A stretch of 60,744 bases of DNA, filler included, from Dimargaris cristalligena (Eukaryota), in the NCBI GenBank assembly GCA_003614675.1. It is 9 parts of 9 records of this genome, joined end to end, with 100 filler letters (N's around TTAATTAATTAA, not from the genome) between each part and the next. Parts side by side here need not be neighbours in the genome. Positions count along the whole stretch, not along the records: positions 47,380 to 54,018 come from ML003499.1; 8 more parts are not named here. The stretch is one strand, 5' to 3'. A model generated the notes under the pieces. The model was given only the letters and a program-made list of their open reading frames with translations, was not told where the DNA came from and ran no database searches. This document shows, piece after piece, positions 1-60,744 of the stretch. Both the position numbers and the translations under genes were made by a program. Position 1 is the first letter of the stretch. Every line of letters begins with the position of its first letter.

Positions 1-250
1 GGGGCGCAGTCGGGCCAGGGGCAGTGTGAATGCAGGGGTACAGTCTGGTCAGGGGTAGGGGTGCAGCTAAGTCAAGGGTATATAAAATATACTAATAGAA
101 AAATACTATACTAATAAAAATAGAGTAAAAATAACTATACTTATCAGGGGCAGGGGCAGGGGCTTATTCACTTGTCAGGGGTATACTTTTGATAAGTGCG
201 AAAAATATAAAACAAATAAATATAGGTAAAAATGTAGTAAGTTTACTATA
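1..250. mobile_element. Repeat family D terminal fragment (reverse orientation, decayed)
   Basis: Reverse complement aligns to 20134-20257 and 6612-6693. It contains GGGGCAGGGGCAGGGGC runs and the decayed terminus TGTAGTAAGTTTACTATA. Confidence 0.75.
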
Positions 251-644
251 CCTCAATATGGCCCATAAATTAACTGGTCTTGTATGTAGAATTGTTTCCC
301 CTTTTTAAAAGTATTGCTATCTAGTTTTTATAGCAAATGTCTTTATAAAATATGTGTTAAAATATTTGCCAGGCCAGATATCTCAAAAGAAGCTTGAAAG
401 TTCATAATACCCACCATATTTTCAACAAAATCAGCCAGTGACACCAGAAAACATGCCAATTATCTGGTGTATCTTTCTACTTGACTTCTGAACTAAAAGT
501 CAAGAATTGGAGACAAAATCATGGACCACCTGGTGGCACTATAGGCACCCACCTTCCATTAGTTTAGTATATGTGATACTTACTCATTCTTTTAGAAAAG
601 TTCTTGGGTATGGTTATAAGTAGAATAAAATTGGGGGATGTACA

Positions 645-903
645 TGTTGGAATGATAAATTCCGGGGTAAATGCAAGTGCCTTCAGATACAACTAAAATG
701 ATTTAAAGAAGAGAGAAAGAACCGTAAGGGGCAAAGCTAGATGTCTGCAGTTGGTTTTATTGAGTTGGAAATAGCAGTAATGATGATAAAAACATTGTTT
801 CGAGTATAGGATAATATAATCATAGATATAGTATAGTCCTGAGTATAGGATGGACCAATCAGAATGATGGAATCGGTAGGGCGGGGGAAATGAATTTCCA
901 GTA
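645..903. mobile_element. Solo LTR-like repeat, family F
   Basis: Starts TGTTGGAATGATAAA and aligns to 19426, 33207 and the reverse copy at 37252-37471. Ends TTTCCAGTA (consensus TTCCAACA). Confidence 0.7.
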
Positions 904-1035
904 CTAAATATATCGGGATTCTATAGCTACAAATGTATATTTTTTTTTCGCCCCCTAAGGCCTTAGATAGAGCTACGTGGTCAGTGGCTGGTAGACGGAA
1001 ACTGCGTTGGACACGAGCTCTTGGTGCCGCTCGGC

Positions 1036-2862
1036 TTAAAACACGTTCTTAAATTTGGTTTGTTTGACCATAACATTCAGAATATCGTCTTGGCTATCCT
1101 CAAACGGCTCATCAATCAGCTCCCCCATGCCGTCAAAATAGTTTGTAAATTGAGGACTGGAAAACTGGCTTTTCAAATCCTCAATAAGGAACCGGCGTAG
1201 ACGAAGCTTCGCCGTATTTTGACTTACAGCCCAACCTGAAATATTTTTCAAAATTTTCTGGAATTCATCAGGAACCTTGCTCTTTTCTTCCGCCCGAGTA
1301 TAAAGCACCTTAGCTGCCTCGGGGTGGTTGAACTTAATGGCCCACAGGGCGCTAGTGGTCAAATCATCGACCGAGAGGTACTTGTCGGCACCGGCCTCGA
1401 TCAGACCTTGCAGGCGCTCGGTATTTCCCAGAACAGCACTGATCTTAGTAACCACGTTGATTTGGGTGCGCCAGGCCAGCTCTAAGCCACTGAGTTCGGA
1501 AGATTTGGAAGCAGTATCAATTGAAAAGCGAGATGTACTACGCCCACGATTGGGTTCCACCATCTGCGCATCCACCTGTTGATTAAGTTCGTTGAAAACC
1601 GTATCGAACAGACCTTGGGCGGGCTCCTTCCGTGCCAGCTGAGCCAATACATTGTTCTTCAGTTCGATGGTGCCATCAGTACTCGTTGAACCCTGGTCGT
1701 TCGGTGTACCCATGATGAAGTCGAAGAATAGTAACTTCTTTTGTCCAAGGGAGCGATTCTGCAAGAATTTCTTCAGGCTTTCCAGATCGTTGTCCGAAAA
1801 GTAAGGTCGCTGGATATTTTCCCAAAAATACTTCGCAACCTATTGGGCATGTCACCGGGAAGGGGAGTTGGTTGGAGGTTGATGGATAACGCGCAATAGA
1901 TAGCATTTCAATATAATTTTTTAAAACATGGGAGAAGTTCATCCAAGTTGTATAACGAAAAATCCATTAAATTCGGCCAATATTACTAGTTAAAAATACA
2001 TTTCCCATATATTTTCCCATACACGTATAATGTAAACCTTTATATAGCTGGGCCGAATTTCACCCATATGTTAACAATGGGCCATATCCTTAATCTCAAA
2101 TCATTAAATGGGGGGGGGATAAAAACTCGTACTTTCGATTGGGCTTTCGTGTTAGAATATCCGATTCCAAGACTCGACTGACTACAATATCATGGGTGTA
2201 CCATGACAAAATTGAAGAGACTCCAATCCTACAAAATAAATTTATCTTACCTCCGCAGTGTATACGCCATTCCTTGGTAATGCGTCCACGAATTGCTGAA
2301 ACGTATCGTATGTTCCTGCCCAGGCCCTGTTTTTACTAAAACTAGCTAACCATGCTTCTTGTCTGAGTACCTCGTCGCTCTTATCAGAATTGCCGGGGCG
2401 GGAAGTGGACCCGACAATATGTTGGTTGGCAGAGCTTGGGCGACCAACGTTATTGTATTGGTTGTTCTGGGTGACCGCAGTGGGGTTATTGGTGGCGGGA
2501 TACGTGGAATTGTAGAGTTCTTCGTTGTCGTCGTAATCTTCGACATCTTCATCTTCACTAAAACCATTGAAGTGGCTGTCGTCATCGGAGTCTTCGTTTT
2601 CGGTAGAACCGTTTTCCAGGTTGATATTTCTGACAGAGTCTACCATGTTGTCTTCGTCCTCCGATTCTAGATACCCTTGACTATTGCGGATAATATCTTC
2701 CGGATCAGTTGCGCGATGGTTGAGGCCAGAATTGCCAACGTTTGGCGTGGAACGGCGAAAAAGGCGAGCCGCATTTGTCGAAAGGGGGCTGGCAACGGTG
2801 GAACCCGTGAGAGAAATACCCAGCGCGGGTAGGGCGAGGATCAGGTAGGTGAGCTTATACAT
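1036..2862 (-). CDS. Secreted orphan protein (~471 aa); exons 2862-2251 and 1839-1036; signal peptide, acidic/Asn-rich linker, ankyrin-like C-terminus
   Basis: Hydrophobic N-terminus MYKLTYLILALPALGISLTGSTVASP followed by LFRR. Donor GAG|GTAAGA at 2250 and acceptor AATAG|GTT at 1840 join in phase 0 (YTAE|VAKYFWEN...) into the 242-aa ORF. The C-terminus AVLGNTERLQGLIEAGAD...LWAIKFNHPEAAKVL resembles ankyrin repeats. Confidence 0.8.
1930..2065 (-). mobile_element. 136-bp MITE copy, inside the intron of the 1036-2862 gene
   Basis: Imperfect TIRs GGGAGAAGTTCATCCAAGTTGTATAA / TTATATAGCTGGGCCGAATTTCACCC. About 6 differences from the copy at 52082. Confidence 0.9.
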
Positions 2863-5032
2863 GTTGAGTAGACCCGCGCTTGAAGATATATTGTTGATAC
2901 CAGAACAAGAGTGGAGTGAACTAGATTTTAAAGTATGATACCAAAGAGGATTTGGATGTGGCTTAAATATACAAGGATGGTATATTAAGGGAAAAACAAA
3001 CGGGGGAGAAGGGAATTCAAGTCTGAAGTAGTGGTCGTTGCAAATTGGTCAGTTTAGAGAAATGAATAGAGGGCGAAATAGAGCTGCTATTTATAATATT
3101 TCGGGTGGTAGGTCGACGTGCACGATATGAATTAGGGGATATGCCAAGGAAGGGGGAGGAGAGGAGCCGACAGCAGAAACCCGGTTACCGCCCATCTGAG
3201 GTCTGCTGTTCTTGGCCATGTTCACATTGGCTTGGGTGCCTAAAATAACCAAAGCGGCTAATTCGTTTGAAGAATTAAAGCTTAGGCGAATGGCTTAATG
3301 AAAAAAGAAAAACGAAAGTAATTGCTATACTATATTAAAATATACGGAACTTCTTGGACGGAAAATGCGGTACACCTAATAAGAATTCTAGTCCAACAGT
3401 GCTGGGGCCTACCTAATCGGGGGAGGCTGCCTTTTGGTTGCGGATACTAGGGCTAAGCGGCTTTATATTATGAGCAAACTTTCAACATAGCCCAGTGTAG
3501 GACATTAGCTAAAATATATTGGGTAAAATAGGGGGAGGGGGGTTGTAGCCTCGAACCAATGAAGGTGGTGCATCCATCGAAACTTGCACTATGCTGCCGG
3601 GTTAAATTTATCCCACATTAAAGCAAAACTTCATCCTATCCCTCGTCTTTTTCCCTTTCGGTGCTCTTGAGTAACCCGGTAGCCATCCGTGATTAGCATT
3701 GTGGAGGTGAAGGTCATACTTTAGTGGAACCGCGGTCCCTTTATGGGTAAACTGGGGCCTCCATCGCCAGTCTCGTCGGTTGGATACCGAGCTCAACATC
3801 CTTGATTGGTACACCACTAAGATGCATTTCGGCCCTTAAATACTTTACAATAAAGGTAGCGTATGCAATAGAGCCCTCTAACTTGGTAAACAGTTGCCTG
3901 CGAGGGGTGTGCCCGCATAATAACTATCACTTGCGTCTCCCAGGTGGGATGTGGTAACACTGGATAGTGAGGGATGTGCGACGATAATTTTTCACTCTTC
4001 CTTACTCCTCATTCCCCTAGGCTAAAGACAGACCTTATTTGCTGCATTCCCCGGTTAAACGCTTAAACTATCTACCAGGGGAATAAGTAGCTATTTCACG
4101 TCCAATGGGTAACGGAAATGCCACCCCTACACTGCCTAATGGACGCCTTTTGCTGAAAAGTCGAGAATTCTTGCTGTACACTATAGACCATCCGATTGGC
4201 TCGTAATCTAATGGTGGAACGACGTACCTCTTCAAAAATTGAACAGGGTATTCCATGGATAAAAGGCCACTATTCTGTATAAGGGATTCAATGAATTTTA
4301 CATACGAAGGAATAGACCAGGTATATCTTTTTGACTAATGCTATTGAGGCGGTTTGCCGCCCCAACCTTGAGTCTGGGCCAATGTAGGCAGGATTTCTAA
4401 ATGTGGGGGACTAGGTGCCATATTGGTAGAATTTTATTGTTAGGGAACATCGGGGGGGGGGAGGTACCTAATTTTAGAGACCTAAATGTTGAACACTGGC
4501 CGGGAGTGAGTATATAACTCTTTTTGGGGGATACATTAGATGACTATAGGCTATATAATTAACAGAAACATGGTATGACCCGGGGGGGGTCGATAATATG
4601 ACCCATCATGGACTTTATCATGTCCCTTTTCTACCTGATTGCGATATCTAATTGACTTGAACTATATCCCCATATTATGCCCCCTTAAAATCCACCCTGC
4701 AGACTATAGTTATCACCCAAACATCCCACCTAGAGAGGTACTTACCGACCTCCGGATGTTTTCGTCCCGTTCACCCAGTTGTATTAGTAAATATCTTTGG
4801 TATTTCTCATAGTATCATCCTTGAGTGCCAGCACCCCACTATCCAACCGGCCTGTCTCTTTGGGTATAACTCTACTTATCAGCCTAGGACCCCTCACATA
4901 AACGATGTGGCTCCCTGAGAAGGTGGCCAAGCATGGCTTTATTATTCACAAACCCAGTTCACCAAAAATGAGAGCTTGCTGACCCTTCATATCAGTGACA
5001 ACAGAGGCTATCAACTGTCTGAAGTTATATTT

Positions 5033-5166
5033 GGGTGAATATTAGCCCTGCTGTATAAGGATTTAAATGGTGTGCATGGAGATAAAAATGAAATATGTAT
5101 TTTTAACTTATGGTTTTTACCATACCCAATGGATGTCTCATTATACAGCCTGGTTGATCATCACCC
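5033..5166 (+). mobile_element. 136-bp MITE family, diverged copy
   Basis: GGGTGAATATTAGCCCTGCTGTATAA ... TTATACAGCCTGGTTGATCATCACCC; flanks ATTT / ATAT. Confidence 0.8.
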
Positions 5167-5249
5167 ATATCAATACTATACTACATTTCTATATGATAGA
5201 CAATGGTGTTTCAGTGGGAAGGTCATTAAACACAAACCAAGATTCCAAC

Positions 5250-5833
5250 TATTGGACCATTGAATCCTCCTTAATCTAGATGCCTTAGTAGCAGTCCCTA
5301 TTAGACCTTATAGTAATATATTAACCTCCCTGTAGTTACCCCCAGTACTATGGGATTATCCCTTATCACATAACCTTTCCCCTTCTGGACTCCACCTCTT
5401 TCCACTAATCACTGAAGTGCTGATCTGAAGACTCTTCTGGTTACTTTCAGAGTCTTCCAGATACCTATAACTATCCAGTTGGCCTATTTACCTATCCCCT
5501 AGTCTTAGTAGCATCCTTCCCTTGGGGCCTCCCTTTGGAGTCATCCCTGCATATATATAACTAGGCCCCATTAGGACTAGTTAGATTCCTTAGCTTGCTA
5601 TTACCACTTAGTTTACCCCAATAAACTCTATATATGCTCACTCCCCCTATACTGACTAGTAAGTATGCCTGCTGTACATCCCTTATATATACCTACTGCT
5701 AAAGCCTTTATTAGTTAGTACTGTACCTGTACCTGACACTAGTAGCCTGCTTGGCCAAGTCTAAGCCCTGCCTACCATTGGAAGCCAATCCCCGGGACTC
5801 TTGATAGACTAAGAGTGGTTAACCTAGGTGACA
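5250..5833. mobile_element. Solo LTR, family A (reverse relative to 22874)
   Basis: About 580 bp, aligns end to end with 21069-21654, 23813-24377 and 38883-39460. Ends ...GGTTAACCTAGGTGACA. Confidence 0.85.
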
Positions 5834-6420
5834 GATAACTAGTCAGGATTTAATATTACTAATATTAAACCTATTAGCTATGTATTATTAGGATTATGTT
5901 TCCCTAATTGGTAGTTACAGCATATTGATTGTAAACCCTGCCAGATTATTTTCTTAATATATTATAAAAGATGGCATACTACTATCATAAGAAGTAGTAA
6001 AGTCACAATTAAATAATTACAAGATGACTAATATGTGCAATCACTTGCCAAGTGCTTAGGGAATACCATTGTATTATTAATAAACAAAATAAGATAAGCT
6101 ACTGGATACTAATAGGTGAGCCAGGAAATAGGGGAACTATATTAATCTTTTGTTGAAAGGTATTCCATGACATGCTAATAAACCATAACACTAAGGTGAA
6201 AGTAACAAGATCTATATATCCAATGTCAATTTTGGAAATATAAAATAATAATAATTTGACTTGGCTATTCAAATTCTGGTTGTAATCATACCAAAAAATT
6301 GATAGTAACTATGAAATAGGCTTACACCAAGTAAATGGCTTCAAAGTCCATGGGGGGACTGAGATATCTGAATTAATGACATAAGTATACAGTTTCAATA
6401 TATATTCACCATCCTCAGGA

Positions 6421-6611
6421 TGTTGCCTGGGTTAACCACTCTTAGTCTGTCAAGAGCCCAAAGTTAGGCTTCTAATGGTAGGTGGGGCTTAGACTTGGCC
6501 AAGTGGGCAACTAGCATCAGGTACAGGGTATAGTACTAACTAATAAAGGCTTTAGGCAATTAGTTATGCAAGGGACATGCAGTGGGCACACTTACTGGTC
6601 CGCATGAGGGG
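6421..6611. mobile_element. Family A LTR fragment interrupted by family D
   Basis: Starts TGTTGCCTGGGTTAACCACTCTTAGTC, as at 22874. The alignment stops where D begins at 6612. Confidence 0.8.
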
Positions 6612-6693
6612 TGTGGTAAACTTACCACATTTTTTACCTACTTTTATTTTTAATCCATTTTTCACACTTATCAGAAGTACACCCCTGACGAGT
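6612..6693. mobile_element. Repeat family D terminus (truncated by contig end)
   Basis: Palindromic end TGTGGTAAACTTACCACA; matches 20134-20257 and 13576-13636. Confidence 0.75.
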
Positions 6694-6793
6694 NNNNNNN
6701 NNNNNNNNNNNNNNNNNNNNNNNNNNNNNNNNNNNNNTTAATTAATTAANNNNNNNNNNNNNNNNNNNNNNNNNNNNNNNNNNNNNNNNNNNN
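6694..6793. other. Artificial contig linker N44-TTAATTAATTAA-N44 (also at 13476-13575, 20258-20357, 27029-27128, 33795-33894, 40540-40639, 47280-47379, 54019-54118)
   Basis: Eight identical 100-bp spacers with stop codons in all six frames. The intervening segments never increase in length along the window. Confidence 0.99.
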
Positions 6794-6844
6794 TTGGCCC
6801 CATCTAATGGATTTTTCGTTATACAGCCTGGTTGAACTACTCCC
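6794..6844 (+). mobile_element. MITE right half (cut by contig start)
   Basis: TTGGCCCCATCTAATGGATTTTTCGTTATACAGCCTGGTTGAACTACTCCC followed by ATAT. Confidence 0.85.
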
Positions 6845-7887
6845 ATATACATATATATATTTAATGGGCGGCTAGGGCCGAACCTCGCTCACTGCGTGTT
6901 GGTTTATGCATTTAGAGAGAAAGAAAAAGCTCCAACTGGTGTATGTGTCACAAAGACGAAGGAAAAGGAAACGTAGGGTAGTGAATAGCTTGAAGAGAAC
7001 CACTTCTGAAGATAAGGTTAATGGAATCGTTGCCTATGGACATAATTAGCCGGTGCTCTCGACCATTAGTCTTTTTCGATTAACATAATCCCGTACTCGA
7101 ACGAAAAGCCGAGCCAATCCCTAATCCTTAATAGTCCGGCGAAGTCCCCTTGCAACGGCGGTGAAATACTTAGGTTGTACCAGCGCCGCCTCTACATATC
7201 ACCGGACGGTGGTAACCTTTCACACCCCAAAAAGGGTATCCGAGTACTTAAGGCCTCCCACAGGGTGTGGGACACCCCAAGCCCCTCTTTTACCTAGTGT
7301 TATTTAAGCCAAAGGCAGTCTTTTCGCCCGCAACCGGACTGGTGGCCAATCTTCATTCTTTGGAGGCAAAGAACCTTCTCCTACCTATATTCGCTTACGG
7401 GTATGGGTAAGGCCATGTTGAATAACGTAAACCGCTGTGGTCTTTTTAGGAAGTTGGCCAACATATCCACTGCCCAGTTATGCCAACAAAACAGAAATAT
7501 GCGGATACTGGATATTTAATTGGTAGCCTCATTTGGCCAGGTCGCAACCCCCGTTAAAAAGGCTAGCGACCATGGAAATAAAAGAAAAAGGCTTTGGGTT
7601 GTCATCCCTGAAATCCGAATCTGTGCTATTACTACTCTATATTTAGCAACTACACCAACCAGGCCACTCTGCCCTACATGTCCATGTATTTACAAAAATA
7701 TAAAATCCCATCAATAGGGAACCTCCCCTTTTTTTCTACCTTGGTTTTATATATTCACCGGGGCTCATGCAAATAGGTTATATATATGACTTTATCTTAG
7801 TACTCGGCCTTATTTTTCTAAACTTGGGACCACCCGCCACTCTTCATCTCAAATTTGCCTCTATTCCCTAGCAACTGACTCAATCCT

Positions 7888-9129
7888 ATGCCTAAGTTTA
7901 TTTGCCTGCTATGTGGGCTAATTGGTATTCGAGGGATATGCCTCTTGGCAACCACGGCCACCAACCTTCCTACTGAAAGGCCGCCACTCCCCTCTGACAT
8001 CCATCGAATCGATTCTCCACCCGAGTATAGTTGCTTCGACTGGTTACATAGGTTCAACCTCCCCACTAGAGACTACATCGGTTTGGAGCATGAAATCCCG
8101 GAACTTAAATTCATTCCACATAAACTCAAGCGCTATTTATTGAGTTTGAGATCCCACTACTATATCACCGACGCACCCCTGAAGGTAAATATAAACCATT
8201 TTTTTTATCTAATTAGACGTCTTGCTGTCAAGAAAGGCCGGCGGACACGTGCAACCAGTTCTAAACAAACCCCTGTATTTATTATATACTACTGAACTAT
8301 TTACCTCATCTCGGGTGGGGGTGACTCTGAATCTTTCGGGCAGTTTCAAAAACGCTTTAGGAAATTCCTCTTCAGTCGGCCTGATTTGGTTTCGCAGAGA
8401 GGAATGGCGGGCCTCTTGGCTCGCGCCCTGCACAGTCGGCTCAAAGCGGGACTACATCAACTGCAAGCGGACTATACCGTGGATCTGGTTAAAAAGGAGC
8501 GCAGGGGAGTCACAATCACGCACTCCCGCCAGGAGTGTCACTTCTTTGAAAATAACTTGCCCCTTTTCCTACTTCACGACCAAAGGCCCTATCTAGCCGA
8601 AGCTCTTTTCCAGCAGCTCCACACCTACAATGGCGCGCCCCAAATTCCTCCGAGACACCACCGGCAATACGTGGTAACCTGGCATGTGGTAGCGGACGAC
8701 TTGATTAAAACGGCTCTAGTATTAGGTCAGACAGACTTGGTTGAAGCCGTCCTCAAATACCAGCCGGCCCCTTCCCGGAACCACAATATGAAACTCGGTT
8801 CGCTTTTTTTGGGCCTAGTCCTTGGCCGCCTGGAAAACGCCCAATTTTTAGCTTTCGAGCTGAACTGTGACTGGGTCGACAGCGCCCTTGGGGACTTTTG
8901 CGCCTCTTTCCGAACCAGCGCCTTGGCCAAAGAGTGCATATCTCTAGAAATCCTGAAGCAATTTTCAACCATAGCACCCATGCGCTACCTTAGTCTTCCG
9001 GAGAATTTCGATTTCTGGGCGGGGATTACAAACCCCCGGACCTTACTCCAAGCCATGCCGGTGCGAGATCCGTTGGATTTTGTGGACCTTCGCGTGATCA
9101 AACGGGTGGCAAATTACGCCTGGAATTAG
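7888..9129 (+). CDS. Secreted orphan protein (~360 aa); exons 7888-8184 and 8344-9129; ankyrin-like C-terminus
   Basis: Hydrophobic N-terminus MPKFICLLCGLIGIRGICLLATTA. Donor AAG|GTAAAT at 8185 and acceptor GGCAG|TTT at 8343 join in phase 0 (DAPLK|FQKRFRK...). The C-terminus contains TALVLGQTDLVEAVLKY...LGLVLGRLENAQFLA. Confidence 0.75.
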
Positions 9130-12100
9130 AGTAAAGTGGACAGTGGACCTATAGGTTTGGCATCATAGGATACAGAGTTCGTGTCTTCTTCTGACTAATT
9201 TAACTTATTGGATCAAGAAATCATTGTAGTGGGATTAGTTACAATAGCTTTATATAGGTAAAATATACATCAGTTTCAATTGAGTGTATACCAGCCAACC
9301 ACTGGAAAGATGGATAGTAGAAGGCCATGAAACATATATATTGTCCGCCTTTTAAATATCGCTAATACCATATTTTCGGAATTTAGGACGAGTTGATACC
9401 ATTGAGGAGCAGTCAAGTATTCACCCCGACTTTGATAATTCCAAAAATAAAAATAATATAGCCTACATCGGCCCTTAAATCAATCCCTGGGCACACCCAC
9501 TTAGTACCGGTAACCGGGGAGAAGTCTTTGGCCATTTTAAATGGGGTTATAGTCGGCTTGATTTTAAGGCCGAAGAATATGATTATATTCAAGGCGAACA
9601 GCAGGTCTCTCTAAGATAGTTATGTATAGCTAGGTATGATCAAGGAGAAGCCGAAATTGGCTAGACGGCACCAACGGCATCCAATGGACTCTCCCCTACC
9701 GTACTGCCAATCCCAGTTGCTGTATTCTTGAGCTCTAAGGACTTTGATGACTAGTATACAAGCAACTATAGACTATTTGGTATATATATATAAATATCAC
9801 CCCCTCCTCTTCAATATATAATTAATAGTAATCATAAAATATACCACTACACTATATCGCCGGGTTGTATACCCCACAAATGCCTCTAAATAGTCGGTTA
9901 TTCCGATAAGTCGCGCCACTTGCTAATCAGTCAGTCAATTGTAAATATAGCGCCGTTAGTGTCGCATCCCTCCTTTGTTACATGCCTGTAAATTCAGCCG
10001 ACCACTACTCTCTGGGATAATCCATGATCGTTTAAACCGATCGATTTGTTTATGACGATTGGCCACCAATGGCGAGTGTTTCGTATAACTTTTTTTAACG
10101 AGTCACTATTAGGCCTTGGGACCCCAGCGAAGGGCTAGTTAATGTGTCTGTATGGCGAACAAGATATGCACTCTAATTAATCAATTCTTCACTTCCATAT
10201 TCACCCCAGTGCAGTTATTATAATACACTATACATCCTTTTGCCTACCCCCTGGCCTCACTTGGCAGTTTATTACCGCTATTCACCCATCAGCCGGCACA
10301 TGTGCCGACAACCCACGCGTATCCCAGATAATATGTATTTTATAGCATTAAAATAATGAAAATTAAGGTTGCTTCGTTCTAAAAATAAAGATAAAAGGGC
10401 CCATTATCAATGGGGGGGGGGGTGATTGATGGGCATTTGGCCAAGTCGCAGTTCCTTCTCTTCTGCAACTCGACTGCCATAGTACTACTGACCAGCATTA
10501 ACCAACTATAGGGAACCATTCATCCGATTGACCGTATACTCGCACACCCCTTTGTTTACTGGAAGGTTGGGGTGGGCTGTTTACATCCAACTCTAGTGAG
10601 GGGCGTTTGCCGCTTCATCGGTCGGCTGGTTTTTGGACCAATTACAATCTTATTGGGATCCATCGGATATCGACCCATCCAGGTAATCCCCGTTTGTTCG
10701 AGCGCCTAGTTCCCGAAGATCCGCACCCCCTTTTGGGTGACCACAGGATTTAGCTCCTATGTGAACCGCCCCTTTCGAAGGGGTGTTCAAGGCACTCACT
10801 CCTTCGGTCCACTGGACCTGCCCTTAAATTTAACCAACCCATGGGGCCTGTCCCCTTGCGCTATTTCGTTTACACAGCGACCACCCACAGGGTACCCCAC
10901 CACACCTGCTGGTCTTTTCCCCCAGCCAGGTCCACAATGAGGGCCGACATCTGGTTCGACCTATTGAGAAAGACTACCCCTCGTGCACTTCTAGTTATCG
11001 TAAGTGACAAAAGAGCCCGCGCCGGGCTCAATTGTCGCGGGCTCTTCCTATACTTTGGCCGGTTGGGTTACACTTGCCGAGTAGGCCGGGTAGCACAGCC
11101 ACACTCGCGTAGCTTTCCAGCACCAATCCTAGACGGTTGTGGCATGAAAAGGGCTGTGGACTTCGTGGGATATCCGTCCCTCACCTAAACTAGTGCCTAT
11201 TTCGCCCACCACTACCTCCTCCCCGCCGTTACTGCGACCCGCGAGATGGGGCACAAGAGCGTGTCGAAAGCGCCCGCGGATAGCCCTACGCATGTAATGG
11301 TAATTAGAAGAAGGAGTAGCAGTAGTGGCTGTAGTAGTAGGTAGGGCCAGTGTGTGACCGACCGGATAGCCTCGACCTAGGCCTGACTTGGAATACTTGA
11401 TTAATGAATTGATGAGCTGATGAACCTCATTTTCGACGAAAACTAAGCGAGCGGGTAATCTAGGCATAAAGGCCGCCAAGGTTGCTCTTTCGCCGCCCTC
11501 TTGCATTCACCCTTTAGTTCATACGTACCCCCCCCCCCCTTATACAGGTGCCGGCGGTTACTAGTGTTCGGCACTTGTGGAGTTTGAACTTCGCGACTAT
11601 TAAGTATACTTCTTCCGGCACCTTCAATCATACCACTTCCCCTCTTCACTAAGTATATTCGCTTTTTAAAAATTTATCTTCTCCAATGACTGTTGCGGAC
11701 TAGCTTTGGCCCTATTCATTGTGTGCCTAGAATTCGAGTAATTGTAGTCTTGTGTAAATATAGATGCATTACAGCGCCTGTTTTTCCATTCGTATTCTCC
11801 TAATTAGCCACCTGTTTCTGCCCCAATCCTTCGAACTGAACACTACACATTCTCTTATTCGGCCACGCTTCCTTTGGACGACCATTATCATCTAGATATC
11901 ATTCATTTGTGCACTAAAGGCGACTAATAACCACACGGGTGCCTATTATTTTCTTCGGCTCATTTAGGGATTAAGTAATGATAACCTGGCCTGCTGTTTA
12001 AGCCACCCCACCTCACTTTCACCACTGGATCCCAGTTAACGATAGGGCCGCGTTTTTTTTTTAAAAAATAGTAATTAATAGTATAATCGGCTAGGCTATA

Positions 12101-13038
12101 CACACCAAACTTGGTCAGTCGTGGTTTAGAATTTTAACCCCCCTCTTATTGGTGATTTTCGGGCTAGATTGCATACTAAGCTACTACTACTATACTACTA
12201 CTCTCCCCAGCTAAAGACCACTTTTCACTGGCTATCGGCTTCTTTTCCTTGTTCTCGCATTTCTCGGCTATTTTTACCTTTCTTTTATAGCCCCCTCCAT
12301 CTCTTTGACCGTCTACTGCTAACTTACACGTTCTTTAACCTCCTTTACTATTCCCGTTCCTTTAGTAGTGTAGTTAGTGACCTACTGCGGTGCGCCCTTT
12401 GGCACGACTCGCGCCCACCACCTTGTCCCTGACTCTTACGGGGATGTCCTTGTACAATTGTCGCTGATTTATTCCTACTTTACTATATTACCCAGCTTCC
12501 CCACTGCATTTACCACAGTTATTCTATCACTCTTTACGCGCCCTCGTCTCCACTGCTCATCGTCTCGTCACGACTTCGTTTCGTAACCGCCGTGTTTCGC
12601 CGCTACTCTCATCCTTTGGGCCCAATTGCCCTGCAGCCGTGACGTCAATAAAGCCTTACCCGCGCTTCGATACCACCCCGTCCACTTCATCGTTTCACCA
12701 ACCTAACCAACCTCCTCCTCCTCCACCCATAACCCTCACCCTCCCTTCCCCTTCGTCACTCCCTTGTGCATACATGACGAGTGCGGTCACTTGCTTATCT
12801 CATTGCAACATTTCCCCATACCCACTTTGCTAATCCCCCGTCCAAAGTCGCCTACGCACTTCTATTCCCCTGGCTACACACTGTCGGCGCGTCAGTTCAC
12901 CCAGTCAGTCACACTAGCCTGGCTTCCTGATACCCATTTTTTATACTTTTCTATTGCTGGTTTAGTGGCGAGTCCTTTGTAGAGGCCTGTCCCTTCTCCT
13001 ACATCCCGCTTAGCCCCCTCCTTATATAACCCGCCAGG

Positions 13039-13475
13039 ATGGACTCGGATCTCGATCCTCTAGGTAGTTCGGGGCTGTTTGGTATGGACCTCAACTTTGA
13101 CGAGTCAACCCTCGATAACGAGGCCTCCAGTACATTTTTCGACTCCCAGTTCAACGACTCCGTCCTCAGCCAAGACTATAACGGCTCCGCGTCTACCCCT
13201 CTTGCCAACAACCCCGAAGGTAAGATTTAAACCCCCCCCACCCACAACCATGTATACGCCACCCTTAAGTGTCTACCACACCTGCTTTTAAAACCACGCT
13301 ACCTTTTAGCTTGGATTTCTCGGTTCATCTCCATCAAAGAACTTGCCTCGCAAAAACCCTTTCTAACCAGTTCGTTGTCCCCCCTACTGCACCTCCCTCT
13401 ACTCCCTACTGTGCCATCTAAATAGCCTCGAACGATACGGTTTGGATATGGACTGGCCCTTCGGCGATACTTTCC
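13039..13475 (+). CDS. 5' end of an intron-containing gene with an acidic/aromatic N-terminus (possibly a transcription factor), truncated by contig end
   Basis: ATG after a long pyrimidine-rich leader, encoding MDSDLDPLGSSGLFGMDLNFDESTLDN... Donor G|GTAAGA at 13220. The downstream exon structure is uncertain. Confidence 0.5.
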
Positions 13476-13575
13476 NNNNNNNNNNNNNNNNNNNNNNNNN
13501 NNNNNNNNNNNNNNNNNNNTTAATTAATTAANNNNNNNNNNNNNNNNNNNNNNNNNNNNNNNNNNNNNNNNNNNN

Positions 13576-13803
13576 GATAAGTGCAAAAAATGGATTAAAA
13601 ATAAAAGTAGGTAAAAAATGTGGTAAGTTCACCACATTGAGTAATTAGTGTGAAGTAGTGGAGTCTGGAAGGGGAATGGTTATATGTTATAGGGTGATCC
13701 CATAGTACTGGGTGTGGTCCTGGGAAGGTTAATATAGCACTATAAGGTCTAATAGGGACAGATACTAACATGTCAGGATTAAGGCAGATTAGAAGGTCTG
13801 ACA
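13576..13803. mobile_element. Family D terminus (13576-13636) abutting the distal part of a family A LTR (13637-13803)
   Basis: ...TGTGGTAAGTTCACCACA, then sequence matching 23295-23458 and ending GTCTGACA. Confidence 0.75.
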
Positions 13804-13849
13804 GAAGGTACTTGCATTTATCATCATATTTATATTTCCAACAAGAAAT

Positions 13850-13984
13850 GGGTGAAATTCAAGCCAGTTGTATAAAGTTTTATATGATTTGTTATGGGAT
13901 AGTATATGGGAGTAACCATTTTAACCAGTAATATTGGCCCCATCTAATGGATTTTTTGTTATACAGCCTGGTTGAACTACTCCC
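13850..13984 (+). mobile_element. 136-bp MITE copy
   Basis: GGGTGAAATTCAAGCCAGTTGTATAA ... TTATACAGCCTGGTTGAACTACTCCC; flanks AAAT / ATAT. Confidence 0.9.
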
Positions 13985-16575
13985 ATATCCACTCCACCTC
14001 TATCCCCAGCACACCCTGAAAACTTTGCAAGAATACTGGCTGGCCCATCCAGACCACATGAATAGTATGAACTATCCAGGAAGCACCATTCAAGGCTATA
14101 TGTGCATAACTGGTTCTTGAATTATCCCAGTATAAAATGAACAGTCAGCTAACCCAGAGATGGGTCCTTGGATGACTATTGCTCCTACACATTTACTTCC
14201 ATTCCCTACAATCGCTACATTAATCTTCATACCCTACTGGGGCCGCTAATAATAATAAAGCTAGTTTTCTGAATACTTCTACACTCACTCAACCTCATTC
14301 TTAACAGTAGCACAACCTGCACCCATCACTAAACCTCCAGGAGTGTTTTTTTAAGATACAGGGTTGTACAGGTTGGAGGGCTTTAGCAATTTAATCAGAC
14401 GGACAATCCTTACTTTTAGGTGCCGTGCAATGGAAAAATCGACCAGGTTACTCTGTATCGCAGCTGTAGTCCAAATGTTAATGTCCTCCAACTGATTAAT
14501 TGTTGACAATGCCAAAATTGAGCTTATTGTTGAGACTTGGGCCCCCGCATGACCGTATTATGGTCATAATTATATTATAGCCATCGTCTTAATGAGTCCC
14601 ATTCTAAATTATCCTATGGTACTAAAAACTAGATATTCCTATCATGAACGCTATTCATCTTTTCTTGGATAAACTCCTATAATATACTGGGTAATGTTAG
14701 CAACACTACCCACAGCGGGACCTGGTGGTGGCGCAGGAACCGCTTTATCATAATTCGGATACGACAAGTAAAACATAAAGTGCTGGTGTCAGCAGACGGT
14801 GGTTAATATGGGCAGCTATGACTATCATTTCTTTTTTGGAATGGTAAATCGACGGGCAAACGCAAGGGCTTTCAGATGTAACTGCTACCTCTAATCCTGC
14901 GGCTGGTTGTAGTCCCGGTAATACCGATGGGCCGTCGCCCTAGCCCGACGATAGTCTGGCCGGGGGCCAAATCAACAGGGGGGCTGTTTATCCAGATACA
15001 CCGGTCATGGACGATATATAAACCCTGTCAAATATCAACGACAGTAGCAGCCTCCGATACCTTTATAATCGTTGTCTGAGCCATACCGGACATGATACCA
15101 CCCCGGTCATACTAAGCCGATCCCAAGGTCTCCATTCTGAATAGGGGCAAACTGCGTGACTAAAAGGCATGAGCAGCCACACACGATAGAATTAGAATAA
15201 ATTACATATAAAAGGTGCTCCGCTTACCACGTTGATATTTCCTCAGCTTATTAGTGTCCCTATCAATGCCTTCCATCGCTCCCATATTCACCACTAATAA
15301 TATATATAAATATATACAACATGCTCATCTTATTCACTCATTTAACGCAAGTTAAAATAATTATAGGAGCGAAAGAACCGCAAGTCGCAAAAATATATAC
15401 TCGCAGTTGGATTTATTGAGCTAGATTAAAACGGTAATCCAGATACAAATAATGTCCCGAATAGGGGATAATGTAACTGTCACATCTACCCTGGCAGCTG
15501 TGCTTAATGCCAACTCCACGCTGGTGGCAGATGCTAGCACTGTCACTAATGGCCGAGTAGTATCTTCGCTAGATAGCGATGAATCCGGAGAACTAAACAA
15601 CCAGGGACCTGGTCAATAAAAAATCCCGGCCATCGATGAATGACGAACCCACTTACATGTAGTAGTGGGACTATTATACAAAGTTCGTCCGGTTATAAGG
15701 CCAACTGTAGGTTCTAAAGCCAGTGGGTATAGACCTCATATATGCCAGCATTGTTAGCATCCATGTGATAGAATATAATCTGACTATATAAAGAGTTCAC
15801 CGGCAATCTACTTCCCTTTAGTTTACCAGCGTTTCTATCTCTCTTATCTTCCTTAATTCTCCCATAAGCCCTGCGCATTTATAATAAAACTCGCTCATCA
15901 TATTCGCTCTTCTAACATAACCAAATATATAGAAACGGTGGGGCGCAGGATATAAATATTGAACGGGTATATTGCACACAATTTAGAAATTAGTGGTGGA
16001 TTATAGCTATGCATAGACAATAATTCTACCTACAATATAGTCGAGAATTTACCAACGCAGCCCAAAGCCTATTTGACAATATCCGTGACCCTCCAAGCCC
16101 GCATATCCGCAACCGCGTTTTCGACTCCAATCACAATGCCCCCATAGCGGCCCACGGCTGACAAAAACACGTGTATTGTGGTTATTGGGTTAGGTAGACG
16201 ATGCTATTCTTCAGAAACGGCCCAGCATCATATATATAAACAATCCATCTGATTTATCATCGGCCCAAGTAGAATTCTTCTGGAGAACAGCTCTACAATC
16301 CTTACATAAGTATCTAATTACTGTATACAAAGTGACAATCACATTTCAAGCAATCGTAAATAGGGACTAAGAAGCCTTTTGCTTAGCATATGTATGTATA
16401 TACGGCATTTATTGGGCTACATTGACATCACAAGAAGGTGGCTTTATGGATATTTAAGTATGTCTGATGGATTGTCCAAAGAAATGGGACCACTGACAAT
16501 GGTGCATGGCAAATGTGACGACTAGCCCTGTTAAATAAATACAATATATGATGGAGAACCAGTCGATAATAGGGA

Positions 16576-16890
16576 CTAAGCGGTAGGAGCCGGGGGTAAT
16601 TCGGCCGACTTGCCCGACTTGTTGCCCTTGTTCTTCTTGGCACGACGGACAAGGAACTGGTCCTCACCAATGTCACGGCGGTTCAGAGGGGCGGCCGTTT
16701 CCGCATTCTTGGACTTGCTGCCCTTGTTCTTCTTTGCACGACGGACAAGGTACTGGCCCTCACCGATACCGCGACGCATCAGCGATGATCCCTCGGGCAA
16801 TACGGAAGTGTTGGACTGGTTGGCCTGGGCAACAGCACTGAGAACCATGGCGGCCACAATGAAAGCCTTGATGAATGAAGCGGAATGCAT
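16576..16890 (-). CDS. Small secreted Kex2-type repeat precursor, 104 aa
   Basis: Clear signal peptide MHSASFIKAFIVAAMVLSAVAQA. A duplicated 32-aa unit L-x-RR-(G/D)IGE(G/D)Q(Y/F)LV-RR-AKKNKG(S/N)KS gives four LxRR sites. AT-rich TATA-like sequence at about 17048-17056 upstream. Confidence 0.85.
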   Translation of the reverse strand: MHSASFIKAFIVAAMVLSAVAQANQSNTSVLPEGSSLMRRGIGEGQYLVRRAKKNKGSKSKNAETAAPLNRRDIGEDQFLVRRAKKNKGNKSGKSAELPPAPTA

Positions 16891-18591
16891 GATGAGACGG
16901 GAGTGGGGGTGGTTGGGGGTAGGTGGTGAAACTTGTTGAGGAGAAGTATGGGGTAATGGTTGAGTAATAAAATGTGAAGTGGAGTGAGTGGATGAAATGA
17001 TGATATTGAGATGATATTAAAACTGAAAAGGCAGGCGGAGGCTGGGCTTTTATATTGGACATTCAAGACTAGATCGGCTGGTTGCATTGCAATTGACTAG
17101 GTTGTGATGGACTATCAATCGTCTCCAATCAAGGCTCGATAAAATCAGCACGCCCGTGGTCTAGTCTCCCCTAGTCAGAGAGTGACTTAGCCCTATGGCT
17201 ACCAACTATACTAATGCCAGCATCTCATGGATACCCAAGGCATTGTTCAGAACATTGATCTACTATCATACCGGCTTTGTTTTGGGACTGCGAATTGGAA
17301 TTTTAGCCTTGGCAATCCTAAGCTATTCCTTGTGGCTGATGAACCCGCCTCGTTTCACTGTATCGGCAATAAATTCATTATTACTAGGATCTCCGGTTCT
17401 TAAATTACCTGTGCTCATTATTATCACCCCTGTAGATTAACCGACTGCCCGCCCTTTTCATATCCCACCACCTCTCTCCTCTCATCTTTACTACCCGTTG
17501 GCTGTATTATTAGCTGGACTTAACCATCCCCCTAACCTCTCAATACATGGCATCGCTTGGTCATTCACCCGCAGGTCTATGTTGATTGGCAAGATCATCT
17601 AATCGTGGATGCAATAAAGTAGCTCGATGCCAAGATGCCCTCACATACAAAGCCCAGTAGCACAGCCTAAGCAAAACTATTGGTGGCAGTAGGATCATCG
17701 CCGGCTATTTTTATCCATACTAATGCCGTAACAGCTGAAATGCTCATTGAATTAAAGATCCGACGAGATTGGTGAGGAAGAAGCATCGGCAGTATCGGGC
17801 CCTGTTAAATAATTAGCCGTCTGATGGGCCCCCCTCCTTACTTGACGGTCAATACAGCTATAGTGTAGAGTAAGGCATACTGGCAGTTCTAGCTAACCCA
17901 CTGCCAATATCCAGAAATTCCCATCTTTTTGCAGAGCCATTTATTCCTGGTTGGGTCACAATGGCTTCCTTAAATCCGGCATTCTTTAACATCGATGGGC
18001 AAGTCGTGGACCATTTACCCTGATGAATATTATGTTGCTGCATTCCTTGAAATACCACCGACTCGCGCTGTATATAATAGTTTACATAGTATATGAGACA
18101 GTAGGCACATTATACCAACCTTACTGAGAGTAGTGCAGGTACTTAGTCGTAGAAAGCCTTGTTGCTAAGTTACTGGTAAAAAATGCCAAGCATAAAGTCA
18201 ACTCAATTGTCGCTGGAATCCACAAGGGGGGCAGCTCTTGCTCTAATTCATAATTTTAAGAGGTTATGATCAGCTTAAATCATATATTCGAGGTAAGACA
18301 AATTTCCTGAACGCCACAATTGGTACGGATTTTCTATTTTGCACCCCCACTTAAACCTGGACCTAGCTAAGCAGTCAACATCCATGGCGACGGACGGCCA
18401 TTTTTAGCACGACTAAGAACAGCATTAGCCCCAATAGAAGGGTATGGTATAGCAAAAATAGACGACACGACTAGTCTGGTGGTGTCGTCCATTCACTAAT
18501 GGTTGGCGGAATTCCCGACTAGAAAAAGGTTGAATAAATCCCACTATGCTATATATAAACTGTAATTCGTAACAATTTACCACACCCACAA

Positions 18592-19128
18592 TTATAATGA
18601 TCGCAAATTCAACAGCATGGCCAATATTAGTGGAATGTACAGGTTATTGTTTTGGTCCGTTAGAGCTTCCCCAATTGCTGTGATGGTTGCACTCATGATA
18701 AACCAGCGTGTTCCACTCGGACTGGTGCTTGCATGGAATGTCAGGCTAAGTGAAAGAATACCGGTCACGATAAGGACACTCAATGTGGATGCCACGGCCC
18801 CCTCCACTGTCTTCATACTCCCTGGCCAATGGTGTCGCCCCCAGACGGACTGTCCGACTATCGAGGTGGCCGCGTCACCGAGCCCTAGGGTGAGAATACC
18901 GGCCAGATTGCCTATGGGGTGGGAGGTTCGGAGCCAAATCGGGATCGCACAACCCACAATAAGGTATAAATGGGAAAGAATTACATAGCTCGAGTCATGG
19001 TAGTCGATAAAGGGGATCATCAAGTGGTTAATGGACTCGGCTAATGGTGATATCCGGAGTATTCGCGCTAGTTCAATGGATGCCAGGACACACCAGCCGA
19101 CGCCCATGCTCAAATAAAAATAGTGGTC
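18592..19128 (-). pseudogene. SEC59: Dolichol kinase C-terminal exon without upstream exons (probable duplicated fragment)
   Basis: Motifs ILSHLYLIVGCAIPIWL, GILTLGLGDAATSIVG, WPGSMKTVEG and DQNNNLYIP match the dolichol kinase cytidylyltransferase-like domain. No N-terminal exons are recognisable before the LTRs at 19426 onward. Confidence 0.7.
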
Positions 19129-19425
19129 TAGTAAATTGTATGCAAAAGACCACAGCCATTCAATACGAGACTCAAATGATGATAATGATACTGCTTGGCT
19201 GATTTCAACTCATATTGCTTAACTGGTGTGCGTTAATTTAGCGAAGCCAGGCATACTTTGAAGTAAATGTAGCGGCTATCTAATACACTGGAGCAGGGCA
19301 TACAGTTATATTTGACGGGCAATATATGGTGTATGCTCAGTTATAACTAACTTCATTTTTATGTTAATGTCTGATTGATAATCAACCCCAGCCTCGTATC
19401 CCTTTGGACACCTTGCTATTGCTGA

Positions 19426-19647
19426 TGTTGGAGTGATAAAATGTAGGGTAAATGCAAGTGCCTTTAGATGTAACTAAAAAGACTTGAAGAAGAGAGAAAG
19501 AATAGTAAATGGCAAAACTAGATGTCCATGATTGGTTATTTTGCATAAGACAAATGTATTAATCTTGCTAAAAATGATGTCCCAAGTATGGGGATGATGC
19601 AATTAGAGATATGGAATCTGTGGGATATATGAAATGAAGTTTTAATA
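19426..19647. mobile_element. Solo LTR-like repeat, family F
   Basis: TGTTGGAGTGATAAA...GAAGAGAGAAAGA... aligns to 645-903. Confidence 0.7.
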
Positions 19648-19704
19648 TTTTTTAAAAAACTTATATATAGAGATATAAGTGGATTTAAAAGTGTAAATGG
19701 GTAG

Positions 19705-20257
19705 TATTACACTGGTTAACCACTCTTAATCTATCAAGAGTCCCAAGGATAGGCTTCTAACAGTAGGCAGGGCTTAAACTTAGTTAAGCAGGCTGCTAGT
19801 ATCAGGTACAGGGCATGGTACTATCTAATAAAGGCTTAGTACTAGGTATATGTAAGAGGTATACAGTAACACACTTACTAGTTAGTATAAGGGGGAATGA
19901 GTATATATAGAGTTTATTGGGAGTAAATTAAGGGTAAGAATAAGTTAAGGAATCTAACTAGTCCCAATGGGGCCTAGTTATATATATATGGGGATAACTC
20001 CAGGGGGAGGTCCTGGGGGAAGGATACTACTAAGACTAGGTATAGGTTGTAAAGAACTGAAATCAAATCCTTAAAAACTAAACTTTATTTGAAAAAATAG
20101 ATGATAAGAAGGGAAAAGTAATGATAGACTTACTGTGGTGAACTTACCACATTTTTTACCTACTTTTATTTTTGATCTATTTTTCGCACTTATCGGAAGT
20201 ATGCCCCTGATGAGTGAATGAGCCCCTGCCCCTGCCCCTGACAAGTATGGTCATTTT
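19705..20257. mobile_element. Nested stack: family A LTR fragment (19705-20047), family E (20048-20133), family D (20134-20257)
   Basis: The A alignment breaks at TGTAAAGAACTGAA (also found at 33733), which breaks at TGTGGTGAACTTACCACA. Confidence 0.75.
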
Positions 20258-20705
20258 NNNNNNNNNNNNNNNNNNNNNNNNNNNNNNNNNNNNNNNNNNN
20301 NTTAATTAATTAANNNNNNNNNNNNNNNNNNNNNNNNNNNNNNNNNNNNNNNNNNNNTGTGTCAGGCAATCAGTATCCCGGGAAGATGGTACCCCCCCCT
20401 CGGGCATATGGTGCCCCACCTAATATACGGCCCAAAACATATTTTCAACTATTATATTAAGCATGTATGGAGTTAACGAACTATAAATAACCTATTTATT
20501 ATGAAAAAAATGTTGTCAAAATACTAAATAGGGCCTTCAGTGGTCGGGGTTGGGTGGAGGGTTAGTAATAAATGGTTCAGTATGAGAAAGAGGACACTTT
20601 CTTCCAAGAATTAGGTCCTGTTAATTTTTTAATATGCACTGCCCATGGCCGTTATATTGTATAGGGGTATAGATACCTCAATAGGAGTGTCCCAAGTAGC
20701 CTTAT

Positions 20706-20925
20706 TGTTGGAATACTAAGGTTGTAAAGGAAATAAAACTGGAAGTAAGGGAAGAAAGCAGCTAGAGGACGGTAGGTACCTCTAGGTAGTTAGTTTTATT
20801 GAGTTGTAATTTCTGTAGAGTGAAATATTGGCTAACATGAATGATCTCATGATAGCAGAATAAACTAACGTAATTGGGTAAAAATAGGATAGAATAAAGA
20901 ACACATAGGAACATATTCTTCAACA
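20706..20925. mobile_element. Solo LTR, family G (220 bp) with 5-bp TSD
   Basis: TGTTGGAA...TTCAACA flanked on both sides by CTTAT. Other copies at 40640-40742, 47380-47465 and about 51003-51098. Confidence 0.9.
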
Positions 20926-21068
20926 CTTATCAGTATCTTTGGTGTGAATTATCAAGCTTAAACAAGCTACCATTAGCTAATCTGGGCCTATTAATTGGCA
21001 CTCTTTTCTGCATTGCATGGGCTCAAATTTGACATTCTTAAGCCGGTAATAAATTTACCAATATAGGC

Positions 21069-21654
21069 TATCAGCCCTCCTAATCTGACTTAATCCAGAC
21101 CTAATGATCACCTATCCTTATTAGGCCTTATAGTACCATATTAACCCTCCCATAGTCACCCCCAGTACTATGGGGTTATTATATATTATATAACCCCACT
21201 CATTCCAACCCCAACACTTTGCAACCCAAACACTCAACTTACTGATCCAAGACTCTTCCAGTTCTCATGAGAGTCTTCCTGATGTGAAGTTGTCTGGTTG
21301 GATTTTTATCTACCTATACCTTAGTCTTAGTAGTATTTCCCTTGGGACCTCCCTCTGGAGCTGTCCCCATATATATATAACCAGGCCCCACTGGGACTGG
21401 TTCAACTCTTTAGCTTATTCATATCCCCCAGTTTACCTCAACAAACTCCATATATACTCACCCCCCCCCCTTGTACTAACTAGTAAGTGTGCCTGCTGCA
21501 TGTCCCTGACATTTACCTGCATTTGTCCTTTATTAGTTAGTACTATGCCCATCCTAATGCTAGTAGCCCACTTGGCCAAGCCTAAGCCCCACCTACTGTT
21601 AGAAGCCTATCCTCGGGACTCTTGATGGACTAAGAGTGGTTAACCCGAGTGATA
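21069..21654. mobile_element. Solo LTR, family A, with 5-bp TSD TAGGC
   Basis: TAGGC at 21064-21068 and 21655-21659. The termini have decayed from TG..CA to TA..TA. Confidence 0.9.
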
Positions 21655-22006
21655 TAGGCCTTACATGTTTGTAAAAGTACTAGTATAAGGGTTAGTAAAA
21701 ATTTGGCACAAGTAAATAACATATTTTATAGTATAATGTTTCAATAGGGGCTAAATAAGATCATCAATGGTATATTATACAGTGATAATAGAATAAAGAA
21801 CCTGCCATCCTACTGGTTATTAACATAGCCCTACCAGTGGCTGGCTGGATTATTAAAAGCTTATAGACTAATCATATGCTAAGATAACAGGGGTTTAGAG
21901 GGGGTGCCATATGCCTGGGGGGATACTAGAAGCTGGTGACACTGGCAATAAAGGCAGTGACAGCAAAGCAGCTACCTGTAAGACAATTCAGGAATAGGCT
22001 TGATTT

Positions 22007-22784
22007 TGTAGTGCCATCCTGAGGTCGGCACTTATCCCTGGACTATGGATAGCCAGTCCTCATTGTCAGAGGGCGGAATATGCTGTGACATGTAATGGCA
22101 GTATCACTCCTGCCATTTACCCACAAAAAAAAATATAAATATATATATATGTACCACCTACATTGTGGCATATTCAAAAACTAACAAAATATTATTCATT
22201 TCTTTATACTCATGGTTTACATTAAAAAGCCCACCATTCTAGTCCTTGCATTTAAAAGTCCAACCTGTTTTTTAGTGGATTCCTTATCATTCCATTTTAT
22301 TCTATTCTTGAACTTCCTTTTACATCCCTTCTCTTGTATCCAGCGGCCCCTAAGGCCCACAGGATGGTTGCATAAGTAGCCAGTGAATTCCCACTCATTT
22401 AAGAGAAGAATCATCACTCATATCATTTTTGAAACTCATAACTCTACCACCCCTTAAGCCCAGTCCCGAATTTTTTATTGATCATTTTTATATTATTTAC
22501 TACTACCATCTCTATTCATTTTATTTATTCTCAATAAAACCTTCTTATCACTCATCATATCCTGCCCCCATCCTCTGTCCACTCCACTGACCACTCGCCT
22601 CCTCCAAAACCCCACTATGTCAACATCCAATTCTACCCTGGTCTCCTCCCACTCCGTGAACCTCCCATCTTCTGCCACCAGGGAACCAGCTGCCGCAACT
22701 TCAGGCTGTGTTGACAAGGAGGCTGCTGCCTCCTCACAAATCCCAAAGGCTGTCAACAATCGGCCAGACATCCCGGGTAGTACA
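22007..22784 (+). mobile_element. Solo LTR, family B (~780 bp)
   Basis: TGTAGTGCC...GGTAGTACA; aligns full length to the reverse copy 37809-38529 and partially to 26590-27028. Confidence 0.85.
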
Positions 22785-22873
22785 CTTTAGCCTTAATATG
22801 AGTATCAAAATGAAACCTAACTGAAAACAATACTCCACTATTTGCATAGCTGAGCTCAAGTTTTGAAGCTAGG

Positions 22874-23458
22874 TGTTGCCTGGGTTAACCACTCTTAGTC
22901 TGTCAAGAGTCCTGAGGATAGGCTTCTAACAGTAGACAGGGCTCGGGCTCAGCCAAGCAGGTCCTAGCATTAGGTAGGGGTATGATACTAACTAATAAAG
23001 GCTATAAATGCAGGTACAGGCAAGGGATATGCAGTGAGTACACTTACTAGTCAGATACAAGGGCAGTGAGTATATATAGGATTTATTAGGGGTAAACCAG
23101 GGGGTAAGAATAAGCTAAAGAATCTAACCAGTCCCAATGGGGCCTGGTTATATATATGTAGGGGTAATTCCAGAGGGAGGCCCTAGGGGAAAGGTATTAC
23201 TAAGACTAAGGTATCATAGGATAGGCCAGCAGGATAGTCATTAGGGCCTGGAAGACTCAGATGGTAACCAGAAGAGTCTTTAGATCAGTACTTGAGTGAT
23301 TAGTACAAAGAAGCAGAGTCCAGAAGGGGAATAGTTATATGATATAGGGTGATCCCATAGTACTGGGGGTGACTATGGGAAAGTTAGTATGGCACTATAA
23401 GGCCTAATAAGGACAGATACTAAGGTGCCTAGATTAAGGCAGGTTAGATAGTCTGACA
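22874..23458. mobile_element. Solo LTR, family A
   Basis: TGTTGCC...TCTGACA, 585 bp; no TSD recognised. Confidence 0.85.
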
Positions 23459-23812
23459 ATCCTGATATCTGGGGGATAAGTAAATAGTAGTTGTACACTT
23501 ATAATATTAGTTAACTCTACCTTCAATATAATACATATAGGTGATATGCTTAATAATCCATAGGGTTAAAGCTGACTAACTATAAAGGTCTAGGCACCAT
23601 TGTCATCTAGTTCTATCAAAGAGGTGTGGGAATTCAGCCTTATTGAAGGACTACCTTACTTTAACTATTCCATATATCCCCTTCATTATTTACCTATCTA
23701 TTACTAGTTATATATTATACTATTATCTAATAGTGTCTTCTAGTATCTACTATGGTGGTTTACTGCCCTTATCTTTAGTCTGTTTAGTTATATAAGGCTG
23801 AGCTAATTCCTA

Positions 23813-24377
23813 TGTTGGACCATCTAATCTACCTTAATCCAGCTAGCTTAGATTTCTGACTATATTAGGCTATATAGTACCATATTAACCTTCCTATAGT
23901 TACCCCCAGTACTATGGGATAATCCTATATTATATAACCCTTCCCCTTCTGGACTCTGCCTCTTCATACTTATCACTTAAGTGCCAATCCAGAAGACTCT
24001 TCCAGATACTAATGGCCATCTAGTTGGCCTATTTACCTATTCTATAGTCTTAGTAGTACCCTTCCTCTGGGACCTCCCTCTGGAGTTGTCCCTGGGCATA
24101 TATAACTAGGCCCCATTGGGACCAGTTAGATTCCTTAGCTTATTCTTACCCCCCATTTATCCAATAAACTCTATATACACTTATTCCCCCTTATACTATC
24201 TAATAAGTATGCCTACTGTAAATCCCTTACATATACTTACCACTTAGCCTTTATTAATTAGTACCATACCCCATACCTGATGCTAGTAGCCCACTTGGCT
24301 GAGCCTAAGCCCCACCTATTGTCAAAAGCCTATCCTTAGGACTCTTGACAGACTAAGAGTGGTTAACCCAGGCAACA
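23813..24377. mobile_element. Solo LTR, family A (inverted relative to 22874-23458)
   Basis: TGTTGGACC...GGTTAACCCAGGCAACA. Confidence 0.85.
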
Positions 24378-25776
24378 AGGTAGTTGGGATGTCACAATGG
24401 GGGGTCCCCAGCTAATAGGTATGTACATATTAGAGGGCACTAAAATACATATTAGATACTGAGTAGGATTAAAGGGAACACATTTTTATAATTTCTGCAG
24501 TACTTGGATATTCAAGTAAAAATGAAAAGAGTTTATTTCAATAAATAATAGTACTGAAAAAAATGAATTTCAATATGTAAGTGACTGTTACGTTTACTCT
24601 GCACGATTTTGATATTTTAAATATGTGCATATTCGAATACTATAGCCAAGCCGGCTACGTGGCAAGAATAGGTATAAAAGGATTATAAGTAAGGCTATGA
24701 TATGTAGTATTGTTAGTTATACACCATTGATTAAAGAGCTGTAATTTACTAATCACATCATTGATATAGATAGAGTCCGCTACATTAGGTGTTGGCAGGA
24801 TAAAAGCAAGCTAAACATAAAAATGATGAATAAGCCGTAGTCGGTATTAGATATTAGCCACTAACAATCAATCATGGTATGCCAGACAGCACTACATACA
24901 CCCAGTTGAGATAATAGATCAGGGGTCCCAATATTCAAAATTGCCTCTCGATTTTATGAATGCATTCAGCTCAGCAGGAAACCCTATGTTGGACATGGGT
25001 ACCAATGTGTGCGAAGGGTTACGGAGAGGGGCGGTATAGCCTCTAACGTTAGCTATTATCTCATAGTGGCATCTTAATATAGGAAAAGGAAATAGTACTG
25101 GCCCTAACAGAACAGGCGTCTCCTTCTTGATTAGTAATGCTAAGCATACCAGTCTCTTCGTCTACCCCTGTGACCCGGCCTATAAGCGATCCCAAGGGGT
25201 ATTTGTGGTAAGTATAGGAAATCCAGTCTAGATGCCCAGGGTAAATTTAAGATGCGGGCCGAGGGATAGTTGGTGATAAATATGTGCATATATTTCAATA
25301 GGCAAAATATTATTAATACCCCCATTTATCACCCAACGATTACCCAACCCAGTCGAGTATGATGTACACAAAAAAAAGGGGCGGTAGAGGTATCAAAGGG
25401 GGATTAGAGCAGGGCAATGCTACATTATTTCTAGAATATTGTGACAGTGTTTAATGGTCACTATGCAGCAAGGGCTTACTAGCTTACAGTTGAGGTAAAT
25501 AACCTCCAATTTGCCGCGAACGTGCTCAACAAGCATAGTTATTTATGATAGGACTATGAATATGGCTGATGAGTGGTGGGCGGTGAGCAGCCGGGTGAGA
25601 GGGTGAACCATGAAACTAAACCAGAAAATTCGGCTGAAGCGAGGCAAGGGGTATTTGCTTGTCGAGGTAGTGGGTGGTAGAATGTGAGGTTAGCAATAGA
25701 CTTATTTTCGTGGGGCGGTGATATGGGTTATATAAAATAAACCGAGAATCAATAGGCAAGGCTAGTCTAACCATAT

Positions 25777-25912
25777 GGATGAAATTCAAACCAGCTGCAT
25801 AAGATTTTACATAATACGTGTATAGATGAAAATATATGAGAATAGCTTTTAACCAGTAATATTGGCCTCATCCCATGGATTTTTCGTTATACAGCCTGAA
25901 TGAACCTCTCCC
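25777..25912 (+). mobile_element. 136-bp MITE copy with ATAT TSD
   Basis: ATAT|GGATGAAATTC...GAACCTCTCCC|ATAT. Confidence 0.9.
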
Positions 25913-26589
25913 ATATGGTCTAGCAAATACTGCACGGCATTCAGTAATAAAGTATGAAATGTTTTCATTGGTTCCGTTTTAAATGGATTATATCAGAATG
26001 CTGTCCTTTGCTAGCTCCATTTTCCTAACTTTTGCAATGAGATGAATGGGATGCCAGTACTGTTATCATCCGGTGACTAGGCATAATACCACCAAGAACA
26101 GTACAGCACTGTGATATTCAAATACACACATTCAATCAGGAGACACCGGAACCAGTGATAAAATACCTGGCATTAATAAATTTTAAAACAGGCACAAAAT
26201 GATTTAAGCCATTTCAATTATATATATACTTCAGACCATAATTTATCATGAGATATGGGGCTGGGGCAGAGTGTAAACAATATTCGTCATGGATACCAGT
26301 CAGTCAGTTAAAAACATGAAACAAGAATCCCTCGGGAAGACTGGTGTGTGGGGAGACTCTGGTCTACCCAAATTTAACAGTATATATTATAGTTGATAAA
26401 TTTGGGTATGTGCACAGTTTGTTGACAATGCAATATAAGAAAATAACCAAGTATTGAACCCCATCTATTTGTTGATTTAAAAAGGGATTGTGGATGACAT
26501 AAAATAATCTAAGAATGTTTTTTAATATATGGCTAAATGGGCTAATAAAGGAACAGTTGTGACAGAGAATGTGAGATATACAGTGTATT

Positions 26590-27028
26590 TGTACTACCTG
26601 GGACGTCCAGCCTATTTCTAGCAGCCTTCAGAATTCGCGAGGAGGCAGTGGCCTCCTTATCAGCATGGCCTAAAGTCGCGGCATCCAGCTCCCTGGTGGC
26701 AGATGATGGGAGGTTCACGGAGCTGGATGAGACTGGGGAAGAGTTGGACGTTGTCATGGTGGGATAGTGGAGGGGCGAATGATCAGTGAAACAAAATGGA
26801 GGACGGGGGATATAAACAAGGGTGTGCAAAGTTTATTGAAAGATAATAAAAAACAGTGATGTTAATAAATAATAAATCAATAGAAAAAAAGTCACCATAG
26901 GGTTTAAGGAAATAAAAAATGAGGTCAAAAAAAACGAGAGTGGTCCTTATTCCCCCAAAACAAGCGGGGATTTGCTGGTTACTTATGTAACCATTTTGTG
27001 GGCCTTAGAGGCCACTGGATGCAAAGAA
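26590..27028 (-). mobile_element. Family B LTR, truncated by contig end
   Basis: Same terminus TGTACTACCTGGGA as 37809. It encodes the same MTTSNS...PGST frame. Confidence 0.85.
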
Positions 27029-27319
27029 NNNNNNNNNNNNNNNNNNNNNNNNNNNNNNNNNNNNNNNNNNNNTTAATTAATTAANNNNNNNNNNNNNNNN
27101 NNNNNNNNNNNNNNNNNNNNNNNNNNNNTGTCGGGTTTAACGATTGAGCCACAGGATGGGAGAACGTAGAAGTACCAGGCATGCTGATTAATTTGAAGCC
27201 AAGCAAGATGAACGAGCGTTTGGTCTCTCCATCATATTGCCCGAATTGCCACGTAAGGCATGCAGTAGCTGTCAGGATATTTAGTCGAATAGCAACCAGT
27301 AATTTGTGGGTTTACTTAC

Positions 27320-28207
27320 CTGACCGTGAACATCCCTGGAGTGGCCGCTAGGCAGGGATTCGGCTTGAAGGATGTACGACGCCAGATACATGAGGGACTT
27401 TACGAAATACTCGTAGCCACCCGTGGCCAACGGACCTTCGTCATCGGCCTTTTGGGCCTGTCCCGATAGGCACCGGTCGGTATGAGCCAGCAGGGTTAGG
27501 GAACCGTTCCGCGACTCGACATGGAATTTACACGCTTGTAGAAACTCCAGGATGGCCGACGGGTGCATACCCAAATTCCAGAGAACCGCGATATCGTCGA
27601 AGATTAACGAGGGGCTCGGTGTCGATTGGTCACCACTTCCACCAGTCCCAACCCCAACTCCACCGATATCCATAAACCCCACGATGATATGGAGGAGATC
27701 TGTGAGGTAGCGCTGACTACTGGTATACGCGGTGGCATGGTGGGAACAGTCCGTGGGGGGGTCGAAAGGCGGACAATAATAGTCGGGTGCCGTGGGGTTC
27801 TGGCTCGACCGGTCCGCAGGGTGGAACCGGCGGTGTTTAGCGAACGGGGAAGTCAGACTAACCCCGTCAATGTAAATGTACTGCCGCTGTTCGCGCTGCG
27901 GTAATAAATTCAACCCCAGTTTACGGGAGATTAGGAGGTAGTGGTTGAAAATGTGGGCCAGGCCCACCATGATCACCCGGGGCTTGGCCACCCCCATTGC
28001 TGCTGTTGTCGGCATGGTTCCCGCGGAAGGTGGTGACTCGGGCGAATGGGGGGCAGGGGGCGGCGTCTGAAGGGCATTCGTGACGATATGGTGGATCAGG
28101 AAACTGGCGTCGGAGGTCAGCGTGTCGGTAATGAGTAGAGTGCCCTGGGTGGGTAAATGATACGGAGGGCCGAAGCCCAAAGCTGTACTAAGGGTCGGGA
28201 AGCCCAT
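27320..28207 (-). CDS. ELP6: Elongator complex subunit 6, first exon (3' exon not resolved before contig end)
   Basis: Motifs LLITDTLTSDASFLIHH, FNHYLLISRKLGLNL, LIFDDIAVL and LPSGHSRDVHGQ are typical of ELP6. Donor CAG|GTAAGT at 27319. Confidence 0.85.
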
Positions 28208-28672
28208 GGCGAAATGAGATGTTCAAGTAGTAAGTAAATAAAGGCAAATATAAGAAAAGGAACCTCGGTTAGTAGGCTTAAATGGTCGAAGTAGTTGGTC
28301 TAAATGGGGTAGGCCTAAAAGCCATGGTGGCTTGGTGTTGGAAGGTACAGTGCAGCAGACTACCTTTGTATCACGAACGTGGTGTGAGAAAGTTGGGTGA
28401 GATGGTTGATATCAATAGAGCATAGTCTACTAGGTAGCCATTGCCGAAAATGATGGCTTTGGTTGATTGGGTTGGGCCTCCAGCATCTTGTTGAAGGAGT
28501 CCATTATGATATCGTACGTTTGCTATTACGTGCATAGTTGTAAAATACGGAATCCGTAGTTCATTTCACTGAGAAAGGCTGGTTCCCTATTACCAGGGAG
28601 GGAAACTGTTTAATTAGAATGGCACCAGTGCGTTTATACTAGAGCTTTCAAAAAATAGCCATCAAATAAGGG

Positions 28673-29370
28673 CTAATCAAATTCATCTAGAGAAATCCGG
28701 GCGAATACGTATAGATGCCGATCTTTCAACTCATAGACGGAGATAGAGCGGATAGGCATCATGCTAAGATTCGGGACAGCGGGACTGAATTCCATCTCAC
28801 GCAGCAGATTACTCGGTACAGGGCGGATATCGAACCAGGTCAGTCGTTTACCCGGGCACTGACGCACGCCTGTGTAAAAGACCAAAAATTGACGCCGACG
28901 TTCTTCACCCTCGGGCCCCAAGAACCGTTCCGAGTTAAACGTCAAGGGGTTCTCGAAGACGGCCGCTGTGTGATGCCAACCGTAAATATGGGATGTCCAC
29001 GCCCGTTCCCACCGGTAAATGGTGCCCGAGAATATTCACACCGCCCAAGGGCACAACCACACGGGGCAACGCGAAAGATGCCGGAGAGTAAGCCGGGAGG
29101 GTTTCGTAAATGATGGCATCGAGCTACGGAAGCCGGTTGGTGGTAACCTCATCGCTGATGATTCATGGGGAACAGTCAGGAGATTGACAGCAAATTTCTG
29201 CAACGACACGAGCGTAGATGCCGGGTTTGTTAAGTTAGGCGTATATAACCCAAGTTAGGACGTCACTCATGGTTTCGTAGCCGGTGATGACTTGCAGCAT
29301 CAGTTCCAAGGCCAGCAGTTCATCTGTAAATGGTGCAGGGTTGGTCTTAGGATCCTTGGATTGGTTATGG
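28673..29370 (-). pseudogene. Cytochrome P450 pseudogene (C-terminal half)
   Basis: I-helix VITGYETMSDVLTWVIYA followed by a stop. K-helix LP*LDAIIYETL has a stop and has lost the ExxR Arg. FNSERFL (PERF) and the heme motif FYTGVRQCPG follow a frameshift. No N-terminal half is visible. Confidence 0.85.
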
Positions 29371-29651
29371 GGAGCCGCACATGGCACTTCACTCATAACG
29401 CAATAGTTATTTCCATATCAATCTCGTAGTTCATTGACAAATAACAACCCGAGGACACTATATTTTATTTGAAGCGCCTAGAGGGACACAGTTCTGGTAT
29501 AGAGATAATCGCCATATTCGGGACTCTTGTTTTATTGAGGAATTACCAGCACGATAAGCTAGGTTGGTAAATTGGATAAACGAATGTATTGTATAATATC
29601 ACTCGGTGACAACTATAGTCAAGAATGGATATCAGACCTACCAAACGGGAC

Positions 29652-31767
29652 TCAATGCTGTTTCAGATCGGATCGTTGCTCAAGAAACAATTTACCAACC
29701 TTCCAAAGAGTGTCATGCTTCCAAGGTCCCAAGTCCTTGATTTTTTCTTGGGTGTCAGCCTCGAACTCCGTAATGATAACCGGCACGCCCATCTGGGGGA
29801 TCCCATCGAGCTCCACGAGTCGCAATTGCATGAGGTGCAGAAACTGATATGGACCCACTACTTCTTCGGCGTCAGGGCGCTGGTTAGATTTAGGTTCCGG
29901 GCAACTTAAGGTCTTGAACAGAAACTGCGCACTGTCTTTCAAACCAAGCTGGTGCATTTCACCAACTAAGCTACAGTTTGGTTCTACAGCTGCGGGTTTG
30001 TACTGGCGAGGTAAAATATGACCTAAAAACTCGCTCGGCGTTATACGTAACAGGTCCGTTTGGCGGGTCATGGCACATAACATAACGGCCAATTTTCCGA
30101 GTTCGTCATTTCGGACGTAAAAACCAGACTGGCTGTACTCATCCTGATAAGTTCGGACACCGGTAGCAAATAATTGGAGCTGGTCCTGGCGCCCCGTAAA
30201 AGCCAAGCGAGCCATAATGATGGCGGCCACAGTGTTGGAAAACATTTCATAATTAAATCCTGCCAAATGTTTATAGGCGGGAAGGTCCCACAGTTTGATC
30301 ATTGTCCAAAGTGGGCCTTCCGGACCGGCAGGCACCAATTCTTCGATGCGTTTCCTATCTTGTTTAACAAGCAGGTCAAATGATGGGTTAGTCAAGGTAG
30401 CGAAGAGCGGGACAACGTGTTTGACGTGAGTAAGAGCGTCGACAAGGTCCAGCAGCGGCAATTGTTTCGTTAGTTCAGCCTCCGACAGATCCGCCGGATT
30501 GATATATCGCTGCGCTCCTTTCTGGAAGAGGGGACTGTCTTTGCCGATTTCCAAGAGGTCACCGAGAATGATTCCTTTTGGCTGGGGTTTCGCGTATTCC
30601 AATACCTCGCTCGCACCTGCATCGGTATTCTGGATTTCAAAGATTTCATACATAATACGACAGGCTTTTCTCCAAACTCCGAGGGCCAATTGGTGGCGGA
30701 GCAGTTTTTGCCAGGGTTTGTACATGGCCCGGATTCCACTCTTTAAATGAGCCTCTGATATAACAGAATTTTTAGCTTTTAGGCCAACGCCGCGCCAGTA
30801 GGACTTAAGACCGGCTTGGAGGTCTTGGTAGGGATTCTATATATGGGTAGATGACGATACATGTAGGTAATACGTCGGTTAGTTTTCTTAAAAATAAGAC
30901 CATAATTTATCTTGGGAATTTGTTATATGGAATGGGTGCCCATATACGTACACACATAAATGGCGTGAATAACATTTCAATAGCACCAGCGAAAGGGGCG
31001 ATCTTGTTACAGCTGGTCTACTGGCTAGGGAATGGACATGTAAACCCACTTGAATAAACGATAAGTACTTTCCAAGGACCTGCTTAAATTTAGGGCCCAC
31101 TTAATCATGGCAGCCCGTGTAAAATACGATTATAACTTACCCAAATGACCTCTGGAGCGAGAGGAGCGGGAGTGTAATCGAGTCGACGAACTGGTTTATT
31201 TTTCGGAGCAAACTTATCGGCATTATCGGAACCGCCAGTACGCTTGGTCTGGTTGGGCGTATACATATCTGAGACAGAAGCCTTGGGGTTATCGGATTCA
31301 TCACTACGTTGGTTGTGGCTTAGCGTGGCCGCAATCGGGACAGAGTCCTCGCGGTTGTCAGGCTCTTTATTACGCTGGTTGGGGATGGACGCTTGCGGGT
31401 TTGGGACATACCCCTCGAGGGTTTCCGGGGGTTCGTTTTCTTGGTAGTGGCCTGGCATATACGGGCTCGGGACCAAATTCTCGAGATTACCGAGGCCTCC
31501 ACCACGCTGGTCAGTGGAACCGGACGTATAGGCGTTCCAGGTAAATTCCTCTGGATGAACGGTGTTTTCAGTCTGCTGGCTGGAACCAAGGTGATAGTTT
31601 GAAGCAGGGACCGTATTTCGGCCCCATAAACGGTTAAGTTTCTGTAGGAAGAAATCTCTCTTCCTGGTTTGAGGTTGGTCGTCTTCCATTGCACTAACAC
31701 TGCCATATACATTGAGGGAGAGGCCGAGTGCGACCAAGGCAAGAATGTTTATACGTTGAGGGAGCAT
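29652..31767 (-). CDS. Secreted orphan protein (~603 aa); exons 31767-31141 and 30836-29652
   Basis: Signal peptide MLPQRINILALVALGLSLNVYGSVSA followed by RKR. Donor TGG|GTAAGT at 31140 and acceptor TATAG|AAT at 30837 join in phase 0 (EVIW|NPYQDLQ...) into the 357-aa ORF. Helical C-terminus LAFTGRQDQLQLF...MHQLGLKDSAQFLF. Confidence 0.8.
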
Positions 31768-33206
31768 GGTGGAGGAGGGTTTAAATCTCGGTTAAACAGG
31801 GTAAGTAAAGCTGGGTAGGGGAAAATGGACACTATAAGTAGCCACGTTGTTACTGAAATAGCACGATAAGAATTTGAGGAACTAGGATAATAGTGAACGG
31901 AAAATATAGGCCTTAGTATACCAGTGTACCAATGAAATTACCAAACGATGAAGTTGAGCTACTTAGCACAGGACACCCTCAGCTTTTTATACTTTCCTGG
32001 TAAAATAACCCCAGCAATATTCACTTGGCTCCAATTGTCAGGTAACTAGCGGTGTTTATTCCAATGGACACTCCCTGCCCCTCTGCTCCCGCTCAAGCAA
32101 GTTTCCTGTTCACCGCCAAAATCAACTAGTAACCAATAAATCATCCCTTGAGACGAGCTGAAATATAACGAGATGAAAGGGAATATACCGTAGCCTCGCT
32201 AATTAGTGGTCCTCGCATCCCCTTTTCCCTTGCTGTACGAATCAAAATAGCAGTTAATGACACCTACACTAGTTCTGTGATGGTTGGGTCTTTCCTAATC
32301 GGGTGGGTCGGTTACTTGCTGTGGAAGGTTATACAGCCCAATCTATAGTATTACACTGGGGCCGTTATTTAAATAAATTCACTTTCCCTCCTATTATACT
32401 CATTGTTAACCACCCATTATTAGGAGCCCAGACTGGAGCTCATGGGAACCCGAGGCGCAGTCGCTTCATTTGAGAATCGAGGATGTAGCCACTAGGCTGC
32501 GTCGCTACCCACCCTGGTCCTTGCAGCGCTCCAACCCCCAGAAATTTAGACGGCGGAATAAATCCTTGACCGTTAAAGCTGTATTGCAGAGATATTTTCA
32601 AATATCGATGCTAATCTTTAAACCCCATTTATCTAAGAGCCCCTACTATGTAGCCAACCAATGTTTTCTATCACCCCTTCCACTATTTTCTCGAGTGTTA
32701 TCAACGTAAAACCATGCAATTACAGGCCAGATTCGTCAAAAATGTCCTAGGGTGTGACCGGTATAACAGTCTTTTGATTGGGCCGCAATAATAAAGGGTA
32801 AAACAAGGCACCGAGTAAAAGCATGAACTGGGAACCTTCTTTCATGTGCCTCCCCATTTCTGATATCATTGCACATTGTTGTGTTCTACCTCGTTGAACC
32901 AATAAAATACTACACATGCATGTAACCCCTCTTCATCTTCCAGTGTTGCAGTACTTTGGCTTCAATGGACTTCCATTTGCCAATGCCCACTTGGCTGAAA
33001 ACCCAACCCGACTGTATGAGATATGTTTCCTGTAGGCAAGTTAAACCATCCAAAATATGGGATTTTAGTATATTCAACAGGAACTCCCCCTCTCCCCTCT
33101 AATTTCCACTGCTCACCATATGGGCTATGGCAAACCATCTTATACAGTGCCAAGGTCCAGGGAGGACATGCAAGTGAGATGAGTATTCAATGTAGTGCCA
33201 ACATAA

Positions 33207-33415
33207 TGTTGGAATGGTAAATTCAAGGGTAGATACAAGTGCTTTCAAATGCAACTATAAAAGATTTAAAGAAGAGAGAAAGACCATTAAGGAGCAAAGC
33301 TAGATTCCCATGGTTGATTTTATTAAGTTGGAATTAGTTGTAGTAGTGATAAAAGTGAAGTTTTGAGAATATAATGATATAATCATAGATATTGTATAGT
33401 CTTAAGTATAGGGCT
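33207..33415. mobile_element. Family F LTR-like copy (end approximate)
   Basis: TGTTGGAATGGTAAATTC... aligns to 645-850. Confidence 0.7.
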
Positions 33416-33732
33416 GTTATGTCCTAGTGGGGGAAAATGGTAGAGTAGTGTTAAACTTATTTATTGTTATGGAAATACTAGAGAAAGGAACCTCCTCATT
33501 CCATAGGGGGAGTAGGAGCTGTTGGTTTTGATCATTGCAGATGGACATAGATCCTCCCGTTCTGCTGGATGTTACACTAACTATCCTATTGGCTGTTTAG
33601 CCTGCTATGGGCTGATTGGCCTGTTACAGTTTAAACAGTATGAGGACCAAAATACTAAAGAGGCATATTCCCAATCAACTTCAGGATTGTGTCTTTGAAG
33701 CCAGGAAAGACCAATCATAATATCATAGCAGC

Positions 33733-33794
33733 TGTAAAGAACTGAACTCAAATCCTTGAAAACTGAACTTTATTTGAAAAGATAGGTGATAAAA
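33733..33794. mobile_element. Family E terminus at contig end
   Basis: TGTAAAGAACTGAACTCAAATCCTTGAAAACTGAACTTTATTTGAAAA matches 20048-20110. Confidence 0.7.
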
Positions 33795-35343
33795 NNNNNN
33801 NNNNNNNNNNNNNNNNNNNNNNNNNNNNNNNNNNNNNNTTAATTAATTAANNNNNNNNNNNNNNNNNNNNNNNNNNNNNNNNNNNNNNNNNNNNGGGTGA
33901 AAAATATCCGCTAATGGCCCACCCACTCCCTTTCCTCTTTATCCTTTATAGTAGCCAACTCGGTGAACATAGTGCTACCTGTTGATGACCATTGGTAAAA
34001 AATCAAGCGACCCAGACGAAAACCTTGGTTGAAATTGAGGACCCGCATATCCCCCTTACCCTAGAGACAATGAGGGGTGGTGGAGATAGCGGCTTTACGG
34101 GAAGCTAGTGCCCCTTCTCCCGTTCCCTCGTTTCCATCTACGCTACATTAACCCCCCGGGGCTGACTTTAATATTCTAGACTCCGCTTTGGGTCTACATT
34201 AAACCTTCGCAATATATATATCGGGGATCTCTCCTTCGACTATTTTAGGGGAGCGCTAAAACCAACTACTAAAAACATTCCCGCATGTCTCTGATTATAG
34301 CTGGATTAAATGGCGAGGTTTCACGGGTCGCTTGACGTAAAAAGGAAAGAGCTAGAGAGTTTGCACCCCGGGGCAGCCGACCCCTCCTTTCGACACTGAA
34401 GTAGACGAATAAATTGAATAGATACGGCGCCTCGACATTTTAAAAGGTCGGTGAAGGTAGGCTGTATAACAATAACTCCTGTGCTTAATGACTTTATCCG
34501 AAGGAAATTATCGAATATAATAGCTTATTGTCTTCCATCTTGCAGCCGACATCCCCCTCTCTTCCCTCTATGGCGTTTTTAGATGGTCTCTTCATTGGGC
34601 TATCCACGGTTCGGAACCCCCATCCCGGAATGCCTCGCTAGGCTCCTGTTCATTGGCTATTGGGGAGTTTCCTTTTGTTGTTGGCCCATTATCAACTTAT
34701 TTAACTCCCTTATCAAGCTGGCATCGAGGCCCAGGAGGGAAATACGTATCAGCATGGGTTTTTTGAATTAGTCGCAGCGATAAAGTGGTCTATAGAAGCG
34801 ACAGTGGGGCCCGTGCTACGCCATCGTTCCTGTGTCCACTGTCTGTAGGGAACAGAGGGAAGGGGGGGAAGCGGGAAGAGATAAGTAGGGAGGGTGCACT
34901 GGTGTAGCAAGGGTATAAATTAAAGGCCAAAAATAGAGAGAAATAGGGAAATGTCGTTGTTTTTATAAAAACCGACCCTTTCGCCCCCTACTCTTGGGCT
35001 TTCTGTCTTCATATATCTGCTATTGACTCTCTGCGTTACTTAATTTATCGGTATATATATTTATATATAAGTTTTTGGGGAACTTTGCCAGAGGCACTCT
35101 TGGCTGATAAGTATTTCCCTGCTGCGACCCTTTTCTTTTTATTGTCCAACAGCCTCAGGCCCTACCCAATCCCTCCCTTTGAGTTTAGCTGCCTCGTTTC
35201 CCGAACTAGCCTGCGCTTGGGATACGTTTATCTTTTACTACTATTCAATACCTTCACTTAACGAGTCTTCCACAGTTGAGGAGTTCTATCACCCTCATCT
35301 TTACCGCCGTGTCTACAGTATCCAATCCCTGTCTACTAACACT

Positions 35344-37017
35344 ATGTACAGTCACCGTGTAACCTTGGGGCTTTTCTTCTACGCCTATATGGCGAAGGCC
35401 AGCCCTTTCTCACGTGACGCGCAGGGTCCAACTGATACTATGCAGTACATGGGCCAAAATTTCTCGCCGAAACCCCAGGAACTGAACAGCCACGGTGATT
35501 ATCAAACGTACATGGAAGAGATTCCTGACCAGTACTATAGGCAGAAACAGCAACCACAGTGGACGTCCGCCCCTACGGACACCTTCTACAGCCCCTCGTC
35601 TAATCCATCAGCTGGCCCTAACCAGATGGCCACGGGCTATCCGACGGGGATGAACAAAAACCTTTACGACTCTACCACGGGTGGCGGTCCACCCGGGGCC
35701 GCCGAGGCGTTTCAACCGGACGACTCCGACCCGGAACAGTTCCGCCGACCTATCCAGAATCTGAACCCGACGACTCCTTCCTTTTCGGGTGCGCCAGTGG
35801 CTAACCTAGCCCCTCCAACCATCGCTGGGGCTTCCGCCGCCGCAAGTGCGGCTATTAATGCCCCAGGGTCCAGTAATGACGTTAGTGTTGAGCCTATGAT
35901 TATCGAAGCGGAGGCGCACTTGACCGAGACGATTAAGGAAAAGTACGACGAACTCCCCGTTAAAGTCAAAGAACAAGCCGTCATTTTGACCAACGCTGCT
36001 GGTTTGTCGGACACGGCTGCCAAAACCGTGGTGGTCCAAGCCAACGACAAGACAAGCAAATATCACGGAGTCTTCGACACCCTCGTTAAACTCAAGACGA
36101 GCATCTTGGGTAGGTGGCATGGGGTCTCCCAAGCCATTCAAGACGCCCTGTGTGATTACAACATGAAGCAGTTTAAGAACAATGAGCTCGGGTATATGTT
36201 GGGCGACTTTTTGGTAACCAAAGAACCGTTGGAGATCTCGGATATGACGACGTACGCGACGGACCCCGACAAAAACGAAAAACCCTATTCCATCACATAT
36301 GTGCTGGCAATTCACTCGCTTGCCGGGTCCGTTCAACAATTTATGGAATCGGCCAAAAATGCTAACGTGGACGGCCAGGTCATTCAAATGAAAGTTAACG
36401 AGATGTCCCAGCAAATTAAAATGACCATTAGCCCCGAGGCAAGCGGAAGTTCTTCAATCGGGATCCCCCAATCGCTAAAACGGCGGTCGCCCCAATTACT
36501 TCAACTTATCGCCAAAACAGTGGCGGGCGCCGCGCCCAAGGTTGCCCCAATCCTCGCGAAAAAGGCGGCCGAAATGGGCACCAAATTCGCCCCGGCCATC
36601 GTGAGCAAGTTTGCCCAAATCGGGGCCAAGATTGCCCCGAGACTCTTTGCCAAACCGGTGGCTGGGTTGGGTGCGGGCCTCGTGGCTGCCGGGGCTGCTG
36701 GGGCTGCCGTGGGAGGAGGGGCTACCGTAGCCGCGGCGAGTACGGCGGCGGTAGGGGCGGGTACTGCAGCTACAGCGGTGGCGGCCGGGGCAGGTGCTAC
36801 TGTGGCCGCCGAAGGTCTAGCTAGTACGCTGTTTACCACTTTAGCTACGAGTGCCCTCGCGGTCGGTGCTACGCAAGGCCTAAACAGCATATTGAGAACG
36901 GCCAAATCCAAGGAAGATGTCGAAACCCGGGTCACCCTCATGACGGTAACCAAACTTGTGTGTCAGAAGACCAATACAGTATTCTCGTATAACCTACCCT
37001 CCTTGAAAGGGATGTGA
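35344..37017 (+). CDS. Secreted 557-aa precursor with internal KRR site, cationic amphipathic repeats and Gly/Ala-zipper segment
   Basis: The first ATG of the long ORF gives MYSHRVTLGLFFYAYMAKASP (signal-peptide-like). The ORF is intronless. SLKRR|SPQLLQLIAK... is followed by AGLGAGLVAAGAAGAAVGGG... Confidence 0.85.
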   Translation: MYSHRVTLGLFFYAYMAKASPFSRDAQGPTDTMQYMGQNFSPKPQELNSHGDYQTYMEEIPDQYYRQKQQPQWTSAPTDTFYSPSSNPSAGPNQMATGYPTGMNKNLYDSTTGGGPPGAAEAFQPDDSDPEQFRRPIQNLNPTTPSFSGAPVANLAPPTIAGASAAASAAINAPGSSNDVSVEPMIIEAEAHLTETIKEKYDELPVKVKEQAVILTNAAGLSDTAAKTVVVQANDKTSKYHGVFDTLVKLKTSILGRWHGVSQAIQDALCDYNMKQFKNNELGYMLGDFLVTKEPLEISDMTTYATDPDKNEKPYSITYVLAIHSLAGSVQQFMESAKNANVDGQVIQMKVNEMSQQIKMTISPEASGSSSIGIPQSLKRRSPQLLQLIAKTVAGAAPKVAPILAKKAAEMGTKFAPAIVSKFAQIGAKIAPRLFAKPVAGLGAGLVAAGAAGAAVGGGATVAAASTAAVGAGTAATAVAAGAGATVAAEGLASTLFTTLATSALAVGATQGLNSILRTAKSKEDVETRVTLMTVTKLVCQKTNTVFSYNLPSLKGM

Positions 37018-37079
37018 GACTCGTTCAAAAGCTATTCGTCTATGTAATTATTACGTATGCATATGCTCAAGGAACATAT

Positions 37080-37214
37080 GGGAGATATCCAGCCAGGCCG
37101 TATTACGAAAAATCCGCTGGATGAGGCAAATATTGCTGATCAAAAATGAGTGGCAATTTATTTTCATACACACATACTAGTTAGAACGTTATACAGCTGG
37201 TCCGAATATCATCC
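37080..37214 (-). mobile_element. 136-bp MITE family, diverged copy 62 bp after the 37017 stop codon
   Basis: GGGAGATATCCAGCCAGGCCGTATTA ... TTATACAGCTGGTCCGAATATCATCC. Confidence 0.8.
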
Positions 37215-37251
37215 ATTTGGTTTTAAAAGTATTTCGTGGTGCCAGTCGGAG

Positions 37252-37471
37252 TATTGGAAACCCATTTCCCTCGACCCATTGATTCTATATTTCTGATTAT
37301 ATCGTCCCATACTCGGGTCAACAATTTATACTGCTTATTTATTTATCGATTTCAATAAAACCAACCGTAGACGTTTAGCCATGCCATTTGCAATTCTTTC
37401 TCTATTCTAATACACCCTTAAGTTGCATCAGGAAGTCACTTGTGTTTACCATCGAATTTATCATTATAATA
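37252..37471. mobile_element. Family F LTR-like copy, reverse, diverged
   Basis: Reverse complement contains AAACACAAGTGACTTCCTGATGCAACTTAA and GTTGGTTTTATTGAAAT, similar to 645-903. Confidence 0.65.
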
Positions 37472-37808
37472 TTTACTCTGTCCATTGTATTACTACTTTG
37501 GTAATTCCTTGGCCATGGTCGTCGGGTCATGTAGACCAGGAATTACGTATGGGTAGTATTTAATACAATTTTGGATACTGAATAAAATGCATGTGAACTA
37601 ATTGACGAATAGGTCAGTTTGAGCCAATAAAAACGGTCCCACCAACTAGACTTCTCGTTTTACAATGAGGACGGACTTCTACCACACGACTGATTTACTG
37701 TAGTGTACCTCGGTCCCTTTTCAGGTTATAATTATTAGGTAGACCGGCTACATCTAGTCAATCTCGGATTCCATTTGACTAAGCCAACATATATGTTGGA
37801 TCTGTAAT

Positions 37809-38529
37809 TGTACTACCTGGGAGGTCCGGCTTGTGGCTAACGGTCTTTGGAATTTGCAAAGAGGCAGTGGCCTCCTTATCAGCGCGGCCTAAAGTCGCGG
37901 TGGCCAGCTCCCTGGTGGCAGAAGACGGGAGGTTCGCAGAGTTGGGTGTCGTCATGGTAGGGTTTCGGAGGGGCGAATGGTCGGTAAAACAGATAGAGGA
38001 CGGGGGTATAAACGAGGGGTGCAAAAGTTTATTGAAAGATAATAAAAACGGTGGTGTTAATAATAAATAATAAATAGAAAGTCGCAGTCAAGTTTTCAGG
38101 AATAGAAAAGATGAGTTCAAATAAGACGAGTGGTGATGATTGTCCCCCTTTTCCAAATGAGCGGGAATTCGCTGGCTACTTATGTAACCATTCTGAGGGC
38201 CTTAGGGGCCGCTAGATACAGAGAAAAGGACGTGGAAAACAATTAGCGAATGTAATAAGATAGAATGTAAGAGAATCTACCGAGAAATAGGTCGGACTTT
38301 TTAATGCAAAGAAGAAGGGCGGACTTTTTTTTATGCAAACCATGAGTGTAAAAGAAACGAATAATATTTTCGGTATTCTTAGTATATGCCACAGTATGGG
38401 CGGTAATTTCAGTGGGAAAATGCTGGGAATGATACCACTAATGTATATCACGGTATATTCCACCCCCTGACAATGATGACTGGCTGTCCATAGTCCGGGG
38501 ATAAGTGCTGACCTCCAGATGGAACTACA
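37809..38529 (-). mobile_element. Solo LTR, family B, with 4-bp TSD TAAT
   Basis: TAAT|TGTACTACC...GGAACTACA|TAAT; the most CpG-rich B copy. Confidence 0.9.
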
Positions 38530-38592
38530 TAATGAGGTAGTACCACAGGCCTAGCTTATCATTCACCTCCTCATCCCCATGATATGAAGGTC

Positions 38593-38882
38593 TGTAGTAC
38601 CACGGCCCGGGGATCCGGGAGGGTTCGGCGTGACCCTGTCAGGTTGTAGGGCACTGGACCGTGAGGAGGAAGAGGAGGAGGAGGAGGAGGCTGAAAACAA
38701 CATTTCAAGTGGAGAGCGGGGATGGGATGGAGAGGGCAGAGGGCAGAGGAGACACCTCTGGGCTCCCAGTGAACGGATGCTTGGAATGGAACATAGTCTT
38801 ATATTAATTAAATGAAATAACTTTAAAGATTTGGTAAATCATTTCATTTTAAAAGGAATGAATATATTTAGAACTCAGGGAC
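38593..38882. mobile_element. Repeat family C, interrupted near its end by a family A LTR
   Basis: TGTAGTACCACGGCCCGGGGATCCGGGAGGG... aligns to 40098-40424. Contains a (GAG)n microsatellite at about 38663-38690. Confidence 0.8.
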
Positions 38883-39460
38883 TGTCAGCCCTCCTAATCC
38901 AACTTAATCCAGACCTAACAATCACCCACCCTTATTAGGCCTTATAGTACTATATTAACCCCCCTATAATCACCCCCAGTACTATGGGGTTGTCATTTAT
39001 TATATAACCCTACTCATTCTGACCCCAACACTTTGTACCCCAAATACTCAACTTGCTGATCCTCTTCTAGTTCCCATAAGAGTCTTCCCAATGTGAAGTC
39101 CTCCAGTTGGATTCTTTACCTATCCATGCCTTAGCCTTAGTAGCATTCCCCCTTGGGACCTCACTTTGGAGCCATCCCCGCATATATATAACTGGGCCCC
39201 ACTGGGACCGGTTCAATTCCTCAGCTTATTCATTCCCCTAGTTTACTCTAATAAACTCTATATATACTTACCCCTTCATCTAACCAGTAAGTGTGCCTGC
39301 TGCATATCCCTTATATTTACCTGCAGCTGTCCTTTATTTGTTAGTACCACACCCCCACCATAATGCTAGTAGCCTGCTTGGCTAAGCGTAAGCCCCGCCT
39401 ACCATTAAAAGCCTATCCTCGGGACTCTTAACAGACTAAGAGTGGATAACCTGGGTGACA
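38883..39460. mobile_element. Solo LTR, family A, with 5-bp TSD GGGAC
   Basis: GGGAC|TGTCAGCC...GGGTGACA|GGGAC. Confidence 0.92.
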
Positions 39461-39481
39461 GGGACTATAGCTACTTTATAT

Positions 39482-39617
39482 GGGTGAAGTTCGGCTCGAC
39501 TGTATAGGGTTTTAATTAATATGTGTATGGGAAAATCGGCGGGATGTTTATTTTCAACCAGTAATATTTGCCTCATCAAATGGATTTTTTGTTATACAGC
39601 CTGGTTGAATAATTCCC
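39482..39617 (+). mobile_element. 136-bp MITE copy with ATAT TSD
   Basis: ATAT|GGGTGAAGTTCGG...GAATAATTCCC|ATAT. Confidence 0.9.
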
Positions 39618-40097
39618 ATATTCACTCTTCAACAGCCTTGTTAAAGTAATAAGATTAATAGTTTTTGGTTTAATAGATGAGTTTTTTATAGAAGAATATT
39701 TATTTGGAAAAAAGTGTGGTATAATTGGTAATATATGGCTAGTTCATTTTCTTAGTGGATTGCTCCTCTGAACTAGGGAGTAAAATAGGCGGGTTTTTAT
39801 ACCCGAATTGCAAGACTAGGGTGGAATGATCACAACAGGTGCTGAATGGTCATTGATGATGATTTCTCCCATCTCGACCATTCTCCTTCAACACTTTATG
39901 ACCTCATAGCCTAGAAAATACCATCTTCTCTCATGATTTCAGAGATAACGGCTAGTTCTAGGCTACGAGTTCAGTGTTGGCACTCGTTTTCGGGTTTCAA
40001 AAATATAAATGGTAATAGACTGGGGTTTTGATAGACCCGATGAGGAATTGATAAAAATAGGCTTTCCTCAAACCTGTGCTATGCAGCAGTACAGATC

Positions 40098-40424
40098 TGT
40101 AGTAACACAGCCCGGGGATCCGGGAGGGTTCAATGTGGCCCTATCGGGTTGAAGGGCACCGGACCATGAGGAGGAGGCCGGAAACAACAGTTCAAGTGGA
40201 GAGCGGGGATGGGATGAAGAGGGCGGAGGAGACACCTCTGGGCTCTCAGTGAACTGACGCTTCGAGCGGAACATAGGGTTTACTTAAATCAAATAACTAT
40301 TATAAAAATTGGTAATTTGTTTCATTTTTTAAGAAAGAATGAAATAATATATATATATATATGTAAATTGAACTTAAGGACCGTTGTGGCAAGGTGGAGT
40401 GTCCCCTTGATTGCCACAGCTACA
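40098..40424. mobile_element. Repeat family C, second copy
   Basis: TGTAGTAACACAGCCCGGGGATCC...GCTACA; direct repeat of 38593-38882. Confidence 0.75.
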
Positions 40425-40639
40425 AATTATTACTATTTGACTATTATATTTATATACAAGGTATGAAGCGGCTTTTTTTATCTGGTATATCCAGTTTTTT
40501 TCCCTTCCCTTTTAACCCATTCTTTCTATACGAATTTTTNNNNNNNNNNNNNNNNNNNNNNNNNNNNNNNNNNNNNNNNNNNNTTAATTAATTAANNNNN
40601 NNNNNNNNNNNNNNNNNNNNNNNNNNNNNNNNNNNNNNN

Positions 40640-40742
40640 TACAGTTTAATAAAACTAACCACCTAGAGGCACCTACTGTCCTCTAGCTGCTTTCTTCCCT
40701 TACTTCCAGTTTTATTTCTTTTACATCCTTAGTATTCCAACA
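40640..40742. mobile_element. Family G LTR fragment at contig start
   Basis: Reverse complement of 20706-20810, ending AGTATTCCAACA. Confidence 0.85.
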
Positions 40743-42280
40743 GTACCAGTAGATAAAGGGGAGAATGTAGATTTAATTTGCAAATAATATTTATTAATAA
40801 ACTACTAGTTTGTTAATTTGTAAACCAAAACACCCATAGCAGTCTTGAAACTGGTCCATTTTCAAATAAGGGGGGTGCAAAGTAGTTGTTCTAATAACCC
40901 ATTTTCATTTTGTGGTTCCAATAATCACCATTTGGCCAACATGGCTCGTAAAGTAAAACATTGAATCACATTAGTCGGGGTAGTTACTTCTGGCTAGAGT
41001 AGGGCCCTTCATGCTATTGGCCATACCACATCATAAAATGGGGCATTACCATCCGAAACATCAGCACTCATCAATTAGATTCTATGACCCATCAGCCAAA
41101 CTGATACCCGAATGCTAGAGCCTGATCATGGACTGCTTGGTAGTCTTATATAACCAGCCATCACTAACCATTTTACTTGGAGGTGGAATCGGTATAGTTT
41201 TCTTCTGTTGGGGGAGTTTCTTTAGGCTATTCCAGTACCAGATGATAAAGCATTGGCTAGACTAACTACACCATCTGCCACCATTTATCCCCTAAGCGAT
41301 AGTAATAAACGTAATCATTTTCTAGGTGACATGTGTCCGTTAAAAAATTACAGGTCAGCGTAAGTCTACGATCGGATCACAAGGCTATGTACCTAAGGAG
41401 ACAGTCAATATGGCGCCTTATAATGAGGAAACCACAATACTATAAAAATTAATGGATAAAAGAACAACACACCTTGACATTTATTTAATAGGGACGAAAA
41501 ATGAGGTCGTGATCTATTTCAAAGAGAGAACAATAATTACAAAAAAAAAATCGAAGACAATGAAATCGTCAACTCCCCATTAAATTGAAAATATTACGAA
41601 GGTGGAAGGTGTAAAAAATATACGTCAGGAATAAAAGACTCGATAGAGCCATCAATATATTAGGGCTATAGAAAATTAAAAGAGATGGTATGTATGTAGA
41701 AAGAGATAGTTGATAATATATGTATACGTAAATACTATACGGACGTAATTTTGACAAGAAATACGCTGAAACAAGTGAAATGGCTATGGGAAAGTCTAAA
41801 TTGAAAGCAAACATAAACAGCTACGATCGGCGAATTGAAGATAGGACGGAACTATCGGATTTTCCGAAAGAAAGAGCATGACAGCAATGAAACGTAAGAA
41901 GATGCGAGAAACATGGAATGTGATATAATGGCATATTGGGGAATAAATAGCAATCATGCGCGAAAATAAAAGCCCGCCTCTCAAAATCCAGTAGGACCAA
42001 GCCCGGCTAAAACATAGAATTAGAAAGGGGACAATTAGTGGTAGTAAGGAACATATCCATTTACTGTACAGGCGTCGACGCCGGAGTCAAAATATTACCA
42101 GGTGGATGACCACGCATGCGGTGCGGGGAATGACCATTACTGCCACTGCTGCTATGGTTGATACCCCCTCCGACATTCTTATCCGTGCTCATGGATAACA
42201 TGGGTCGCTCGACGGGAAAGGGGTCATTGCTGGCACGGTTGGAATTGCTCACACCGAGACTACCTGATCGCAAACGTTGC

Positions 42281-45200
42281 TTAGGGGGGGGGAACTGGCG
42301 ATGACCCCGCCGATTTGGCCACGAGGGCAGGCGAACTTGTTACCGTTGGCGATTGACCACCAACGCCAGTATGACTAGCCCCAGCGTTCATTGCCGAAGT
42401 AGGCATATGGGGGTCCAGGCCTAAAATGGCGTTGCGAATTGACGGCAGGTTGAGCATAGGACCAATGGCAATAGGTTCCAGCTTCTCATCGTAACGCCCA
42501 ATGGAAGCCAGAGACATTTTGCCCATGCCTGAGATATTACCATCAGCAGACGTAGACGCATCCTGTAGCAAAGCCACAAAGGCCCGTAGTTTGGCGAGCG
42601 CATCCTCAAGTTGAACCGCCTTTGATTGCAATTGGGTTTCAGCCGCTAAGCGTTTATCGTCCGTCTCCCGCAGAGATTGGCGAAGTTGGGATAATTCCCG
42701 CTTGGTACTGTTCAAGTCCCGTTGCGTTTGGAGGAATTTAGCTTCCATGTTGCGCAATTTCTGCTGTAAACCAGGGACAGACAGGGGCCCCAGCGCGATG
42801 CTAGATGCGGCCGAGTCAGCAGTCCCTGTGGGACGCATGAGAGGAGACGGGGTGGCACCACGGGCATCGATTTCACCCATCGCCGAGGATCCGCTATCAA
42901 AACGAACGGACCGCCCGAGGCCGGCCTCGGGAGGTACCAGGGCGTAGGCCTCGATCTGAGTATGTGTCTGACGGAGTTCGGTCTCCAACTTCTTGATCCG
43001 AGCGGCTGACCGGTTAAGCTGATCCTGCAATTTGGTAATCACCTCCTCTTTCAAGTCCGCCTCATCGACCAGCGTGGCCAGGTTACCTAGGCTGCGCAAT
43101 TGAGCCTCAGCCATCTCCCTCTGATTGTTGGCATCATCCGTTTGCCGGGCAGCTCGATTCAAGGCAGCCGTCTGTCGCTCCAGCTGGTGCCTCAATTCCA
43201 TTTGGTCAGACTCCAGCTCTTGGATTTGAGCATAAGCTTTGGAGAGCTGGTCTTGTAATTGAGTCGCTCGCCCATTAGCCAATTTAGTGGCCTCCAGAGT
43301 GGACTGGATAATAGACTGGGTTTTCTTGTCACTCTGTCGAAGGGCCTCCAGTTCCTCGTGCATGGCCTCCATTTGAAAGAACCGGGCGTCAAGATCGGCT
43401 TGGACGGACTGTACCTCAGCCTCTGTGTGACCCCGCGCTTGGCCATTCACGGATTGATGAGCCGACAGGGCTTCGAGTTCTTCCCGGGCATCCGCGTATA
43501 GCTGGTGCAGTTGGGACTGATCAGACTGGCCGCTGTCAATGGTGCGGTGGGCATCGTTGAGGCGCTGGTGGGTCTGCTCCAGTTGGGAGCTAGCCTCATG
43601 CAACTGAGTCCGCAGAGCACTATTGTCGTTGATAAGATTGGCCATTTGTCGCTCCATTTGGCTTGTACGAACTACCTCCACCTGTTGAAGGAGTTCCGAG
43701 TTGGACTCTTCAATGGCTTGCCACTTGGCGCGCAGGTACAAGGCCTCTTGAAGGGCGTTCTGGCGGGAACGTTCGGCATCGGCAATGCGTTCGACAGCGG
43801 CGTTAGAAAGAGTAGTGACCGAAGTCCGGGTATCCTCCACTTCTTGGTGTAATCGGAGTAAGGCCTGCATCAATTTTGCCTTGATGGGGTCTTCTTGGAT
43901 TGCCTGGATTTGCTCCTCGTTAAATGTGTTTATAGGGAAAGAATGGGTGGGTGAGGAGCGGGCGGCATCCGATCCATCCGGGTTGCGACAATAGGGGCTA
44001 CTGGTCACTACGGTATCCACCGTACGCCAGGCATCGTTGACAAGGTCTTGAGTAGGGTTGGCGGCTTCAGAGTCTCGGTTGAGTAAGGTCGTTTGCTCGG
44101 AGGACTCGCCGGGGGGTGAATGCAAAACCTGTCGTAAACCAGACTTCTTTATGGCGATGGAGCTGTCGGCCCCTCGCCGGGCGCCCTCGTTATCGGCCCG
44201 GAACTCAGGACTGGTACGATGGTTGGTTCCAGATCCCAGTGAGCCACCTTCACCGCCCACGGGATTTGAGAGAGGTGAGCGAACATTAATGGACAAGCGA
44301 CGGTCGCTGCCAAGGGAGGTCAAGGAATCCACCCGTTGAACCACTAACTCAGGGTCAGAAGCCAAAGGAGAACTACTTAGGCGCTCGGAAAGTGAGCTAG
44401 CGCCTTCAATCGATGGGGACCGGACAATGGATAACCGATTCCGCAATTCAATAGTGAGTCGCTTATCCGAACGGCGATCCTGGCTCTGTTGTCGCGAACG
44501 AGAGGCACCCGTGTTGATGAATTCGTCGGAATCTTTCGGAGAAGGGAGGGAGCCTTCACTTCCCATTTGGGAACCACGCCGGTCCATGTCAGATGTCATT
44601 TGCGAAAAAGGACGGCCCACCGCGTGCGATATTCTTACCGGGGGCTGGGAAGTATTATCGTACTTGGACAGCTGGGAAGTACTCCGCTCGTGGTGGATTC
44701 GGCCAATCGAGGGGTTTGACACAAACTCGGTGGGAAGGTGAGTCTGACTATCAGTCTGACTGGAGGGACTTGGAATCTGGCTGACAGAAGTATTAATACC
44801 AAGAGCGTGTATAGAGGGAGGAGTCCCTTGGACTGAACTCGATATGGTGGTATTGAGTATAGGGGATTCCGCGCGCTCATTCAGTTCGGCGGTTAACGAA
44901 TGAAAGGTTGAATTCGCGCTGGTTGATGAAATATCAACGGAGTCGATGGGTAAAGGTGGCTGGGAGTAATCGGGGGGAGTGGGAACTTTCTTATCCACAA
45001 ACGAGCCCAGGCTAACCGAAGAAGTTCCGGGCGAGGGGGCGTTGGTTTCGATAGGAACAGATGGGATAACAGTAAATACAACGAAAGGAGTTTCGGACTC
45101 TGGGACATGGCCGCCTAGATAAAACAGCCGGTCTCGGGTAGCGAGAAATCGCCCCCCTGGTCGCCGAGTCCAGGCTCGATCGGTGGTACCAGCATGGAAC

Positions 45201-47097
45201 CAGAGGTTGGCTAGATGGAAGGAATAATTCGACGTGTCCAACATTAAGAATAGAGTAACGTTAACCAATCAGATATATAATTATAGTATGACGATTAGTC
45301 CATGCCAAAAAATCGCGAGGCGCGGAAACAAACCCGCCTTATAAAGGCGACAAGTCCCCTGAGCGGAGGAATCCCCAACGACAATAAGGATGTGCGATGG
45401 AACCCCGACAGGATCAATCGTCGAACGATCGACCCCAACCAATGCACTTTATGACAGATTCACAAAGGGTGGATTCCGGCAGAAAAGAGAGAACGGAGAG
45501 ACTGGGGACGGCGATTTACCTGATAGATTATAAGCATAAGTATCCTTAGTAATTTTCTTGTTATTCTGCTGGCCACCTAGGATGACCATGTAACCGTCAA
45601 TTATAAATGAGCTGTGGCTAGCCCGCGGTGGCGGAATTTCACCCTGGGGTTTAAGGATGGACCAGGTCTTTTCAACTAGGTCAAAAACCCATAGATCGTT
45701 GAAAAAGCGTTCGCTGTCACAGCCTCCGAAACTAGAAAAGGGCGGAAGGAACCACCGGGGAAAGGTGTGTACGGAGAGGGGAGGGGATAAGATAAAGTAA
45801 TTGCCAAATTAGTCAGTAGTCGTTCATGATTATCGAAGGGGGGTGCTTTTCAACCGCACCTACCAATCATTGGGAATATATTAGACATATACCCTGGGAA
45901 AGTGGGGTTTAGTCAGTGAATGCACGTAAGGAAAAAAAGGTATAGCCTAAGCCATACTTTGTAGAGTTGGCTACGACCTCCACTTATAAAGGCAACCTGT
46001 GGCACTTACATGTACAACTTATTATCGTAAATACAAGACGAGTGGAACGCACGTTTGGGCGGGTATAGATTGTTAACCGGACTGAGGAATTGCCAACGGG
46101 CCCCATCGTGTTTAACTACATGGCAGAGTAGAAACAAAAGGCATAAAAGGGTCGAGTTAGACCATATCGAGAGGGGGGACAGTTGTACAGCAATCGCCAT
46201 ATAAAGGTCCAGGATAAATAATAATAAGATTCCGATGGACAGGGTGGCCTAATAAACCTATTTGAGGCAAAAGCCAAATAGATTCTAGGCAGGGGTAAAA
46301 CGATGAGACTACTTACCGGTCCGTAGGTCAAACAGAGCAATGTCATTGGCGTAACCGTCACGAGTCACACCGAATGATACACACATGGCATGGCCGTAGA
46401 GGGAGCAGGCGTGACCTTGCCGACCCCGAAAGGCCTGTCCGTCTAGCTTAATAGTAAACCAGCGCGAGTGCTGCAGAGTGTACATGTAGACCTGGGAGTC
46501 GTCGAACGAACCGTCGCTAAGACGACCACCAAAGACCAGCATGGCTCGACCAATGAAAATAGCGCAGTGATGAATACGGGGACTGGGGGGAGTACCGGCG
46601 GTTTCAATGGTTTTAAAATTTAAATTACGGGGATTAAATTGGACCAGGTCGGACATATACTGGGAGCCGGCACGACCGCCGAATACATAGGCGTCCTGGC
46701 CGTCAAAGGCTAGGGAAAAATCGTTACGAGGGAAGGCCGGGTGTTCCGGGTGCTTGAATCCCTTCCACGAAACTTTGGCGCACGGTATATTTGACCGGTC
46801 ACCAGGTGTGGCGGACCCACCCTGGACTACGGGACCGGCGGTTGGGCCGGTAGCGGGCGAAGCCATCGACGAATAACTGGATGACGCAGTAGAAGAGCCC
46901 GGCTGGGTGACAGCGGATACCCGCTTGTTTTTCGGTGGCGGAGCAGGTGGTGGCTGCGATGGGCTAAACGAGCTGTGTAAACCACCGCCGGCACGGGCGG
47001 GTGGGGTAGGAGGTAGACCAGAGCTGGTGGAGCGCTTCTGTGAGGTAGACTGACTGTGGCTACTATGGGAGCCCTTCAGCTTGTTGAAAAAAGACAT
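42281..47097 (-). CDS. Kelch-repeat plus C-terminal coiled-coil cell-polarity protein (Kel1/Tea1-like); exons 47097-46317, 46115-46010, 45731-45520, 45210-42281
   Basis: Repeated kelch motifs (YVFGG, PSPRIHH, LVFGG, GRQGH, PPKRAFH, IFGG..FFNDLW, PPPRASH) and a long heptad-rich C-terminus. Three GT-AG introns give a 4029-nt in-frame join. Confidence 0.88.
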
Positions 47098-47379
47098 GGG
47101 CGACGGATAAATAGAAATAAAGGGAGGTATGGGCTAACAAGGGACAGATAAGAGATGCACCCCAACACTTAAGTGATACCCCACTGAACAGGATGGACAC
47201 AAGTGGGTGAATATATAAAATACAGGAAAAGATGGGGGAGGGCCGGTGAACAAAGACAATGAACCACGACGGGGGGGGGNNNNNNNNNNNNNNNNNNNNN
47301 NNNNNNNNNNNNNNNNNNNNNNNTTAATTAATTAANNNNNNNNNNNNNNNNNNNNNNNNNNNNNNNNNNNNNNNNNNNN

Positions 47380-47465
47380 AACCACCTAGAGGCACCTGGC
47401 ATCCTCTAGCTGCTTTCTTCCCTTTCTTCCAGTTTTATTTCCTTTAAGTCCTTAGTATTTCAACA
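47380..47465. mobile_element. Family G LTR fragment at contig start
   Basis: Matches 40657-40742; ends AGTATTTCAACA. Confidence 0.85.
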
Positions 47466-48170
47466 GCTATCACCAGACAAGGGTGGTGCCACACAAGTAC
47501 TAGTAGAGCTGCAGTTTGTCATTGGGTTAGAAGTAATGTATTCAACAGTAAAGTCGGTAGGGGGCATTTTAAGAGGTTAGAACTTAAAGACATATAATAA
47601 CTAAATAAACTGATACTATTAGACAGAAATGGGTGAAAATAATGTCCATTGGGCATATTTTTTTAGCAAGGCCTAACTGTGTGGACTCTTCGCAAGTTAA
47701 TATTGGAGAATGACCACTACATTGAACTTGTTTAAATGAGCCAGTGCAATTGTTGAAATTCTTAAAATATATTGCTGCGGCCTGATGAACCAAAGTAGTT
47801 TGAGTGTGATATTCCCAGGTTGGGGCGACATGGGTCTTGCTTGTAGGGGTAGTTCAATTACCAATGTATCAGGATTTGGAAAGCAGGTTTGTAAAATAAA
47901 AATGCATTTATAGAATACGTAGAAGCTAAGTTAAAATATCCATCTCATATCCCCAAGAAATCCATCAATGTCGACTGCCTGTATCATCTGGTCACAGTCT
48001 CAGCCAACATTTGGCCTTTCTTGGTCAAGCCAGTGACGAAAATGGCCTAGAATTTAATTAAAGAGTACCTATAATAGACAATACGTCTTTAAGCGGTTAA
48101 GAATTTGAAGAGTGTGGTCCAGCAGTTTTTTGGGGTTGACTACCATGTAGGATAAAATTTTTAATAGTTT

Positions 48171-48306
48171 GGGTGAAATTCGATCCCACCGTGCACGAAT
48201 TTAAATGGTATGTGTATTGGAAAATATGCGGGAAAATCATTTTTAGCCAGTAGGCCTCGCCTCATCCAACGCATGTTTCGTTATACAGCTGAGTTAAACC
48301 TTTCCC
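48171..48306 (+). mobile_element. 136-bp MITE family, diverged copy ~56 bp past the 48363 stop codon
   Basis: GGGTGAAATTCGATCCC ... TTCGTTATACAGCTGAGTTAAACCTTTCCC. Confidence 0.8.
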
Positions 48307-48362
48307 CTATTCAATATGGAAGGTGTGTATAAATGGTCCAGGCGACCTACTTATTGCTCATT

Positions 48363-49904
48363 TTAATGACTTTTGGGAGCAGGAAGAGTGACTCTGCGGT
48401 TGGGAACAGCTTCGTGGTAGATACGAAGTGCGAGTTGGCCTTCGGCTGTAAGGTACACGGGGAAATAGTTTGGCATGAAGTGCTCGCAAAGTACCCTCAA
48501 TGAACGCGGGCTAGCTTCGGGAGCCTCCCATTTCTGGGCGGCCCGGAACCAGCCGTATACTTGGGCACAGCGTTTTAAATCGAATGCGATGTCATTCTGG
48601 GGAAGTATTTCTTCCAGCCAAGCCACCAAAGGCTCAAACCCCAACTGGACGGCCATAGCCAGGCCGGTTCGGAAGAGGCTCGGATAGAGGCTAGTCGACT
48701 GAACATCGGTCAACGAAGCGGCATGCCAGGCCCGGGCCCCATCGACATTGCCTTGGGCAATCAACATAATCCAGGTCGACCCAATAACCATGTGTTTGAG
48801 GTGGATGAAAAACGAATTCTGGAGGAATTGTACACGACTTTTGGTGCGGCCCGAGGCGTCGTTATTGGCGCCACCTACACTAGGCTGATCAACCTGGGCC
48901 AACGTTGCTGCGAAATTCCAATATTTAAGGGGAAGCTGAAGCCCTATCCAACGACTCCATTTTTCATCGAAATGGTTTAAAAGTGGGTGTTGAATTAGCT
49001 TAGTCAAGCGGGCCAGATTATCATCCTGGTCCCAGTTGGCAACCATTTGCAGGATGGGGAAAAATGCATCCATAACCCCGGATAACTCCTCGACGTGGAC
49101 CACTTTGGTTTCGTAGTAAATTCGTTCCAGCTCCGTATGAAAATCCCTAAAACCGTTACGATAGGTTTCGGTGGTGGCCAAGAACGAAGGACGGAGCGGC
49201 TCTCCGCATACGGACTGATCAGGTTGAAGCCAGCGATAATTACCATCCTTATCGCAGAAATTGGGACGGTTTCCACCGAAATCTCTTTCAGCGGTATTTC
49301 GGAACATTAATCCGAGACGGTTGACCGAAATTGTAGACAGTTTATCGTAAATAAGTCGCTGCACCATGGTTGGGCGCACGAAGCCTTCAAGTAAGGTCGT
49401 CAAAACGTCCGCACTTAAAGTTACATTAGCATCAGTGCTTGCCCATCCTGGATCGTTAAGGGCCTGGTAGTAAGGATAAGTACGGATTTAGATTATTTGA
49501 GGTTGACCGTATTAATAATGCGTTAAATCGACAATGGGTGATATGAAAAAGTCGAGTCATGCATGGCAGGGTGTCTTGGCCATTTTTTATTGGCGAACCA
49601 GTGAGCATATCATACAGCCAGTCAGGTCCACTGTGTTTGCTTATATTTACAGGAAATAATAGATAATTGAGCGGGGTTATGCACTTACCCTGACAACCGA
49701 ATTTTTCTGAACTCGGTATATACCATTATGCCATTTTCTGGATGTCCACATACTCCAAAATTGGCTTTCAAAAGTCATTCGGGACCATATTTGTTCCAAT
49801 AGCTCATCAGGCAGGCCTTCAGAACCCGACATGGGGGACGCGAGGCATGTAAAGGGTAAGGCCACTGCCAAGACTCCAAACCCCATTCGAGATACTTTAA
49901 CCAT
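48363..49904 (-). CDS. Secreted F-box-like protein (~438 aa); exons 49904-49689 and 49463-48363
   Basis: Signal peptide MVKVSRMGFGVLAVALPFTCLASP, then LPDELLEQIWSRMTFESQFWSMWTSRKWH. Donor AGG|GTAAGT at 49688 and acceptor ACCAG|GCC at 49464 join in phase 0 (SVVR|ALNDPGW...) into the 346-aa ORF. Confidence 0.8.
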
Positions 49905-51002
49905 TAAAGCGGCGGATTTGAGAACTACTATAAGTAAAAAATATACAGCGGGTACAATTAGATAGATGCAGTCAGGCCACGTTGAGCGCAAAACGTCAAA
50001 TAAAAATAAATATCACTATAGTGCAGCTTGCTAGTAGGCAGGATCAAAAGCTGGAAATAGCATGGGCCTAATATAAACGAAAAAGTAAGTACTTAATATG
50101 TTGACGAGGGTGGCTGTAGCTCAACATTTATTGATTTACACATGGGCTTCCATGGGAATGGGGTTTATAGGAAGCGAAGTAGCAAGGACAAGCACCCCTA
50201 GGTTCCAAGTAGGCGGGTCTTTAAGGGGTATTATTCTTGTCGGTTAATCGCCCAACCATTGCTATTTTAACGGTTACATCCGTGCCACCCTTGAGGTTGT
50301 AGTGGCTGTATACCTCGAAGGACAGATCCCTGAATAGGGACGCATCTTCCAAGTCAAGGGGTGAGCAACGCGTTAGCATGATATATCTCCCCTACTGGCA
50401 CCCATTCACACCGACCTGAAATAATGATGCTCTTAGATCTGTCCCTTCATCACAAAGGACCACTGGTCATACCTGTTTACATCTACGAGTAAACCATCTG
50501 ATATTCGTTCCACAGCATTTACTTTGCCAAACCCCAGCCTTGTTGTTCCAATCGCGCACTATAGCCTTCAGTTCACTAAGTCAGGCCACTGTGATAATCA
50601 GGTATAGAGAGTTGACCGATAACTCAATTCTACATTGGGAAACCCCAAGCGCCAATTAGCCGAGTGCTGTAGCCCCGTTAGACAGATTATTGCAATACAA
50701 TCATCAACCAAGTAGTGGTCTGACTGGTATCCTCGTATCCGCAACTTCTATCCAGTTCATTTTTCGACAATATTAGTTCCAGAACTAAAAGGTTTGCAAT
50801 ACATATGGCCATGTTGTTTTCCGAAAAAATGGCTATGCAACCGAAATTACAGCGATCCGCGCGAAATCCAATACTTGTTGAAAAATATGCCCCGACGAGT
50901 TTATTATATGCTCTCCTGTTTCGGACCAGTTACGTTGGTTTATTTAGTTATTTTTTGTCCTACCATTTGAACCGCTTAAAATGCACCCTACCGAATACAC
51001 TA

Positions 51003-51098
51003 TTCAATAAAACTGACCAGCTAAGGGATACCCGCTGTCCTCTAGTGGTTTTCTTTCTTTACTTCCAGTTCTATTAATAAGCCCTTAGTATGTCTAAT
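51003..51098. mobile_element. Degenerate family G LTR fragment
   Basis: TTCAATAAAACTGACC...TCCTCTAG...TTACTTCCAGTT...CCTTAGTAT is similar to 40645-40742. Confidence 0.6.

Positions 51099-60744: not shown

Follow-up and report, generated by a model that had tools for sequence, protein, structure and literature searches.

Gene structure at the locus

We identified what is probably a single two-exon gene on the minus strand at positions 48363 to 49904 of the window (the whole stretch of Dimargaris cristalligena DNA that was analysed, 60,744 nucleotides with filler). All features described below lie on this strand. Exon 1 (P0001; 49689..49904; 216 nt, 72 codons) carries the start codon, a signal-peptide-like segment and an F-box-like motif. 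It is followed by a proposed phase-0 intron of 225 nt (49464..49688; GTAAGT...ACTACCAG) and by exon 2 (P0002; 48363..49463; 366 codons and a stop), which encodes an orphan domain predicted to be mostly helical. The splice is a prediction based on phase, a consensus donor and colinearity with paralogues; the sequencing runs listed for this stretch, five from two studies, are all of DNA type. The spliced gene starts with the ATG at 49904, with an in-frame stop 111 nt 5' of it. The CAG acceptor occupies 49466-49464, and the first codon of exon 2 begins at 49463. Translation of the joined exons gives a product of 438 amino acids with one terminal stop, so the exon coordinates and the in-phase GTAAGT...CAG join are as the earlier note described them.

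Enumeration of splice sites (12 GT donors and 4 AG acceptors, thus 48 combinations) yielded 16 GT-AG pairs that join in frame without a stop, and the GTAAGT donor occurs in the proposed pair only. The GC content of the proposed intron is 0.40, compared with 0.46 and 0.51 in the exons. An annotated intron of the ELP6 gene in the window, defined by the annotated protein, also has a GTAAGT donor. At 51 nt this intron, the only annotated one that was checked, is much shorter than the 225 nt proposed here. Splicing from another donor, the GTATGT at 49753, would shorten the F-box-like motif and remove R56 and Y63, both of which are invariant in the N-terminal alignment with paralogues.

Read from its first ATG, the downstream open reading frame spans 48363-49367 and encodes 334 amino acids. 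The same frame is open back to 49487, and there is no ATG between 49487 and 49367. However, the tblastn alignment of one paralogue (P0004) extends to 49394, upstream of the ATG at 49367, and in the three-way alignment five invariant columns of the exon-2 product (W7, D11, D19, L24 and P31 of P0002) all precede Met33. Because paralogue-conserved coding residues lie before this ATG and no ATG precedes them in the frame, an upstream exon is needed. The public protein of the locus (P0003, 334 aa) begins at Met33 of P0002 and is therefore without exon 1. Thus, a view based on open reading frames does hide the architecture, as had been claimed.

Of the three frames of exon 1, the coding one has the highest codon-usage score (0.012), which is above that of 93% of random windows. 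The intron and the region upstream have negative scores throughout, whereas all 30 exon-2 windows score higher than exon 1 (minimum 0.028). Another in-frame ATG occurs at codon 25, just after the predicted signal-peptide cleavage site and six residues before the LP of the F-box-like motif; initiation there might yield a cytosolic form. A purine at -3 is absent at all three ATGs.

A small family of paralogues

A phmmer search of 1.84 billion representative proteins with exon 2 returned, at E<=0.001, its own ORF and two other proteins only: P0004 (547 aa, E 8.1e-11, 23% identity to exon 2) and P0005 (490 aa, E 2.1e-4, 26% identity). The homology with both spans residues 22-359 of exon 2. A protein search based on a word index found nothing beyond the window's own 334-aa ORF, and tblastn found no further paralogue within the window. 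P0004 and P0005 are named as D. cristalligena proteins in NCBI and UniRef, and P0006 is a 554-aa variant of P0004. Since the window comes from the same species or from a near-identical relative, the two proteins are paralogues rather than orthologues of the gene described here. The ELP6 ORF of the window matches a D. cristalligena protein at 100% identity; the matches ranked next, from Dispira and other Dimargaris species, reach only 39-43%.

The three proteins have a common layout: a hydrophobic start, 8-10 further residues, an L[PS]xE...I...R motif, and an orphan domain of about 330 amino acids. The motif reads LSTEINQLIF...SRPL in P0005 and LPYEVALKVI in P0004 and P0006. P0004 has a second LPYE 12 residues after the first, and MAFFT aligns the LP of the window protein with this second copy. 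The invariant columns of the N-terminal alignment are L, E, I, R, R and Y. When exon 1 was aligned with the N-terminal 110 residues of P0005, 15 of 2000 shuffled sequences reached the score. The score against the N-terminus of P0006 was reached by 265 of 2000 and is not significant, and the N-termini of P0005 and P0006 are barely alignable with each other. By sequence comparison, the gene is a member of a small, fast-evolving, species-restricted and lineage-specific family of three paralogues. Species restriction of this kind is common for effectors.

The N-terminal segment

Residues 1-22 (49839..49904) resemble a signal peptide, with K3 and R6, an uncharged hydrophobic core and a candidate cleavage site, CLA|SP. 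We applied our own heuristics (a basic n-region, an h-region of about 7-15 residues, and small residues at -3 and -1), by which the CLA|SP site conforms to the (-3,-1) rule. Ahead of the hydrophobic core lie two basic residues and no acidic ones, and the 20 residues after it include five acidic and one basic residue. Mean Kyte-Doolittle values above 1.6 occur in N-terminal 19-mers only, and the C-terminal tail is polar. A further membrane segment, an ER-retention tail and a GPI-like tail are all absent from the window protein.

By the same heuristics, P0006 starts with R4, a 17-residue uncharged hydrophobic stretch and the site AQS|NN, and P0005 with R2, a 17-residue stretch ending in Ala/Pro and several A-x-A sites. 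All three paralogues have one or two basic residues ahead of 14-22 uncharged hydrophobic residues, and all have (-3,-1) sites. The signal-peptide-like start of about 22 residues, with LP eight residues on, was correctly read in the earlier note, and the layout recurs in both paralogues. Neither P0005 nor P0006 has a Met between the hydrophobic start and the L[PS]xE motif. P0005 has one internal 19-mer with a Kyte-Doolittle mean of 1.71 (position 311), which lies within the conserved helical domain.

The N-flank of the hydrophobic core is more positive than the C-flank in all three paralogues, and all three cores are short for a membrane anchor. Because of these flank charges and short cores, translocation of the C-terminal part is favoured over a membrane anchor with the motif on the cytosolic side. 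We infer that an ER signal peptide forms the N-terminus and is cleaved off; whether the protein does enter the secretory pathway we judge to be an even question. Other targeting signals were considered and set aside. A P450-type anchor with a cytosolic F-box has the wrong charge balance in all three paralogues, a mitochondrial outer-membrane anchor does not fit the window copy, which is without a basic C-flank, and a mitochondrial presequence does not fit a start with just two basic residues ahead of a long hydrophobic core. The window protein is large and cysteine-poor for a classical fungal effector, and it contains one N-glycosylation sequon.

The F-box-like motif

The F-box-like motif (LPDELLEQIW...SRKW) occupies residues 30-60 (49725..49817). 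Its LP, at residues 31-32 (from 49814), is eight residues past the predicted cleavage site. At E<=10, F-box (PF00646) and F-box-like (PF12937) are the sole Pfam families matched by exon 1. PF00646 matches with E 0.0056 (17.0 bits) when the 72-aa exon 1 is searched and E 0.0022 (18.3 bits) for residues 25-72, against a gathering score of 20.5. Its alignment pairs residues 31-60 with profile positions 4-33 of 43. PF12937 matches with E 0.062 for exon 1 and 0.028 for residues 25-72 (13.5-14.6 bits, against a gathering score of 24.3). Both models named for a HMMER check in the earlier note therefore match, but the window copy does not reach F-box membership at the curated gathering score of either. 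No F-box match was found by Pfam at E<=10 in P0004 or P0005, whether the whole protein or the N-terminal piece was searched. Thus, of the F-box pattern claimed for this gene, the LPxE layout stands, with F-box models as the only Pfam matches, whereas the score is sub-threshold and the paralogues do not share the match. The F-box likeness of the window copy is suggestive, above chance and under the curated threshold.

Searches of PDB sequences did not recover an F-box protein: phmmer with exon 1 gave 7 matches (E>=0.26), and a three-row N-terminal profile gave 6 (E>=0.93). In an AlphaFold2 single-sequence model, residues 25-72 form an uninterrupted helix (9-46; pLDDT 83.1) rather than a three-helix bundle, as is often the case when short helical peptides are modelled from one sequence. 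Among the language-model neighbours of residues 25-72, an F-box cluster ranks 8 with a score of 0.91, which we treat as a lead only. The L-P-x-E signature and its hydrophobic spacing are kept among the relatives, with Pro replaced by Ser in P0005, and the UniRef name of P0004 is 'F-box domain-containing protein'.

Compared with canonical F-box proteins, the window protein is alike in its LPxE start, hydrophobic spacing and [ST]-R-K-W ending, and in having the motif at the N-terminus with a different domain after it. It differs in its sub-threshold score and in the signal-peptide-like segment that precedes the motif.

The C-terminal orphan domain

The C-terminal domain of exon 2, P0004 and P0005 matches no Pfam family at E<=10, ankyrin (Ank) and leucine-rich repeats (LRR) included. 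A family profile searched against PDB sequences gave 0 matches, and the exon-2 search of PDB sequences gave noise or nothing. Self-comparison of the family profile with hhalign detected no internal repeat (best off-diagonal P 0.33, probability 0.2%). Ankyrin-like units had been proposed for exon 2; the letters quoted are present, yet with no Ank match at E<=10 in the paralogues and no internal repeat this reading was not upheld. Ank clusters account for 15 of 30 language-model neighbours, with scores of 0.87-0.90 and at most 142-145 shared features, which is below the tool's reliable level.

A helical C-terminal domain is plausible. The AlphaFold2 model of P0005 from a five-row alignment is mostly helical, but its pLDDT of 36.4 is too low for use, the family being too small for a useful alignment. 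For the 334-aa form, the Atlas model has a pLDDT of 0.40, and its structural neighbours (TM 0.30-0.48) were all under the bar and were disregarded.

We identified 45 columns in the shared domain that are invariant among the three sequences, including two cysteines. The first is Cys 371 of the spliced protein (P0002 C299; 48567..48569), within an R/H-C-x-x-x-Y-G-W motif, and the second is Cys 398 (P0002 C326; 48486..48488). P0005 has no further cysteines except within its N-terminal hydrophobic segment. The pair could form a disulphide, which would fit a secretory protein.

Relationship to known F-box effectors

The VirF protein of Agrobacterium is an F-box protein that is delivered into another cell, where it recruits the host Skp1/SCF. 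Legionella AnkB and the Ralstonia RipG/GALA proteins, as described in the literature, likewise resemble the protein proposed here in that an F-box delivered to another cell recruits host Skp1/SCF. Bacterial F-box effectors use type III or type IV secretion signals, whereas the window protein has a start like that of an ER signal peptide. They also have Pfam-recognisable Ank or LRR domains, and in the window protein no Ank or LRR is detectable. Binding to Arabidopsis SKP1-like proteins is reported for Ralstonia RipG7/GALA7 (PMC4617103).

Two eukaryotic systems are also comparable. The SSGP-71 proteins of the Hessian fly (Mayetiola destructor) are effectors that carry a signal peptide. They combine an F-box with LRRs and interact with host Skp (PMC4617103), and are similar to the window protein in coming from a eukaryotic parasite and in having an N-terminal F-box (F-box-like in the window protein) followed by a known or putative target-binding domain (PMC4617103). 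However, the C-terminal domain of SSGP-71 consists of leucine-rich repeats, whereas that of the window protein is an orphan helical domain without a Pfam family. The SSGP-71 family, as reported, is massively expanded and directed at a plant host; the window family has three paralogues and the host would be a fungus. Skp binding has been shown for SSGP-71, whereas in the window protein it is a proposal. The second system is Rhizophagus clarus NLS_30765, a 542-aa effector candidate identified in silico and described as having an F-box-like domain and no other significant match (PMC4746824). It is similar in being a predicted effector with an F-box-like domain from an early-diverging fungus (PMC4746824). 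Set side by side by description, the F-box-like Pfam match of NLS_30765 is significant (E 2.8e-07; PMC4746824) and that of the window protein is sub-threshold. In addition, R. clarus is a plant symbiont that targets its plant host, whereas the window species is a parasite of fungi.

The novelty implied in the earlier note must therefore be narrowed, as F-box effectors secreted by eukaryotes have already been published (SSGP-71 and the R. clarus candidate). Among the matches listed, we found no literature that joins D. cristalligena or mycoparasites with secreted F-box proteins, although supplementary secretome tables might list them. The term 'F-box' is absent from the main texts of PMC9391592 and PMC6784888.

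Interpretation and alternatives

To our knowledge, the means by which haustorial mycoparasites among the early-diverging fungi manipulate the fungi they parasitize are almost entirely undescribed. Fungi share a highly conserved Skp1. The Dimargaritales parasitize Mucoromycota and some Ascomycota, and form an appressorium and a biotrophic haustorium (PMC9866270). The identification of the source as an early-diverging parasitic fungus is sound, given the ELP6 sequence fully identical to that of D. cristalligena and the description of Dimargaritales as haustorial mycoparasites (PMC9866270).

In the mechanism that we propose, the signal peptide would be cleaved and the protein exported at the haustorial interface, from which it would be taken up into the cytoplasm of the Mucoralean host. 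The F-box-like N-terminal helices might then dock on the conserved Skp1 of the host, and the orphan domain would bring proteins of the host to the SCF ligase to be ubiquitinated. Each step, from cleavage and secretion through uptake to Skp1 binding and the recruitment of targets, is a prediction; the full mechanism is plausible, and we assign it a probability of about 0.3. It is rather improbable that D. cristalligena, by way of an ordinary ER signal peptide and its haustorium, exports a species-specific family of F-box mimics with an undescribed substrate-binding domain that would engage the Skp1/SCF of its Mucoralean host.

The protein may instead be secreted, or reside in the secretory pathway, with an F-box likeness that is fortuitous. 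The motif would then be an amphipathic helical segment without contact to Skp1, and the protein would act outside the cell, at the parasite wall or in the haustorial matrix. We consider this somewhat improbable. It would account for the signal-peptide features of all three paralogues and for the two invariant cysteines with their possible disulphide, and it agrees with an F-box match that stays below threshold in one copy and is missing from both others, with PDB searches that returned no F-box protein, and with a motif region that models as a single helix. However, E values of 0.002-0.006, with both F-box models as the sole matches, would be unlikely for an unrelated 48-aa peptide. In addition, the L[PS]xE...I...R spacing is kept at 23-26% identity, and P0004 carries an F-box name in UniRef. 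A further possibility, which we consider unlikely, is an endogenous F-box protein of the parasite's own SCF, in which the hydrophobic start serves as a tether or is bypassed when translation initiates at the codon-25 ATG. The usual location of F-box proteins, the cytosol or the nucleus, counts for this explanation, and the orphan C-terminal domain could serve as an ordinary substrate receptor. The in-frame ATG at codon 25 and the absence of a purine at -3 in any of the three ATGs are also in its favour. Yet each of the three paralogues has the hydrophobic start, and bypass is difficult to reconcile with P0005 and P0006, which have no Met between this start and the motif. A tether is opposed by the charge balance in the three paralogues (which favours a translocated C-terminal part), by cores that are short for an anchor, and by the acidic C-flank of the window copy.

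The remaining alternative is that the gene model is wrong, either because exon 1 is foreign to the gene or because another splice is used, so that the architecture is an artefact of joining two ORFs. The 334-aa public model without exon 1 and the intermediate coding potential of exon 1 are consistent with this, as are the fifteen other in-frame GT-AG joins, including the one from the GTATGT donor at 49753 that shortens the motif. We regard such an error as distinctly unlikely, because coding conservation upstream of the ORF ATG requires an upstream exon, the sole GTAAGT donor gives an in-phase join, and the joined N-terminus matches the layout of both full-length paralogues (with the likeness to P0005 reached by 15 of 2000 shuffles).

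Implications

The public gene model of this locus can be corrected, as the 334-aa protein misses the exon that bears the signal-like start and the F-box-like motif. If the F-box likeness proves empty, there remains a small family of undescribed fold that is confined to this lineage and probably secretory. A secreted F-box mimic, as proposed here, would offer a concrete and testable mechanism for mycoparasitism. If true, it would add a new target-binding domain and a fungal host to a known type of effector, and would be evidence that haustorial mycoparasites deliver protein into the host cytoplasm. It would also be the first case of one fungus hijacking the ubiquitin ligase of another, and would extend to fungus-fungus parasitism a strategy used by bacteria, viruses and a gall midge.

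Genomic setting of the candidate gene

The ELP6 gene (27191-28207, minus strand) served as our reference for organism placement and as a splice-site example. Its protein is 100% identical to one named as Dimargaris cristalligena, and the gene has a single intron of 51 nt (GTAAGT...CTGACAG) close to its 3' end. Paired 44-base N runs occur with a period of ~6.76 kb (at 6694-6793, 13476-13575, 20258-20357 and so on, to 54019-54118), and they resemble masking, not a biological feature.

Two long open frames, of 995 aa (42284-45268, minus strand) and 648 aa (35071-37014, plus strand), matched no Pfam families at E<=0.001. The longer lies within the GC-richest part of the window (0.51-0.55). A ribosomal DNA unit was identified on the plus strand (56082-60744), with the SSU at 56082-57882, the 5.8S at 58066-58219 and the LSU from 58464, continuing past the window end. 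Measured along the window of joined parts, it is ~6 kb from the candidate gene.

The candidate gene, which encodes a signal-peptide-like start and an F-box-like motif with the residues LP, is flanked by genes for a WD40 propeller protein (52228-53955, plus strand) and a Kelch propeller protein (46312-47133, minus strand). Propeller domains of both kinds are frequent partners of F-boxes. Pfam comparison identified no F-box in the scanned parts of these two proteins, and no family of any kind in the N-terminal 277 aa of the WD40 protein.

The F-box-like motif and a possible alternative start

P0004, a paralogue encoded outside the window, has two LPYE copies 12 residues apart at residues ~26-47 (LPYEVALKVICD, then LPYEYLVQIS). 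Judging from its sequence, a short stretch within the putative F-box appears to have been duplicated in tandem. Because the motif is doubled in P0004, alignment of the LPYE region is ambiguous.

Codon 25 of the candidate gene is an in-frame ATG (49830-49832, minus strand), for which sequence comparison revealed no conserved counterpart in the paralogues. Signal-peptide cleavage is predicted two residues before it, and the LP lies six residues beyond it. Translation starting at this ATG would yield a form of the protein that lacks the hydrophobic segment.
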